Source: Candidatus Hydrogenedentota bacterium (GTDB taxonomy: Bacteria; Hydrogenedentota; Hydrogenedentia; Hydrogenedentales; SLHB01). Taken from it: DNA of 64,000 nucleotides. A program made the position numbers and the translations under genes. Every line of letters starts with the position of its first letter. Positions within the stretch are counted from its first letter, which is position 1. The notes beneath the pieces were generated by a model that was not told where the DNA came from, made no database searches, and saw nothing but the letters and a program-made list of their open reading frames with translations. The DNA lies in contig BTVY01000021.1 in the NCBI GenBank assembly GCA_045863335.1, positions 32,001-96,000 of the forward strand, in the 5' to 3' direction. Positions 1 to 64,000 of this stretch are shown here, one piece after another.

Positions 1-397
1 GAACGAGCCAGGGCGTGTTCGTGTTGTTATCGACCTGATATCCGCGGCAGTCGTTTGGAATGTCGCCGTCGAAGATCTCGCTGCGAAACTGGAAGCCCCC
101 GTTGACCGTTTCGGCGCTGACAATGCGGTGCTTCAGTTTCAGCTCGAAGTCACCGAGTTTTCCGCCCTGCCATACGAGGTAATGGTTGCGCTCGGTAGGA
201 TGCTCGGCAGTGATTTTCGCGGTAATCGCGCCATCTTCGATGGACCAGAAACTCATGTCCGCCGCTTGCCAGCCGTCGAGGGATTCGCCGTCGAAAATGG
301 GTTTGAACCCGTCGGGGTCCGCTGCGTTCGTATCGGCAATTCCTGCCGACGCAGCAATCAAAATCATGGATACAGCGGCAACTTGGCGAGCGTCCAT
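1..397 (-). CDS. DUF1080 (3-keto-disaccharide hydrolase family) secreted protein, runs off the window edge
   Basis: Not in the ORF track. Manual minus-strand translation from ATG 397: MDARQVAAVSMILIAASAGIADTNAADPDGFKPIFDGESLDGWQAADMSFWSIEDGAITAK...DFELKLKHRI...NGGFQFRS...GYQVD, which matches DUF1080 motifs; signal peptide present. Confidence 0.8.
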   Translation of the reverse strand, partial: MDARQVAAVSMILIAASAGIADTNAADPDGFKPIFDGESLDGWQAADMSFWSIEDGAITAKITAEHPTERNHYLVWQGGKLGDFELKLKHRIVSAETVNGGFQFRSEIFDGDIPNDCRGYQVDNNTNTPWLV

Positions 398-478
398 TCC
401 AGTTTCCCTTCACGAGGTTTCGGTTGCCCGGTATCGTAACCTTAACGCTTCCAGCGCTCAAGCCGAACTTGAAAGCGA

Positions 479-675
479 GGGCTCCAGCGAGAACGTGTAG
501 CGATTTGTGAAGCACGGTGTTTCGGGGGAAGATGGGCCCCCGCGTTCGCGAGGGTGACGGTGCGGGTGATGTCGTGGGCTCCTGCGAGAACGTGTTGCGA
601 TTTGTGGAGTACGGAGTTTCGGGTGAAGATTGGCCATCCTTCGCGGGGATGGCGGGGCGGGTGGCTGAACAGTCC
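479..675. repeat. Degenerate tandem duplication, ~97 bp unit x2
   Basis: gggctccagcgagaacgtgtagcgatttgtgaagcacggtgtttcgggggaagatgggcc (from 479) vs gggctcctgcgagaacgtgttgcgatttgtggagtacggagtttcgggtgaagattggcc (from 576). Confidence 0.8.
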
Positions 676-679
676 GGGC

Positions 680-735
680 TTGCGTAATCCTGTTCGCTGT
701 GGTTTAATGACCGAAAGGACTGAACAAGTTTTCAG
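680..735 (+). promoter_or_regulatory. Sigma70-like promoter with a downstream palindromic operator (SOS-box-like)
   Basis: TTGCGT(680-685)-17 bp-TTTAAT(703-708) with TG extension; CTGAAC-AAGT-TTTCAG at 720-735 just before the ATG at 739. Confidence 0.5.
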
Positions 736-738
736 ACT

Positions 739-1803
739 ATGTTAGACCCTCGATCCCCCATAAGAGGACGCGGCGCGACGCGCCAACCAGCCAACCGGTT
801 CGACGAAATCGCCTACGAACGCGAGCCGGATTGGGACGACTCCGAGGAGCCGCGCCCGGATACCCAGTTCATCCCGGACGCGTCGAAGTCGATTATCAGC
901 ACCAATGACAGCCCGGACATTCCCTTCGCCGCCAGCATCAACCCCTATCGCGGATGCGAGCATGGGTGCATCTATTGTTACGCCCGGCCGACGCATGAGT
1001 ATCTTGGGTTTTCGGCGGGCATCGATTTCGAAACGAAGATCATGGTCAAACACGACGCGCCCGCGCTGTTGCGGATGGCGCTGTCGTCCCCGAAGTGGGA
1101 GCCGAAGACTTTGGCCATCTCGGGCGTCACGGACGCCTATCAACCCATCGAGAAACGCCTGCGATTATCACGGCAGTGCCTGGAAGTGCTGGCGGAATTC
1201 AGGAACCCCGTTGGGATCGTCACGAAGAATCGGCTTGTCACGCGGGATATTGACGTGTTGGGTGAGCTTGCCCGTCACCAGGCGGCGCACGTGTGCTTGA
1301 CCGTCACGACCTTGGACGTGGAACTGAACCGCGTGCTCGAACCGCGCACGTCGCTGCCCCGGCAACGGCTGGACGCGATTGCACAACTGTCGGACGCGGG
1401 CATTCCCACCGGCGTGATGGTGGCGCCGGTCATTCCCGGACTGAACGAAGAGGAGATCCCGGCCATCCTGGAAGCAGCGGCGAAGGCGGGCGCGCAGACA
1501 GCGGCGTACATCATGTTGCGGCTGCCGTTGGCGGTGGCACCGTTGTTCGAGGCGTGGCTGGAGGCGCACTATCCGAACCGCAAGGATCGCGTATTGAACC
1601 GGGTCAGGTCGCTGCGGGGCGGCAAGGAAAACGATCCCCGCTTTGGCAGCCGCATGCGGGGCGAGGGATTTCACGCCGACCAGATCCAGCGGCTCTTTCA
1701 CGTGGCATGCCGGAAGCAGGGCCTGAACGGCAAAACCGTCCCCCTGTCCACCAAGGCCTTTCGCCGGATTGACACCAGCGGGCAACTTGGTTTGTTCGAA
1801 TAG
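739..1803 (+). CDS. PA0069-family radical SAM protein (spore photoproduct lyase-like, putative DNA repair)
   Basis: NPYRGCEHGCIYCYARPTHEYLG (CxxxCxxC), N-terminal RGRGA, TDAYQPIE, C-terminal QLGLF. Confidence 0.9.
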   Translation: MLDPRSPIRGRGATRQPANRFDEIAYEREPDWDDSEEPRPDTQFIPDASKSIISTNDSPDIPFAASINPYRGCEHGCIYCYARPTHEYLGFSAGIDFETKIMVKHDAPALLRMALSSPKWEPKTLAISGVTDAYQPIEKRLRLSRQCLEVLAEFRNPVGIVTKNRLVTRDIDVLGELARHQAAHVCLTVTTLDVELNRVLEPRTSLPRQRLDAIAQLSDAGIPTGVMVAPVIPGLNEEEIPAILEAAAKAGAQTAAYIMLRLPLAVAPLFEAWLEAHYPNRKDRVLNRVRSLRGGKENDPRFGSRMRGEGFHADQIQRLFHVACRKQGLNGKTVPLSTKAFRRIDTSGQLGLFE

Positions 1804-1889
1804 GCGTCTTCGCCTTAGATCGAAGTCATTAGCGGGGCCGGCGCTCGACTTGAAACGCCGGCCACGCGTTTCCAACAGTTAAGGCGGAT

Positions 1890-2261
1890 TTAGGCCGCGC
1901 CGGGCGCCTCGGCGGCAGGCTCTTCGGCGGGGGCAGCCTCAGCAGGCGCTTCGGCGGGCGCTTCGGCCGCAGACCCTTCGGCGGGCGCTTCGGCGGCGGG
2001 GTCGCTGGCCGGCATTTCCTCTTCAACCGATTCCGCGCTTTGTTCCGCGGGCGGTTCCGCAGGCGTCACCTCGACCGCGGCAGGCTCCTCCATTGCGGGC
2101 TCGGCGGGCATCTCCATTGCCGGCTCCGAGGGCGCAGCGGCCTCAGGCTCGGCCGGAGCCGCGGGCTCCGTCGGTTGCGGGCTGCAACCGAAACCACCGG
2201 CTACGATTAGGCCGAGGGTCAATGCGAGGGTCAGCAATCCGGCGAATGGTCTCAACATCAT
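1890..2261 (-). CDS. Pro/Ala/Glu-rich putative lipoprotein
   Basis: GGGAGG SD before ATG 2261; hydrophobic signal ending GFGC, followed by low-complexity PAEPA repeats. Confidence 0.7.
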   Translation of the reverse strand: MMLRPFAGLLTLALTLGLIVAGGFGCSPQPTEPAAPAEPEAAAPSEPAMEMPAEPAMEEPAAVEVTPAEPPAEQSAESVEEEMPASDPAAEAPAEGSAAEAPAEAPAEAAPAEEPAAEAPGAA

Positions 2262-2518
2262 GCACCTCCCACGCGGTTCAGGAAGACAAGGCCACGATTC
2301 GCACAGGGACTTCACGTATCTCCGGCCTCGTCTCGCTGCACCACGATCCTCAAGAATGAAGCCCCTGTAGATTTCTCTATCTTACTACAGATCGACGCGC
2401 GCGACAATACGCGATATCAAACGTCAGCGTTCCGGCTCGCTGGCCCGAACTCCAGGCAGCCGGCAACCCCTTGGCGTGTCTGACGGAGCGCGGTATACTA
2501 GGCCTCGGGAGGCTGCAC

Positions 2519-3607
2519 ATGGCGACCGAAGTGAGACGGTACGAAGATCCGGTGATCCGCCCGGCGCACCATTTTGCCGGAGCGCGGGACCACGCGGCAC
2601 CGCAGGATCGGCTGAAGGCAATTCGGGAGGCGGCCCAACGGTTTCGCGCCGAGATGCTGGAGGGCGAGGCCGTGCCCTATTACGCCTCCTTCGACCTCGT
2701 GCGCGTGCCGTATCCGAGACGCTACGCGTTGAAGGACGCCTGCACCGTCCCCACGCCCTACGTTCATATTCTCAACCGCATGTTCGTGGTGCAGTTTCAG
2801 AGCGAGGCGGGTCTTAAGACGATGCTCGTCTCCCCCTCCGACTACCGGCGCAATGCGGAAACACCGTTCTTCCGCTCCATGTCGGAGGGCATGGGCGCGT
2901 TGCGCACCTTCATCGAACCGTATATGGCGCCGGAACTCGGCACGGTCGACACGTGGCTGGCGCAAATCGGCATCCGCCCCGATCGCGTGGACTACATTAC
3001 CTTCGATCACCTGCACACGCAAGACCTCCGCCGCTGGCTTGGCGTCGAAGACGGCCCCGCCTTTTTCCCCAATGCCAAGCTGCTCGTCATGCGGCAGGAA
3101 TGGGAGTCCGCGAAAGCGTTGCTCCCGCCACAGCGGCAGTGGTATTGTCCCGACGGCATCGCGGGAATCGATGCGCGCAAGGTCATCCTGTTGGACGAAG
3201 ATGTGTTTCTCGGGAACGGGGTTGCGTTGATTCAAACGCCCGGCCACACCGAGGGCAACCATTCCATCGTCGTGCGCACGCCGGAGGGGCTGTTCGTGAC
3301 GAGTGAGAACGGGGTCGGCGCGGACTCATACGCGCCGTCGCGTTCGCACATTCCCGGGCTTCAGAAATACGTGAAGACTACCGGCATCGACGTGGTGCTG
3401 AACAGCAACACGCTCGAACGCGGGCTTGACCAGTACATTTCGATGATTCAAGAGCGGGAGATCGCGGGACCTTCGCCGCGAAACGGAGATTTCTACAACG
3501 TGGTGACTTCGTCGGAGCTGGCCTCGTACTGGATGTTTCCGGGTATCCGGCCAACTTTTGCGTTCGGCCCGGTGTCGTTCGGTTCGCATCAGGGAGTCGC
3601 ATCATGA
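2519..3607 (+). CDS. Metallo-beta-lactamase-fold hydrolase
   Basis: DYITFDHLHTQD and TPGHTEGNHS motifs; GGGAGG SD before ATG 2519; stop overlaps the next gene. Confidence 0.75.
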   Translation: MATEVRRYEDPVIRPAHHFAGARDHAAPQDRLKAIREAAQRFRAEMLEGEAVPYYASFDLVRVPYPRRYALKDACTVPTPYVHILNRMFVVQFQSEAGLKTMLVSPSDYRRNAETPFFRSMSEGMGALRTFIEPYMAPELGTVDTWLAQIGIRPDRVDYITFDHLHTQDLRRWLGVEDGPAFFPNAKLLVMRQEWESAKALLPPQRQWYCPDGIAGIDARKVILLDEDVFLGNGVALIQTPGHTEGNHSIVVRTPEGLFVTSENGVGADSYAPSRSHIPGLQKYVKTTGIDVVLNSNTLERGLDQYISMIQEREIAGPSPRNGDFYNVVTSSELASYWMFPGIRPTFAFGPVSFGSHQGVAS

Positions 3608-4455
3608 GCGGCAAGACGCCCACGACGCATTTCATGACGGGTTGCGGCAGTGGCATCGGCCAGCATGTGGCGGATCTGCTGATCGCGCGAGGCGACCGCG
3701 TCTATGCGACGGACGTTAATCTCGAGGCGCTGAAAGCCCACGCGGCGGAAAAAGCATGGCCGGAAGATCGCGTTCAATTGGACACCTTCGACGTGCGCTT
3801 TGCGGACGCCTGGGAGCAGGTGTTCGCCCGGGCCGTGGAGGCCTTCGGCCGGATCGACGTGTGCATGAACATCGCCGGCGTCATGTTATCGGGTTGGGCG
3901 CACGAGCAACCGGCAAATGAAGTCGATCTCCAAATCGACGTGAACACGAAAGGCGTCATCTGGGGAACGCAGGTTGCCGCGCGCCACATGAAGGAAATGG
4001 GCGGCGGACACATCGTGAATATCGCGTCCCTCGCGGGCGTCAGCGCCATCCCGGGCATCTCAGTCTATAGCGCCTCCAAGTTCGCCGTGCGCGGCTTTTC
4101 ACTTGCGGCGGGATTTGAACTCAAGCGATACGGCGTTTACGTCACCGTATTCTGTCCCAATGCCATCAAGACGCCCCTGCTCAAGCAGTCCTCCCAACAC
4201 GACGCGGGCGCGGTCGTGTTTTCCAGCGGGCGACTGTTAACCCTTGAGGAGGTCGGCGACGTCATGTTGAACCGCGTGCTGACCCGAAAGGAACCCGAGG
4301 TGGCAATCCCCCTGCGATGGGCGTGGACCGCGAGGCTGGCAAACCTCGTGCCGGGGATGGGCGCGTCCATCCTCCCGTCTCTCATCAAGAAAGGGCGTGT
4401 GTATCAAAGCCGCCACGCCAAGTCGGCCGACGGAGGCGCGGCTGAAGACTCCTGA
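3604..4455 (+). CDS. SDR family oxidoreductase
   Basis: TGCGSGIG, NIAGV, NIASLAG, YSASK (YxxxK). Confidence 0.92.
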   Translation: MSGKTPTTHFMTGCGSGIGQHVADLLIARGDRVYATDVNLEALKAHAAEKAWPEDRVQLDTFDVRFADAWEQVFARAVEAFGRIDVCMNIAGVMLSGWAHEQPANEVDLQIDVNTKGVIWGTQVAARHMKEMGGGHIVNIASLAGVSAIPGISVYSASKFAVRGFSLAAGFELKRYGVYVTVFCPNAIKTPLLKQSSQHDAGAVVFSSGRLLTLEEVGDVMLNRVLTRKEPEVAIPLRWAWTARLANLVPGMGASILPSLIKKGRVYQSRHAKSADGGAAEDS

Positions 4456-4505
4456 GACGGTGTACGAAAAGGTGGTCGAAGCTCGCCAAAGTGGCGAATC
4501 GCCTT

Positions 4506-4584
4506 TTGTGGTGCGGGCTTCCAGCCTGCATCCTGAAGGGAATGTGCTGCAAAAAGCGGTGCAGGCTGGAAGCCCGCATCACAA
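4506..4584. repeat. REP-like inverted pair (GTGG/GTAG-type)
   Basis: ttgtggtgcgggcttccagcctgca ... tgcaggctggaagcccgcatcacaa between convergent genes. Confidence 0.75.
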
Positions 4585-4613
4585 GCGGCCAGGCTGGAGC
4601 CTGGCGGTCCCAG

Positions 4614-6008
4614 TTAATTCAGGTCGAAGGTGTAGAGATCGGCGTTGGTTAGTTGGAAGAGGATATGGACTTCGGGTTCTTCGACGGCGCCGATGGATTT
4701 ACCGGCCCAGGTGATATCGTGTGCGAATCCGGATTCGGTCAGGGGGTCGCAGTCGTCGAAGCTGAAACCGTCGACGACCTTGTTGTTGCCGTAGCGCAAC
4801 TCGGCGCGGATCTCGCCCTCGACGTTTGCGTTCACCGTAAGCCGTTTGCCGCGCGCGTCGATGGGTCGCGTCAATACCAGGCCGGGCTCCTCCGGGTTCG
4901 CGGCGCGAAGGCCGATCAGCCGGTCGCGTTCGGCGGTCATGAGTCCGATGGCGCAGACGTTCTCTTCCTTCGTGTCGTGGGGCAAGGGGAATCCACCGTA
5001 GTAGAAGCGCATCTCGTTATCCACGATAACCGGCGCGTCGGCGATCATGCTCATGCCGTGGTCCCAGGCGCCTTCCGCGCCGCGCTCCACCCAGGCGGGA
5101 TGCGTGGGCAGTTGGGTCCAGTGCACGCCGTCGCCGCTCCACGCGAGTTCCGCGTGCATGAATCCGGTCGAACGGTCGTAGATCTGCAGTGCGCCGAAGA
5201 AGAGATCGCCCCGGCGAAAGACGGTCATGCCGTAGAACTCGGGCTTTTCCGTTTCCGTCGGCACGAGGATGGTCGTCTCGTGGGTCCAATGTTCGAGGCC
5301 GGTGCTCTGCTTCATGGCGACGCGACGGCGATGGTTTCCGGCCCACGCGCGTGGCCGGCAGTACAGGAACCACTGGTCCCCCACTTCGTCGTACACGAAG
5401 TTGTTGTGGGTGTCGCTGTGGTACGGGATCGCGGGTTCGGTGAACAGGGACGTGAAGGTCTTCCCGTCTTCCGACGACGACACGAACACGCCGCCTTTCT
5501 GGTTGTGGATCGCGAGAAACTTTCCTGGCCATCGATCCGGATCGGGATTCAGGCACACGTCAATGTTCTGCGTCTTGTCCGTGCCGAGTTTGATGCAGTT
5601 GTTCTCCGTGCTGCCTTCGTAATCGAACACGCCCAGGGGCGGCCGCCGCCACGCGATGCCGTCCTCCGACTCCGCGTAGCAGACGTTGTAGGAGAAGGGC
5701 AGCTTGTTGTAGTAGGCCTCCCGGTTCCACACCGTGTACCACATCTTGAACAAGCCGTCATCCGGGTCGCGCAGAATCGACCCGCCCATGTGCGGCCCGG
5801 TTCCCTCCCAGGGAAACTCGCGCTCGATGAGGGGATTGTCGGGATGCCGCTTCAGCGGCACGACAAAGCGTTCCGCGTTCCATCGGTCCATGACCACACG
5901 GTCGTCGCACAGGAAGTATGGGCCCTTCGCGGCCGTGACGCGGTAGGCATCGTCGAGGCCAGAGGGAGCGTTCAGCGCGAACAACATCGCAACAAGCACA
6001 CCAGACAT
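4614..6008 (-). CDS. Secreted five-bladed beta-propeller glycoside hydrolase-like protein (GH32/GH130-like)
   Basis: Signal peptide; HPDNPLI..PWEG, YAESEDGIAW, SSSEDGKTF, WSGDGVHW Asp-box-like repeats; C-terminal beta-sandwich (LTVNANVEGEIRAEL). Confidence 0.7.
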   Translation of the reverse strand: MSGVLVAMLFALNAPSGLDDAYRVTAAKGPYFLCDDRVVMDRWNAERFVVPLKRHPDNPLIEREFPWEGTGPHMGGSILRDPDDGLFKMWYTVWNREAYYNKLPFSYNVCYAESEDGIAWRRPPLGVFDYEGSTENNCIKLGTDKTQNIDVCLNPDPDRWPGKFLAIHNQKGGVFVSSSEDGKTFTSLFTEPAIPYHSDTHNNFVYDEVGDQWFLYCRPRAWAGNHRRRVAMKQSTGLEHWTHETTILVPTETEKPEFYGMTVFRRGDLFFGALQIYDRSTGFMHAELAWSGDGVHWTQLPTHPAWVERGAEGAWDHGMSMIADAPVIVDNEMRFYYGGFPLPHDTKEENVCAIGLMTAERDRLIGLRAANPEEPGLVLTRPIDARGKRLTVNANVEGEIRAELRYGNNKVVDGFSFDDCDPLTESGFAHDITWAGKSIGAVEEPEVHILFQLTNADLYTFDLN

Positions 6009-6033
6009 AAGCGCTCAGAACTCCTCTTCGCCG

Positions 6034-6339
6034 TCAGTCGAGTTCGACGGTCTTGATGTTGGCTTCGTAATCGTCCAGCAGGTCACGATGGGCTTGCGGC
6101 CAGCCCGCCGTTAGATCCTGTCCTTCCTTTTCGGTAAGCATGATGCGCAGGCTCCGGGACCTGTAGTTGGGAGCATCCGATTCCTCGCCGGAATCGATGC
6201 ACACGACCTGGCGAGGTTCCGACGTGGCCTCGGCGTAGAAATCCCTAAGTTGCTGGGCAAATCGCCTCGCTTCCGCCGGGGTCACGTAAAGCGCCATGCC
6301 TGTGATCTGCTGTTTAGTTCGAAGGTCAACGATTCTCAT
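6034..6339 (-). CDS. Small acidic hypothetical protein (Imm32-like immunity protein candidate)
   Basis: Likely start ATG 6339 (MRIVDLRTKQQITGMALYVTPAEARRF) overlaps the upstream stop (ATGA); GGAGGG SD. Confidence 0.55.
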   Translation of the reverse strand: MRIVDLRTKQQITGMALYVTPAEARRFAQQLRDFYAEATSEPRQVVCIDSGEESDAPNYRSRSLRIMLTEKEGQDLTAGWPQAHRDLLDDYEANIKTVELD

Positions 6340-6674
6340 AGACACTGTCCCTCCCGCGGCAAGTTCTCCTCCGGTCCCACGTTCTCGATCTGGCCTTCCG
6401 CGTCGTGAAACAGCTGCAGCAATCGCGAATCCCGGGGGTCGTGCGACGTGCCGTCGGCTTCGTAGAGCAGGCCGGTCACTTCGCGCATCGTGTGGGTTCG
6501 CCACACCACGGGAGGACCATCCGTAAAGTCCATCATGTGCCAGTGATCATCATAGGGAAACTCACCTGCAGCGCAAACCTCGAAGAAACCCAACAAAGTC
6601 TGAAACCCTTCTTCCCGCAGTAGCAGGCACGCGTCGAAGATCTGTTGATTACTATCGTCGTCGTACATTCGCAT
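6336..6674 (-). CDS. Small acidic hypothetical protein, probable paralog of the downstream ORF
   Basis: MRMYDDDSNQQIFDACLLL shares MRxxDxxxxQQIxxxxL with 6034-6339; GGGGAG SD. Confidence 0.6.
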   Translation of the reverse strand: MRMYDDDSNQQIFDACLLLREEGFQTLLGFFEVCAAGEFPYDDHWHMMDFTDGPPVVWRTHTMREVTGLLYEADGTSHDPRDSRLLQLFHDAEGQIENVGPEENLPREGQCL

Positions 6675-6745
6675 CAGAATTCTCCCCCGACGTTGACTCC
6701 TCGCGAGTCAAAAGACGCCTGCCGTGGAAGACGGGCGCCGCAGAG

Positions 6746-7318
6746 CTACGTCGGATGCTGTGCAGTCAATGCCTGGTCCAGTTTCTTCCGAATTCGCGGC
6801 GAAACGTCGCATTGCTCATTCAGACTACGCGCCAAGAGCGCGAAAATCCGATCCTGGTTTGCTTGATCATAAATCGTCCAATTAATAAAGATCTTCATGC
6901 TCTCGGCGCGGAGAATGACACTCCGTCCGTCGTAAGAATCCATAACCGATACGATTTCACTCCACCGCACAAACCGATCCCGTCCGATAAGATAACTCTG
7001 GGAGACTCCGCCAGCGTAAAACCGATCCGAATAACTTCTAACCAACATCGTCAGAGTGAATGCAATGCACGCAAGGGACCATAGAATCGCGACAATCGTG
7101 ACCCGACCGAGAATTGGGTTAAACACGTGCGAATAACCCGCCGCTCTCCGAACGAGCAGCAATGCGGGGACACCCCAAAGCGGCACGGCAATGGCGAGAA
7201 TGTAGAAAGCAAGAGCCAAGAGGGGCTGCTTCACACCGCGGGTTTCAATAAGGATCCGCTCTCCGAGTTCCGGGTGTGATGGTGTCGGCTCTATGTGGGT
7301 TCGTTCATCGCTCCGCAT
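6746..7318 (-). CDS. Hypothetical membrane protein (2 TM helices plus PH-like C-terminal domain)
   Basis: Two hydrophobic segments followed by FVRWSEIVSV; GC content is lower than the flanking genes. Confidence 0.6.
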   Translation of the reverse strand: MRSDERTHIEPTPSHPELGERILIETRGVKQPLLALAFYILAIAVPLWGVPALLLVRRAAGYSHVFNPILGRVTIVAILWSLACIAFTLTMLVRSYSDRFYAGGVSQSYLIGRDRFVRWSEIVSVMDSYDGRSVILRAESMKIFINWTIYDQANQDRIFALLARSLNEQCDVSPRIRKKLDQALTAQHPT

Positions 7319-7321
7319 CGC

Positions 7322-8185
7322 TCACCGTCCCGGCAAGATTCCCGATGTTACGACGCCTACCTTGTAGAGGCCCGTGCGGGCGGTGATGTAGAGGGTTTTG
7401 CCGTCGTTGCCGCCGAAGGTGCAGTTGGCGGGGGCTTGGGGGGCGACGACGGTGTGGACGAGTTCGCCGGCGGGCGTGAAGACGCGGACGCCATCTTCGG
7501 CGGTGCACCAGACGTTGCCTTTCGTGTCGATGGCCATGCCGTCGGGATAGGGCAAGTCGCAGAAGACGCGGCCGTTGCTAAGGGACCCATCCTCGGCGAC
7601 GTCGAAGGCGCGGATTTCGAGGCCTTCCGTGTCGGCGACGTAGAGGGTCTTCTCGTCGGGCGAGAGGCCGATGCCATTGGGCTTGATGAAGTCGTCGACC
7701 AGCAGCGTGAGCGTGCCGTCGGGTGCGATGGAATACAGGCCCTGGTGGGGCAACTCCTGTTCGCGGCCCTCCAGACCGTAGGGCGGATCGGTGAAGTAGA
7801 TCGTGCCGTCGGACCGCACGACGGCGTCGTTGGGACTGTTCAGTTTCTTGCCCTCGTAGGTATCCGCGAGCGTGACGATGGTTCCGTCGTCTTCCGTGCG
7901 CGAGACGCGGTGGTTCCAGTGTTCGCACGCAATCAAGCGGCCTTCCTGGTCCAGCGTAAGGCCGTTGGACTTGCCGCTGGGTTTGCGGAAGACGGATTTG
8001 TCGGTGCGGAAGATGGTGTCCGCCGGGATGTCGCTATAGACGAGTTCGCCGGACGTGAGCCACACAGGGCCTTCGGTGAACTGGAAACCTTCGGCGACGG
8101 TTTCGACGGGACCGGTGACGTAGTCCTCCGGCGCGGCGACGGCGGCGAGGATAAGAATGGACGCTATGGACGATATGGACATCAT
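7322..8185 (-). CDS. SMP-30/gluconolactonase/LRE family protein
   Basis: FTEGPVW, SNGL, LNSPND, PNGIGLSPDE, PDGMAID, ANCTFGG; signal peptide from ATG 8185. Confidence 0.92.
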   Translation of the reverse strand: MMSISSIASILILAAVAAPEDYVTGPVETVAEGFQFTEGPVWLTSGELVYSDIPADTIFRTDKSVFRKPSGKSNGLTLDQEGRLIACEHWNHRVSRTEDDGTIVTLADTYEGKKLNSPNDAVVRSDGTIYFTDPPYGLEGREQELPHQGLYSIAPDGTLTLLVDDFIKPNGIGLSPDEKTLYVADTEGLEIRAFDVAEDGSLSNGRVFCDLPYPDGMAIDTKGNVWCTAEDGVRVFTPAGELVHTVVAPQAPANCTFGGNDGKTLYITARTGLYKVGVVTSGILPGR

Positions 8186-8283
8186 GGACGGTTTCCTCGT
8201 TAAGTTGATTGATGTCAGTAGAGTCTCGCACGAGAGCGTCGGAGAATCAACGTGCGGGATATCGATGGCCTCTGAGGGGGCCT

Positions 8284-8370
8284 GAGGTGCCATGGCCTTC
8301 CAGGCCATGTCTTCGAGGTGTCATGGGCATCCTGCCCTTGAGCCACACGGGCGGGACGCCCGTGTCTTGA
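8284..8370. repeat. Cluster of REP-like palindromes (CATGGGCATCCTGCCC / CACGGGCGGGACGCCCGTG family)
   Basis: gaggtgccatggccttccaggccatgtcttcgaggtgtcatgggcatcctgccc...cacgggcgggacgcccgtg; the same modules occur at 34981-35089. Confidence 0.8.
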
Positions 8371-8406
8371 GCATCCATGTTTACCGCGACTACTGCGTGG
8401 TGAATG

Positions 8407-8652
8407 CGCCCCGAAGGGGCTGAGACAGGACAGCCCAGGGCAACGCCCTGGGTTATCGGACTAGTAGATAATGCAAGCCCTGAAAGGGCGAAACAGACAT
8501 CCAAATCGCAAGAGACTTTGGCCCACGATTTTCTCTCTTTCCGTCGACGGGATGCCAATAAGCTGTTTTGCCCTTTCAGGGCAACCATTATTAGGGATGG
8601 ACGGTTTCCCAGGGCGTTGCCCTGGGCTGTCCTGTTAGGGCCCGTCGGGCCG
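8407..8652. repeat. ~250 bp composite inverted repeat (REPIN-like, CCCAGGGCAACGCCCTGGG family)
   Basis: Left arm gccccgaaggggc..cagcccagggcaacgccctggg..gccctgaaagggc; right arm gccctttcagggc..cccagggcgttgccctgggctg..ggcccgtcgggcc. Confidence 0.8.
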
Positions 8653-8737
8653 AAATGTGGAAACTCAAGACTCGGGCGAGACGCCCGTGCTCCTTGAGGG
8701 ACACCGACGGAATTGATCCACCGCGATAAAATCACGG

Positions 8738-8860
8738 GATCCCGATTTCGATCCCGATTTCGATCCCGATTTCGATCCCGATACCGATACCGATACCGAT
8801 ACCGATACCGATACCGAGGTCGAGGTCGAGGTCGAGGTCGAGGTCGAGGTCGAGGTCGAG
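8738..8860. repeat. Compound hexanucleotide microsatellite (CGATCC/CGATTT, then CGATAC, then CGAGGT)
   Basis: Directly visible run of about 20 CGAnnn hexamers in three blocks. Confidence 0.95.
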
Positions 8861-8932
8861 AAAAAATTTACACGGCTGTTTGTTTCAAGACGCGGGTATA
8901 ACGGTACGCCTTAGGGGCGGGATCAATTTCGG

Positions 8933-9463
8933 CTATCGCTCTGAAATCGCGATCTCGAAGGGGACGCTGAGCATTTTCTGTTGCGTGTAGTCGTGCATGG
9001 GACCGTGGCGGCCGACGTGGCCGGGGCGGTAGTTGAAGTTCACGTCGACTTTCCCCTTGAGAACGCCCGGGCCGAGCAGGCCCTCACCGGCGAAGCCGCT
9101 CAGGGGAACGGTCACGTAGATCGTTTCGGACCATGGGAAAGTCATATGGTTGTAACCCCACACGCCGACGAAGCGACGCGCTTCGCGTTCGAGGATCGGT
9201 GTGGGATTAAAGAGGCCTTCGGGACCGTGCGCGGTAGAACCGTGGTAGTCGGTGTAGAAGCGGACCATGTAGACGTCCACGTTGGAATGCCACGCGGAGA
9301 TGGTGATGGGGATTTGGATGTCCTGACCGAGCACGGCGCTCGGCGGAATCTCCGCCTCGACCTCGGGCTCCGGCCAGGCGATAGGCAGCATGAAGAGATA
9401 CAGGAACAGGACTGCCAACACGCCCGCGACGATGTGTTTTGGCTCCAGCGATGAAAAATTCAT
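8933..9463 (-). CDS. Hypothetical membrane-anchored protein
   Basis: N-terminal TM helix and beta-rich soluble part; GAGG SD; follows the hydrolase gene closely. Confidence 0.7.
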   Translation of the reverse strand: MNFSSLEPKHIVAGVLAVLFLYLFMLPIAWPEPEVEAEIPPSAVLGQDIQIPITISAWHSNVDVYMVRFYTDYHGSTAHGPEGLFNPTPILEREARRFVGVWGYNHMTFPWSETIYVTVPLSGFAGEGLLGPGVLKGKVDVNFNYRPGHVGRHGPMHDYTQQKMLSVPFEIAISER

Positions 9464-9475
9464 CCTGCACCTCGA

Positions 9476-10576
9476 TTACTCTTGCAGATAGGGCCGCACG
9501 AAATCGTAGGCCTGATCCCCTTTGAACTCGTGTACGCCATCGAAGGCCTCGAATACAAACTGGTCCGGCACGCCGAGCTTCTCCCAATAGACCTTCGCGC
9601 GCTCGGCTTCGGCGCGGGCGCCTTCGATGGTGAAGAGTTCGTCCTTCACGCCGACTTCGATGAGGAACGGCCGCGGCGCGATCAGAGCGCACAACTCGGC
9701 ATCGGCGAATTCGTTGAGGAAGTTGAAGTAGGACCAGTCGGACCAGGGATAGCGTGCGCGTTCGTTGAAGTAGCACGAACTGACGGCCGCCTTGATGCGC
9801 GTATCGAGGGCGGTGGCGTAGAGTGTGTAGCAGCCGCCGTAGGAGAGGCCCATCATGCCAACGCGGTCGCCGTCGACCTCCGGGCGCTTGACAATCTCGT
9901 CGACTGCGCGCGCGATTTTGTAGAGTTCCAGCGCGAGGATGGACGTGCCCACGTAGCGGAGTTGCCGATCCAATTCGCGGCGGTCCGGCCCTTCGATCTC
10001 CTCCGTGTTGCGATGGGGAAAAATCAGCGCGGGCGCGTAGGTGACGTAGCCCTCTTCCAATGCGCGCTGCACCATCCAGCCGTAGTTCCCCGACCCGATG
10101 CCGGGGATCATGCCTTGCAGCAGTTCCGGGTTGCCGCTGCCGCCGTGCTGGCAGATTAGCAATGGCGCGGGCGCTTCCAGCTTATGCGGGATCGAGAGAA
10201 TGCCGTAAGCGTCGACGCCTTCGACGACTTCGAGCCACATGCGGTAGATGCTCGCGTACGCATCGTCGCCCACGTGTTCCAGGCGCGGCTCGGCAGTTAC
10301 CGCGTGCGGCGGAGGATAACCGATACGCGCACGGACGTGATCCCGAAGTTTCTCTTGCGAGGCCGCGTACGCTTCAGGACTGCTGAAGTCCAGTTGAAAG
10401 AACGCGTCGCGGTCGGCAGTGGATTCGGACTTCAGGCGCTCGAGGTACGCGCCGATCTGATTGTATTGTTCCTGGCGGTTGTCGTGGGTGTCTTCAATGG
10501 GTTCCTGGTACCGATCAGGAAAGGGTTCGGCGTTGGCTGCGGCCAAAGCGATTGCCAAAATGGCGGTTAGTGACAT
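9476..10576 (-). CDS. Secreted alpha/beta hydrolase (dienelactone hydrolase / acetylxylan esterase-like)
   Basis: CQHGG, GMMGLSYGG nucleophile elbow, LIAPRP, FDGVH. Confidence 0.85.
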   Translation of the reverse strand: MSLTAILAIALAAANAEPFPDRYQEPIEDTHDNRQEQYNQIGAYLERLKSESTADRDAFFQLDFSSPEAYAASQEKLRDHVRARIGYPPPHAVTAEPRLEHVGDDAYASIYRMWLEVVEGVDAYGILSIPHKLEAPAPLLICQHGGSGNPELLQGMIPGIGSGNYGWMVQRALEEGYVTYAPALIFPHRNTEEIEGPDRRELDRQLRYVGTSILALELYKIARAVDEIVKRPEVDGDRVGMMGLSYGGCYTLYATALDTRIKAAVSSCYFNERARYPWSDWSYFNFLNEFADAELCALIAPRPFLIEVGVKDELFTIEGARAEAERAKVYWEKLGVPDQFVFEAFDGVHEFKGDQAYDFVRPYLQE

Positions 10577-10602
10577 CTGTTGGAAGCTCCCAGAATTGAA
10601 CG

Positions 10603-10667
10603 AGGGACATCAGAGACAACAGGGACAACAGGGACAACCGCGACTGCAATCCGCAATCCGCAATCCG
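10603..10667. repeat. Short tandem repeats (AGGGACAAC 9-mer; GCAATCC 7-mer)
   Basis: agggacatc agagacaac agggacaac agggacaac ... gcaatccgcaatccgcaatcc in the intergenic gap. Confidence 0.8.
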
Positions 10668-11726
10668 TTATACCACCGGGAACTCCTGCACGCGTTCGGT
10701 CTGATAGGCACGCGCTGAGAAGTCGGCGAGGAGCATTCGATCTTCGTTGGTGAACGTAAGGTCGCCTTGCAGGATCGCGATGTTCCGGTCCACGTCGCCG
10801 GGGTACGAGACGCCGATGTTCAGCATCGAAATGCGCTCGTCCTGCATGACCCAGCGAAAACAGGCCGTCGGAAGTTTCGCGATGGCCGCCGAGTCGTAAT
10901 CGGGCACGACGTTCGGTGCGTTGTGGTTGAAGATCCACGCGCCGAGCACTTTCATGGCGACGATGCCCATGTCCAATTCGTGGGCGCGGGCGACGCAGGC
11001 TTCCCGCCATTCCATGGAGGTGTCGGAGTGGCGCGTGTTGTAGCCCTTCCGGAAATAACCGTATTCGATGAGCACCTGATCGAAGGCCCCGGTGTCGATC
11101 AGCTTGTACATCTCTTCGAAGGCGTTGTGGCCCGTGATTCCGATGAATTGAATCAATCCCTCGTCGCGGAGTTTGACCAGTTCCTCGTAGAGTTTCATGG
11201 ACCCTTCGTACTTCAGGCGCTCAATGGACGGGCCGTGGATCTGCATGCAGTCAATGCGATCAATTTGGAGCGTCTCCAGCGACGTCTCCACACTGGGCCG
11301 CACCTCCTCGGGCGCGCCGACCAACACCTTCGACGCCAGGTAAAGCTGATCCGCCACGTCGTGAAGCGCCTCGCCCATGACCTGCTCGCTCTCCCGATAG
11401 ATGCGGGCATTGTCGAAGTACCGGATGCCTTTGTCGAAGGCGTCACGCACCATCTTCACACGGTCCTCAAAAGACGGCGGATCGTCGAGCCCGTAGTACG
11501 CGTATTCTTTTTCCATCATGGCCGAGCCGCCATGGCCGAGCACGGGGAAGCTGTAACCCGTCTTGCCGAATTTGCGGACGGGAATCTTCAGGTCGGAGGT
11601 GATGGGTTTGGTTCCGGCGCTTTGCGCGCGGGCCGTCCCCGCGCCGAGGGCGGATGCAGCGGCCGCCACGCCAATACCCGTCTTCATGAATCCCCGTCGA
11701 TCGATGTCGTTCTGCGCGTGAGCCAT
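10668..11726 (-). CDS. Aldo/keto reductase with Tat signal
   Basis: DRRGFMK twin-arginine; RKFGKTG, GIRYFDNARIY, LASK, IGITGH, MGIVAMKVLG. Confidence 0.88.
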   Translation of the reverse strand: MAHAQNDIDRRGFMKTGIGVAAAASALGAGTARAQSAGTKPITSDLKIPVRKFGKTGYSFPVLGHGGSAMMEKEYAYYGLDDPPSFEDRVKMVRDAFDKGIRYFDNARIYRESEQVMGEALHDVADQLYLASKVLVGAPEEVRPSVETSLETLQIDRIDCMQIHGPSIERLKYEGSMKLYEELVKLRDEGLIQFIGITGHNAFEEMYKLIDTGAFDQVLIEYGYFRKGYNTRHSDTSMEWREACVARAHELDMGIVAMKVLGAWIFNHNAPNVVPDYDSAAIAKLPTACFRWVMQDERISMLNIGVSYPGDVDRNIAILQGDLTFTNEDRMLLADFSARAYQTERVQEFPVV

Positions 11727-11844
11727 GGATGCTCTCCCTTGTGCCGTGACCAGTCCGAGTATGAGGAACCATGGTCGCATGGACCGGACGGATTTGCAAC
11801 TTGCGGACCTACACGGACAGACATGACCTCTTTTTGTGGTTCAT

Positions 11845-14199
11845 TCAGAATCTGGGCAGATGTTTCAGGCCGTAAAAGTTGCGGTCTTGATCAGTCCGCT
11901 CAAATTTGGGTGGTGCGAGCATATCGGCCGTCGTGTTGCTGCCTTCGCGCGTCAGGAAATAGCGGCCACCTTTGTTGGTTTTGAACTGAATGATTGCACC
12001 ATCTAAAGACTGGGTTGGTTCATCAGAGTCCATTCGCGACACGGTCACCTTCGCATCCGGCCAGGGATTTGCTATCTCGCACGGCATTCCCGCTTCGGAC
12101 GCTATCACGGCGCCGACGACTTCGTCGTCTTCGAGCTTGGCCGTCACGACGAAGGCGCCTTCGGCCCGGAGATTCTCGAAGTAGGCGTCGTTCCAGCGAT
12201 CCGGCATGGTGGGGAACAGGCGAATTCGGCCACCCCAGGATTGCAGGAGCATTTCCATGGTCGCGGCAGCCGATCCGAAACCGGCTTCCAAAGTCATGGG
12301 CTCGTAGTCGAAGAGCGTGACGCCGAAGATGCGCGGGTCGCCATTCACGTGGAAGGTGTTCGGCTTGATGAATGCGTTCGCGTACATGTCGAGCATCTGC
12401 CACGCCATGTTGCCGTAGCCCGCGCGCGACGCGATGAGCGACATCCACGGATAGGCCCAGCCGGTCCATTCGCCCGTGCCTTTCACGCGAATCTCGTGGA
12501 GGGAATCGCGGATGATGGCGCGGTCCTCGTCGCTGCCGTCCAGGGTAATCAATCCCAGCGGATGGATCGCCATGAGGTGGGAATGGTGGCGGTGCGAGTG
12601 AGCCAGCGGCGTGTCCGCGCTGACGAGCAGGCGATTGCCGTTGCGCAGATAGGGCGTCAAGTTGGCCAACACCTCGTTTACACGGCCCGTCAACTCATCC
12701 TCGGTTCCAAGGATGGCATTGGATTCGAGAATTGCGTTTCCGAGAAATCGAATCAGGGCCAGATCGCAATTGGGGTCTTTCGTATACGCGCTGAATCCGC
12801 CTTCTCCGTACTCGGGCGAGTAGCTGAGCGGCACGTGCAGCTTCCCGTCGTCGCCGGGCTCGAGCAGGTTCGCATAGGTGAGGAAGCAGCCTTTCATCAT
12901 GGGCAGGGCCTGCACCCGAAGAAACGTCCCGTCCTGCGAGTACAGGAAGTGCAGCCAGTAGTGGTGCGCGAGCCAGGCCGCATTTCCCGGCCACAGCTCC
13001 ACGCCGGAATAGCCGTAGATGCGTTCGCCTTTGGGGCCAATCGCGCAGCCCGACCAGAGTCCGTCGAACCCGAAGAACTCCTGGCACTGTTCCTGCCATC
13101 GCGGGATGCACTCGGAGAATGCGCGATACAACGGCTCGCCCAATTCGAGCCGGTTGGCCGTGTAGATGGGCCAATAGGACTGCTGGACGTTCATGTCGAG
13201 ATGGTAGTCGCCGGCCCAGGGCGGCATGCCGCCGTCGAGCGTCCATAGCCCTTGCAGCGTGACCGGCAATCCACCCGGACGCGACGAACACGCGAGCTTG
13301 TACATCTCGATGTAGTAGAGCGCTTCAAAGCGCGCGTCGGGGATGGTGAGGTAGGAGCGCGTCCAGTAGTTTTCCCACCAGTTCACGTGCGCAATCTGAG
13401 CGACGTCGTCGAAGGATGCCAGCGCCGACTGCGCGGCGGCGAGGGGATCGGGCGCGTCGTTGGACGACATGATGGACAACAGAAACTGCACGCGATCACC
13501 GCTTACCTGCAATCGTTGCCAGGCCAGCGCATAAACCAGGCCTGCGGGAGTCCGTTGCACGAAGGACCCGCCGGACGCGTCCTCTGACACTTCGGGCTCT
13601 GGATAGCCCCAACGCTTGAGCGTCTCCTTCGCGCCGGCGTCGAGATGATCGAGGGAGACGCGAAACGTCGCGTTCGCGGCAGCGCCGCCTTCGAGCAGGA
13701 GGGACAAGACGTTTGATTCGGCATTCACTCGCGACGTCATCGCGGTCCGTTCATTGTCCACCGTCAGCCGTTGCGCGACCGTCGCATCGCGCAATCGCAA
13801 CCGCGCATCAATCCATTCCACGGCACCGCCGAAATCCACCTCCAGGCGCGGCATGGGGAGACGCGTGGGATGCGGATCGTCGCCGTAGATGGCTTCGGTC
13901 CGCATGATCTGTTCGGCTTCTTTCCGCTGAGCCGTTTCGACCAATTCGCGGAGTCGCGCATAGGTGATGCCGTCTAGCGGTTTCTCGCGCGTTTCCCATG
14001 CATCGTATTTATCGAGAGTGATCTTCAGCGGCGCGCCGTCGCCCCAGATCATGGCGCCCATGTGGCCGTTGGCGAGGGGTATCCCTTCCAACCAACGCAC
14101 GGGCGCTTTCTCCCAGACGGGATCGTGCTGATCCAGAAACGAAACCGGCGGCATCGCCGCGGACGCGATGACAATCAAGGATGCGAGCGCTGTGGACAT
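11845..14199 (-). CDS. Glycoside hydrolase family 95 (alpha-L-fucosidase-like)
   Basis: WLEGIPLANGHMGAMIWG, LQGLW, WAGDYHLDMNVQQSYWP, HRHHSHL, EMLLQS, LRAEGAFVVT; GGGGAG SD before ATG 14199. Confidence 0.88.
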   Translation of the reverse strand: MSTALASLIVIASAAMPPVSFLDQHDPVWEKAPVRWLEGIPLANGHMGAMIWGDGAPLKITLDKYDAWETREKPLDGITYARLRELVETAQRKEAEQIMRTEAIYGDDPHPTRLPMPRLEVDFGGAVEWIDARLRLRDATVAQRLTVDNERTAMTSRVNAESNVLSLLLEGGAAANATFRVSLDHLDAGAKETLKRWGYPEPEVSEDASGGSFVQRTPAGLVYALAWQRLQVSGDRVQFLLSIMSSNDAPDPLAAAQSALASFDDVAQIAHVNWWENYWTRSYLTIPDARFEALYYIEMYKLACSSRPGGLPVTLQGLWTLDGGMPPWAGDYHLDMNVQQSYWPIYTANRLELGEPLYRAFSECIPRWQEQCQEFFGFDGLWSGCAIGPKGERIYGYSGVELWPGNAAWLAHHYWLHFLYSQDGTFLRVQALPMMKGCFLTYANLLEPGDDGKLHVPLSYSPEYGEGGFSAYTKDPNCDLALIRFLGNAILESNAILGTEDELTGRVNEVLANLTPYLRNGNRLLVSADTPLAHSHRHHSHLMAIHPLGLITLDGSDEDRAIIRDSLHEIRVKGTGEWTGWAYPWMSLIASRAGYGNMAWQMLDMYANAFIKPNTFHVNGDPRIFGVTLFDYEPMTLEAGFGSAAATMEMLLQSWGGRIRLFPTMPDRWNDAYFENLRAEGAFVVTAKLEDDEVVGAVIASEAGMPCEIANPWPDAKVTVSRMDSDEPTQSLDGAIIQFKTNKGGRYFLTREGSNTTADMLAPPKFERTDQDRNFYGLKHLPRF

Positions 14200-14262
14200 G
14201 GGTACTCCCCCCTCTGATTCTTTCCGCGTATCGTACCCGGTATTTGAACCAAGATCGAGGCA

Positions 14263-14329
14263 TGTAGCGCAGGCGTCCCCGCCTGCAAGTTTGAGAATCA
14301 GAGATGCAGGCGGGGACGCCTGCGCTACA
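14263..14329. repeat. REP inverted pair (GTAG-type)
   Basis: tgtagcgcaggcgtccccgcctgca ... tgcaggcggggacgcctgcgctaca. Confidence 0.85.
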
Positions 14330-14353
14330 GGTGCGGATCGTTTGAATTCGAGA

Positions 14354-16120
14354 CTACTGCTTCCCTCGCAGGTGGGGTTCGACGTAGGTACGCCATTCGT
14401 CGGAATCTTTCGGCACGTACGAAACGTGCCAGTCGAGGTACAGGACATTGCGTCCCGGTTCGGGTCCTGGGAAGTCCGTACGATTCAGCAGGATCGGAAT
14501 CTCCGACGCGATCGCGTCGGCGGTTGCGCGATCGTTTTGCCAGATGTCCGGGTCGCCGGCGCGCTGCGCGACGAGATCATGAACCTGCGTACCGGGATAC
14601 AAATACAAGTACGAGTTCGTTCCGGGATCGTCCTTCGGGCTCGTCAGCACGGACGGATCGGTCATGTACTCCGGATACACGGAAATCCAACCGCCCGGCG
14701 TGTAGTTCTCGTGCTCGTTCTGGAACATTTGGATGATAATGCGAAGTTGCTGGAGATTCTTCTGGTCCTGTGTGATCCAGGCGTTGAGCGTGCCTTCGTC
14801 GGGCACGGTGTCGTTGGCGCGCCGGCCTTCCTGGTGTACCTGTTCGTGGAGATCGCCGCGCGCGGTGACGGTGTAGGTGACGCTGGGGTCGGTAAATTCG
14901 ACGGTCAGAATCGTGGACGGCTCCAACCACTCGTCTCCTCCATACTGTGCGCGAAGCACTTCGTCGTACGCAGCAAAGCGTTCACCGAGGGGCAGGTACT
15001 GGCGGAATGTATCGAAGCGCGGGGCCTCCGCCAGATTCGGTACGGCGATCCGGTGTTGGCCATCGTAGGTGACCCGGCGCTCCTCGTTCGTGGTGTACGG
15101 TGTGGACCGACTCAACTCGCCCGCCATCAGCATGTCGAGAGTTGATGGAAACAGCCCCCCGTGATCGCGGGCGTAGCTCATCAACGCGTTGCGAATCTGC
15201 TCCACTTCCTGTTTGCGTTCGCGCAACCTGGCCAGGATGGTCTCTTCATCTTCAGGAACTTTCGTGAACCGCAGTTCCAACGACTCCGGGTCGACCCCGT
15301 CGCCGAAGGGGGTTGCGCCGTCGAACCTCATGACGACGTAATCCTGCGACCAGGCCAGTTCGCCGCGCATCACGAACAAGCCGTCGCCTTCCTTGAACTG
15401 AAGCATCAGTTCGCGCTCGTCCAGGGTGCCGGTGGCGAACGTGCCGCCGCGTTCGTCCGTGACTTCGACGCGGTCGCCGTCCTGATGAAAGGTCAGGAGA
15501 TCGCCGTAGTCTTCAACTGACCCGTCCATGGCCAGCACGGCCTTCCACAATCCATCGATACTGCGCGGGAGCTGCGCTTCCATCGAGAATGGCCCCAGGG
15601 TCAGGCGGATGGACTCGCCGTCATGGTCAAGCACGACTTCCTTTTCGTACACCTCCGTCAACGTGACGTCTTGTTTGACCACGTCGCCCACACGATAGAC
15701 TTTCTGCTTGCCAGAAACCGTATCGCGAAGCACCGCGGCCGGCGACCCACCGAGAACCGTGCCTGCAAGGGCAAGGTTGAGCGGTTCCGGCTCGGGTTCT
15801 GGCGCGGATATTGGAGACGCTTCCTCCTGGTCATCGATGGCCTCGGCCGCAGGCTCCGGCGGCAGGTCTGGCGACGGCTCCAGTTCGCCGGCCGAAACCG
15901 TGGGAGTCGTCGGGGCCTGGGTTGGACGCAGGAAATAGAACGTCGACAGGCTGGCAAGCACCACGAGCAGAATCACTCCGATCGCAACGGCCAAAAGCGC
16001 TCGTCGCGGCTCGTGACGTGCAGGCGCGTCCGCGGGCGCGTCTCCGGCGACCGGGTGCTCCCCGTGAGGTTCTCCGTCGTTCTCACGTGGAGAAGTCTGC
16101 TCGTTGCCGCGTTCAGTCAT
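14354..16120 (-). CDS. Membrane-anchored multidomain protein: T2SS GspC-like domain plus pilin/DUF1559-like C-terminal domain
   Basis: TM and Pro-rich linker; LALAGTVLGGSPAAVLRD..KQKVYRVGD..LTEVYEKEVVLDHDG (GspC HR-like); QKNLQQLRIIIQMFQNE..VYPEYMTD..GRNVLYLDWHV. Confidence 0.65.
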   Translation of the reverse strand: MTERGNEQTSPRENDGEPHGEHPVAGDAPADAPARHEPRRALLAVAIGVILLVVLASLSTFYFLRPTQAPTTPTVSAGELEPSPDLPPEPAAEAIDDQEEASPISAPEPEPEPLNLALAGTVLGGSPAAVLRDTVSGKQKVYRVGDVVKQDVTLTEVYEKEVVLDHDGESIRLTLGPFSMEAQLPRSIDGLWKAVLAMDGSVEDYGDLLTFHQDGDRVEVTDERGGTFATGTLDERELMLQFKEGDGLFVMRGELAWSQDYVVMRFDGATPFGDGVDPESLELRFTKVPEDEETILARLRERKQEVEQIRNALMSYARDHGGLFPSTLDMLMAGELSRSTPYTTNEERRVTYDGQHRIAVPNLAEAPRFDTFRQYLPLGERFAAYDEVLRAQYGGDEWLEPSTILTVEFTDPSVTYTVTARGDLHEQVHQEGRRANDTVPDEGTLNAWITQDQKNLQQLRIIIQMFQNEHENYTPGGWISVYPEYMTDPSVLTSPKDDPGTNSYLYLYPGTQVHDLVAQRAGDPDIWQNDRATADAIASEIPILLNRTDFPGPEPGRNVLYLDWHVSYVPKDSDEWRTYVEPHLRGKQ

Positions 16121-16349
16121 TGGCGCTGTCCTCGCTCAGTCGCGCTTTCCACAAATGCAGGTTCATTCTATTGGAACAGAAAACGCCAGGAAAGCACGCA
16201 ATGATGACGCTTCGGACAGTTGCGCGAAGATTGGTGAAGGGATGGCGCCCTGCAAGATCGTCTGCCGGAATTGCATAGCGCAGGTAAACGCGCTACGATT
16301 CCCGGGAAGGGGCTCGTATCGCCGGCCCCGGGGTTTAAGGCGGGAGACC

Positions 16350-18227
16350 ATGACCAAGGTCAAGTGTCCAAAATGCGGGGCGACGAATCCCAGCGACGAA
16401 TCGAAGTGCGGCCGTTGCGGCGGCACGCTGCCGCAGGTTCGCGTCCAATCTGGAGACGTCGGGCAGCGTCCGGCCCCTCCGGGCAGACCCGGCCACCATA
16501 CCTTCCAGAAAGGCCAGGTCGTCGCCAACCGGTACACTATCCTTGACGTGATTGGCCGGGGCGGCATGGGCTGTATCTATAAGGTCTACGACAACACGCT
16601 GAAAGAGGAGGTCGCGTTAAAGACGCTCCTCCCGCAATACGTGCAGGACAAGCTGGTCGTCGATCGCTTCTTTAACGAGGCGCGCATCGCGCGGCAGTTG
16701 TCGCACCCGGGAATCGTGCGCGTGCACGACATCGGCCTGGCCGACGGCTCCGTCTACATTTCCATGGAGTTGCTGAAGGGCCAGTCGCTACGGTCCATGA
16801 TGGACAAGATGGGCCCGGGCCGCCGCATCCCCGTGAAGAGCACGCTGCAACTGATGATTCAGCTATGCACGGCGCTCGAGTACGCCCACCAGTTCACCGT
16901 GCACCGGGATATCAAGCCCGAGAACGTAATGGTCTTGCCGAACGGCACGGTCAAGCTCATGGATTTCGGCATCTCGAAGCTCATGAGCAACCAGAGCCTC
17001 ACGGCCACATCGGTGATCATGGGCACGCCCCACTACATGTCGCCGGAGCAGATCAAGGACAGCCGGAATGTCGATGCTCGTGCGGACGTGTACAGCATCG
17101 GCGTCATGCTTTACGAAATCCTCACCGGCAACTTGCCCACCGGCATTCCAAAGCCCGCGTCGCAGATCATCAAGGACCTTCCGCCGTCGCTCGATCCCAT
17201 CGTGGAGAAGTGCGTTGAACCGCAACCCATTAACCGCTACCAGAACGTTTCCGACCTCAAGCAGGCGCTCACGTCGATTCTGGAGATTGTTTCGGGCGGG
17301 AGCGTTGCGCCTGCGCCAAAGCCGGGCGGGTCAACCGCGGCCGCACAGGGGACTTCGGGACCGCGCAAGGTGGTTGGCATCGCACTCATCCTGATTGTCG
17401 CGGGGCTCACCGCCTTGGGCGTCTGGGGGCTCACCAGCCGGCGGACATTTCCCTTGCGGGAAGCCCAGGCGGCGGGGACTGAACCCGCGGAAATATCGCA
17501 GGCCGAGATTGACCGCGCACGATACCAGCGCACCGCGGAGTACCTCCGGTTGGCCGGAAACCGCACGCTGAGCCTTCAGGGATCCGAAGAGCTACAGCCC
17601 ATCCTCGAACGGGGAGCCGCCCTCGCCGAGGCGGCAACGCAGCTTGCCTCAGACGACGTCGTCCGGGCGAACCGGTTGGCGGAGCAGGCGCTGCAATGTT
17701 ATCTCGCCGTGTTGCCGCCGCGGCCCAATGACATGGTGTTCGTGGCGCCGGGCGATATCGATGAGGATGGCTTCTATATTGGCGCGGCTCCGGTGACAGT
17801 CGGGCAATTCTCGCAGTTCGCGTCCACGTCCGGCTGGGGCGATTATGGTTCGCTTTCGGCCGAAGCCGCTGCGCAACCCCTCACGAACGTGCCATTCTAC
17901 GCTGCGCTTGCCTATGCCACGGCCAACGATCTCGAATTGCCCACCGCGGCCCAGTGGGATCGCGCCTATCAACAGAGTCCGCAGACCATGGCATCCGGTT
18001 ACTACGAGTGGACCCGCACGGCGGCGCGCGGGAATGGAGAACAATCCATACCCGACTTCGGCGATCAAATCCTGTTGCGCGCGGCGTATGCCGACCAGGA
18101 TGGCAATCCGGTTTTGGATGGCGACCGCGTGCTGAACTTCGACGGGGCGGGCCCGCAAGTGGGATTCCGCTGTGTTCGACGAATCCCTACGAATCCTGAT
18201 TCCGTCGAGGCGCGGCTCCAGGATTGA
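16350..18227 (+). CDS. Hanks-type Ser/Thr kinase with N-terminal zinc ribbon, TM helix and C-terminal FGE/SUMF1-like domain
   Basis: CPKC..CGRC; IGRGGMG, VALK, HRDIKPEN, DFG, GTPHYMSPE; TM; LPTAAQW, YEWT, GFRCV. Confidence 0.9.
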   Translation: MTKVKCPKCGATNPSDESKCGRCGGTLPQVRVQSGDVGQRPAPPGRPGHHTFQKGQVVANRYTILDVIGRGGMGCIYKVYDNTLKEEVALKTLLPQYVQDKLVVDRFFNEARIARQLSHPGIVRVHDIGLADGSVYISMELLKGQSLRSMMDKMGPGRRIPVKSTLQLMIQLCTALEYAHQFTVHRDIKPENVMVLPNGTVKLMDFGISKLMSNQSLTATSVIMGTPHYMSPEQIKDSRNVDARADVYSIGVMLYEILTGNLPTGIPKPASQIIKDLPPSLDPIVEKCVEPQPINRYQNVSDLKQALTSILEIVSGGSVAPAPKPGGSTAAAQGTSGPRKVVGIALILIVAGLTALGVWGLTSRRTFPLREAQAAGTEPAEISQAEIDRARYQRTAEYLRLAGNRTLSLQGSEELQPILERGAALAEAATQLASDDVVRANRLAEQALQCYLAVLPPRPNDMVFVAPGDIDEDGFYIGAAPVTVGQFSQFASTSGWGDYGSLSAEAAAQPLTNVPFYAALAYATANDLELPTAAQWDRAYQQSPQTMASGYYEWTRTAARGNGEQSIPDFGDQILLRAAYADQDGNPVLDGDRVLNFDGAGPQVGFRCVRRIPTNPDSVEARLQD

Positions 18228-18324
18228 TCGCTTTGCTGCGATTTCGGTAGCGAATGCGTTGGCGGCATCTTAAACTCGGACAAACATTTAGACGTGTTAG
18301 CGAGAGAACTGCGCCGCATGGGGT

Positions 18325-18353
18325 TTGACACCCTCGTTATCAGCATTTACAAT
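18325..18353 (+). promoter_or_regulatory. Near-consensus sigma70 promoter
   Basis: TTGACA-17 bp-TACAAT upstream of the ORF at 18406. Confidence 0.75.
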
Positions 18354-18405
18354 AAGGTCAGTCCTCGGGAATCGCCCGAAACCAAGATAACCTCACGAGG
18401 CCGAT

Positions 18406-18843
18406 ATGCAAGTTTGTTCGTGCCCTCATTGCGGTACACCCCGCATCATTACATCGAAAGTTCCCAAAGATGTGGTCGTGGTCATGCCCTGCCCGAACTG
18501 CCGCGAATTGGTCGTGCTTTTCCGGAACAAGGCTATCGCGTTGAGCCGCAAGATCATGGAGCAAGGATCCTTCGAAGAGCGCAAGGACCACATTGCGGAG
18601 ATCATCACCGAGTTTTTCGAACCGGGCATGCTGGGTCTGCCTCCGTCTGAGAGTGGGGCCGGATTCGAACTCGACGACGACGATGTGGGGTCCGCGACCG
18701 AGGCATTCGACGGACTCTTCGCGAGCTCGTCGGATTCGACCACGGCGAAGGGGCCCATTAGCGAGAAAGAGGTCGAAGAGTTCGTGCGGCTCGATCTGCA
18801 TCGCATTGACGAGCCAAACTACTTCAAGAAATACTTCGGCTGA
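18406..18843 (+). CDS. Hypothetical zinc-ribbon protein
   Basis: CPHC..CPNC; GAGG SD; acidic linker. Confidence 0.75.
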   Translation: MQVCSCPHCGTPRIITSKVPKDVVVVMPCPNCRELVVLFRNKAIALSRKIMEQGSFEERKDHIAEIITEFFEPGMLGLPPSESGAGFELDDDDVGSATEAFDGLFASSSDSTTAKGPISEKEVEEFVRLDLHRIDEPNYFKKYFG

Positions 18844-18845
18844 TT

Positions 18846-19604
18846 CTACTCTCCCGCGTTCGAACTCATGACCAAGGCGCCATGTCCCGACGCGATCTGA
18901 AACAACGCGATCGCAGCGGCGACAGCCACGTTCAGGCTATCCAAATCTCTCGCCAGTGGAATCGTGACAGAAACATCCGCTTCCTTCCGCACGCCGGGAC
19001 GCAGTCCCTCGGATTCGTTTCCGAGTACCAGCGCACAGCGATCTGCCCACGGCGTATCAAATACGCTTTGGCCACCGGCCGCGTCCATGGCATACACCCA
19101 GAACCCCGCCTCTTTTAGGGCGCGAAGCGTTTGGGCCACGTTTCCGCATTGCACGATGGGCACATGAAAGGCCGTGCCCGCGCTGGCGCGCAACACGTCC
19201 TCGTCCAGCAGGGCTCCGCCGCGGCTGGTCACCAGCACGCCCGCCGCGCCTGCCCCCGCCGCAGTACGAATCAGCATGCCGAGGTTCTTGGGATGCTGTA
19301 TTTGATCGAGGACGAGCAACGTCGCTTTCGGCCCGCACTGCGCGAGGCAGTCCGCCAGCGCCGTGTATTCCACGGGACTGATGATGGCGACGACGCCCTG
19401 GTGCTCCTGCGTGCCGGCCAGTTCGTTGAGTTTCGCCTGCGGCACAAAATCGAACCGCACCTTCGCGCGCTTCGCCTCCGATACAAGCGCGTTTACCCCG
19501 TGCGCACGCGACTCCTTCGCGATGTACACGCGGTTCACGCGCCCGGCGGAACGCAACGCTTCGGTGACGGCATTTACGCCGTGGATGACTTTCGTGGAGG
19601 ACAT
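18846..19604 (-). CDS. rlmB: 23S rRNA (guanosine-2251-2'-O)-methyltransferase, SpoU/TrmH family
   Basis: IHGVNAVTEAL, HQGVVA, LDQIQHPKNLG, LGNESEGLR, SLNVAVA. Confidence 0.88.
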   Translation of the reverse strand: MSSTKVIHGVNAVTEALRSAGRVNRVYIAKESRAHGVNALVSEAKRAKVRFDFVPQAKLNELAGTQEHQGVVAIISPVEYTALADCLAQCGPKATLLVLDQIQHPKNLGMLIRTAAGAGAAGVLVTSRGGALLDEDVLRASAGTAFHVPIVQCGNVAQTLRALKEAGFWVYAMDAAGGQSVFDTPWADRCALVLGNESEGLRPGVRKEADVSVTIPLARDLDSLNVAVAAAIALFQIASGHGALVMSSNAGE

Positions 19605-19668
19605 GAGCGGGATCGTATGCGACGCCGCGTGGGATTGCAACGCGGACAGATTGACGATAGGGGTGCGC

Positions 19669-20130
19669 TCAAGTACCGCCTTCGTGCCGCACGGGCTCGC
19701 TGATCCCTGGCGACGTTGTCAGCAACAAAATCAAGACATAGGCGTGAGCGCCAATGAACAAAAGGATGGGCAGCGATGCCGGCAGGTCATGACGCCAGTC
19801 AATTCCATCGCCCGCCAGCGATGCAGCTCCGATCAAGAGGACGCCGCCGACAGTGACGCTGGCACAGACCAGGCACAAGCCGTAATAGCCCCACGTTCGC
19901 CCTTTGGAGAACAGATAAGCCGCAAGCGCGGCAAACAGAAGGACACCAACTCGGTTGAAGTCTCGAGCATCGACATCAGGAAACCAGACGCCGGACTCCG
20001 CATCACGAAAAACCGCAAGGAAGGACAACAGGGTCAGCATGCCGTAAAACCCGGCGAGCACCCGCCCCGCGTAACGTACCCGCCGTGATGGCGCGTTTGC
20101 CATGTACCCTCCAGAGACCGTGAAATCCAT
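19669..20130 (-). CDS. Hypothetical membrane protein (about 4 TM)
   Basis: Four hydrophobic segments; the true start may be the ATG at ~20103 after GGAGGG. Confidence 0.55.
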   Translation of the reverse strand: MDFTVSGGYMANAPSRRVRYAGRVLAGFYGMLTLLSFLAVFRDAESGVWFPDVDARDFNRVGVLLFAALAAYLFSKGRTWGYYGLCLVCASVTVGGVLLIGAASLAGDGIDWRHDLPASLPILLFIGAHAYVLILLLTTSPGISEPVRHEGGT

Positions 20131-20199
20131 TGCGTGCGATCAACTCTTTCGCAATAATAGCAGCGCACTCAGAAACGCACAAACCACAGGGGGCAATTC

Positions 20200-21228
20200 A
20201 TGTTTTCGTTCGCCGGCAAGTATTTATATCGGTTGATATCAATTCTTCCCTCCGGGTCTGCGTTGGCCGTCCTACTTCTGGCGGCTTCCTGCGCGTCGGT
20301 GCGAACCGGCTCGCCGTTCGCGGGCGCTCCGCCGGCGGCTCCAGGGTACACGGACTACCGGGACGCCATCGAAGCGTTGTCCTCCGGCGCGGTACCGCGG
20401 GTGCAGGCGCCAGAATCGGTTCCGGCCGGTATCGACTTCTACGACGATCTGACATTCTCGGAGCCGGACGGCGTCACACTCACGCTGGATCTGTATGTTC
20501 CGGCGGAGTCGAGCGCGCCTCCCCCACTCATGCTCTTCATTCACGGCGGCGGTTGGCATCAAGGAAAGAAAGAACACACCGCCTACTACAACAACTACTT
20601 TGCGCAGCGCGGCTACGCGACGGCTTCTGCGGCTTACCGTCTCTCGCCGGAGCATACCTTTCCCGCCGCAATCCAGGACGTGAAGTGCGCGATGGTCTGG
20701 TTGAAGCAGCACGGACCCGAGTACGGTTTTGATGGGAGTCGCGTCGTGCTCATCGGCGGTTCTGCGGGCGGCCACTTGTCGCTGCTGGCGGGCTACAGCC
20801 AGGATCCCGCGCTGGCGTGTCCCAACGCGCCGGCCGGTTCGGAACCCGAGGTAAAGGGCATTGTGAATTTCTATGGCGTCGTGGACTGCACGACGCCTCG
20901 CGCGCAAGCGGCTCATCAAGTCAATGATTTCATCGGCCAGCCGTACAGCGAAGCGCCAGACCGGTACGCCTTGGCGTCGCCGATCCATCATCTCGACGCG
21001 AACGATCCGCCGACGCTGACCTTCCACGGAACTATCGATGAGCTGGTCCCGATTTCCCAGGCGGACACGTTGCACGCGAGACTGGATGAATTGAACGTGC
21101 CCAACTACTACGACCGCGTCGAAGGGTGGCACCATTCCATGGACCTTGCGGTGCCGCTCAGCGAGCGATTCTGTTACGTCACCGAGCGATTTCTGAAACG
21201 GTATCTGCCCCTGGGTTCCGCCGAATAG
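20200..21228 (+). CDS. Alpha/beta hydrolase (HSL/BD-FAE-like esterase), possible lipoprotein
   Basis: HGGGW, GGSAGG, FHGTIDELVP, GWHH. Confidence 0.88.
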   Translation: MFSFAGKYLYRLISILPSGSALAVLLLAASCASVRTGSPFAGAPPAAPGYTDYRDAIEALSSGAVPRVQAPESVPAGIDFYDDLTFSEPDGVTLTLDLYVPAESSAPPPLMLFIHGGGWHQGKKEHTAYYNNYFAQRGYATASAAYRLSPEHTFPAAIQDVKCAMVWLKQHGPEYGFDGSRVVLIGGSAGGHLSLLAGYSQDPALACPNAPAGSEPEVKGIVNFYGVVDCTTPRAQAAHQVNDFIGQPYSEAPDRYALASPIHHLDANDPPTLTFHGTIDELVPISQADTLHARLDELNVPNYYDRVEGWHHSMDLAVPLSERFCYVTERFLKRYLPLGSAE

Positions 21229-21253
21229 GCTCTCGGTTCCGAAGTTCTTGCGT

Positions 21254-21291
21254 GCGAGGCACTCCCCGCCGTTTCGCGGGGAGTGCCTCGC
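21254..21291. terminator. 16-bp perfect hairpin between convergent genes
   Basis: gcgaggcactccccgc-cgtttc-gcggggagtgcctcgc. Confidence 0.6.
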
Positions 21292-21341
21292 TTGCGTTAT
21301 GGGAGACGCGGGTACTGCAGTTTGCGCCGCCTTGGGTCGCC

Positions 21342-22316
21342 TTAGCCGCCTACGGCGGTCATCGCCCACGCTACAGGTTCATTGACCGGACCTTTCCCGG
21401 TCGCCGTGTACTTGTGGAACTCCACATGTCCATCCATGAACAGCACGTTCGATCCGCCGGGAACGTGGTTCATCTTGGACGTGTCCGTGGAGAGCGTGTC
21501 GAACATGACGAAGATGCTGCTTTGGGCACTCGTCGATCCCGCCGGGTTGTTGATGTCCGTGATCGTGAATCGTTCGATGCCCTCGCGCAGGCGGCCCACT
21601 CGATCGGAATTCGCGTTGCCCAATGCGGAGGCGCCGGTGACGCCTTCACTTTCGGCCTCGGCCATGTCGATGTCCTCGTCGCCGGCCGATTCGCTGCCCG
21701 ATTCCGCTTGCAACGTCACACCCGCCAGCATACCGGCCAACTGGCCGTTGATGTTGCCGGTCACAGAATTGTAGCCGAACGCCGCGAGGATCGAACCAGG
21801 GACTGTGGGTTCGCTGCCATCGGTCCGGTCAAGGAGCCAGCCGAAGTACACGTAACTGGAGTCGACAGCGCTCCAGCCGGTGTCAATGTCTTCACAGTTC
21901 CGCCCGAAGATGGTCTCTCCGGTGACGGCGCTCACGGCATTCTCATCGTACGAGTCTTCCGCATCCGACGGGCAGAACACCAAGGCCCCGTCGGTGAGGT
22001 ATTCCGGAAAGACGGCCGGTACCTTGAACCCGGTCGCAATGGCCCCGAAATCGCCGGTTTCGGGATACGCGGCGTCCTCACAGTCCACGACGGGCGTATA
22101 CAATTCCACCATCATCGGCGGCCACGCCCCGCCCTGGGATTCGTTGCTGTACATCTTGAACACGATGCCCATTTGCTTCAGGTTGTTTTGGCAACTCGCT
22201 CGTCGCGCCGCTTCCCGGGCTCGCGCCAGGGCCGGCAACAAGATTGCGGCCAGAATCCCGATAATCGCAATCACGACCAACAATTCGATCAACGTAAAAC
22301 CTCGTTTCAACTTCAT
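21342..22316 (-). CDS. Prepilin-type N-terminal cleavage/methylation protein (DUF1559, H-X9-DG-CTERM)
   Basis: [45 protein letters not shown]; [16 protein letters not shown]. Confidence 0.92.
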
Positions 22317-22878
22317 ACTACTGATACCCCTTTCACTACGCTTGTGCGTGAACCGCCCGTGTACGACCTTCGCCATGCGAACACCGATCGCAAACGCGCC
22401 AAACGGCCCACCGCACCAACCATCCGACACCCAATGCCGGAACAAACAGCGCTTCTATTCGACGCCCAACGCAGGCAAAAATAAGCCAAATACGTATTTA
22501 ACTATTTATATTTTGTACTATATACTCAGACCAATCGAGTGAGAGACGTCTCCCTCGGAGGATCTGTCAGTCCAGAAATTGGACACGGACGAATCCCTCC
22601 AGACCATCCCATGAGGGATTCGCACCCGCGTCTGCCAGCTAAGCCGTTTAATCAATGGAGCTTCCATCGCACCTGGCGCGGTAGCTTCCGAGCTTTCCCC
22701 GATTCGCCTTCGTGGCGCATCAGTTCAACAGGAGCAACGATGGTGCCGAAGCAGACCGGCGACAAAGCCATTCGTGTAATGCATTATGCATGAATATGTT
22801 ACAGCATCTACGGCAGTCTCATCGGAGGGATTGAGGGATTCCGGGAAGGACCGCAAGTCCAAATTCTGGGCTGGACTT

Positions 22879-22895
22879 TGTAACAATTCGTTACA
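22879..22895. promoter_or_regulatory. Palindromic putative transcription-factor site TGTAAC-N5-GTTACA
   Basis: Perfect 6-bp inverted repeat in the divergent intergenic region upstream of the ABC transporter. Confidence 0.45.
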
Positions 22896-23056
22896 GAGAA
22901 ACCTGATGTGGTCCAGTACGGGCCGGCCCACTCCTTCTACCGGCCTGCTGTCCGCAAATCTTCATTGGGATTCCCAGATGCCGATTGGCTCCTCTCGGGC
23001 CTTCGTGGTAAACTCCGGCCCAAACGAACCCGCCTCATCTGTACCCGGGAGCAGTG

Positions 23057-25084
23057 ATGTACGGCATCGACGAAAAGAGCAATTACGACCCCCGTTTTGC
23101 CGCCAAGACCCGCGGCCGTTCCTGGCCTATCTACCGGCGGCTCCTGGGCTATGTCTTCGCATATAAAGCCCGGCTCGCCGTATCCATCGTGCTCGCCATG
23201 TTTGTCGCGGCATCCTTCGGCGGGATTATCGTGGGCACCGGCAACGTGGTTCGATTCGTGTTCCAGGGCGAGGAGCAGTTTCAGGACGAACTGGCGGGGA
23301 TGAAGAAGAACATCCTCGAACGAAGCCAGTGGGTCCACGAGAATCTCCGAATAGAGCTTGTCGGTGTGGACGAGAGTGTCGAGGATCTTCTGCTATACCT
23401 CCGCGAAGACGGCAAAGAGATGCGCGCCATGGCGTGGCTTTGCGCATTCGTCCTATCGCTTGCCTTGTTTGGCGGCGTAGCGCGATTCTTCCAGGAGTAC
23501 CTGTCGGCGTCCATCGCCACGTTCGTGACGGTGGAGATCGGACAGGAGATGTACGCCAACATCATCCGGCTGCCCATGCGCTTCTTCGAGCAACGCACGT
23601 CGGGCGAGATCATTGCGCGGATGACGAACGACGCGTTCTCCGCGGGACGCGGGTTGACCGCGGTATTCATGAAACTCTTTCGCGAGCCCTTCAAGTTCCT
23701 GGTCTGCCTCGGTATTGCGGTTGCCATCGCTCCGGGCCTCACGGCAATCGGCCTGATCGTCCTGCCGTTGGTGGGCCTGATTATGGTCAAGATCGGACAC
23801 AGCGTCCGGAAGCGGATGCGCCGGACGCTCGAAAAGATCGCCGGGTTGCAGACCGTGGCCAAGGAAAGCGTCACCGGCATCAGCATTATCAAAGGCTTTT
23901 CCATGGAGCCCCACGTGGTCGATCTCGTGAACCGCGAATACCGCAAGCTCAAACGCCAGGGACTGAAGATGATGAAAGCGGAGGCCGCCATCGGCCCGCT
24001 CACCGAATTCGTCATGATTTGCGGCTTCGTCGTCTTCGTATTGCTGAGCGCGCGGCAGGTGATCGCCGGGCAACTGCAGATCGCCGACCTCATGATGCTC
24101 TACGTGGCCCTCGCCGGCATGCTCGACCCAGTCCGAAAACTTACGTCAGTCAACAACGCGGTGCAGACCAGTGTTGCCAGCGCGGAACGGGTCTTCGAGT
24201 TTATCGATCTGAAGCCCGATATCGTAGACGCACCCGACGCGGTCGAGTTGCAGCCGATCCGCGACGCGATTCAGTTCAATGACGTGCGCTTCTCGTACGA
24301 CGGAACGACGGAGGTGTTGCACGGCCTGACCTTCGAGGTAAAGAAGGGCGAGATGGTTGCCATCGTCGGATTCAGTGGCGCGGGCAAGAGTACGCTCGTG
24401 AAGCTCATCCCCCGGTTCTACGATGTTTCCGGCGGTTCTATTCGCATCGACGGGATCGACATTCGCAAGGTCACGCAGGAAAGTTTGCGTGCGCAAATCA
24501 GCATCGTCACGCAGGATACCATCCTCTTCAACGAATCCGTGCGCGTGAACATTGCGGCGGGGAAAGAAGTCTACTCCGAGGAACGCGTGTGGGAGGCGTT
24601 ACGCGCCGCGCACGCCAACGAGTTTGTGGAGAAGCTGTATCAGAAGCTCGAGACCCCCATCGGCGAGGCCGGCGGCACGTTATCCGGCGGGCAACGCCAG
24701 CGCCTCGCCATCGCCCGCGCGCTGATCAAGGACCCGAAGATCCTGATCCTCGACGAGGCGACATCGAGCCTGGATTCCGAAAGCGAACGCGCGATTCAAA
24801 AGGCCATCGAAGAGTTCGTCGTGGGGCGTACGTCCATCGTTATCGCGCACCGGCTCTCCACCATTCGCCGTGCCGACCGCATCATCGTGCTTGATGAAGG
24901 GCATCTGGCTGAAGAAGGTACGCACGACGAGTTGCTCTTGCGGCCCGACAGTATTTACCGCAGGTTATACGAAGTGCAGTTCGCGGTTTCGGAGCAGCCG
25001 GAAGCGGAAGCCCCGGAAGCGGACGGCGAAACGGTTGCGAGCGCCGCCGTCAAGCGGGAGGACGATCGCGATGCGGCGTATTAG
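23057..25084 (+). CDS. ABC transporter permease/ATPase, MsbA-like exporter
   Basis: Six-TM domain; GFSGAGKS, LSGGQRQR, ILILDEATSSLD, IAHRLST. Confidence 0.9.
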   Translation: MYGIDEKSNYDPRFAAKTRGRSWPIYRRLLGYVFAYKARLAVSIVLAMFVAASFGGIIVGTGNVVRFVFQGEEQFQDELAGMKKNILERSQWVHENLRIELVGVDESVEDLLLYLREDGKEMRAMAWLCAFVLSLALFGGVARFFQEYLSASIATFVTVEIGQEMYANIIRLPMRFFEQRTSGEIIARMTNDAFSAGRGLTAVFMKLFREPFKFLVCLGIAVAIAPGLTAIGLIVLPLVGLIMVKIGHSVRKRMRRTLEKIAGLQTVAKESVTGISIIKGFSMEPHVVDLVNREYRKLKRQGLKMMKAEAAIGPLTEFVMICGFVVFVLLSARQVIAGQLQIADLMMLYVALAGMLDPVRKLTSVNNAVQTSVASAERVFEFIDLKPDIVDAPDAVELQPIRDAIQFNDVRFSYDGTTEVLHGLTFEVKKGEMVAIVGFSGAGKSTLVKLIPRFYDVSGGSIRIDGIDIRKVTQESLRAQISIVTQDTILFNESVRVNIAAGKEVYSEERVWEALRAAHANEFVEKLYQKLETPIGEAGGTLSGGQRQRLAIARALIKDPKILILDEATSSLDSESERAIQKAIEEFVVGRTSIVIAHRLSTIRRADRIIVLDEGHLAEEGTHDELLLRPDSIYRRLYEVQFAVSEQPEAEAPEADGETVASAAVKREDDRDAAY

Positions 25085-25130
25085 CTTAACCGGCAGGGCA
25101 TCGATGCATCATCATCCGGACGGAAGTACC

Positions 25131-25351
25131 TCCCCCTTGATCCCCCTTCAAAGGGGGAATTCGCGTGTCCAAGATAAACGCGTTAAAGAGAGCGATTCGC
25201 TCCGAAATCGGGATAGAATCGTTATCACACTGCAACGCGGAGCGTTGCGATCGAGGCAGGAGCGGGTCGTCTCGACCAGTTGCTACGTCCATTACCGACA
25301 GATTTTGTTCGGTGAAATTCCCCCTTCGAAGGGGGATCAAGGGGGATGTTC
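25131..25351. repeat. Inverted pair of CCCCCTT-nn-AAGGGGG repeats
   Basis: tcccccttgatcccccttcaaagggggaatt ... aattcccccttcgaagggggatcaagggggatgttc; also at 50018 and 55305-55456. Confidence 0.85.
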
Positions 25352-25412
25352 TTCGGTTTCCGCCAGCGAAGTCTCCGCGATCGGCAACCGGCGCACACTG
25401 GTGTACGGCTGG

Positions 25413-26108
25413 GTGCGCAACGTGTGCTTGGCGCTTGTCATTCTCGTCGCGATGGGCTGTGGCTCAGGGGAAACCGGACCAAACGGGCAGGAGCCGCCAG
25501 CAGTGCCAGCGACCGACAGCGCTTCACGGTCTGCGGCAGAGCAAAACGCTACTGCGGACGACACCGCCCTGGCGCGGGTGTTTGTGCGCGACATGGATGG
25601 CAACCCGATGCCGAACATGCTGCCCATCGCATCGACGGAGCCGAACGCCTTCAACAAACCCATCGCGACCGGCCAACCGACGGGCGCGGATGGACGGGGC
25701 TACGTCACCATACCGACCGACCAATGGCTGTACGTGCGCGCGTGGGATCCCACCAGCCGCATGTTCGCGAACAATTACTACGACGTGCTCCCGGGCAAAG
25801 CCGAAACGACGGACGTGATGGAAATTGTTATGGTGCCGGGGGCTTCCTTGAGCGCGGTTGTCGTGGACCGGAGCGGAGTGCCCGTGGCCGATTCGCCGGT
25901 AGGCATGATGATGGCGCATCCGACCCGAGGCCCCTGGTGGCCCGCCGAGTCGCACACCGACGAGTACGGTCGTGTGATTTTTGAGTCCTTGCCTGCGGGG
26001 AAGTATCAGGTGACTCTCGAAATCCCGGGCGGACAGCAGATCGATCTCCCGGAAGTGGCGCTGCCACCGGGCGGCAATGCGGACCTGGGGCCGCTCGCAG
26101 TCCAATAG
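25413..26108 (+). CDS. Lipoprotein with carboxypeptidase-regulatory-like (Cna-B-like) domains
   Basis: Lipobox VAMGC; VVDRSGVPVA..TDEYGRVIFESLPAGKYQV. Start uncertain (GTG 25401 or 25413). Confidence 0.7.
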   Translation: MRNVCLALVILVAMGCGSGETGPNGQEPPAVPATDSASRSAAEQNATADDTALARVFVRDMDGNPMPNMLPIASTEPNAFNKPIATGQPTGADGRGYVTIPTDQWLYVRAWDPTSRMFANNYYDVLPGKAETTDVMEIVMVPGASLSAVVVDRSGVPVADSPVGMMMAHPTRGPWWPAESHTDEYGRVIFESLPAGKYQVTLEIPGGQQIDLPEVALPPGGNADLGPLAVQ

Positions 26109-26142
26109 CGGCGAACGGGCCCGCGTGCGGGGAGCATCGCCA

Positions 26143-26817
26143 TTATTCGCTGACGACGTCCGTCGGTCCGTCGAGATAGACCCCCATCACCGCACCTTCC
26201 GGACTGATGATCACGAGCCGCTGTTTGACGAATGCCAGGCTGCACCCTTCACCGCAGACCTGGGCCCAGACCAACTCCAATCGCGCCACGTAGCATTCGG
26301 GATAATGGCGCCCCTGGATATCGAACCACTTGTGGTGATCGATCACGCCTGAATAACGCAGGCGGCACCGCTCCACGGCCGCACCGCCGGTGGGGCCGGT
26401 TTCGGCGCTTTCGAAGGACTCGATAAGCCGCGAGAAGTATTCGACGGAAGCGGCCGTGATCGCGCATGGGATGTGTACCCCATTCCGCACGAGGTAGGAC
26501 CAGGACGGCTGTTCTGCCGGCGGCGCGACGCCTTCTTGCTGAACCAGTTGCCGCCACGCCGCGACGGATTCCTGACTCGGGTACACGGACTCGGCGATGT
26601 GAAGGAGTTCGCGCTGATGCTCGTCATCGTAGATTCGCGTGATGGTCGCGGAGAAGTTGCCCCTCACGTAGTCCTGTTCCGGCAACGCGATCTTCTGGTC
26701 GTGCTGCGACACGTACCAATCGCCTGTTGCGCGGGCTTCCGGTACGGAACGATCCATCGCGGCGCAACCGGAGAGTGCCAGCGGAACGCAGAACAAACCC
26801 AACAATATCTTACCCAT
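26143..26817 (-). CDS. Hypothetical lipoprotein
   Basis: Lipobox LSGC; C-terminal CGEGC motif. Confidence 0.65.
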   Translation of the reverse strand: MGKILLGLFCVPLALSGCAAMDRSVPEARATGDWYVSQHDQKIALPEQDYVRGNFSATITRIYDDEHQRELLHIAESVYPSQESVAAWRQLVQQEGVAPPAEQPSWSYLVRNGVHIPCAITAASVEYFSRLIESFESAETGPTGGAAVERCRLRYSGVIDHHKWFDIQGRHYPECYVARLELVWAQVCGEGCSLAFVKQRLVIISPEGAVMGVYLDGPTDVVSE

Positions 26818-26917
26818 GGCAAGGCCTCAGATTGACTATTCGTAATTCGCGCGCACGGGGAAACCATATCACCACACTCACGAGGCCTTCCAATCTCCGG
26901 TACCCGCGCGGCGCGAG

Positions 26918-27307
26918 CTATGTCGAAAGGAACTTTGCCGCCAGCCACGGCCCCGCCAGCGTCGTCAACAGCACGAGAATCCATACCCGACCGCGACGCA
27001 GGTCGTAATCCGCAAACACGGCCGCCCATGGCTTCTTCATCCACACACGAACCATCGAGACTTCGAAGGCGACCGTCATGGCGGTCCATATGCAACCGAT
27101 GACCGCGGCTTGCGATGCGCCCATAGCGGTCCAACGCGCAAAAGCCACGATAAGCGCCCCGAAAACAATACACACCAGGATTGTTCCCACCTGATGAGCG
27201 CGCAATTCCCCCATGCGCGGCTTCAACAGTTTTTCGCGCAATCCCCCGCTTGTAACGGCGACGACCAGCAGTAGAAACCAGAATGCCAAGGCTTTCCAGA
27301 ACATCAA
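26918..27307 (-). CDS. Small four-TM hypothetical membrane protein
   Basis: GAGGA SD; GGLREKLL..AHQVGT..TVAFE..WAAVFADYDLRRGRVW. Confidence 0.75.
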   Translation of the reverse strand: MMFWKALAFWFLLLVVAVTSGGLREKLLKPRMGELRAHQVGTILVCIVFGALIVAFARWTAMGASQAAVIGCIWTAMTVAFEVSMVRVWMKKPWAAVFADYDLRRGRVWILVLLTTLAGPWLAAKFLST

Positions 27308-27351
27308 GCATCCTCATTCGTATAGAGTCCAACGCGGACCAATCGACAGGA

Positions 27352-28443
27352 TTACTGGTCGAGCTTGTCTTGGTGCTTCCGATACAGCCCGCGGAACTGA
27401 TGGTAGGTCAAGCCCATGGTTTCGGCGGCCTTTCGCTGATTGTACTTCGCATCGTCGAGCGCGCACTTCAGCAGGCAGAGTTCCACGCTCGTAATCGCGT
27501 CGTTGTATTTCATGCCATCCAGGACGGTCGAAAGATCCGGCGTCGCCGGTTCCGAGGGGATGGGGACAGCATGAGGCGCTTCGGCGACGGAAGTCTCCAC
27601 AGGCCGGCGGGGGGACGTCCGGTGTTCGTAGGGCGACTGAAACGGGTCGAAGATGATCTCGGTATCTTCGATGATGTTATCGTCGGAACGATAGACCGCC
27701 CGTTCGACCACATTCTTCAACTCCCGCACGTTTCCCGGCCAGTCATAGCCTTCGAGCACCTTGACAGCCTTGGGGGTGAACTCCGGGATTCCCTCCCACT
27801 TCAATTCGTAGGCCATCCGCGAACCGAAGTGTTGTGCGAGCAGCATGACATCTTCGCGCCGTTCGCGCAGGGGAGGCAGAAAGAGAACCTCGAAGGAAAG
27901 GCGGTCGAGCAGGTCGCGCATGAAATAGCCTTGGTCGGCCATCTCGCTGAGGTTGGCGTTGGTGGCGCCGATGATCCGCGCATCCACCTGGATCGGGCGG
28001 GAACTGCCCACGCGCTCGAAGCTGCCGTACTCGACCACGCGCAGGATCTTCTCCTGGGTCTCGACGGGGATGTTCCCGATTTCGTCCAGGAACAAGGTGC
28101 CATCGTTTGCCGCTTCAAAGCGCCCCGTTCGCCGGCGGCTGGCGCCAGTGAAGGCGCCTTCCTCGTGTCCAAAAAGCTCGGCCTCGATCAGCGACGAGGC
28201 CAGCGCCGCGCAATTCAGCGCCACGAAGGGTTCCTTCCACCGAGGCGACAGATAATGCACGCGCGCGGCGGCCAACTCTTTCCCTGTGCCGCGCTCGCCG
28301 ATGAGGAGAACCGGGCGATCCACCTGGGCAACGCGAGACAAACGTTCCTGAAAAGACAGAAATGCCTCAGAATGGCCCAAGGCCTCGTGAACAACCGAAT
28401 CGCCGATGGGCCTGTTCTCGCTATCGCGATCATATTCTGCCAT
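27352..28443 (-). CDS. pspF: Phage shock protein transcriptional activator (sigma54 enhancer-binding protein)
   Basis: GERGTGKELAAARVHYLSPRW, GAFTGA, DLLDRLSFEV, C-terminal YNQRKAAETMGLTYHQFRGL; no N-terminal sensor domain; divergent from pspA. Confidence 0.92.
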   Translation of the reverse strand: MAEYDRDSENRPIGDSVVHEALGHSEAFLSFQERLSRVAQVDRPVLLIGERGTGKELAAARVHYLSPRWKEPFVALNCAALASSLIEAELFGHEEGAFTGASRRRTGRFEAANDGTLFLDEIGNIPVETQEKILRVVEYGSFERVGSSRPIQVDARIIGATNANLSEMADQGYFMRDLLDRLSFEVLFLPPLRERREDVMLLAQHFGSRMAYELKWEGIPEFTPKAVKVLEGYDWPGNVRELKNVVERAVYRSDDNIIEDTEIIFDPFQSPYEHRTSPRRPVETSVAEAPHAVPIPSEPATPDLSTVLDGMKYNDAITSVELCLLKCALDDAKYNQRKAAETMGLTYHQFRGLYRKHQDKLDQ

Positions 28444-28573
28444 CAGACTTCCCGCCAGAGGTTTGCGTACCGCACCAGAGTTTAGCGACCTCCACCACTC
28501 AATGCAAGCTATATTTTTGGCTAGATACAGATAAGGCCAATTTTTCCAGCAACTTACAACGACATAAGCCAGT

Positions 28574-28588
28574 TGGCACAGCGATTGC
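28574..28588 (+). promoter_or_regulatory. Sigma54 -24/-12 promoter of the psp operon
   Basis: TGGCAC-AGCGA-TTGC. Confidence 0.85.
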
Positions 28589-28633
28589 CATTGACTCTGT
28601 TGTAAAGAAGCCAAGATCGGGAGATTACCTAAG

Positions 28634-29137
28634 ATGATGACGAATGCTCGGAACTGCAATTCGCGACGACGCTACGCGCGGGTTCCCGTTACCGGAACTG
28701 TCGAATACCGTTTGGGCGCTTTTCGCGGAACGGCGGAGCTGCGAGATGCCGGTCTATCCGGACTTTCCATGGCAGTCGACCGCAACCTGTTGCCCGGCCA
28801 GCGAATTATGGTCGAGGCCGTCAACTCGGGCGGAGGGATTGATCGCGCGAGGGAGATGAAGGGCGTGGTCTCATGGGTCGCTCCATCGGGGATCGAGGGA
28901 GAAAACCTTGTCGGGGTTCGTATCTATTGTATCGACGAAGGAACGCGGGAGACCATGCACGAACTCGTAAGCGCAGCGTTCAGGACCCGTAAGGAAGCAG
29001 CGTTACGACAGGTAAGCTGGGGCATTCGCCCCCTGCGGCATAGCCGAAGCGCGGGATTTATTGACACTAGCGACACATGGGTCGCCCAAGAATCAACCGA
29101 AACACATCTGAAACACACGACTGCGGCCGCAATTTGA
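28634..29137 (+). CDS. PilZ-domain protein
   Basis: RRYARVP (RxxxR) and DAGLSG (variant of D/NxSxxG); GVVSWV..VGVRI; GGGAG SD. Confidence 0.7.
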   Translation: MMTNARNCNSRRRYARVPVTGTVEYRLGAFRGTAELRDAGLSGLSMAVDRNLLPGQRIMVEAVNSGGGIDRAREMKGVVSWVAPSGIEGENLVGVRIYCIDEGTRETMHELVSAAFRTRKEAALRQVSWGIRPLRHSRSAGFIDTSDTWVAQESTETHLKHTTAAAI

Positions 29138-29184
29138 AGTGCCAAGTTTGCCGCTGGCGCGGCTAACAGGTCAAAGGAGGAGTC

Positions 29185-29856
29185 ATGGGAATCTTTACGC
29201 GGGCACGAGACATCATCACGGCGAACATCAACGCCATTCTCGATCAGGCCGAGGACCCCGAGAAGCTGGTCACGCTGATGGTCCGCGAAATGGAGGACAC
29301 CCTCATCGAGTTGAAGGCGTCCTGCGCGGGAGCGATGGCAGCCAAACACCGGATCGTCCATGACCAGGAGCAGGCCCGGTTGCGGGCGGGCGAGTGGGAA
29401 AGCCGGGCGCGGCGGGCAGTCGACAAGGGACGCGACGGCTTGGCCCGGGAAGCCCTCCATGAAAAGCGCCGGTATACGGAGCGCGTCGAAGGGCTGGACC
29501 GCGAGCTGGCACAGTGCGAGGCGGTCGTAAGCCACTACCAGGACGACATTAAACAGCTCGAAGAGAAATTGGAGACCGCCCGGGAGCGCAAGCGGGTGCT
29601 GGTGCAGCGGCACGTCCACGCAATTAACAAGCGCCGCGCGCAAATAGATATCCGGCGGATGGACACGTCGGACGTCTTTGCCCGGTTCGACCGGGTGGAG
29701 CATGAGATCGACCGCATGGAAAGCGAGGCGGACCTCGTCAATTTCGGACGCAGCGTATCGCTCCGGGACCAAATTGATGCGCTGGAAGACGATGACGACA
29801 TCGAAGAGGAGTTGCGCCGGCTGAAGTCCGCGTCGACCCCGCCGCCGATTCGGTGA
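29185..29856 (+). CDS. pspA: Phage shock protein A
   Basis: MGIFTRARDIITANINAILDQAEDPEKLV..EMEDTL; coiled coil; DIEEELRRLK; AGGAGG SD. Confidence 0.93.
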   Translation: MGIFTRARDIITANINAILDQAEDPEKLVTLMVREMEDTLIELKASCAGAMAAKHRIVHDQEQARLRAGEWESRARRAVDKGRDGLAREALHEKRRYTERVEGLDRELAQCEAVVSHYQDDIKQLEEKLETARERKRVLVQRHVHAINKRRAQIDIRRMDTSDVFARFDRVEHEIDRMESEADLVNFGRSVSLRDQIDALEDDDDIEEELRRLKSASTPPPIR

Positions 29857-29913
29857 TCGGTTCTATTCTGGCGGCCTACAGAAGTTCGCGATTCAGGAAA
29901 GGACATTTGCGAC

Positions 29914-30144
29914 ATGGCATACGGATATGACTACGGCCGACGGGGTTTGTATCGCTCCCGATCCGGGATCCTCTTCGGCGTCTGCAAAGGGATCGCCGAG
30001 TATTTCGACGTTTCCTTGTTCTGGACCCGGATGATTGTATTTCTCACGTTCGTTTTCACGGGGTTCTGTCCGGTGGGGATCGCCTACATTCTCGCGGCGC
30101 TGCTCATGAAGCCCGAGCCGCGCTGGTACCGTTACCCGGCCTGA
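29914..30144 (+). CDS. pspC: PspC-domain protein
   Basis: LYRSRSGILFGVCKGIAEYF followed by a TM segment. Confidence 0.88.
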   Translation: MAYGYDYGRRGLYRSRSGILFGVCKGIAEYFDVSLFWTRMIVFLTFVFTGFCPVGIAYILAALLMKPEPRWYRYPA

Positions 30145-30193
30145 TCCTCAGGCATCCTCACCCTCGGGAGAAAACCCCTCTCTCCCCTACCCC

Positions 30194-30225
30194 GCCTCGC
30201 GGCGCGCCACCCCCGCGCCGCGAGG
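30194..30225 (+). terminator. Hairpin after pspC
   Basis: cctcgcggcgcg-ccaccc-cgcgccgcgagg. Confidence 0.6.
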
Positions 30226-30329
30226 AACATTTATATTCTGGCGACGGTCCCCGGTCCGGACTTCATTGCAAAGGCGGGTAACCTGTGATAAATTGGTTTC
30301 TGTCATCCGTTTAAGAAGGAGGCGGACCT

Positions 30330-31025
30330 ATGGATTGCCAGGTATGTAATGTCCGGAGTTCTGTCGGGTATTGCGTGGAATGTCAAAAGATTCTGTGCGA
30401 AACCTGCGGGGTGACCTGCGAAAACTGCAACAAACTCTCCTGTCCCGATCACATTCATGAGACCAGCAGCGGCCGCGTGCTGTGCAAGGGTTGCTACGAC
30501 GAGCGCCGCGAAAAACGCAAACAAATGAAAGCCGCCCACGCCAAGAAAGGCGAGGGCGACACCAGTTTAGAGGGCCTGGAAGCGCCCGACGAAGAAGGCG
30601 ATATCGGCGATGAAGCGCTCGTTGCCAGCGCAAGACGCCCTATCCAACCATGGCAGTTCAGCGTGTACATCGCCTCCGCGGGAATCGTGGTCGCACTGCT
30701 GGCACTTTTCATCGATGCGCTGCGGCGAATTCCCATGGGGGGTAATAACTACATCAACTCGGGATGGATCTTCCTGATTATCCCGGTGCTGGCGATTATC
30801 TGGGCGGTGGTGGGGCTCACGAAGGAGGAGTACTACGAGGATCGTCCGAAGTGCTTCTACGGTCTTGCGGCATCGGTCGTGGCCGCCGTGCTCACGCTGG
30901 TTGTTATCGTACGCGATCCGGGCCCGGACCAAACGGAGACCGGGCTTCAGGACGTCCGTCAGAGCATGAGCGAAGAAGAGCTTCAACGGTGGCGCGAAGA
31001 CACGCTGAACCAGTATCAACGCTAA
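30330..31025 (+). CDS. B-box/zinc-finger-like N-terminus with three-TM membrane domain
   Basis: Multiple CxxC/CxxH pairs, then three hydrophobic helices; AAGGAGG SD; upstream TTGCAA-17-TAAATT promoter at 30266-30294. Confidence 0.75.
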   Translation: MDCQVCNVRSSVGYCVECQKILCETCGVTCENCNKLSCPDHIHETSSGRVLCKGCYDERREKRKQMKAAHAKKGEGDTSLEGLEAPDEEGDIGDEALVASARRPIQPWQFSVYIASAGIVVALLALFIDALRRIPMGGNNYINSGWIFLIIPVLAIIWAVVGLTKEEYYEDRPKCFYGLAASVVAAVLTLVVIVRDPGPDQTETGLQDVRQSMSEEELQRWREDTLNQYQR

Positions 31026-31044
31026 GACTCGGGAGACACTCCAC

Positions 31045-31158
31045 GTGATCGAGTTTGCCGACGTTTACATCTGGATTAAAGCGAACCAGTGGTGGTTGTG
31101 GGCCATGGTGCCGCTGGCGATCGTCGTAATCATCATTCGCGCCGGCAGCGTGCGGTAA
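31045..31158 (+). CDS. 37-aa single-TM small protein
   Basis: GGGAG SD, then GTG start: MIEFADVYIWIKANQWWLWAMVPLAIVVIIIRAGSVR*; below the ORF-track cutoff. Confidence 0.55.
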   Translation: MIEFADVYIWIKANQWWLWAMVPLAIVVIIIRAGSVR

Positions 31159-31184
31159 TGCCCCGGGATGCCGAGATTCGGCTT

Positions 31185-32138
31185 CTACGAATGTTGAAGC
31201 GCCGCAATCGCGGCCTTCAAGACGGCTCCCGACGCGGCTAGTAGATTGCGTTCATCGCCCGGGAGCCCACAGTCTACAATTTCATCGACGCCGTTTTCGG
31301 AGACGATGCAGGGTACGCTGAGGCACACGCCGTTGAGGCCGTACTCCCCATCGAGGCGGGTGGAGACGGTCAGCACGCTGCGCTGGTTCCGGACGATCGC
31401 TTCCACGATGCGGACGAGGGCCATCCCCACGCCGAACCAGGTCGCGCCTTTGTAGTCGATGATGTGGTACGCCGAATTGCGGACCCGTTCTTCGATGCTT
31501 TTGCGCTCATCCATCCAGTTCTCGCACTTGTGGCAGGCGGGGCAGTACGCGTCGATGGGGATGCCCGCGAGGTGGGTCATGGACCACGCCGCGAATTCGC
31601 TGTCGCCGTGTTCGCCGAGCATGTAGGCATGCACGTTGTGGATGTCGACCCCGCAGTGTTCGCTAAGCAGATAGCGGAGCCGGGCGCTGTCGAGCACCGT
31701 ACCCGAACCGATGACACGCCCACGCGGCCAGCCCGATTGTTGGAGCGCCACGTAGGTCAGCACATCGACGGGGTTGGAAACGACGATGACGACGGCGCTG
31801 GACCCCTGGCCCACGATATCGCTCATAATCGTGCTCACGATCGCGGCGTTCTTCTTGAGCAGGTCCAACCGGCTTTCGCCCGGTTGCTGCGCCGCGCCTG
31901 CAGTAATGACGATCACCGATGCGTCCGCATAATCGGCGACCGTTCCCACGTGAAGAGAGAGACTGGGGTAGTAAGGCCTGCCGTGGCTCAGGTCGAGGAT
32001 CTGTCCCTGGGCGAGGCGCTCGTTCTTGTCGACAAGCGCGATCTCGCTGACGAGACCGCTCTGCGCGAGGGCGTAGGAGAAGGTGGACCCCACCGATCCC
32101 GCACCTACTACGACGACTTTGCGTTTACTTGATCGCAC
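31185..32138 (-). CDS. ldh: L-lactate dehydrogenase
   Basis: VGAGSVG, AGAAQQPGESRLDL (Gln specificity residue), SNPVD, GSGTVLDSAR, GEHGDS, KGAT. Confidence 0.93.
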   Translation of the reverse strand: MRSSKRKVVVVGAGSVGSTFSYALAQSGLVSEIALVDKNERLAQGQILDLSHGRPYYPSLSLHVGTVADYADASVIVITAGAAQQPGESRLDLLKKNAAIVSTIMSDIVGQGSSAVVIVVSNPVDVLTYVALQQSGWPRGRVIGSGTVLDSARLRYLLSEHCGVDIHNVHAYMLGEHGDSEFAAWSMTHLAGIPIDAYCPACHKCENWMDERKSIEERVRNSAYHIIDYKGATWFGVGMALVRIVEAIVRNQRSVLTVSTRLDGEYGLNGVCLSVPCIVSENGVDEIVDCGLPGDERNLLAASGAVLKAAIAALQHS

Positions 32139-32285
32139 TGCGCTCTCCTTGAAATGAGGCCCCGGACACTACAGGTCAGGGTCCGGCCGCCAGGAAACCT
32201 AAATTCAGAATCGGTTTCGTTCATCCGGCTCAAGTGAACTAGCGGGCAACGCGCGAATCCGCAGCCCGGTCTCAATTCACCGGGC

Positions 32286-33410
32286 TCAAACGGATACTTC
32301 GCGCTCGATGCCGAGGAACACGGTCACTTCGCCGGCATCGGCTTCAAAGGTGGCTTTCGCGTCGGAGAATCCGACCGCCAGGCTGAGTAGATACGCCACG
32401 GCGTTCGTCTCGGGCACGGCGACCATGCCTTCGCGGAGAAACCCGACGTCATGGGCGTCGCCGAAGGCTTTCGCTTTCGTTGCGAAGGCGGACAGGTGCG
32501 CGTCGCAATGGGGGTTGTTCCACGACCATTCCCACTCCATGCGCTCGGGATGAAAAGACCCGAGAATCTGCGCGCGGAAAGCGCGGCGGGAGCCGTCGTC
32601 ATACATCAGGTGCAGCAGGGCGTCGTCCTGGTGGTACTCCCATTCAACGATTCGATCCGCTGCGGCCTCTTCGATCCAATGCTCCTGCCGAACTGCGAAC
32701 ATGGCGGAGGCTTTCACCATACGCTCCATAACCTCATCCGCGATGTCCTGATCGAACAGACTGGGCTGGCCAGCCGCACCGTTCCCGGATGCGGCGTCCG
32801 CGGCAAGAGGTTTGCCTTCTTCAAAGACCACCCAACCTCCGTTGCGGCGTACCAGCAGGGACTGGGTGAGCGCGTGATTGTCTGCCGCGGCAAATTCCTC
32901 CGCCGTATGATGGCGCATGAGCTGAAGTCCCTCGTCCGACTCGCTGCCGGTGATGAGGAGCACATGGCGGGCGGGCACAGCGACGACAATTTCTCCTGGA
33001 ACCTTGCCCTCGAGCTTCTGCCAGAATTCGTCCAGCAAGAGAACGCATGCCTCCAGATCTTCGCCAACAACGACCTGTAGCAATGGCGGTTCTCCAGCCC
33101 TCCGAATCTCTTGGATTTGATGTCTCAGATTGTTGATTGCGAGGTCGCGCAAGTCCATCACGTTCAACTCTAGGCGCTGCATGTCGTGCGCCATGACCGA
33201 CTGGAAGGCCTCCGGGAGATCAAAGGCATAGGTAATCAGCAGGTCTGCGATGAAAGGTTCGGTGTGCGGCCACTGCTCCCGTGGGACGTGTGCGGCCAAG
33301 GCCTCAAGGAAGGCCACGTTCTTGATGCGCGGCACGATGGTTGACGCGTCCGGTTTATCCGGCACACCCTCGGTTTGCGGTTGCTTCTTGAAACGGTCGA
33401 ACAGTCCCAT
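32286..33410 (-). CDS. DUF1444-like plus DUF6882-like two-domain protein
   Basis: MGLFDRFKK start; YAFDLP..AINNL..VVAVPARHVLL; C-terminal W.YHQD..AQILGSF..WEWSWNN. Confidence 0.6.
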   Translation of the reverse strand: MGLFDRFKKQPQTEGVPDKPDASTIVPRIKNVAFLEALAAHVPREQWPHTEPFIADLLITYAFDLPEAFQSVMAHDMQRLELNVMDLRDLAINNLRHQIQEIRRAGEPPLLQVVVGEDLEACVLLLDEFWQKLEGKVPGEIVVAVPARHVLLITGSESDEGLQLMRHHTAEEFAAADNHALTQSLLVRRNGGWVVFEEGKPLAADAASGNGAAGQPSLFDQDIADEVMERMVKASAMFAVRQEHWIEEAAADRIVEWEYHQDDALLHLMYDDGSRRAFRAQILGSFHPERMEWEWSWNNPHCDAHLSAFATKAKAFGDAHDVGFLREGMVAVPETNAVAYLLSLAVGFSDAKATFEADAGEVTVFLGIEREVSV

Positions 33411-33530
33411 GGCACATCCCTTCCCGTTCTGGTTGCGTTCCGTGTCGCCTTGCAGAGCACACTACGTGAACGCGATGCGCGCCCACGGCTGAAACACTTC
33501 GACGGGGACTACGCTGTTCGCCGATCTCGT

Positions 33531-34964
33531 CTAAGGAAACCCTACCGGCCGGACGTTCTTTCCTTCGACGCCCGTACGCGCGTCGCCGAGATCCGCGCGC
33601 ATGCGGTCGAGCAACCCGTGGAGCCGCTCCGCGATTTCGGGATGGTCGCGCAAGACCGACTTCTGTTCGCCCGGATCCGTGGGAAGATGGTACAAGCCTT
33701 CCGGCAGATACGCCTCGGGGCCTTTGTACCCCCGATACACCAACTCTTCGCTCAGCGGCGTCTCTAGTTTCAGTTTCCACTCCCCGCTGCGCACCGCCAT
33801 GAGATCGTTTCGCGAGTAGAAGTAGAACGCGTCATGGGGACTCGTCGCGCCGGGTTCGCCAGCCATGAGGGGATAGATGTCCTTGCCGTCGATGATTCGG
33901 TCGTCGGGCGCGGACGTCCCCGCGAGCTTGGCGAAAGTCGGCAGCAGATCGATCGTGCTGGCCACCTCAGAACAGGTCGTACCCGCAGGGATATGCCCCG
34001 GCCACCGCATGATGCAGGGCACGCGCATGCCCCCATCCCAAGTCGTGCCTTTTCCGTTGCGCAATGGCGTCGCGGAGCCGCCATTTTCCGCATGACTAAG
34101 CCAGGGTCCATTGTCGGAAGTGAACACAACGATGGTGTTGTCGTCGATCTCGAGTTCCTTCAGCGTGTCGAGGATTTGACCGACCCCCCAGTCGATGGTT
34201 TCGATGACGTCGCCGTAGAGACCACGCTCCGACTGGCCTTCAAACTTCTCCGACACGTACAGCGGGATGTGCGGCATGTTGTGGGCGAGATAGACGAAGA
34301 ACGGCTCGTCCTTGTGCTCGCGAATGAACTTCACCGTTTCTTCCGTATACCGCTCCGTGAGGGTTTCCTGAACTGCGGGTTCTTCGATCGTCTCTTCCAT
34401 CCGCATCAAGGGACAGGGCACCATGTCGTTGCTGTAGGGAATGCCGTAGTAGTAGTCGAACCCGTGCCGGGTCGGCAGGAAGGGCGGCAGATGGCCGAGG
34501 TGCCACTTGCCGACGCAGGCCGTCGCGTAGCCCTGCGTCTTCAACAGTTCGGGCAACAGGATCTCGTCGCGGTTGATACCGCATTCGGAATCGGGAAACA
34601 ACACCCAACCCATGCGGCCTTCCGAACGCGGTGTTTGGCCCATGCTCACCCGCTGCGGGTAGCAACCGGTCATCAATGCCGCGCGCGACGGCGTACACAC
34701 CGGCGCGGCCACGTAGAAGTCGGTGAATTTCATTCCTTCGGCGGCCATGCGATCGAGGTTCGGCGTTTTGATATTCGGCGATCCGAAGCAACCGACATCG
34801 TTATAGCCCTGGTCGTCTGTGAAGACGATGATGATGTTTGGCGGGCGTTCGCCTGCCTGCGCCGAAGCGCCTAGGGTTCGGCACGCGCTTAGCACGGACG
34901 TGCCCGCGATAGTCGCGGCGGTGTGCGTCAGGAACTGCCGGCGCGTGGATTGTGCATCGTGCAT
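33531..34964 (-). CDS. Tat-exported arylsulfatase (formylglycine-dependent)
   Basis: TRRQFL; DDQGY, CTPSRAALMTG, GKWHLG, SDNG. Confidence 0.93.
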   Translation of the reverse strand: MHDAQSTRRQFLTHTAATIAGTSVLSACRTLGASAQAGERPPNIIIVFTDDQGYNDVGCFGSPNIKTPNLDRMAAEGMKFTDFYVAAPVCTPSRAALMTGCYPQRVSMGQTPRSEGRMGWVLFPDSECGINRDEILLPELLKTQGYATACVGKWHLGHLPPFLPTRHGFDYYYGIPYSNDMVPCPLMRMEETIEEPAVQETLTERYTEETVKFIREHKDEPFFVYLAHNMPHIPLYVSEKFEGQSERGLYGDVIETIDWGVGQILDTLKELEIDDNTIVVFTSDNGPWLSHAENGGSATPLRNGKGTTWDGGMRVPCIMRWPGHIPAGTTCSEVASTIDLLPTFAKLAGTSAPDDRIIDGKDIYPLMAGEPGATSPHDAFYFYSRNDLMAVRSGEWKLKLETPLSEELVYRGYKGPEAYLPEGLYHLPTDPGEQKSVLRDHPEIAERLHGLLDRMRADLGDARTGVEGKNVRPVGFP

Positions 34965-34980
34965 CGAGTGTCCTCCGTCC

Positions 34981-35089
34981 GAGGTGCCATGGGCATCCTG
35001 CCCATGTCTTCGAGGTGTCATGGCCTTCCAGGCCATGGTGGGCATCCTGCCCACGGTACACGGGCGGGACGCCCGTGCTCCTTGAGGGG
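34981..35089. repeat. REP-like palindrome cluster (same family as 8284-8370 and 8671-8700)
   Basis: gaggtgccatgggcatcctgcccatgtcttcgaggtgtcatggccttccaggccatgg..cacgggcgggacgcccgtgctccttgagggg. Confidence 0.85.
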
Positions 35090-35221
35090 ATAGTACCAAG
35101 TGGCTGAATGCGATGCCACGCGGGGGCTTTGCCATTCTGTGTCCTGAACCGCCATAATGCGGGTTCGGAGTGGCTTGCCGCTCCACTCAAACTGCATTCA
35201 ATGAACCAGGGGAAGATCAGC

Positions 35222-36493
35222 ATGAAACCCAAGTCCGACGTATCACGACGTAACTTCATCCAGACCGCCGGAGTGGCGGCAGGCGCGGCCGCGCTGAGCG
35301 CGAAGAGCTATGCCCAAGCCGCTGGAGCCAATGACCGCCTGAACGTGGCGTTCATCGGCTGCGGTGGCATGGCGGGCGCGCACCTGGGCGCGTTGCTGGC
35401 CATGCGGGAAGAGGAGAATCTCGGATTCCTCGGTGTGTGCGACGTGTATCGTGACCGGGCGCAAGGGTTCCACGACAAGATCAAGGAAGCGGGCGGCGGC
35501 GATCCCATCGTCACGCAGGACTATCGCGAGATCCTCGGTATGGCCGACGTGGACTACGTCGTCATCGCGACGCCGGAGCATTCGCACGCGTACCTGTCGC
35601 TGGCGGCGATGAATGCGGGCAAGCATGTCTATTGCGAAAAGCCCATGACCCACAACGTGGATGATGCGTTCGACGTCGTGGAAAAAGCGAAGGAGACGGG
35701 CCTCAAGTTTCAGGTCGGCGTGCAGGCCTTGGCCGACGACAGTTATTCGAGCGCGTACGAAGCCATCAAGGCGGGTAAGATCGGTCAGGTCGTCGAAGCG
35801 CAGATCGATTATGTGCGCCGGTATGCGAAGGACGAGGGTCCGTGGCGTCGCGGTATCGCGGACGACATGCCGAAACCGGAGGACCTCGATTGGGAAGCCT
35901 GGGTCGATCCCTACCGGCGCCGCCCGTGGAACCCGCACCACTACTTCGAATGGCGCAACTATCGCGACTACTCCGGCGGCGTGGCGACGGACCTGTTCAT
36001 CCACCGGATCACGCGCCTCATCAAAGCGACCGGTGTCACGTTCCCGGCGCGCGGGGTCGGCATGGGCGGAATTTACATGTGGCCCGACGGGCGCGATCTT
36101 CCCGACAACTTCGAAATGTTGTTGGAGTATCCCGCGGTGCCGGGCATCAGCACCGGAATGACGATGCGCCTGCTGGGTACCATGTCCAATCAACATGGCG
36201 CGGAACATTGCATACGCGGGTACGATGGCACGCTCATCTTCAATTCCAAGGGATGGGAGATTGTCAGCCAGAAAGACGGCAAGGTCGTCGAGACCCATGA
36301 GAAGACCGGCGGCGAAGACGTGGTGCCCCATCATAAGAATCATCACGCGGCGATCCGCCACGGCGCGGAGCTAAACTGCCCGCCGGAGTTGGGACTCTAC
36401 GGCGTCGTGGCCGTGCGCATGGGGAACCTGTCCTGGTTCAAACGCCGCATGATGGAATGGAACGACCGTAAGCGGAAGATCGTACCTGCGTAG
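35222..36493 (+). CDS. Tat-exported Gfo/Idh/MocA oxidoreductase
   Basis: SRRNFI; IGCGGM, IATPEHSH, AGKHVYCEKPM, WRNYRDYSGG. Confidence 0.92.
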   Translation: MKPKSDVSRRNFIQTAGVAAGAAALSAKSYAQAAGANDRLNVAFIGCGGMAGAHLGALLAMREEENLGFLGVCDVYRDRAQGFHDKIKEAGGGDPIVTQDYREILGMADVDYVVIATPEHSHAYLSLAAMNAGKHVYCEKPMTHNVDDAFDVVEKAKETGLKFQVGVQALADDSYSSAYEAIKAGKIGQVVEAQIDYVRRYAKDEGPWRRGIADDMPKPEDLDWEAWVDPYRRRPWNPHHYFEWRNYRDYSGGVATDLFIHRITRLIKATGVTFPARGVGMGGIYMWPDGRDLPDNFEMLLEYPAVPGISTGMTMRLLGTMSNQHGAEHCIRGYDGTLIFNSKGWEIVSQKDGKVVETHEKTGGEDVVPHHKNHHAAIRHGAELNCPPELGLYGVVAVRMGNLSWFKRRMMEWNDRKRKIVPA

Positions 36494-36499
36494 AACCGA

Positions 36500-37690
36500 T
36501 CAGCCGCCGTCGCAAAGACGGGGCAAGGCTTCGACATGCTTGCGTACGTCGATCATGAAATTGGCGGCGGCCACCCCGTTGATCACGCGGTGATCGAAGG
36601 TCATGGTCATATGCGTGGCCCGGCGGGTTTGTAGTTCGCCGTCGGGACCCGCCTCGACGACGGTATGCGGCGCACCGAGAAAGATGGTCGCTACGGAAGG
36701 CGGCACGACGACGGGCACGGCAGTGTACACGCCGAACGCCTCCATGCTCGAAAAGGCCACGTGCACCACCGATTCGTTCGCCTGATCGCGCCCAACTCGT
36801 GCTTCCGCGATCCGGGTGCGGGCGGTTTTCACGAATTCCGGGAACGTCAAGGTATCCGCCTCCGCGACGACCGCGGTTGTCAGTTCATCCTCCGGCAGCG
36901 CCACCGCGATACCGATGTTGGTATGGCGATAGAGCCGCACGGAATTTACATCGAGCACGACAGACCGGAACTTGGAGTGGTGGGCAATGGCCTGTACGAT
37001 GCACCATGCGACCAACAGAGAGCGTGAAGGGACACCGTCGAACGAATCGGCATGCGATTTGAACCACTCGTGCGCGGTCTCGATGGGCGTCCACGGCACC
37101 TCCACTTCGATCGTCCCCGGCACGACTTGTTGTTGCGCGCGGGTCAGGCGATAGAAGAGCGTGCGCTGCCGCGACGACATGGCCACGTCTTCAAACTCCG
37201 CCGCATGGTGTTCCGCATCGTCTTCGTTTCGCTCCGCGAGGTACGCGTCGATATCGTCGGGGAGCAGCCGTTTCCCGGCGGCGGGTACGGTTTGGAGTTC
37301 CTCATCGGAAAGCCCGAGCTTTCGCGCGTAGACCCGCGTGCGCGGGGGGATGACGTTACGCACGCGCGATCCCGCTGCGTTTACGGTTCGTTTGGGCGAA
37401 TCTACGTTGGCCTGTTCAGACGCAATGGCATTCGCCAGGTCGACGGGATCGTTCGTTTCAATGGTGGCCACCACGTCGCCGATCCCCACGATTGCGTCAA
37501 TCTCGACCGACCACGCGTCGAGCGTGCCGGCGCAGGGCGACTCCACCTCGGTGACCGCCTTGTCGGTTTCCATTTCATAGACGGGCTCGTCGCGAGCGAT
37601 CGTGTCACCCGGCTTCTTCAACAGGCGCACGATACGCGCTTCCTGCAAGCCCTCGCCCAGTTGGGGCACCCGCATCTGGTACTTCGCCAT
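36500..37690 (-). CDS. 2-oxoacid dehydrogenase E2 (dihydrolipoamide acyltransferase)
   Basis: Lipoyl domain ETDKA; C-terminal TFDHRVING. Confidence 0.88.
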   Translation of the reverse strand: MAKYQMRVPQLGEGLQEARIVRLLKKPGDTIARDEPVYEMETDKAVTEVESPCAGTLDAWSVEIDAIVGIGDVVATIETNDPVDLANAIASEQANVDSPKRTVNAAGSRVRNVIPPRTRVYARKLGLSDEELQTVPAAGKRLLPDDIDAYLAERNEDDAEHHAAEFEDVAMSSRQRTLFYRLTRAQQQVVPGTIEVEVPWTPIETAHEWFKSHADSFDGVPSRSLLVAWCIVQAIAHHSKFRSVVLDVNSVRLYRHTNIGIAVALPEDELTTAVVAEADTLTFPEFVKTARTRIAEARVGRDQANESVVHVAFSSMEAFGVYTAVPVVVPPSVATIFLGAPHTVVEAGPDGELQTRRATHMTMTFDHRVINGVAAANFMIDVRKHVEALPRLCDGG

Positions 37691-37697
37691 CCCGCCG

Positions 37698-39686
37698 TTA
37701 CTCCATCGTCTCGCGGATCGCCGCCAATACCCGCGGCACATCCGGCAGCGCGGCATATTCTAGAGCCGGATGATACGGCATGGGAATGTCCGCGCGCGCG
37801 ACCAGTTGCGGAGGCGCGAGGAAGAGGTCCCAGCGGGACGGGTCGGACGTCATCTCGGCGATGATGGCCTGGCCGAACCCGGTGGTGCGGGTATCTTCAT
37901 GGACAACGACCAAGCGTCCCGTCTTCTCGAGGCTTCGCGCGATGCACTGCCAGTCGCATGGCACGACGGTGCGGAGATCGATGACTTCACAGTCGACGCC
38001 TTCGGCCTCCGCCTGCTGCGCCGCCTCCAACAAGACCTCCATGCAATTTCCGTAGCTCACGAGTGTCACGTCTCCACCGGCGCGGCGAACGGCAGCCTTG
38101 CCAAACGGTAGACCGTCGAGTGCCTCTCCTACTGCCACGCGCTGCCGGAAGATATGCTTCGGCAACAGAATCATCGAAGGATCGTCGCCATGGATCGCGC
38201 TCCACAGCAGACCCGCCGCGTCCTCGGGCGTACTGGGAATAGCGATTCGAATGCCCGGGATATGCGCCAACAAGCCTTCATTGCTCTGGCTATGCCACAG
38301 GGCACCGCCCGGCAAATAGGCGCCATACGTTGCGATGATCGTCAAGGGGCAAGACCACGCCCCGTTCGAGCGCCAGCGCAAACAGGACGCGTGACTCATG
38401 AGCTGGTTTAAGGCGGGCGGCAGGAAGTCGATGAACTGCAATTCAAACACGGGCCGCATGCCCGCCGCGGCCATGCCGACGCCGGCACCGGCAATCGTTG
38501 CTTCGGCCAGCGGCGAATTGACGACACGACCCGGGAACTCCGTCGAGAGTCCCTTGGTCAACCCGAAGACCCCCCCGCGCGGGTCCGCGATATCTTCGCC
38601 GAAGAGTTGCACGCGCGCATCCGACGACAAGGCCGCGCGCAAGGTCTCGTTGACGGCCGCGACCATGGTCGTTTCCTTACCCAGGCGTACCGGCAAAGCG
38701 GGGCTGGACGCGGACGGCCCAAAGACATGCGTCTCGATGGTTCTGGGATCAGGTTCACTTGCGCGCTCGGCGCGTTGATAGTCGTCATCCACCTGCGCGA
38801 CGATTTCCGCCTGAGACGTTTCCCACGCTCCGGCAGAAATCAGCCCTTTCTCGATGCAATGCCTGGCAAGTTGGTCAATCGGATCGCGGCGCGACATGGC
38901 TTCGATTTCGTCAGCGGGCCGGTATACGCGATGGTCGTCGGACGACGTATGCGAACACAGCCGGTCCAATTCACACCACAACACGGTGGGGCCTTCTCCG
39001 GACCGCGCCCGCCGAACGGCAGCGCCGCCGGCCTGAAAGACGGCAAGGGGATCGCGACCGTCCACGGGCATTACATGCGCATCGTTCAATGCGCGCAGCT
39101 TATATGGAGTGAGATGCGCCGTGGGCGTGCTGATGCCGTAGCCATTGTCTTCGACCACGAAAACCACGGGGAGTTGTTCCTGCAACGCAAAGGCCACGGC
39201 CTCGTAGTACTCGCCCTGACGCGTCGCGGCGTCGCCGATCGTGCAAAGCACGACGCCGTCACGCTGGTTCAGCTTGAACGACCACGCGGTACCCACGGCT
39301 GGCAAACACTGCGAGCCCGTGGGCGTTGCGACGCTGAACACGTTGAGCGCGCGGTCGCTGTAGTGGCCCGGCATCATACGGCCGCCCGAACTCGACGCCG
39401 CCCGGGCATAGTAGGCGAGCGCCAAGTCGTAGCTTGAGATGCCCCGCGCCAATGCGAGCGGCCGGTCGCGATAGTATAAATACAGGTAGTCTTCGGGCTT
39501 CAGGTGATACGCGAGCGCGGCGAGCGGCTCATGCCCCATCGCCGAAACCTGGAACCAGCCTTTGCCCTGACGCAATAGCACGCCTTCCCGGCGGTCCCCT
39601 TCGCGAGACAGGAACATGAGTTTCAGGAATTCGACTTCGGGGAGTCTGCGGATCTGTTCGTTCAGAAGTTTGGATTCACTGCTCAC
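37698..39686 (-). CDS. 2-oxoacid (probably branched-chain) dehydrogenase E1, fused alpha/beta
   Basis: GHE, YYRD, GDAA..EDN ThDP motif, HTSSDD; beta part GEDI..GGVF, PLAEATI, HSQS. Confidence 0.9.
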   Translation of the reverse strand: MSSESKLLNEQIRRLPEVEFLKLMFLSREGDRREGVLLRQGKGWFQVSAMGHEPLAALAYHLKPEDYLYLYYRDRPLALARGISSYDLALAYYARAASSSGGRMMPGHYSDRALNVFSVATPTGSQCLPAVGTAWSFKLNQRDGVVLCTIGDAATRQGEYYEAVAFALQEQLPVVFVVEDNGYGISTPTAHLTPYKLRALNDAHVMPVDGRDPLAVFQAGGAAVRRARSGEGPTVLWCELDRLCSHTSSDDHRVYRPADEIEAMSRRDPIDQLARHCIEKGLISAGAWETSQAEIVAQVDDDYQRAERASEPDPRTIETHVFGPSASSPALPVRLGKETTMVAAVNETLRAALSSDARVQLFGEDIADPRGGVFGLTKGLSTEFPGRVVNSPLAEATIAGAGVGMAAAGMRPVFELQFIDFLPPALNQLMSHASCLRWRSNGAWSCPLTIIATYGAYLPGGALWHSQSNEGLLAHIPGIRIAIPSTPEDAAGLLWSAIHGDDPSMILLPKHIFRQRVAVGEALDGLPFGKAAVRRAGGDVTLVSYGNCMEVLLEAAQQAEAEGVDCEVIDLRTVVPCDWQCIARSLEKTGRLVVVHEDTRTTGFGQAIIAEMTSDPSRWDLFLAPPQLVARADIPMPYHPALEYAALPDVPRVLAAIRETME

Positions 39687-39842
39687 GCGATATCAATCCG
39701 TCCCGGTAAAGAATCATCGTTACACTACCCGGAAAGACTACTTACGGACGCGCCACTTTTCCAGTATCTTTCCTTCGTTTTCGACCTACCGTACGGTATT
39801 GAGTGTTCGCGGCACCCATAGACATCCCGACGAACAAAAGGT

Positions 39843-41240
39843 CTACGTCATCGTAGGGGCATACTCTATCAAACGGAAATCTTCCGGCGTGCAGTTCGGC
39901 CGCAACCTACCCGTCAATTCACCCGCCGCGACCAACGCGCGGGTAACCAGTTTCTCCCCCGCGCCGAGTCCTACATAGGTTGCCGTCGTACCGCCGTACC
40001 CGCCCGCGGCGGCATCCTTGATCGTGGGAAAGTAGATATGAAAGTCGTTCGCATAGCCGACGAGCAACGTATCGCGCACGGGTGACTTCGTCTTCAGGTC
40101 CAATTGGAACTGCACAAACAATTCACCCGGCATGAAGGCGAGGGCAAGATCGTCGTTGATGGTCAACACGGAAAGTGGCACATGCAAGTCGGCTTCCAGA
40201 TCGTCGAGATACCGGTCGAACATCCCGCCATACACCGCTCGAAATACTTCCTGATGTTCCGGATCCTGAAAGTCCCACCGCGTACCAACCTCGACCATCT
40301 CCTCCCGATAGGCGAGGCGCGGCTGCGCGACCTCGGAGGCAGTAATCTTGGGCAATGCACTGAGAATTGCGGTCGCGCACTCCTTCCCGACCGCGCGCAT
40401 GGCATCCACACCGCCATCGCTCAAGGGCGTCTTGTCGAGGTAAGGATTGATGTCGCCCGCGCCGCCTTGAAGAAACAGGCACGGCGCGCCCGTTTCACGC
40501 TCCACCGCGCGATACATCTCGCCGACCCAATCGGCGGTGATTTCCCGGTTGTCTGAACCCAGCACCACCGGATGACACGCGAAATGGACGAGTGTGGCAA
40601 AGCGCGATCCGTCCGTTCGCTCGAACGCGATGATGGTGGCCTCGGCATCTACCGGTGAGGTGGGGATGCGTTCCGCGTTGCGCCAGAGCATGAGGCAGCG
40701 TCCATCCTCCGTGAGGACCCGGCGGTTGTGGCCGATGTCAAACGCAGTATGCCCCACGCCGATTCGCACGGGCTCCAACTGCGCGACGGCGTCGTCGATG
40801 CAATCGCCAAGCCGCGCCTCGATCACCGTTGCATGAGGGGCGGACTCATCTTCCATCACGGGTCCGCCGTGGGTATGCGATGCCGTGAAGACAACGTGGG
40901 TGACGCCTATCGCTGCGGCGCGTTCGCGAATGCGATCCATGGCAGGTCGCGCTGGCGCCCGGCCGAGGTCCATGGTGACGACCGCAACGGTTGTATCCGC
41001 GCCCCGCAACACGATCGCCTGGGCCTTCAAGGCGTCCAGCGCCCCGGTCGACGGACCAGACCGGTTGCTGTACCCCCACATGGGAACTCCCGGTTCGGGA
41101 GTAATATCGCGCACCCCAATTCCTGCCAACATCGCACCCCCTCCCATTTGCTGCGCGCCTCCCGTATCGGCAGACGCCGCTCCCGCGACCGCGAGCGCTG
41201 CAGAAGTCTTAATAAACGTACGACGCGATACCGTGTTCAT
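39843..41240 (-). CDS. Tat-exported neutral/alkaline ceramidase N-terminal-domain protein
   Basis: SRRTFIK; DITP..MWGY, ASHTHGGP, FACHPVVLG, GGAGDINP, PGELF, GYAN. Confidence 0.82.
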   Translation of the reverse strand: MNTVSRRTFIKTSAALAVAGAASADTGGAQQMGGGAMLAGIGVRDITPEPGVPMWGYSNRSGPSTGALDALKAQAIVLRGADTTVAVVTMDLGRAPARPAMDRIRERAAAIGVTHVVFTASHTHGGPVMEDESAPHATVIEARLGDCIDDAVAQLEPVRIGVGHTAFDIGHNRRVLTEDGRCLMLWRNAERIPTSPVDAEATIIAFERTDGSRFATLVHFACHPVVLGSDNREITADWVGEMYRAVERETGAPCLFLQGGAGDINPYLDKTPLSDGGVDAMRAVGKECATAILSALPKITASEVAQPRLAYREEMVEVGTRWDFQDPEHQEVFRAVYGGMFDRYLDDLEADLHVPLSVLTINDDLALAFMPGELFVQFQLDLKTKSPVRDTLLVGYANDFHIYFPTIKDAAAGGYGGTTATYVGLGAGEKLVTRALVAAGELTGRLRPNCTPEDFRLIEYAPTMT

Positions 41241-41427
41241 GGCTTGTCCCTCGCATTCGGCGAATTCTGGACTCCCGGATATTCTACGAAACCTGTCCCA
41301 CCGTTTCCCAGGGTCACGCGACGGGTGCTATACTGACGCGCTGCTGCCGGGAGCACGTCCGCAAGCCGTTATCAGAGACGGCAGAGCGACATCGAAATCG
41401 GGATTGGAAAGCACTTGCGCTTTCAGC

Positions 41428-41468
41428 TTCGATCCCGATAGCGATAGCGATCCCGATAGCGATTTCGA
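41428..41468. repeat. CGAT-based hexamer repeat
   Basis: ttcgatcccgatagcgatagcgatcccgatagcgatttcga; same style as 8738-8860. Confidence 0.8.
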
Positions 41469-41565
41469 GAAACGTGAGTGGTGCAACCGCAGGTGAATGC
41501 CGATCACCGTTCCGCCGCGGCGGTGGCGCTGACCGCTGCTGAGATGAAATCCGGAGGCACGTAGA

Positions 41566-42480
41566 ATGCCGGTAAGCACGTCCGTTCATATTACGCACTG
41601 TCTTCAATACATCATCGCGCTCGGGCCCCGTTCGATCCTGGACATAGGCTGCGGGTTTGGGTTGTGGGGCTTCCTCTGCCGGGAGTACCTCGACGTCATG
41701 GAGGAACGGGTCCAACCCGAGGCGTGGCGAATCCGCATCGACGGCATCGAGTTGTTCGAACCCTACATTCAGTCGCACCAGCGCGCTTTGTACACCAATA
41801 TCACGATCGGCGATATCCGGGAACTGGCCCCGAAGGTGGACCAGTACGAACTCATCATCGCGGGAGACGTCATCGAGCACCTGGACAAAGAGGACGGCGA
41901 ACGGGTCATTGAACAGCTCTACGAGAGGGCGACTCGCGCGCTGCTCGTGAACATTCCCCTGGGGGACGGCTGGGATCATCCGGAACGGCATGGCAATCCC
42001 GGCGAACTGCATCGGAGTCAATGGACGCCCGAAGACTTCCTCGCGTACCCAAATATTGCCCAGATGTTTGAGTTGCCGGCAGGGGCCTACGGGAGCTTTT
42101 TCTGCCCCAAGGATTGCACGGTCGAGCAACGTGTGGAGGGATTGCTCCAGGCTGCGGATTACGCCCGTTCGTCGGGGCATGTGGAGAAAGCGCTCGGGCT
42201 GTTGCAGCAAGGGCGCGAGCTGGATCCGAAGCATCGCGACACGATTCTGTTCTTGTCGGATACCTTGCTCGCGGCGGCAAGGTATCCCGAGGCCGTACAC
42301 GTTCTGGAAGAAGCGGTGCAACGCGACCGCGAATTCCATTTTGCCTTCCTCGCCCTGGCCCGCATTCTGAAGATTCTGGGACGAACCGATGAGGCCCGTT
42401 TTTACGCGCAGTCGTTAATCGACAACTCCGTCGTGGGAGAGGACGTGCACAGGCAGGCGCGTGCCGTGCTGGAGTCGTAA
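41566..42480 (+). CDS. Class I SAM methyltransferase with C-terminal TPR repeats
   Basis: ILDIGCGFG, DVIEHL; TPR-like C-terminus; GGAGG SD. Confidence 0.85.
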   Translation: MPVSTSVHITHCLQYIIALGPRSILDIGCGFGLWGFLCREYLDVMEERVQPEAWRIRIDGIELFEPYIQSHQRALYTNITIGDIRELAPKVDQYELIIAGDVIEHLDKEDGERVIEQLYERATRALLVNIPLGDGWDHPERHGNPGELHRSQWTPEDFLAYPNIAQMFELPAGAYGSFFCPKDCTVEQRVEGLLQAADYARSSGHVEKALGLLQQGRELDPKHRDTILFLSDTLLAAARYPEAVHVLEEAVQRDREFHFAFLALARILKILGRTDEARFYAQSLIDNSVVGEDVHRQARAVLES

Positions 42481-42481
42481 A

Positions 42482-43156
42482 TCATCCGTCGCGAGCGACC
42501 CAATCACCGATGGCGCGAACGGCATCGCCGGGGATGGTATGTCCCTCCTCGTGCCTGAAGCGCTCCACGGTATATCCCCTTTCGGTCAACTCCGATTCCG
42601 CCTCCTCCGCCTTTTCGACCGGTACCAACGGATCGTTGTCGCCGTGCACGAGCAGTACGCGGAATGGAGTGGCCGTCCCGAGTGGGTCTCGCACGTCGCT
42701 CGGCAGATCCGCTCCGCACGCGATAACGCCACGAACCGGGACCGCGCCCGAAACGGCGAGCCGGTATGCCATGGCGCCGCCCTGGCTGAACCCGAGAACG
42801 TAGATGCGGTTGTGGTCGAACGATTCTCGCTCCCGTAGCTGCGCAATCAGCCGGGTCATGTACCCGATGAAATCGCGAATGGAGTTTTCCTTCTCGTACA
42901 TGGTCAGCCAGTTGCACCCGACCTTCTTGGGGTCGAGTTGCATGTAGATCTGGTGAGGCCCCTGCGGCGCGGCGAGCAAGATGCCCTGTTCCCGGATCGA
43001 CGCCGGGGATCGAGCGAATCCCTTGCACTTCTGCCCGTAGCCGTGCAAGGCTATGAGTAGCGGCGGCGCCGATGATGAGGCGGGGTCCGGACGCAACACG
43101 GAATAATACACAGTGAAGTCAATAGCCAGAGGCTCAACATTGATGTCGGGTATCAC
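42482..43156 (-). CDS. Phospholipase/carboxylesterase (alpha/beta hydrolase)
   Basis: LHGYG, GFSQGG, HGDNDPLV, GH; start probably GTG 43156. Confidence 0.85.
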   Translation of the reverse strand: MIPDINVEPLAIDFTVYYSVLRPDPASSSAPPLLIALHGYGQKCKGFARSPASIREQGILLAAPQGPHQIYMQLDPKKVGCNWLTMYEKENSIRDFIGYMTRLIAQLRERESFDHNRIYVLGFSQGGAMAYRLAVSGAVPVRGVIACGADLPSDVRDPLGTATPFRVLLVHGDNDPLVPVEKAEEAESELTERGYTVERFRHEEGHTIPGDAVRAIGDWVARDG

Positions 43157-43201
43157 GCGGTATTCACTCCGAAAGTTAATGCTTGGGGGAGTCCCGTTGC
43201 C

Positions 43202-44074
43202 GTGAACTCCATCGTATCCAATCCGTACTCGAATGACGAGATCCCCTGGGTCAAGGGAAACCTGCACGCTCATACCACGAACAGCGACGGCAAGCGAAGT
43301 CCCCAGGTGGTGGTGGATACCTATGCCGCCCGCGGCTATGGATTCCTGACCATCAGCGATCACGACTACTTGACGGACCCGGCGACCCTGCGCGATCACG
43401 GGATGACCCTGATTCCGGGCAACGAAGTCACGGCAAGGGGCCCGCACGTGCTGCACATCGGCGCGTCACAGCTACTCGATCCCGATCCCGACCGCCAAAC
43501 GGTGCTCAACCAGATTGTCGATTCAGGAGAACTCGCTATCATCGCTCATCCCAACTGGGAAGACGATTTCTCGCACTGTCCCCAGGCCGCGCTGGAATCC
43601 TGGCGCGGCTACATGGGAATTGAAATCTACAACGGCGTCGTTCGCCGGTTGACGGGAAGCCCATTGGCGACGGACCGGTGGGACCGATTGTTGGGCCTTG
43701 GGCGCCGCGTGTGGGGTTTCGCCCACGACGACAGCCATCGCGACGGCGATGACGAGCTGGCCTGGATCATGGTGCAGACGGAGTATCGCGATGCAGCGGC
43801 AATCATGACTGCGATCCGGCAAGGGCGCTTCTATGCCAGCACCGGGGTCGAGATCGAAGGAATCCGCGTGTGCGGAAATACGATCGCCGTGCGAACACGC
43901 AACGCGGAGCGCATCGTCGTCCATTCCGATTTTGGCCGCCGCCAAGCGGCCGTCGACGACACCTGTATTTCCTTCACCGTCCCGGAAACGGGCGCGATCA
44001 CGTACGTTCGATTTGAATGCTGGGGGCCGGGTGACGCGATGGCGTGGACGCAACCGTTCTTCCTGAATCCCTAG
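43202..44074 (+). CDS. PHP-domain (CehA/McbA-like) metallohydrolase
   Basis: KGNLHAHTTNSDG, SDHD, GNE, AHP, EIYNG, DDSH, AWTQPF. Confidence 0.88.
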   Translation: MNSIVSNPYSNDEIPWVKGNLHAHTTNSDGKRSPQVVVDTYAARGYGFLTISDHDYLTDPATLRDHGMTLIPGNEVTARGPHVLHIGASQLLDPDPDRQTVLNQIVDSGELAIIAHPNWEDDFSHCPQAALESWRGYMGIEIYNGVVRRLTGSPLATDRWDRLLGLGRRVWGFAHDDSHRDGDDELAWIMVQTEYRDAAAIMTAIRQGRFYASTGVEIEGIRVCGNTIAVRTRNAERIVVHSDFGRRQAAVDDTCISFTVPETGAITYVRFECWGPGDAMAWTQPFFLNP

Positions 44075-44180
44075 TCAATTCTACATGGTCCGCAAGGGCC
44101 GACGGCCTACCAATCCGTATGTTCGGAATGAAAAATCCAACCATATTGTAGGTATCACTGCATCAATCGTGGACCGATAG

Positions 44181-44798
<618 letters not shown>

Positions 44799-44864
44799 CT
44801 CCCGCCTGTTGCCCGGAGCGATGCGTTGGCTCGAAAACACCGTTAGGTACGTACGGAGGACAAA

Positions 44865-46289
44865 ATGCGGAAAGATCTCAGTCCAAAAGATGTGGTCGAC
44901 CTCATAAAGAAGGAAGAGGTCAAGTTCGTCGATATCCGGTTCATGGACTTCCCGGGTTTGATGCAACACTTCTCGATCCCGGCCCGTGAATTGAGCGAGG
45001 ATACCTTCGAGGATGGCCTCGGGTTCGACGGATCGAGCATCCGGGGCTGGCAGGCCATCAACGAGAGCGACATGCTCGTACTGCCGGATCCGAAGACGGC
45101 GACCATCGACCCCTTCTCGGAAATCAAGACCCTCATTTTGTACTCGAATATCCTTGACCCGATTACGAAAGAGCGGTACAGCCGTTGCCCGCGTTGCATC
45201 GCGCAGAAGGCCGAAAACTACATGGTCTCGACCGGCCTTGCCGACACCGCATATATGGGGCCGGAAGCGGAGTTCTTCGTATTCGACAACGTTCAGTACG
45301 ACATCAATTCGAATTCGGCGTTCCACGTAGTCGACAGCGCGGAAGGCATCTGGAACAGCGGCCGTGACGAAGAGCCCAATCTGGGGTACAAGCTGCGCCA
45401 CAAGGAAGGGTACTTCCCGGTTCCGCCGTCCGACTCCCTTCAGGACCTCCGCAACGAGATGGTCGACACCATGCTCAAGTGCGGGCTGAATGTGGAATGC
45501 CACCACCATGAAGTGGCGACCGCCGGACAGTGCGAGATCGATCTGCGGTTTGACAGCCTGACGCTCATGGCCGACATGATGACCATGTACAAGTACATCA
45601 TCAAGAACACGGCCAAGGCGCACAACAAGACCGTCACCTTCATGCCGAAGCCGCTCTACGCGGACAACGGCTCCGGGATGCACACCCATATCAGCCTTTG
45701 GAAGGGCGGCAAGCCGCTCTTCGCGGGAGACAAGTACGCCGGCCTGAGCCAGGAAGCCTTGTGGGGCATCGGCGGCCTGCTCAAACACGCGCCCGCGCTG
45801 GTCGCGATCACGAACCCCACGGTGAATTCGTACAAGCGCCTCGTGCCGGGTTACGAAGCCCCGGTCAACCTGGCCTACTCGAGCCGGAATCGCAGCGCCT
45901 GCTGCCGAATCCCCATGTACTCGCCCAGCCCGAAGGCCAAACGCATCGAGTTCCGCGTGCCGGATCCGTCGTGCAACCCGTATCTCGCGTTCTCCGCGCT
46001 GCTCATGGCCGTCATCGACGGTATCCAGAACAAGATCGATCCGGGTTCCCCGATGGACAAGGACCTCTACGACCTGCCGGCCGAAGAGAAGGCCCTCATC
46101 CCGCAGACGCCGGGAAGCCTGGGCGAAGCGCTGGACGCCCTGGAAAAGGATCACGAGTTCCTGCTTCGGGGGGATGTGTTCACGAAGGACGTGATCGACA
46201 CTTGGATCAGCTACAAGCGGGACAAAGAAGTGCTGCCCATGAGCCTGCGCCCGCACCCGTACGAGTTCTACTTGTACTACGACGTCTAA
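44865..46289 (+). CDS. glnA: Glutamine synthetase type I (beta, adenylylatable)
   Basis: [53 protein letters not shown] adenylylation site. Confidence 0.97.
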
Positions 46290-46315
46290 GCCGTAACTAC
46301 ATCTGCAAAATCGAG

Positions 46316-46356
46316 CGGGGTGGCAACGATACCGTTGCCACCCCGTCTGTTTTTTG
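46316..46356 (+). terminator. Rho-independent terminator of glnA
   Basis: cggggtggcaacg-atac-cgttgccaccccg followed by a T run. Confidence 0.85.
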
Positions 46357-46486
46357 ACTTGCCCCGCGGCAAGGGCCCCAGCCGTCTCGAAACCCGCCGG
46401 GCCCGCTGACGGTCCAATTGATTAGACGCATGGCCGGAATCGCCAGTATCTGCCACGATCCGAGGCGCTGTACAAGGCATAGGAAC

Positions 46487-46521
46487 AAAAAAAGGGCCGA
46501 AACGCATACACGCTTCGGCCC
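46487..46521 (-). terminator. Minus-strand terminator closing the micropeptide array
   Basis: Minus strand gggccgaagcg-tgtatg-cgtttcggccc then TTTTTTT; a second GC hairpin lies at 46535-46569. Confidence 0.7.
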
Positions 46522-46581
46522 ACACTCAACTCGCCCGGCCCCTCCGGACAGCAATCCGGGAAGGGCCGGTAGAATGCGCGA

Positions 46582-46644
46582 TTAGAGTACCTGGTACAGA
46601 ACGACCAGAATGATCAGCCACCAGATCCAAGAGAACCAGAACAT
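46582..46644 (-). CDS. Trp-rich hydrophobic micropeptide 1 (20 aa): MFWFSWIWWLIILVVLYQVL
   Basis: AAGGGAGG SD; 5' hairpin cgctcc-gaa-ggggcg; TACACT -10 at 46696-46701; homologous to peptides 2 and 3. Confidence 0.8.
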   Translation of the reverse strand: MFWFSWIWWLIILVVLYQVL

Positions 46645-47031
46645 GTTTTCGACCTCCCTTCTAGATGAGATGTGACGCCGCCCCTTCGGAGCGATAGTGT
46701 AAGACACCGGGGATACCCACATGTATCCCTAAGCACCATACAACCTTGAATCAATTTCGTTTCACCGTCCGGTACCCTGGTATTCGGGTTTCGCACGCAT
46801 CTCGTCAATCGCCGACCCACGCGTTTCGAAACCTGTCGGCCGTTTGCCGGGTCCAACTATCAGATTCGACGGAACCACCAGAATCCGGAAGCTGCAACAA
46901 AAGACAGTTTAAACATTCTCGCTGGCAATTTTAAAGGGGTCGAAGCATTGGCCTGCCCCGACCCCAGAATCTGCGCCGAATTGTGAGCCAAATGGGCCAC
47001 TAGTGCCAGCGCAACGCGTATTCGGTTCTAG

Positions 47032-47091
47032 TTAGAGAACCTGATACAGAAGTACGATGATCAAAATCCACCACATCCACCACCAAAACAT
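47032..47091 (-). CDS. Trp-rich hydrophobic micropeptide 2 (19 aa): MFWWWMWWILIIVLLYQVL
   Basis: AAGGGAGG SD; 5' hairpin gtcactcc-gtgag-ggagtggc; downstream terminator-like hairpin at 46931-46965. Confidence 0.8.
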   Translation of the reverse strand: MFWWWMWWILIIVLLYQVL

Positions 47092-47208
47092 AGTTCAAAC
47101 CTCCCTTCATGTTAACGTTTACGCCACTCCCTCACGGAGTGACGAAGATGCACAACACTTGATTTGATTGAACTGTATCTTGCCTTCTCTGAAGGCAAGA
47201 GGGCAGGG

Positions 47209-47307
47209 TTAAAGCACTTCGTACAGAATGACGATTGCGATGATCCACCAGATCCAGGTGAACGGGCTCAAGAGCCACCAGAACGCGGCTTTGGGCGTAC
47301 CTTTCAT
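47209..47307 (-). CDS. Trp-rich hydrophobic micropeptide 3 (32 aa): MKGTPKAAFWWLLSPFTWIWWIIAIVILYEVL
   Basis: AAAGGAGG SD; promoter TTGAAA(47440-47435)-17-TACAAT(47417-47412); hairpin tcttgccttc/gaaggcaaga at 47178-47200 just after the stop. Confidence 0.8.
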   Translation of the reverse strand: MKGTPKAAFWWLLSPFTWIWWIIAIVILYEVL

Positions 47308-47635
47308 GAGTCAGACCTCCTTTCCTGCATCTCCAATCAGTCCGCTGAATCTCGGGTCCCCGGTCCTCCGCAGAACCTCACCCGAGATTGGTCTCGTGAA
47401 AACCAAGGCAGATTGTATACGAGGTTTCGAGTATTTTCAAGCCCCTTCACACCTTTCGCAGCACTGCCTTGGGCCGGATCGAAACATCTTGCGGGTACGG
47501 GCACACTATAGCACAAACTGTGGGCATCCTCAATAGAGAATATGTGGACAGCCGCGTCACGATAACGGTTTCGGGACCCGCTTCGCATCCCCGCGAAACC
47601 ATGGAGGCGTGGACCCGGTCAAACTCCTAAAGCGA

Positions 47636-47680
47636 AACAAAAAAAGTGTGGCGAATCCGCCGTGGATTCGCCACAAAAAC
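47636..47680. terminator. Hairpin terminator downstream of micropeptide 4
   Basis: aaaaaaaa-gtgtggcgaatcc-gccgt-ggattcgccac-aaaaa; the U tract reads on the minus strand. Confidence 0.8.
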
Positions 47681-47706
47681 TGCTAAGGAAAATGAGGTGT
47701 CCGGTA

Positions 47707-47793
47707 CTAGACCTGAAGGTTCCAACCGGCCTCGAAGAACACCGCAAGGATGTACCATACGGCTACCCAAAACCACCAGAAAAGCAAAAACAT
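47707..47793 (-). CDS. Trp-rich hydrophobic micropeptide 4 (28 aa): MFLLFWWFWVAVWYILAVFFEAGWNLQV
   Basis: GAAAGGAG SD; promoter TTGTTT-18-TACAGT (47874-47845); shares the 12-mer tcgttgtttctc with unit 5. Confidence 0.78.
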   Translation of the reverse strand: MFLLFWWFWVAVWYILAVFFEAGWNLQV

Positions 47794-47971
47794 AGCCTTT
47801 TTCTCCTTTCGTTTCTACGAATGGTCGAACAGCACTAGACCCTAACTGTAGAGCTATCGGACCGGGAGAAACAACGAAGCATCGTCAACTGCTTCTCCTT
47901 CCGCTTCCGACTGGCGCCCACGCGACTAGCATCGCACAGCGCCAAGCGTACCTGGGTCTAAGCTTCCAGCC

Positions 47972-48052
47972 TTAGAACGGGTAAAGCCCAGCGTAGAAGA
48001 CGTTCCACACCAACCACCAGAAAAGCCAGAATCCCCACAGCAAAAGAAACAT
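47972..48052 (-). CDS. Trp-rich hydrophobic micropeptide 5 (26 aa): MFLLLWGFWLFWWLVWNVFYAGLYPF
   Basis: AAAGGAGG SD; promoter TTGTTT-17-(TGc)TATACT (48138-48110); 5' hairpin gctcc-atgg-ggggc. Confidence 0.8.
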   Translation of the reverse strand: MFLLLWGFWLFWWLVWNVFYAGLYPF

Positions 48053-48268
48053 ACCTAGACCTCCTTTCATGTTGATCGTTCTTCGTTGCCCCCCATGGAG
48101 CGTGGCGACAGTATAGCATAAGAGATCCTGAGAAACAACGAGTTGTGGGAGAAAATCTCTCGTACCCATGGTGCTGTGCCCCAGGGCCATACGTTCACAG
48201 CAAATTCGAAATCCGAAGCACGAAATCCGAAGCTAATTCCAAGGATCGGAACCTGAATGGATGCCCCC

Positions 48269-48358
48269 TGTGGCTTGGGCGTCCTCGCCCAAGAGGTCTG
48301 CCGGGGTAGCCCGCAGGTTACATCCCCAGGAGCTTGTGCGAGGACGCCCAAGCCATGG
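48269..48358. repeat. REP-like inverted pair, preceded by heptamer repeats (cgaaatc/cgaagca, 48208-48234)
   Basis: gtggcttgggcgtcctcgcccaag ... cttgtgcgaggacgcccaagccat. Confidence 0.75.
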
Positions 48359-48448
48359 CTACTGTCTCGAAATGGGACTGGTCTCCGGCATGGTTTTTAG
48401 GGCATTATCGGCGTTGATGAGCCAATCGCGGCCACGGAGAATCTCACG

Positions 48449-49963
48449 GTGAACGCCAATCCGCCCAATATCCTCTTCATTATGACCGACCAGCAACGCG
48501 CGGACGCGTTGCAAGCAGCGGGGAATCCCCTCATCTTCACCCCCAATATGGACCGGTTGGCCGCGCGGGGCGTCCGGTTTACGCGCGCGTATTCCACCTG
48601 CCCGGTCTGCGTTCCGGCCCGGTACACCATCCGGACCGGGCGGGAACCCCACACCACGGGGGTCTATTCCAACGCGGCGCCGGACCCGGTCGAAGGGCAG
48701 CCGGCCGCCATGGAGGACCGCTGCGGACCCTACCTGGCGCGAACGATGACCGGCCTCGGCTACCGGACCTTCGGGATTGGGAAGTTCCACTCCCAGCCCC
48801 GCGACGAAGACCTGGGATACGAGGTCCATCTCCACAGCGAAGAACTGTTCGGATCGCCGGAGGACCGGAAGAAGGACGCCTATTGCCGGTTCATCGCGGG
48901 CGAGCATCCCGCGTTCTCCTATATCGAGGATTATATGGGCGAGCGAACGGAAATGTACTACATGCCCCAACAGAGCCCCCTTCCGCCGGAGCTGACGGTA
49001 GAATCGTGGGCGGCCGACCGCGCCGTGGAACAAATACAGTCCTCGGATTCGCGTCCGTACTTTGGCTTTGTATCCTTCATCGGGCCTCACCCGCCGCTGG
49101 CGCCGCCCATCCCTTTCAACCGGATGTACGATCCCGACGAGATGCCTAACCCCATCCGGGGTGACATTGCAGTCGATCACATGGACGAACAGATCCCCTG
49201 GATGAACCACGCCGTGTGGGCGGAGGACATCAACGATGCCCACGCGCGCGTGCTTCGGGCGCGATACTATGGCGAGATCTCCTATATCGACCAGTGCCTG
49301 GGCCGCATCCTGGACGCGGTAGACGCCCGCGACGACGCTGCCAACACGCTGATCTGCTTCTACTCCGACCACGGCGACCACCTCGGCGACCACCATGGCT
49401 GGCAGAAGGAGAGCTATTTCGACGTATCCTGCCGCGTGCCGTTCCTGGTGAGTTGGCTGGACCGGCTCGACGCCGGAGTCGTGAGCGACAATCTGGTATG
49501 CCTGACCGACCTCTTCGGCATCGCCACCACCGCCGCCGGCGCGCCGGACCTGCGAGACGGCTCGGACATTCTGGGCGCACTATGGGGCACGGCAACGCCG
49601 CGCGAGCGGGTCATCGGCCTCTACGGCACACCGGGCACGCCCCGATTCAAAGTCATGGTCCGCGAAGGCGACTGGAAATACGTCTACTTCGCGAACGGCG
49701 GTACGGAACAACTCTTCAACCTAACCGAGGATCCCCACGAGCTGCGGCAACGCGCGCAGGACAAGCCAGACGTCGTCGCACGACTCCGCGCAACCGCCGT
49801 GGAGGCCGTAAACGTGCCCAACGCGAACCGCGCCCTCGACGCCGGCGGCCTTGTCGCCTTCCCCTTCGAAGCCCGCCCCTTCCGCCGTATCGTACAGATG
49901 GACCGGTCCCGCGACATAACCGGCTTTCCGGAGAACCCGGGGGACCTGTTTGCCGGAACCTAG
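48449..49963 (+). CDS. Cytoplasmic sulfatase (choline-sulfatase-like)
   Basis: PNILFIMTDQQRAD, CVPAR, GKFH, GPHPP, SDHGD. Confidence 0.9.
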   Translation: MNANPPNILFIMTDQQRADALQAAGNPLIFTPNMDRLAARGVRFTRAYSTCPVCVPARYTIRTGREPHTTGVYSNAAPDPVEGQPAAMEDRCGPYLARTMTGLGYRTFGIGKFHSQPRDEDLGYEVHLHSEELFGSPEDRKKDAYCRFIAGEHPAFSYIEDYMGERTEMYYMPQQSPLPPELTVESWAADRAVEQIQSSDSRPYFGFVSFIGPHPPLAPPIPFNRMYDPDEMPNPIRGDIAVDHMDEQIPWMNHAVWAEDINDAHARVLRARYYGEISYIDQCLGRILDAVDARDDAANTLICFYSDHGDHLGDHHGWQKESYFDVSCRVPFLVSWLDRLDAGVVSDNLVCLTDLFGIATTAAGAPDLRDGSDILGALWGTATPRERVIGLYGTPGTPRFKVMVREGDWKYVYFANGGTEQLFNLTEDPHELRQRAQDKPDVVARLRATAVEAVNVPNANRALDAGGLVAFPFEARPFRRIVQMDRSRDITGFPENPGDLFAGT

Positions 49964-50017
49964 TGTCCTGAGCCCTAAGTTCCTTCTCAAGAATCTTGTG
50001 TGACGTGTTGGTCAAAG

Positions 50018-50050
50018 TCCCCCTTTGAAGGGGGATTTAGGGGGATGTTC
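50018..50050. repeat. CCCCCTT-nn-AAGGGGG repeat copy
   Basis: tccccctttgaagggggatttagggggatgttc. Confidence 0.8.
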
Positions 50051-50271
50051 CCTCAGATACCGGGACAAAAAATGAAAAGAATCTCAAATTCGCTACGCTA
50101 GCGGCTCCCGTCGCCTGACTCGATCGGGGGCGTGGTCTCTGTCTATATTGTCCGTATATCTGCCTCTGTTCTCTGACGGCAACGGATGGGGATGCCGGTT
50201 GGATTCCAGGTCGAGCGCGGGTGAATGAGATTTGCCGGGCGGCATACTTTGTCTTCTACGCAAAGGGTTGA

Positions 50272-51654
50272 ATGATGCGATTTTGGTGCGCACGATTGGG
50301 TTCTTTTCTGTCATTGGTGCTCCTGAACGTTTCCGCGTGCTTCGTTGCGGTCGCGCAGGGGACCGCACTCCTGCCGGAACAGGAAGCCGCGTTACGGGGG
50401 ATTGCCCGGGCCGAAACCGTTGACTGGACGGATTTGACGGGGGCTCAGGCCACCGCGTTGCACGAACGGGCGGAGCGGTATCTCGATCTGTATCAGAAGT
50501 ACCACTTGCCCCACGGCTTGAATGCCGACGTCTGGTGGAACGACTACGAGCGGTCGAGTGTGAGCCGGCTTGAGGGGCTTGGCGACAGCGCGGCGTGGAC
50601 AGGACATTACCTGGCAGCCCTCGCGTTGAAACACAACGTCACGCAAAACGCGAAGACGCGGTCGGACATTCTGGCCGTGTTGGACAAGTTCGACCTCCTC
50701 ACCGTCGTGAGCGGGCGGGAAGGGTACATCGCGCGGTACGCGGGTCCGGCCGATGACGCGGGCTATCGCGAGTACTACAGCGTGTACGGGAAGGGCGAGG
50801 ATCCCGATCGCCCGGGGCTCGGGAAACGGGCGTTTCGCGGTGTTGAACCGTACACGGACCTCGTCTGGCTGGGGTATAGCTCCCGCGACACCTACGATGG
50901 CGTTAACTTCGGCCTCGCAATCGCGTTGGCCTATGTACGCGATGACGAGGTCGAGGGGCGCGTGAAGCGCATCGTCGAACGGGTCGTCGACCGCCTCATC
51001 GAGGATTCGTGGGACATCCCCGATGGAAAAGGCAATACGACGCGCGCGACGCCGACGTACAAGGCGGCGTGGATGCGCACGGCCCTGTCGGTCAATGGCG
51101 AGAAGTATGGCAGCCTCCGGGAAGAATATGCGGAGATCTGCGCCTGGATTGCTCAACGCTCGTCCCTCAAGTCGCCCTTCGAGCGGGAGTATTTTGCGAA
51201 TAACTTACTGTTCATTCGCTTGTCCGCGCTATGCGCGCTCGAGAAGGATCCCGAACTGAAGAAGCTCCTCAACGGCGCGCTCACGGGGATGTACTTAGAA
51301 ACGCGCGACCACCTCAACCCCCACTTTGCCGCCATCTATCTGCTTGCGACGGGCGATACGGAGAATGAGGAAGCCCGCGCGCTGGTACAAGGACTGTTGA
51401 TCGACTTCCCCGGCCCGCCCAAGTTTGGACGTGCCGTCGACCTCCGAAAAGATACGTCCATCGAAATGCAGGACGACGAGTTCACGAAGTACGCCCTGCT
51501 ATCGCGGGAGCGGGTACCCAGCGATTTCTACTGGCAACGCTCGCCGTGCCTGAGCCACGGCAGCTTCGATCTGCCCTACGAGTTTCCCGGGATCGACGTG
51601 TTTCTGCCCTACTGGATGGGGCGCGTGGCCGGTGTGATACCGGCGCCGAATTAG
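50272..51654 (+). CDS. Secreted hypothetical protein (probable alpha/alpha-barrel)
   Basis: Signal peptide; GDSAAWTGHYLAA, SSRDTYDG, WQRSP, PGIDVFLPYWMGR. Confidence 0.75.
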   Translation: MMRFWCARLGSFLSLVLLNVSACFVAVAQGTALLPEQEAALRGIARAETVDWTDLTGAQATALHERAERYLDLYQKYHLPHGLNADVWWNDYERSSVSRLEGLGDSAAWTGHYLAALALKHNVTQNAKTRSDILAVLDKFDLLTVVSGREGYIARYAGPADDAGYREYYSVYGKGEDPDRPGLGKRAFRGVEPYTDLVWLGYSSRDTYDGVNFGLAIALAYVRDDEVEGRVKRIVERVVDRLIEDSWDIPDGKGNTTRATPTYKAAWMRTALSVNGEKYGSLREEYAEICAWIAQRSSLKSPFEREYFANNLLFIRLSALCALEKDPELKKLLNGALTGMYLETRDHLNPHFAAIYLLATGDTENEEARALVQGLLIDFPGPPKFGRAVDLRKDTSIEMQDDEFTKYALLSRERVPSDFYWQRSPCLSHGSFDLPYEFPGIDVFLPYWMGRVAGVIPAPN

Positions 51655-51852
51655 GAAACGCTCACTCGACCTAACCCCATTGCGCGTTCCAGACGCTAGT
51701 GCTAGTATTACAAAAGGATCACGGGCGCACGGATCACCCGCGCGAAACCACCGGATCAATGAGGGGGATCAATAAATGGTTGCCGTTTCCATTTGTTGTC
51801 GAGAGAGTTTATCAGACGTTTCCAGAAAGTCGAAAGGAGAAAGACGGTGTTT

Positions 51853-52218
51853 ATGCTGAAAGCGGTGTTCTTCGTGTTTCTATTGGCACCCGTGGGCGGG
51901 GGGGCAGTTGGCGCGCTCATTGCAGCAATCTCGTTCGTGATGTCAGGGGAATATGCGTCGTTTGGAGCTTCATTTGGCATTCCGATCGGTGCGTTTACCG
52001 GGTTAATACACGGACTGATTTTTGTGTGGTTTTTGCCCGAAGAATCATTAACCCGCTTGATAGTGTACCTAACTCTTGGGACGCTACTCGGAGCGATGCC
52101 CATGGCGTTGATTCCCGATTTTGCGGTACCTGCATGGTTTGGCGGGGTTGTCGGGTGCTGGGTCGCGTTCGGATTGTTTAAGAGCAAACTAATTGAACAT
52201 TATATGGGTGCGGAATAA
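51853..52218 (+). CDS. Gly-rich four-TM hypothetical membrane protein (low GC)
   Basis: AAGGAG upstream; four hydrophobic Gly-rich helices; AT-richer codon usage. Confidence 0.6.
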   Translation: MLKAVFFVFLLAPVGGGAVGALIAAISFVMSGEYASFGASFGIPIGAFTGLIHGLIFVWFLPEESLTRLIVYLTLGTLLGAMPMALIPDFAVPAWFGGVVGCWVAFGLFKSKLIEHYMGAE

Positions 52219-52554
52219 TTGGGGACATCCATGATAGGTATAAGTCAAGAGGCAAAGCGGGCGGTTTGCCATTCTGCGCCGAACTAGGGATCGCTCACTC
52301 GATCTCCCCTTGTACGAGTCTTGTAGCGCCCGGTTTTCATGCCGGACGAAACTCAAAGCCGCACATCTGCGGGGAAACTGCGCCCGCCATGGAAGGCGGG
52401 ACGCTACGGATCGCCGTATGCGGATTCTTACCACGGGCTGCTCATGGACTTGTTTGCCGGGGCGTAGCTTGCGCAAGCGGACATTTCTAAATTGCATTGC
52501 TAGCTCCCGTGACCGGATTCGATCTCGGGGGCGATCCTTTTTATACTGTCCGGC

Positions 52555-54018
52555 ATGAAGAACAAGCTATCGCGACGGGAATTCTTGTACCGGACTACGG
52601 CGGCGGCGGCGACTTTGCCGGCAGCACTGTATGGCATTTCGCATGCGTCTGCGCAGCAACGGCCAAACATTGTCTTCATCTGCACGGACGACCAGGCGCC
52701 CTGGGCCTTGGGGCGGTCGGGGAATCCGGACGCCCATACGCCCAATCTGGATCGGCTCTTTGACGAGGGCGCGTATCTCACCGGCGCGTTCGTGGTCACG
52801 CCGGTGTGTTCGCCTTCCCGCGCGTCGACCATGTCGAGCCGCTACGGCACGGAAGTGGGCATCACGGACTGGATCAATCACCGGCTCGACGATGAGGCCC
52901 ACCTTGGACTGCGCGCGGAGTTTCCCGTGTGGCCGGAACTGCTCCACGAAGCCGGCTATCACACCGGGCTGGTGGGCAAGTGGCACTTGGGCACCGATCC
53001 TCAGTACCACCCGAAGAAGCGGGGATTCGAGTATTTCTCGGGCTTTCTGACCGGCGGCACGAACCCCAAGGACCCCGAGCTGGAAGTCGACGGGGAGAAG
53101 AAAGCGCATCAAGGGCTCACCGTGGACATTCACACGGACTACGCGCTGGAGTTCTTGAAGCAGGATCACGGCGGCCGGCCTTTTGCGCTGAACGTACACT
53201 ACCGATCGCCCCATGCCCCGTACCTTCCCGTGGCCGATGAGGACATGGCGTTCTTCGACGACGAGTCCATCGACATCCCGAACCCGACCCTGCCGGGGCT
53301 GGACGCGGAGCGGGTCGAGAGACTCATGCGCGAATACCTCGCGAACGTGGCGGGGATCGACCGCAATGTCGGGCGGATCCTGGCCTATCTCGACGAATCC
53401 GGTTTGGCGGAGAACACCATCGTCGTGTTCACCAGCGACCATGGATACAACGTGGGCCAACACGGTATCCTCCACAAAGGCAACGCGCGGTGGATCCTCA
53501 CAAAGTTCCGGGAAAACCGCGGGGTGGACGGAACCAACGCGCGGCCGAACATGTTTGATACTTCGCTGCGCGTGCCCACCTGCATCCGTTGGCCGGGGGT
53601 GCTCGCGCCGGGCACGGTCCTCGACGAAACGACGACCAATCTGGACTGGTTTCCCACGATCCTGGAGATGGCCGGAGTCGCAATCCCGCAGGAGATCACG
53701 ATTCGCGGAAAAAGCATCGTGCCGCTCCTGCGCGGCGATGCGGGTATCTGGAATGACGAGTTCTACGGCGAATACAGCCAGCATCACTACGTGGAAACCC
53801 ACTTGCGCATGTATCGTACGCCGCAGTGGAAACTGATTCGCGATTTTAAAAGGCCGGGATACGGGGAGTTGTATGACCTCGTGAACGACCCGACGGAATC
53901 GACCAATATGATTGACGCCCGAGAAACGCGCGGGATCGTGCAGGCGCTCGACGCGCGCATCCGCGCGAAGATGGAGGAAACCGGCGATCCCGTTTTGGAA
54001 TTGGCGTCGGCCGTCTAA
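52555..54018 (+). CDS. Tat-exported sulfatase
   Basis: SRREFL; TDDQ, CSPSRAS, GKWHLG, SDHG. Confidence 0.92.
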   Translation: MKNKLSRREFLYRTTAAAATLPAALYGISHASAQQRPNIVFICTDDQAPWALGRSGNPDAHTPNLDRLFDEGAYLTGAFVVTPVCSPSRASTMSSRYGTEVGITDWINHRLDDEAHLGLRAEFPVWPELLHEAGYHTGLVGKWHLGTDPQYHPKKRGFEYFSGFLTGGTNPKDPELEVDGEKKAHQGLTVDIHTDYALEFLKQDHGGRPFALNVHYRSPHAPYLPVADEDMAFFDDESIDIPNPTLPGLDAERVERLMREYLANVAGIDRNVGRILAYLDESGLAENTIVVFTSDHGYNVGQHGILHKGNARWILTKFRENRGVDGTNARPNMFDTSLRVPTCIRWPGVLAPGTVLDETTTNLDWFPTILEMAGVAIPQEITIRGKSIVPLLRGDAGIWNDEFYGEYSQHHYVETHLRMYRTPQWKLIRDFKRPGYGELYDLVNDPTESTNMIDARETRGIVQALDARIRAKMEETGDPVLELASAV

Positions 54019-54063
54019 TCCGCGCACCTGCGATCGTGTGCCTCGCGCTGAAGGGATTCCCAA

Positions 54064-55179
54064 GTGCAACCAAGCATCGCCGTGGCCGGCGGTTGGGGGT
54101 ATATCGGCCAGAAGTTCATCCAGGCGGCATGCCGGCTGGGTTGGCGTGTGTACGTCTACGACCCCTCGCCCATTCCGGCGCCGATGAAGTCCCTCCCCAT
54201 CGAGGTGTTCGACGACGAATCCCGGTTCTACGAATTGCCCGCAACCCTCTATCACTTGGCGCTCCACCCGCATCACCGGAGGGCCGCGTTGGAGCGGCTG
54301 TTCGCGCGCGCCGATGCCGGTCAGAAACCGATCGTCCTGTGTGAGAAGCCCATGGCCGATCCCGGGAACCCCGAGGAAGGACGCTGGCTGCTCCAAACGT
54401 GCCGCGCGTCGGATACGATCGTGCTCTTCGATTTCATCGAGTTGTTTGACGACATTACATTGCGGGTCCACCAGTTCCTATCCCAGTTCCGTCACGTGTC
54501 TTTGCAGCGCATTCATATGTGGCGGTCCAAGGATCGCGAAGACCCGTCGATCCCGCGCAACTACAAGATCATGGTCCCCATTCAGTATCAGGAGACCGTG
54601 CATTGCATCGCTTACGTGCTCAGCCTTTTCGCCCAAAGTCCACCTGGGCTGGAGGGGGCATTCGCGCACGGCGTCCGCATAACGGGAAAATCGGAACGCT
54701 ACGCGCCACCGAATCCGGAAGACTATTCCGTCCCGGTGGATGGAAAGGTCGAAGGCACAATCCAACTCGGGGAGACCTCGGTTCATTTGCACACCGATTT
54801 CAAATCGGGGGCGCTCTTCACCAAGCGGCGAACAATTGAGGGCATCGGCGATGGCGTGCCGTTCCATATCGAGGCCGAACACCTGGAAGGCCGGAAGTAT
54901 CTGATCATCAACGGGACTCGGACCGAGATCCCACCCGATGCGGAGGCATACCACCAGGTCATCCAGCGATCGGTTCAGTGGGTCACGGAACACGGCGGCG
55001 ACGTCAACGCGAATCTGCGATTTCCCAATACGACCTTTGCGTGGTACACCTATCAGCTTTCCGCCATGCTGTGGGATAGCTGCAACGAAGGCGCGCTGAA
55101 GAGCGCCAAATCCGCGCGGGAGATTCTGAACTACGAGCCCGGGTACCCGCATCATCTGCGCGAAGGAATGGGCGAATGA
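54064..55179 (+). CDS. Gfo/Idh/MocA-like NAD(P)-dependent oxidoreductase
   Basis: AGGWGYIG Rossmann loop; LCEKPM. Confidence 0.7.
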   Translation: MQPSIAVAGGWGYIGQKFIQAACRLGWRVYVYDPSPIPAPMKSLPIEVFDDESRFYELPATLYHLALHPHHRRAALERLFARADAGQKPIVLCEKPMADPGNPEEGRWLLQTCRASDTIVLFDFIELFDDITLRVHQFLSQFRHVSLQRIHMWRSKDREDPSIPRNYKIMVPIQYQETVHCIAYVLSLFAQSPPGLEGAFAHGVRITGKSERYAPPNPEDYSVPVDGKVEGTIQLGETSVHLHTDFKSGALFTKRRTIEGIGDGVPFHIEAEHLEGRKYLIINGTRTEIPPDAEAYHQVIQRSVQWVTEHGGDVNANLRFPNTTFAWYTYQLSAMLWDSCNEGALKSAKSAREILNYEPGYPHHLREGMGE

Positions 55180-55304
55180 ATCGCGGCGACGCACTTGCGC
55201 GGCTGTCGCCGGATGAGACTCCTCACACGTGGCCAAGTCACTCACCACCAGTAGAACTGGTGGCTTGAGGAAGGCCCCTCAAAGGGGCCCGCAGCAAAAG
55301 AGAA

Positions 55305-55456
55305 GAACATCCCCCTTCAAAGGGGGAAAGCCATGCAACGCTTCGCGTTGGGTTGGGGATTGTCGATACCCGGGTTCGGAGAAGGTTACGCGGCATATAC
55401 CGATTGCCATAGTTACGCATAATTCCCCCTTTGAAGGGGGATCAAGGGGGATGTTC
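55305..55456. repeat. Inverted pair of CCCCCTT-nn-AAGGGGG repeats
   Basis: gaacatcccccttcaaaggggga ... aattccccctttgaagggggatcaagggggatgttc. Confidence 0.85.
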
Positions 55457-55581
55457 TTCTCCTCCTTCTCAACGCGCTCGGTGCTCCGATCCTGTACGAT
55501 GCACGACGGAACGGCACAGCCTTGTCGATTTTCACCACGCCATGGCGTGTGGCTTAATGAACAGTTAAGGAGACGCAACCA

Positions 55582-57003
55582 ATGCCAATGGCACCCCAAG
55601 GACTTTCCAAAATGGAAGTACTCGAACGGCTTCAGGCGATGAAGGCCCGCGACTTGCCGTGGCGGTCGGGCAAGGTCTTGGCGTACATCTACGACGGCGG
55701 CGAATCGGTTGAGCATGTGACCAAAGACGCCTACGCCATGTATCTCGCGGAGAACGGTCTCGACTTCACCAGCTTTCCGAGCATGGTGAAACTGGAGCGG
55801 GACGTCATCCGGGCGGTCGCGGACCTCCTGCGCGGGAGCGAGGGCGTCGTCGGGAGTTTCACCTCCGGCGGCACGGAAAGCATCTTGTGCGCGGTCAAGA
55901 CGGCGCGGGACTGGGCGCGCGCACACCGGCCGCACATCACGACGCCGGAAATCGTAATGCCGTTGACCGCCCATCCGGCGTTCTACAAGGCCGCCTGGTA
56001 TTTTGGTTTGAAGGTGGTGGCGTGCCCATTTGATCCGCAATCGTACCGCGCCGACGTGGCCGCAATGCGTGAGGCAATTACCGAGAACACGATTCTCCTT
56101 GTCGGCTCCGCGCCGGGCTACGCCCAGGGCGTGGTCGATCCCATCGCCGAGATCGGACAACTCGCGCTCGCTCGAGACCTGCTCTTCCACGTCGACGCCT
56201 GCGTGGGCGGGATTCACTTGTCCATCATGCGCCGCGCGGGATTCAACGTGCCGGACTTCGACTTCTCGATCCCCGGCGTAACGTCCATGTCCACCGACAT
56301 GCACAAGTACGGCTATGCGGCCAAGGGCGCGTCGACGGTGTTGTATCGCAACGCGGAACTGCGCCGCTTCCAATACTTCGCCTGCGTGCGCACGACGACC
56401 TACGCATTTATCAACTCGACCGTCATGAGCACAAAGTCCGGCGGGCCCGTGGCGGGGGCCTGGGCGGCGTTGCATTTCTTGGGTGAAGACGGCTATGCCG
56501 AAATCGTCCGGGAAGTAATGGAGACGACGCATGCCATGATCGATGCGGTGAACGCCATCGACGAACTGCACGTCCTCGGCAAACCCGAGATGTGCATGTT
56601 CTCGTTTGCATCCGACGCGCTGAACATCTACCAGGTCGCCGACGCCATGAAGAAACGGGGCTGGTACCTCCAGCCTCAGTTTTCCACGCCCTACTCCCCC
56701 GCCAACCTTCACGTCACCGTGACGCGGGCGAACGTGGGCAAAGCCCCCGAGTTCGCCGTCGATCTCCGGGACGCGGTGAACGACGTGCTCGCATCCGACG
56801 CCCCCATCCGCGCGGAGGATCTCCGCGCGCAACTCCTCAACTCGGACTCGCCTCAAGACATCCGCCAACTCAGCAGCGCCTTCGGCATCCAGAACGGCAC
56901 GCTCCCCGACGACCTCGCCCTCGTCAACACCGCGCTCGACATCCTTCCCGACGACGTGGTCGAAGAGTTGCTCATCGACTTCATGAGCGACTTGTTTGCG
57001 TGA
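55582..57003 (+). CDS. PLP-dependent group II decarboxylase family, sphingosine-1-phosphate lyase-like
   Basis: TSGGTESI, AHPAFYKAA, SAP.Y..GVVDPI, HVDACVGG, DMHKYGY..KG. Confidence 0.85.
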   Translation: MPMAPQGLSKMEVLERLQAMKARDLPWRSGKVLAYIYDGGESVEHVTKDAYAMYLAENGLDFTSFPSMVKLERDVIRAVADLLRGSEGVVGSFTSGGTESILCAVKTARDWARAHRPHITTPEIVMPLTAHPAFYKAAWYFGLKVVACPFDPQSYRADVAAMREAITENTILLVGSAPGYAQGVVDPIAEIGQLALARDLLFHVDACVGGIHLSIMRRAGFNVPDFDFSIPGVTSMSTDMHKYGYAAKGASTVLYRNAELRRFQYFACVRTTTYAFINSTVMSTKSGGPVAGAWAALHFLGEDGYAEIVREVMETTHAMIDAVNAIDELHVLGKPEMCMFSFASDALNIYQVADAMKKRGWYLQPQFSTPYSPANLHVTVTRANVGKAPEFAVDLRDAVNDVLASDAPIRAEDLRAQLLNSDSPQDIRQLSSAFGIQNGTLPDDLALVNTALDILPDDVVEELLIDFMSDLFA

Positions 57004-57021
57004 GACCTTGGTTGTGACGCG

Positions 57022-60000
57022 TTACGCGCGTTCTCGGGCTGTCCTCCGGATTGCGATGACGGCACCCAGTGACAGCGCGAACAGCAACAGCGCGATCATC
57101 CAGGGCGTTTCGAGCGGCACCGCTTTGGTTGCAGGGTTGTCGGATGCGTCGAGCGGATCCGTGCCCCAATGCGACTCCTCAATGTCCGTGTAGCCGTCGT
57201 TGTCGTCGTCGGGGTCGACGTCGTTTCGGATGCCGTCGTTGTCCGTGTCTTTCGGGAACGTGTCGTCGCCGTCGAGGATGCCGTCGGCATCGTCATCAGG
57301 ATCGGAGGCGTTGGGAATCCCGTCGTTGTCCGTGTCCAGCGGGAAGGGATCGTCGCCGTCCAGATAGCCGTCGTTATCGTCGTCCGGATCCAGGTCGTCC
57401 GTTGTCCCATCGCCATCGGTGTCCAGCTTGGCGCCGATGCCGTAGAGCGAGAAATGGTCGACGGTGAAGGATATCGTGTTGTTGACCAGATCGCGCGCGA
57501 CGATGGTCGTCACGGGGATATCGAACACGCCCGTGCCGGAGTTGTACTGGAATACTTCGAGATTGGCTTCGTCCAACCCCGCCACCTGACCGTCGGTGTA
57601 CGAGACCGTGACGGTGATAGGCGAGCTGAACTGGGTCCCTTCGGGACCGAATTCGCGGACGACCGGAATCGCACTCACCCCTGCCGGGAGTTCCGCAGGC
57701 TGAGCGGGATCGATGGGCGTCGTAATCTGGATCTCCTGCGGTTCTCCCACGGGGAAGTCGATCATGGTCCCCGCGTCGATGGCCACGGAAGTACCGCTGG
57801 CGTCGGAGAACTGCTGATCCTGGAACACGGAGATGTCGTTGTTCGCGGGCGCGCCGACGACCGAGCCGCCCACGCGTTTCGACACTTCCAAGGTCGTAAT
57901 CATGAGATGCGTGACCCCGGCCACATCCTTGATGTAGGTCAGACGAGTGCCGCCCGGTGTGGGAACGGCGACGGCTTGGTTGCCGGGAGCCGTCAGGCGG
58001 ATCTCCGGTTCGAACCCATGGGCGCGGGCGATCATGATATCGAAGTCTGAGGCCGCCAGGGATGCAAAGAAATCGTCGTCCCGGAACACGCGGTTCCAAT
58101 CCTCCGAATAGAAGACCAGCGTCTCGTCGGTGGAGAAGAACGGGGCGAACGAACCCTTCGGCGTGATACCGGAACGAATGTCGATGAGGAAATCGTCGTC
58201 CAGAGCAACCGGCGCGAGCGACGAGTACTGCGTCGCCCCCTGGTAGGGCGCGGTCAGGATATCCTGCAAGTTCGTGAGGATGTAGACGTCGCTCTGATCG
58301 CCAATGCCGGGCGTGGGGCTGCTGTGATAATCCGCGAAGGTCACCGCGGTGCCGTCGGCGTTGACGGCCGGCCAATCCACGTCCACGCCTACTCCCGTCA
58401 GGTTCGTCACGATCTTCGGCAGCCGCGAGGCATCTTCCGTGCCGTCGGCAAGCACGGGTATGGCGGCCATATCGTCGCCGTGCCGGGTGACGATCCAGTT
58501 GTCCGAAGGCAGGCGCGTCATGCTGGGATCGTCCAGCGTGTACATTCCGAAGTAGAGCGGCTGCGTAACGACGCCGGAGTTCACATCGACGTGCGAATCG
58601 CCCACGACGATGGCGGAATCGTCGGGCGTCCACCAAATGGGCGCGTCCGGCGCGTTGGGTGCATCGGCCGTCAACCGCTGCCAACTCGAGGGGTCGCCGA
58701 TATCCACGAGGAACACAGCGCTCTGTTGCGTGTTGATATTCACCGCCCAGAAGGCGACGCGATCGGCGCCGTTGGAGGCCTGGGCGAAGAACGCGCTGCG
58801 GCCCGCGACGTTCGAGCCGTCCACCGCTTCGCCTGCGTAGAATGCCGCGTCCAGCATTTCCGTTTCAGGTCCGAGTGCAAACTGAGGGCCGTAGGGCAAC
58901 ACATCGGGAATCACGCTGACTTCCGTCGTAAACTTGAAAGGATTGGGTCCCCCGCTGGGGAAGGTCAGTTCCACGAAGAAGGCGGTCCATCCATTGGCGG
59001 GGACGGGCAATTGCGCGGTGTATTCATTGGGGCCGGACGGCGCGAGGACGGAACTCGTGTAGATAGCGCCGACGTTGTCGATGTTGAAGTCGCGGGCGTT
59101 CGGGTTAGTCGCCTGCCAGAGAAGCACCTGCGATGGGGCGTCGACCGTGTTCACCGTGATTGACCCGTCTTCGTTCTTCACCCAGGAGAATTCGGGACGC
59201 GGCGTGCCCGTCAAGAGCGCGGTATACCACGCGCTGACGTCGTTCCACGCGGAGGCGTTCAGGCCGTGCCCCGCGTTGGGGACATACCGGAGATACTTCT
59301 CTCCCGGGAGCTTGTCCCAGTAGAACTGCGACGAATCGGGCAGGAAAAACTGATCCTGAGCGGAGTTCATGACAAGCTTGGGCATGGTGTACCGGTCGCG
59401 ATACGTGTACGGCCCGACTTCGGCCAGGAGCGCGCCGAACTCCGGAGTGCCAAACCAGGAGGGGATGTCCATGTCGACGTAATCTTGAATCGCGGGCGCC
59501 CACCGGCCCAGCGCCGCGAAGTGGTGCTCGAAGGAGACCTCCAGGTTCAGCAGGTCGATGACCAATGGCGCAATCGCCACCACGCGGGTGTCGACGGCGG
59601 CGGTGGTCCAGGTTGTCCAGCCGCGTTTCGACGCGCCGGCCACGACGAATTGATTGACGGTATGACTGCCACCTTGGGCGCTGGCGCACAGCGCCGTGAT
59701 GGTGTCCATGGCGCGCACGGCGGCTTTGGTCATGGGCAAGCGGGAGAGCCATTTCGGATCGCCCGAGGTGAGGTACTTGTCCCAGGCGTAGGCGATCTGC
59801 TCGTCTTCCCAACGGGGCACGTCGCCTGTGAAGGTGAGGGGCTGATTCGGGACCATCCGCAGGCGCGCGGTGACCGAATTGGTCGCGAGGGCCATGGCGA
59901 TCAGTTCCGCGCTGTTTCCGCCTGGAGCGCCGCCGCCATTACTCCCGCCTTCGATGAACATGAATCCGGTGGTATGGGAGACCGTGTCCGGTACGGTGAT

Positions 60001-60243
60001 GACGAGCCAATGCTCCCACAGCGTCCGATCCACTTCCGCCAACGTGAGCCAGGTCTGAGACTTCAGGTCGATGACGAAGTCGGTGTAACCGGCGCCGGGC
60101 ACCACACTGTTCACCGACCACGCGTAACTCGCGTCCGGCGACGCCACGTAATCGTCCAGGGCCGTCGCCCCGGCGATACCCGGCGCCAAGAGCACGACCG
60201 CAACGAAACCCAAACAGACACCGGGAACCTTGGGTGTATACAT
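57022..60243 (-). CDS. Surface protein: PqaA (PhoPQ-activated)-family hydrolase, beta-propeller-like region, ZU5-like domain, TSP3 Ca-binding repeats, IPTL-CTERM-like anchor
   Basis: TALDDYV, SQTWL, VPNQPL, GASKRGWTTW, DQFFLPD; FGPEGTQF..VDHFS.Y; DTDGDG..DPDDDNDG repeats; VPLETPW, TM, RR tail. Confidence 0.85.
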   Translation of the reverse strand: MYTPKVPGVCLGFVAVVLLAPGIAGATALDDYVASPDASYAWSVNSVVPGAGYTDFVIDLKSQTWLTLAEVDRTLWEHWLVITVPDTVSHTTGFMFIEGGSNGGGAPGGNSAELIAMALATNSVTARLRMVPNQPLTFTGDVPRWEDEQIAYAWDKYLTSGDPKWLSRLPMTKAAVRAMDTITALCASAQGGSHTVNQFVVAGASKRGWTTWTTAAVDTRVVAIAPLVIDLLNLEVSFEHHFAALGRWAPAIQDYVDMDIPSWFGTPEFGALLAEVGPYTYRDRYTMPKLVMNSAQDQFFLPDSSQFYWDKLPGEKYLRYVPNAGHGLNASAWNDVSAWYTALLTGTPRPEFSWVKNEDGSITVNTVDAPSQVLLWQATNPNARDFNIDNVGAIYTSSVLAPSGPNEYTAQLPVPANGWTAFFVELTFPSGGPNPFKFTTEVSVIPDVLPYGPQFALGPETEMLDAAFYAGEAVDGSNVAGRSAFFAQASNGADRVAFWAVNINTQQSAVFLVDIGDPSSWQRLTADAPNAPDAPIWWTPDDSAIVVGDSHVDVNSGVVTQPLYFGMYTLDDPSMTRLPSDNWIVTRHGDDMAAIPVLADGTEDASRLPKIVTNLTGVGVDVDWPAVNADGTAVTFADYHSSPTPGIGDQSDVYILTNLQDILTAPYQGATQYSSLAPVALDDDFLIDIRSGITPKGSFAPFFSTDETLVFYSEDWNRVFRDDDFFASLAASDFDIMIARAHGFEPEIRLTAPGNQAVAVPTPGGTRLTYIKDVAGVTHLMITTLEVSKRVGGSVVGAPANNDISVFQDQQFSDASGTSVAIDAGTMIDFPVGEPQEIQITTPIDPAQPAELPAGVSAIPVVREFGPEGTQFSSPITVTVSYTDGQVAGLDEANLEVFQYNSGTGVFDIPVTTIVARDLVNNTISFTVDHFSLYGIGAKLDTDGDGTTDDLDPDDDNDGYLDGDDPFPLDTDNDGIPNASDPDDDADGILDGDDTFPKDTDNDGIRNDVDPDDDNDGYTDIEESHWGTDPLDASDNPATKAVPLETPWMIALLLFALSLGAVIAIRRTARERA

Positions 60244-60485
60244 CGCGAGACCCCTCGAAGTTCGATATGCGGACGCACCTGTCCGCAGCCCGGTGTCCAT
60301 TATTTCATGGAAGACCGATGGAGGCAACAACGGCCTGTTGGAGAGGAAGCCTCTTGGGTCGAGGCGACGAGAATTGGTTTACTTAACCGGAATCTCTCAG
60401 GTATCATTTGACCAAGAGAAACGCGCATCACCGTGTACCAGGGGGGCACGGCGCGAATTTCGATTACGTTGGAGGAACCAGCACC

Positions 60486-60629
60486 ATGGGAATCGATCCC
60501 GCAGTTCTCTTGTACTACCTGCAGTTGCTTGAACCCGTCTTCAGCTTCTTCACATCCTTCTCGGGGGTCATCCTGCAATTGTTCTTCCTGGGATTGGACT
60601 TTGGATCGTTTTTCCTCGGGTTCATTTAG
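60486..60629 (+). CDS. 47-aa Phe/Leu-rich small membrane protein
   Basis: GGAGG SD; MGIDPAVLLYYLQLLEPVFSFFTSFSGVILQLFFLGLDFGSFFLGFI*. Confidence 0.55.
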   Translation: MGIDPAVLLYYLQLLEPVFSFFTSFSGVILQLFFLGLDFGSFFLGFI

Positions 60630-60708
60630 TTAACGACCCAAAACATCGAGTCCGTGCAGCATCCGACGGGACAATGCTCCGAGCTTGTCGCAGCGTTGTT
60701 AGATGTCC

Positions 60709-62721
60709 TCAGGTAGCGGGAATCTCTTTGGTCTCGCTGACGCGCTGATTGCTCTCGTCTTGCGAAGGACGCACCGCGGGAACCGGGCGCACGACCCAGG
60801 CCAGGGCCCCGACGGCCAGCACCGCGATTTCCACGACGTAGAAGATCATGAGCGCTTTCGCAATTCCGCTGGTGAAGCCGTAGCTGTGCAGGCCCACGCC
60901 GAGCAGGTTGACGCCGAACCATGAGAAGACAACGATCATCCCGCAGCAGACCGCGCCCATGACGATGCCGAACTCGCGAATGTACCCCGCCAGGCGGGCA
61001 TGCAGCATAATCAGCATCCACAACACGATCATGAGCGCGCCGTTCTCTTTCGGGTCCCAGCCCCAGAACCGGCCCCAACTGTAGTTAGCCCAGATGCCGC
61101 CGAGCACGGTCCCGACCGTGGCGAAGAGCAGCCCGAAGCACAGCACGCCGTAGGTCATCTTCGCGAGCGACCGGTAGAAGGCGGGGTCCTGCTTTCGCAG
61201 GCCGAGCGCGTACGCGAAGATGTAGACATGGGCGATGGCCGCCGCAAGCAACCCGGCGGCGTACCCCATGGTGACGGTCGTCACGTGGGTGGACAACCAG
61301 AAATTCGTATCGAGCACGGCGATCATGCTCGGCATGGTGTCCGTACCATCGATGACCTCGTATTTATTCGCGAGAAACACTCCGAGCGCACCCAGGATCG
61401 ATGCCAGGGACAGGGCGATGCGCTGACGGTTCACATACTCGATGAATAATGCAACCACGACGGCCACCGCCGTGATGAAAAGGATCGTTTCATATAGCGT
61501 CGTCACCGGTGGCCGGTTGCGAATGATGCAGCGCATCGTGATGCCCGCCACGAGAACGAGCGTGGGCACGGTCACGGCGGCGAGGGTCAACCAGTTCAAC
61601 GCCCGGTTCTTCGGTTTGATCCAAAGAATCGCCACGAGCAGAAAACTGAACAAATACAAATACAGGCTGCGATAGAAGAAATCCGCTTTGTAATAGGTCA
61701 ATTCAAGAGGCACCTTGGCGTATTCACCGCGTGCTTCGGCTATCGCCACGGTGGCGGCATTCAGCGTCTCGGCTTCCGCCGTAAACGATTCGGGAGCGTC
61801 CACGCTCGCTGCAACGCCCTCCCACCCGCGAATCACGTCGATTTGTTTCGAAAGGTCCAGACCGGACATGAAGACAGCCTCGGCCAGGGAGGCGGGGTTG
61901 TACCATTCGCGCAACTCGCCGTCGGCCGGCGGCGGTATGACGGCCATGGCCCGCGAGTCGCCGACTGCGGCATTCATCGCGTTGATGAGCTTCTGAATCG
62001 AGGCCAGTTCCGCCTTCGTGGTTTCATCTCCTCCGTGCGCGGCGTTCGAGCTTAACGAGATGTAGGCCTCTTGCAACGCAGACGCATTCCCCAACACGGT
62101 GCTAAGCGATACCGACTCGGCCTCGCCGAATATGCCTTTCAAGGTCGCGCTGTCTCCGACGACAAATGAAGCGCGGGCGAACTCGAGAAAAGAGGTCAGC
62201 GTCTCGAATTGATGCACGTTGTGGGCCAGGTTGATGAGCTGCGTCTGCGCGGGTGTCCGCTGTTCGTCGGCGATCTGCGAGAACTGACTTGCCTGAGTGA
62301 ACAACGTCATGCGCGCCGAAGCCAGGTCGTTGTACGAATAGCGCGCCCGTTCGTCGGTGGCCGAGAGACCGGTCATGGACAGGACGTCCGCGTTCTCGAT
62401 GAGGAAGTTTTTGTAGTTCTTGGCGCGATCCGGGTAGAACAGGCAGTCCAGCAGCCAGGCCATAGGCTCCAAGCGCTCTCCGTCGGGCGTTTCGATACTG
62501 CGCTTCCCGTTGATGCCCAGGAGCTGGAAAGCCGCAAAGGTATCCAACGGCTTGATGCGCCCGCCTTCCTGGATGGGAATCACGGCGAAGGCGTCTATGG
62601 CCGCACCGGACCACGCGGGGCGTGTCGACGCTTCGGCGGTGTCGGCGGTTTGCGCCCAACACGTCGCGCACACAAACGCAGCGAGAAGAATGGATGCCAG
62701 GTAGTTGGAATGGCGAATCAT
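60709..62721 (-). CDS. ccsA: Cytochrome c biogenesis protein CcsA (system II)
   Basis: GRIKPLDT, RPPVTTLYET, WLSTHV, LGGIWANYSWGRFWGWDPKE (WWD domain), GLHSYGF. Confidence 0.92.
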   Translation of the reverse strand: MIRHSNYLASILLAAFVCATCWAQTADTAEASTRPAWSGAAIDAFAVIPIQEGGRIKPLDTFAAFQLLGINGKRSIETPDGERLEPMAWLLDCLFYPDRAKNYKNFLIENADVLSMTGLSATDERARYSYNDLASARMTLFTQASQFSQIADEQRTPAQTQLINLAHNVHQFETLTSFLEFARASFVVGDSATLKGIFGEAESVSLSTVLGNASALQEAYISLSSNAAHGGDETTKAELASIQKLINAMNAAVGDSRAMAVIPPPADGELREWYNPASLAEAVFMSGLDLSKQIDVIRGWEGVAASVDAPESFTAEAETLNAATVAIAEARGEYAKVPLELTYYKADFFYRSLYLYLFSFLLVAILWIKPKNRALNWLTLAAVTVPTLVLVAGITMRCIIRNRPPVTTLYETILFITAVAVVVALFIEYVNRQRIALSLASILGALGVFLANKYEVIDGTDTMPSMIAVLDTNFWLSTHVTTVTMGYAAGLLAAAIAHVYIFAYALGLRKQDPAFYRSLAKMTYGVLCFGLLFATVGTVLGGIWANYSWGRFWGWDPKENGALMIVLWMLIMLHARLAGYIREFGIVMGAVCCGMIVVFSWFGVNLLGVGLHSYGFTSGIAKALMIFYVVEIAVLAVGALAWVVRPVPAVRPSQDESNQRVSETKEIPAT

Positions 62722-63887
62722 GATGCGGTCCTCGCTTCCTTTCGGAGGTAAAGGATCAGACGGTAGCAGAAGTGGACGAGCAATCCGGCAGTGATGATGA
62801 TGCACGCATAGAGCGGCCACTGATCGGAAGGATTCTTGACCACGGCGAACGACGAGAACAGTGGATCGTTCGGACCGGCGTTTTGCGGTCCCCAGGACGC
62901 CTGAAACAGGGTGTACCCTTTGTACCGGAGCGGTTTGTTCATGGAGATGTGAATCTTTTGCGTCGCCTCGGAATCGACGACGGTCACGTCGCTGCTGAAG
63001 GACGCAGGCCGGCTCGTGCCGGGGTGCAGGACGCGCGTGAAATCGTCGAGGATGACGGTGAACGGCAGGGGCCAGGTCCGCCGTCGCAAGGTGACGTCCC
63101 AGACGCCGGTGTTGGTCGCGATGCGGAACGGCGATTGGGCCATTCCCCAGAGTGCTCCTTCAAGCGTGGTGTCAGAACCTTTTTGGGCTGCGGTCGCGTA
63201 GAGACCGGCGACATTCCGTTCATTCTGCGGTTCCAGATCCAACGGCACAAGCGCGATTCCGCCGGCGATTTTGTTGCCGGCGGCCGCCGGCGCCGAGGCG
63301 GGCACCGCTGCGGCGTTACGCATGAATCCCGTGAGTGTGAGGTCAAACGGCAAGTCCGCCTGGGCGAAGGTCGCGGCTTCGTTGCCGGTAGCTTGGGAGA
63401 ACCTATCGCCCGGGATCACCAACTCTTTGGCCGGCCCTTCGCCTTTGACTTCCGTTATGGCCACTTCCCATTCGTGATAGCTCTCGAACACGTTGTTCTG
63501 TTCGCCTTCGTACAAGGTCAGGTGACCGTCCTTCGACCATTTGAAGGTGATGAACCCGCCCAGCAGCATGAACAGAATGCCGATGTGCACGATGAACACG
63601 CCCAGGTGCGACCAGCCGGGCCGAAACCGCACGATTGCGCCCAGGGTGAGATTGATAAACAGAAGAACGAGGAGTGAATACACCCCGGGCAGCGGCAGCA
63701 GCGGCACGCCGAAGACTTCCTGAACGAGGAAGACCGAGTTGAAGTATTTTTCCTGTGCGGCGAACAGGCCGTGATCGACTTGCTCGAGCGTGCCGAGCAG
63801 CGTCAGCACGAGCAGGAAGAAGAGGATGACGATGCCGAAGGCGTACGACGCGAGCCCCCGGTAAATGGCTTTCAGTGTAGCAATCAT
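62718..63887 (-). CDS. resB: Cytochrome c biogenesis protein ResB/Ccs1
   Basis: LGTLEQ, HIGIL, PASFSSDV, ISMNKPLRYKGYTLFQAS; stop overlaps the ccsA start. Confidence 0.88.
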   Translation of the reverse strand: MIATLKAIYRGLASYAFGIVILFFLLVLTLLGTLEQVDHGLFAAQEKYFNSVFLVQEVFGVPLLPLPGVYSLLVLLFINLTLGAIVRFRPGWSHLGVFIVHIGILFMLLGGFITFKWSKDGHLTLYEGEQNNVFESYHEWEVAITEVKGEGPAKELVIPGDRFSQATGNEAATFAQADLPFDLTLTGFMRNAAAVPASAPAAAGNKIAGGIALVPLDLEPQNERNVAGLYATAAQKGSDTTLEGALWGMAQSPFRIATNTGVWDVTLRRRTWPLPFTVILDDFTRVLHPGTSRPASFSSDVTVVDSEATQKIHISMNKPLRYKGYTLFQASWGPQNAGPNDPLFSSFAVVKNPSDQWPLYACIIITAGLLVHFCYRLILYLRKEARTAS

Positions 63888-63906
63888 TTCCAGAATACTT
63901 CCGTAC

Positions 63907-64000
63907 TTACCGAAGTGACTCGCAAAACGCGATGAACTCGTCTTTGTTGGCCTGTACTTCGCTCGCGGGACCCGTCATCTTTACAAAGAGCGTTTCCCCT
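63907..64000 (-). CDS. C-terminal fragment of the upstream protein of the resB-ccsA operon
   Basis: Minus-strand frame GETLFVKMTGPASEVQANKDEFIAFCESLR*. Confidence 0.65.
   Translation of the reverse strand, partial: GETLFVKMTGPASEVQANKDEFIAFCESLR

What the first reader, a model, noticed from the sequence alone, without database searches (positions are those of the whole stretch)
46480..48150. Tandem array of five Trp-rich micropeptide genes downstream of glnA, apparently transcribed independently
Seen in sequence: this apparently intergenic region encodes five minus-strand peptides: MFWFSWIWWLIILVVLYQVL, MFWWWMWWILIIVLLYQVL, MKGTPKAAFWWLLSPFTWIWWIIAIVILYEVL, MFLLFWWFWVAVWYILAVFFEAGWNLQV and MFLLLWGFWLFWWLVWNVFYAGLYPF. 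Each carries 4-5 Trp, almost no charge, and a strong AGGAG/GGAGG SD. The shared LY[QE]VL* tail varies mostly at synonymous positions (CTG TAC CAG GTA CTC / CTG TAT CAG GTT CTC / CTG TAC GAA GTG CTT), as expected under selection on the peptide. Units 1-4 have a downstream hairpin; units 3-5 have recognisable -35/-10 pairs. There are two subfamilies: units 1-3 (LYxVL) and units 4-5 (MFLL...VF..AG). Established knowledge: repeated short hydrophobic ORFs with their own promoters and terminators typify type I toxin loci (Ibs/Sib, Ldr/Rdl, Fst). Inference: a small membrane-peptide family I do not recognise, possibly type I toxins, membrane-complex modulators or precursors modified in trans. No modifying enzyme or exporter is adjacent.
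Basis: partly seen in the sequence, partly recalled or inferred. Interest (0 to 1): 0.9.

Follow-up and report, generated by a model that had tools for sequence, protein, structure and literature searches.

The report
Conserved tryptophan-rich membrane micropeptide gene cluster
Five real, tiny genes sit tail-to-tail with glnA and encode 19-32-residue, tryptophan-packed membrane peptides of a previously undescribed family, kept under strong selection in a few genera of the uncultured phylum Hydrogenedentota; what they do is unknown.

Summary
The five minus-strand ORFs exist exactly as described. They are protein-coding. The pooled dN/dS against a same-genus genome is 0.085 over 134 codons.

The set recurs in the same gene order in three genera. 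A diverged version occurs in a fourth.

There are four orthologous types, not two:
- A: ends LY[QE]VL.
- B: ends GGW.N.
- C: ends Y..YPF.
- D: contains G.GL.P.

In this genome D lies on another contig. In all three genera D sits directly behind an excisionase-HTH/receiver response regulator. The glnA linkage is inherited synteny and is absent in one genus.

Nothing matched in Pfam, NCBIfam, PADLOC, PDB or the ESM Atlas. A profile search of 1.84 billion proteins gave 5 hits; the one source name found is 'hypothetical protein'.

RNA-library contigs from four studies cover the array.

Two expected type I toxin marks were not found: a conserved antisense promoter and a sequestered SD.

Best reading: a lineage-restricted set of single-helix membrane micropeptides that act in the membrane. 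Their partner and role are unknown.

The parts
48110..48138 (-). Promoter of the type C gene (U5): -35 TTGTTT (48138-48133), 17-nt spacer, extended -10 TGC-TATACT (48118-48110). A CA.AA..CGTTGT(A/T)TC block overlaps the -35.
   Evidence: Read. The block and TRTGCTATACT are conserved in three genera.
47972..48052 (-). U5 = type C micropeptide gene, 26 aa, C-terminus ...YAGLYPF.
   Evidence: Orthologues in G004, G002, G015, G047, G048, G049, G021.
47857..47910 (-). Nearly invariant 54-nt stem-loop between the C and B genes. An SD-like GGAAGGAGAAGC pairs with GUUGUUUCUCC. Unique in the genome. Role unknown.
   Evidence: Alignment. RNAalifold gives 14 pairs and 0 compensatory changes. Single genomic copy. 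No Rfam match.
47707..47793 (-). U4 = type B micropeptide gene, 28 aa, C-terminus ...VFFEAGWNLQV.
47637..47675 (-). Intrinsic terminator after U4 (12-bp stem plus U-run).
   Evidence: The same position holds a hairpin of different sequence plus a T-run in G004 and G015.
47505..47533 (-). Upstream promoter-like site, TTGAGG-17-TATAGT with TG. Possibly a second promoter for U3.
   Evidence: Comparable sites in G004 and G048.
47412..47440 (-). Promoter of the long type A gene (U3): TTGAAA-17-TACAAT, about 100 nt before the ATG.
   Evidence: The same motif at the same distance in G004 and G047.
47209..47307 (-). U3 = long type A micropeptide gene, 32 aa, MKGTPK... N-terminus, C-terminus LYEVL.
   Evidence: This exact sequence is in the 15-billion-protein collection, unnamed.
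47179..47199 (-). 9-bp hairpin after U3 without a U-run. The U3-U2 spacer is strongly structured.
   Evidence: Read. Fold z = -4.17 and 0 of 200 shuffles fold as well.
47032..47091 (-). U2 = short type A gene, 19 aa, C-terminus LYQVL.
46927..46965 (-). Hairpin GGGGTCG...CGACCCC followed by TTTAAAATT after U2. Weak terminator candidate.
   Evidence: Read. A hairpin at the same place in G003 and G004. Not called by the terminator scan.
46696..46701 (-). -10-like TACACT before U1 (TATAAT in G004). No clear -35.
   Evidence: Inference only.
46582..46644 (-). U1 = short type A gene, 20 aa, C-terminus LYQVL. Nearly invariant within the genus.
46484..46521 (-). Intrinsic terminator after U1 (12-bp stem plus U-run).
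   Evidence: Conserved in G003 and G004.

Best explanation
The region holds five real genes of a lineage-restricted family of 17-45-residue (19-32 in this window), Trp-rich (16-26% W here), almost uncharged peptides. Each is essentially one hydrophobic helix.

The family has four orthologous types (A, B, C, D). Their inferred ancestral order is regulator-D-C-B-A(n), convergent on glnA. In this genome C-B-A3-A2-A1 stayed beside glnA. D stayed behind the excisionase-HTH/receiver response regulator on contig C31.

Inferred mechanism:
- The genes are transcribed from sigma-70-type promoters with extended -10 as the units [C-B], [A3-A2], [A1] and [D].
- They are translated from strong SDs.
- The peptides insert in the cytoplasmic membrane N-in/C-out. 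Lys occurs only at the N-terminus, and Glu/Asp/Gln/Asn only in the last residues.
- This places a collar of Trp at the inner interface and Tyr at the outer one.
- There they act as non-toxic membrane micropeptides, either assembling with each other or serving as small subunits or modulators of an unidentified membrane partner.

Shown: coding, purifying selection, conserved order, four types, regulator-D linkage, no known homologue.
Inferred: transcription units, topology, membrane action, absence of toxicity.
For: Coding:
- NG86 dN/dS, G000 vs G004: 0.085 (42 synonymous and 22 non-synonymous changes, 134 codons).
- G047 vs G048: 0.084. G015 vs G047: 0.10. G000 vs G021: 0.155.

Conservation by profile search:
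- 12 of 54 family genomes (13 matched at E<=1; the weak G043 hit showed no family ORF). 12 of 135 phylum genomes.
- All are in genera g1 (6/6 with G000), g11 (5/5) and g17 (1/1).
- A diverged set in G051 (g41) was found by synteny only.

Order C-B-A is the same in g1, g11 and g17. In g17 it is D-C-B-A.

Regulator-D adjacency:
- 10 of 11 regulator-orthologue loci in g1, g11 and g17 have D downstream. The 11th is cut by a contig end.
- 0 of 19 loci from 15 other genera have it.

GlnA and the regulator are neighbours, mostly convergent, in genomes without the array. Examples are G065, G063, G067 and G020.

Promoters and terminators are conserved on the sense strand.

RNA-library contigs of four studies lie on the array. 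X6 record 32 covers 47839-48082 with 0 differences. X2 records 14 and 16 and X5 record 21 also lie on it. This is weak evidence, because they are contigs only and DNA carry-over is possible.

No homologue was found in Pfam, NCBIfam, PADLOC, PDB or the Atlas.
Against: - No partner or function is shown.
- Nothing here demonstrates membrane insertion or the absence of toxicity.
- The array was not found in g8, which nests between g1 and g11 in a GlnA tree. So it is dispensable, or was lost repeatedly.
- The shortest members (17 aa) are short for a full membrane span.
- RNA evidence is from assembled contigs without strand or ends.
- The promoter scans cover only sigma-70-like consensus, so an antisense RNA from another promoter type is not excluded.
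Confidence: 0.55

Rival explanations
1. Type I toxin-like peptides. Each ORF is a membrane-depolarising toxin whose translation is held in check by an RNA antitoxin or by mRNA structure. The tandem copies resemble the ibs/sib or ldr/rdl arrays.
For: - Short, fully hydrophobic ORFs in tandem with their own promoters, terminators and 45-100-nt 5' UTRs.
- A-type copy number varies from 1 to 4 between genera.
- The array was not found in g8 and other related genera, so it is dispensable.
- Small CUCC...GGGG hairpins at the 5' ends of the UTRs.
Against: - No conserved antisense promoter: 2 antisense vs 15 sense sigma-70-like sites in six arrays, with the antisense ones at non-homologous places.
- No plus-strand terminator in the array other than glnA's.
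- UTR folds leave the SD no more paired than shuffles do (z = 0.23, -1.77, 1.06, 0.85).
- Four orthologous types keep a fixed order and fixed chromosomal positions across genera, under dN/dS of about 0.1.
- No match to the toxin families in Pfam or NCBIfam.
Confidence: 0.15
2. Exported hydrophobic peptides. This would be a leaderless multi-peptide bacteriocin, a surfactant or modulin-like peptide set, or a signal, released without a leader.
For: - Several related leaderless peptides of 17-32 aa encoded together, Trp-rich, starting Met-Phe.
- From recall, this resembles four-peptide leaderless bacteriocins and the psm-alpha operon.
Against: - The peptides are uncharged or net negative and not amphipathic.
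- No ABC exporter or immunity gene is adjacent in the g1, g11 or g17 loci.
- The peptides would be very insoluble.
Confidence: 0.1
3. RiPP precursors whose Trp or Tyr residues are modified by enzymes encoded elsewhere.
For: Conserved C-terminal motifs (LYQVL, YPF, GGWN) and a high Trp content could be substrates. There are multiple precursor-like paralogues.
Against: - No modifying enzyme, protease or transporter is near any of the loci examined.
- No leader/core division is visible. The whole peptide is one hydrophobic helix and is conserved along its length.
Confidence: 0.05
4. Regulatory leader peptides or uORFs that sense Trp-tRNA supply, or chance ORFs in a non-coding RNA locus.
For: Runs of Trp codons followed by hairpins or terminators superficially recall trp-type attenuators.
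Against: - No structural gene follows any terminator. After U1 comes the 3' end of the convergent glnA.
- In G021 the array is not near glnA.
- Amino-acid sequence outside the Trp residues is conserved, with dN/dS of about 0.1.
- No Rfam family matches.
Confidence: 0.03

Closest known systems
Type I toxins in tandem arrays (Ibs/Sib, Ldr/Rdl of E. coli; recalled, not fetched)
   Same: Hydrophobic ORFs of 18-35 aa. Several copies in tandem. Own promoters, UTRs and terminators.
   Different: No conserved antisense promoter or RNA gene was detected. No SD sequestration. Four orthologous types in a fixed order, vertically inherited. 16-26% Trp. No HMM match.
Small single-helix subunits and modulators of membrane complexes (CydX, KdpF, AcrZ, MgtS, and the PetN/PsbX type; recalled)
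   Same: Single hydrophobic helix of 17-40 aa. Strong SD. Purifying selection. No cleavable signal.
   Different: Not encoded in an operon with any membrane complex. No NCBIfam or Pfam match at E<=10 beyond noise. Four types are clustered together. Extreme Trp content.
Leaderless multi-peptide bacteriocins and phenol-soluble modulins (aureocin A70, enterocin L50, PSM-alpha; recalled)
   Same: Three to five related leaderless peptides of 20-45 aa from one locus, often Trp-rich.
   Different: Those peptides are cationic and amphipathic and are linked to exporters or immunity genes. The peptides here are uncharged and uniformly hydrophobic, with no exporter nearby.

Membership tests
Type I toxin-antitoxin systems | Small (<60 aa) hydrophobic toxin ORF with a predicted membrane helix | tested here: met
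   ORFs of 19-32 aa, almost entirely F/W/I/L/V.
Type I toxin-antitoxin systems | Cognate antisense or partly complementary small RNA gene with its own promoter | tested here: inconclusive
   No conserved antisense sigma-70-like promoter in six arrays (2 antisense vs 15 sense sites, non-homologous). No plus-strand terminator except glnA's. This is a consensus scan only, and the RNA contigs carry no strand.
Type I toxin-antitoxin systems | Toxin mRNA folded so that the SD is sequestered | tested here: not met
   Folds of four 5' UTRs (U5, U3, U1, D): z = 0.23, -1.77, 1.06, 0.85. The SD is mostly open or weakly paired. The U3-U2 spacer that precedes U2 is strongly structured (z = -4.17); SD pairing there was not assessed.
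Type I toxin-antitoxin systems | Sequence membership in a described toxin family (Hok, Ldr, Ibs, Fst, TisB and others) | tested here: not met
   Pfam and NCBIfam at E<=10 gave only noise: TatA 2.2, DUF2897 3.1, DUF5472 2.2.
Type I toxin-antitoxin systems | Growth arrest or membrane damage on overexpression | not testable with these tools
   Needs expression experiments.
Small subunits of membrane complexes (CydX, KdpF type) | Profile match to the family | tested here: not met
   NCBIfam and Pfam: no such match. PDB chain profiles: 0 hits at E<=10.
Small subunits of membrane complexes (CydX, KdpF type) | Encoded in the operon of the partner complex | tested here: not met
   Neighbours are P-II, GlnA, sulfatases, a response regulator, an FMN-binding protein and an aminotransferase.
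Leaderless bacteriocins / phenol-soluble modulins | Cationic, amphipathic helix | tested here: not met
   Net charge is 0 for U1, U2 and U5, -1 for U4 and +1 for U3. No polar face.
Leaderless bacteriocins / phenol-soluble modulins | Linked exporter or immunity genes | tested here: not met
   None in the loci of g1, g11 or g17.
RiPP precursor peptides | Adjacent modifying enzyme, and a leader/core architecture | tested here: not met
   No such enzyme adjacent. Conservation runs along the whole peptide. Modification in trans is not testable here.
Attenuator leader peptides | A regulated gene downstream of the terminator on the same strand | tested here: not met
   The U1 terminator is followed by the 3' end of the convergent glnA.

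The most novel reading that the evidence does not exclude
The four peptide types (A, B, C, D) are the subunits of a self-contained hetero-oligomeric membrane assembly, a minimal Trp-collared helical bundle that works as a channel or membrane-organising scaffold. It would have arisen de novo in the spacer between the response regulator and the convergent glnA, expanded by tandem duplication, and remain under the control of that regulator.
Probability: 0.15. Interest if true: 0.8.

Novelty: new variant of a known kind. Interest (0 to 1): 0.55.

Why it matters
Bacterial small membrane proteins are a known but thinly charted class. Most annotation pipelines drop genes this short.

What is unusual here:
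- Four distinct peptide types of 17-45 residues, about one fifth Trp, the costliest amino acid.
- They are kept together in a fixed order under strong purifying selection.
- They occur in a phylum with no cultured member, and have no detectable relative elsewhere.

What would follow if the reading holds:
- If the types assemble with each other, they would be among the smallest multi-subunit membrane assemblies encoded by dedicated genes.
- If they are toxins, they would be a new type I-like family in an unexplored phylum.

Their position, between a regulator and glnA that are direct neighbours in related genera, also makes them a tractable case of gene birth and tandem diversification of micro-genes.

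Tried and rejected
Phage carriage was therefore not tested.
- Complex prediction with long type A plus type D gave no answer (score 0.03, mark 0.32). This is no evidence either way.
- The ESM Atlas gave no usable hit for U3 or D.
- Rfam at E<=1 over 44000-50000 gave 0 matches.
- Earlier findings of this scan gave nothing by place, sequence or words.
- Literature searches returned nothing on this family. I saw only the listings and abstract starts and read no paper.
- In runs X2 and X5 no RNA contig lay on the sulfatase gene while contigs lay on the array.
- Contig depths (X6 record 32 at 120 vs 3-15 for the other listed X6 records (25-28, 30, 31)) cannot rank genes.
- The high depth in the bin 48141-48307 is explained by a dispersed repeat.
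- A promoter for U4 inside the conserved stem-loop (TTGTTT as -35) was rejected, because no -10 is conserved.
- An ORF starting in the stem-loop (ATG in G000) was rejected, because G004 and G015 have no start there.
- A functional glnA link was rejected. In G021 the array lies elsewhere, and five other genera have nothing downstream of glnA.
- The pattern scans also hit three Parabacteroides records and three metagenome contigs without any family ORF. These are chance matches.
- The weak profile hits in G036, G039 and G043 showed no family ORFs.
Full report
**What is there.**
- U5: 47972-48052.
- U4: 47707-47793.
- U3: 47209-47307.
- U2: 47032-47091.
- U1: 46582-46644.

Each has AAGGAG/GGAGG shortly before the ATG. 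They lie between glnB-glnA (plus strand; P-II and Gln-synt domains) and a sulfatase gene, convergent with glnA. Trp makes up 16-26% of each peptide. Only U3 (K2, K6, E30) and U4 (E21) carry charges.

**Not chance.**
The window's 6.75-Mb genome (60% G+C) was scanned for ATG ORFs of 15-45 aa with at least 4 Trp.
- 396 such ORFs exist.
- Only 10 also have an SD and at most 3 charged residues.
- Five of these are this array. A sixth is a similar gene on contig C31.

A looser scan gave 11 hydrophobic, W-containing ORFs out of 1762 SD-preceded small ORFs. Six are the family. One more, on C13, is a possible relative.

**Coding and selection.**
Pooled Nei-Gojobori estimates over orthologous pairs:

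| Pair | dN/dS | Note |
|---|---|---|
| G000 vs G004 (same genus) | 0.085 | 42 synonymous, 22 non-synonymous changes, 134 codons |
| G047 vs G048 | 0.084 | |
| G015 vs G047 | 0.10 | |
| G000 vs G021 | 0.155 | |

Three of the seven G000 comparisons were saturated at synonymous sites. All length differences between orthologues are whole codons.

**Distribution.**
- A profile of the five peptides matched 5 of 5 other genomes of the same genus among 41 relatives. A weak hit in G015 turned out to be a full array.
- A 19-sequence profile found the family in 12 of 54 genomes of the family. A 13th hit, G043, showed no family ORF.
- The same profile found it in 12 of 135 genomes of the phylum. All are in genera g1, g11 and g17.
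- Five other genera have no such ORFs within 1.5 kb of glnA.
- By synteny, G051 (g41) has two diverged members and a possibly decayed A-type copy convergent on glnA, which the profile missed. The counts are therefore lower bounds.
- Record titles of matching public contigs name Candidatus Hydrogenedentota for most: 7 of the 9 array-bearing records. Two array-bearing records are titled otherwise, and 3 hits are chance matches in Parabacteroides.
- A profile of the long A type was searched against 1.84 billion representative proteins. It gave 5 hits at E<=0.001: four of 29-31 aa, and one of 85 aa matching only over its last 22 residues.
- In the cluster look-up the only source name found is 'hypothetical protein', on one member of one cluster.

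**Four types, fixed order.**
Alignment across genera resolves four types.
- A: ends LY[QE]VL. There is a long form with an MKGxPK N-terminus and short forms. Copy number is 1-4.
- B: ends VF.E/Q.GGW.N.
- C: ends Y[AS][GTS].YPF.
- D: contains G[AG]G[LF]..P.L.

The order is C-B-A(n) in g1 and g11. It is D-C-B-A in g17.

**Context and history.**
- In G021 (g17) the array is not near glnA or the sulfatase. It lies directly behind a 196-aa protein with an excisionase/MerR-type HTH and a receiver domain.
- In G000 the orthologous regulator lies on C31, directly upstream of the D gene.
- Regulator-D adjacency holds in 10 of 11 orthologue loci of g1, g11 and g17. The 11th is cut by a contig end.
- It holds in 0 of 19 loci from 15 other genera, although those genera keep the regulator at 56-74% identity.
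- In several genera without the array, glnA and this regulator are direct, mostly convergent neighbours. The gap is 163-320 nt in G065, G063, G067 and G020.
- The simplest history is an ancestral glnA-> <-regulator pair. The micro-genes arose between the two and were later split by rearrangement in g1 and g11.
- Single-gene trees do not make the array-bearing genera a clean clade. In the regulator tree g1, g11 and g17 fall in one weakly supported, unresolved group that also holds g8, g19 and g43. In the quick GlnA tree g8, which has no array, nests with g1 and g11. The labelling needs at least 3 changes, although well-supported branches force only 1. This implies losses or unresolved phylogeny.

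**Expression signals.**
- Sense-strand promoters are conserved across three genera. Before C the motif is TTGT(T/A)T-17-TGCTATACT, and before D it is TTGACA-17-TGCTAGACT.
- Before the long A gene the motif TTGAAA-17/18-TACAAT lies about 100 nt upstream. A second promoter-like site lies about 90 nt further up.
- No conserved promoter precedes B or A2.
- Intrinsic terminators follow B and A1. The B terminator keeps its place and structure with a different sequence in G004 and G015.
- I therefore infer the units [C-B], [A3-A2], [A1] and [D].
- Between C and B lies a 54-nt stem-loop that is more conserved than the coding sequence in all three genera. It has 14 predicted pairs and no compensatory changes, and is unique in the genome. 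Its role is unknown.

**RNA.**
Eleven rows on record as RNA hold part of the stretch. I laid four runs from four studies. RNA-library contigs cover the units:
- X6 record 32: 47839-48082, 0 differences.
- X2 record 13: 46398-47353. X2 record 14: 47614-47913. X2 record 16: 47884-48038.
- X5 records 18-24.

These are assembled contigs without strand or ends, and DNA carry-over cannot be excluded. This is weak support for transcription.

**Against the toxin reading.**
- In six arrays, sigma-70-like sites number 15 on the sense strand and 2 on the antisense strand. The two antisense sites are at non-homologous places.
- The only plus-strand terminator is glnA's.
- Folds of the four 5' UTRs are no more stable than shuffles and leave the SD largely free.
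- Together with vertical inheritance of four types in fixed order, this lowers the type I toxin reading to about 0.15. It does not exclude it.

**Comparison with known families.**
- Pfam, NCBIfam and PADLOC scans at E<=10 gave only noise.
- PDB chain profiles gave 0 hits.
- The ESM Atlas gave nothing usable.
- Four literature searches returned nothing on such peptides (listings only).
- The peptides work most like bacterial small single-helix membrane proteins, but they belong to none of the described families.

**Verdict.**
The genes are real and form an undescribed, lineage-restricted family of Trp-rich membrane micropeptides with four conserved types. Their function and partner are unknown. 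The toxin interpretation is not supported by the tests that were possible.

Noticed in passing
window 47857-47910 (minus strand): A 54-nt stem-loop between the C and B genes is nearly invariant in three genera and more conserved than the flanking ORFs. An SD-like GGAAGGAGAAGC pairs with GUUGUUUCUCC. Its 3' arm shares CGTTGTTTC with the -35 region of the C promoter. It occurs once in the genome and has no Rfam match.
   Followed up: partly
G000 contig C31, about 38282-38377 minus strand (= L026:8283-8378); regulator at L026:8564-9142: A sixth family member (type D, 31 aa) has its own TTGACA-17-TAGACT promoter and terminator. It lies directly downstream of an excisionase-HTH/receiver response regulator. 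The adjacency is conserved in three genera.
   Followed up: yes
G000 contig C13, 84019-84108 minus strand: A further stand-alone micro-gene (29 aa, 3 Trp, C-terminal ...AERRAVV) has a TTGACA-17-TATAGT promoter, a strong SD and a terminator. It is 63% identical in one same-genus genome only. It may be a distant relative of the family.
   Followed up: partly
window 48200-48355: The spacer between the array and the sulfatase gene holds a dispersed repeat. It consists of two direct copies of a 13-mer plus a 23-bp-arm inverted repeat. Parts of it recur 54 times on 32 contigs of this genome, so it is REP- or MITE-like. It explains the high RNA-contig depth in that bin.
   Followed up: partly
window 46860-46915 (minus strand): A weak ORF ending ...SGFWWFRRI lies in the long U2-U1 spacer and has repeat similarity to U1 and U3. 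It has no start in G003 and is absent in G004. It may be a decayed family copy.
   Followed up: partly
L140 (G051 contig C530) 1800-2500, minus strand: A fourth genus carries two diverged micro-genes (28 and 27 aa) with TGGTATACT promoters, convergent on glnA. It also has a GTG-started AWWWWIFIL... frame that lacks the usual short ending. The profile searches missed all of them.
   Followed up: partly
window 46307-46354: A bidirectional terminator hairpin lies just after glnA, with a U-run on both strands. It separates glnA from the convergent U1 unit.
   Followed up: no
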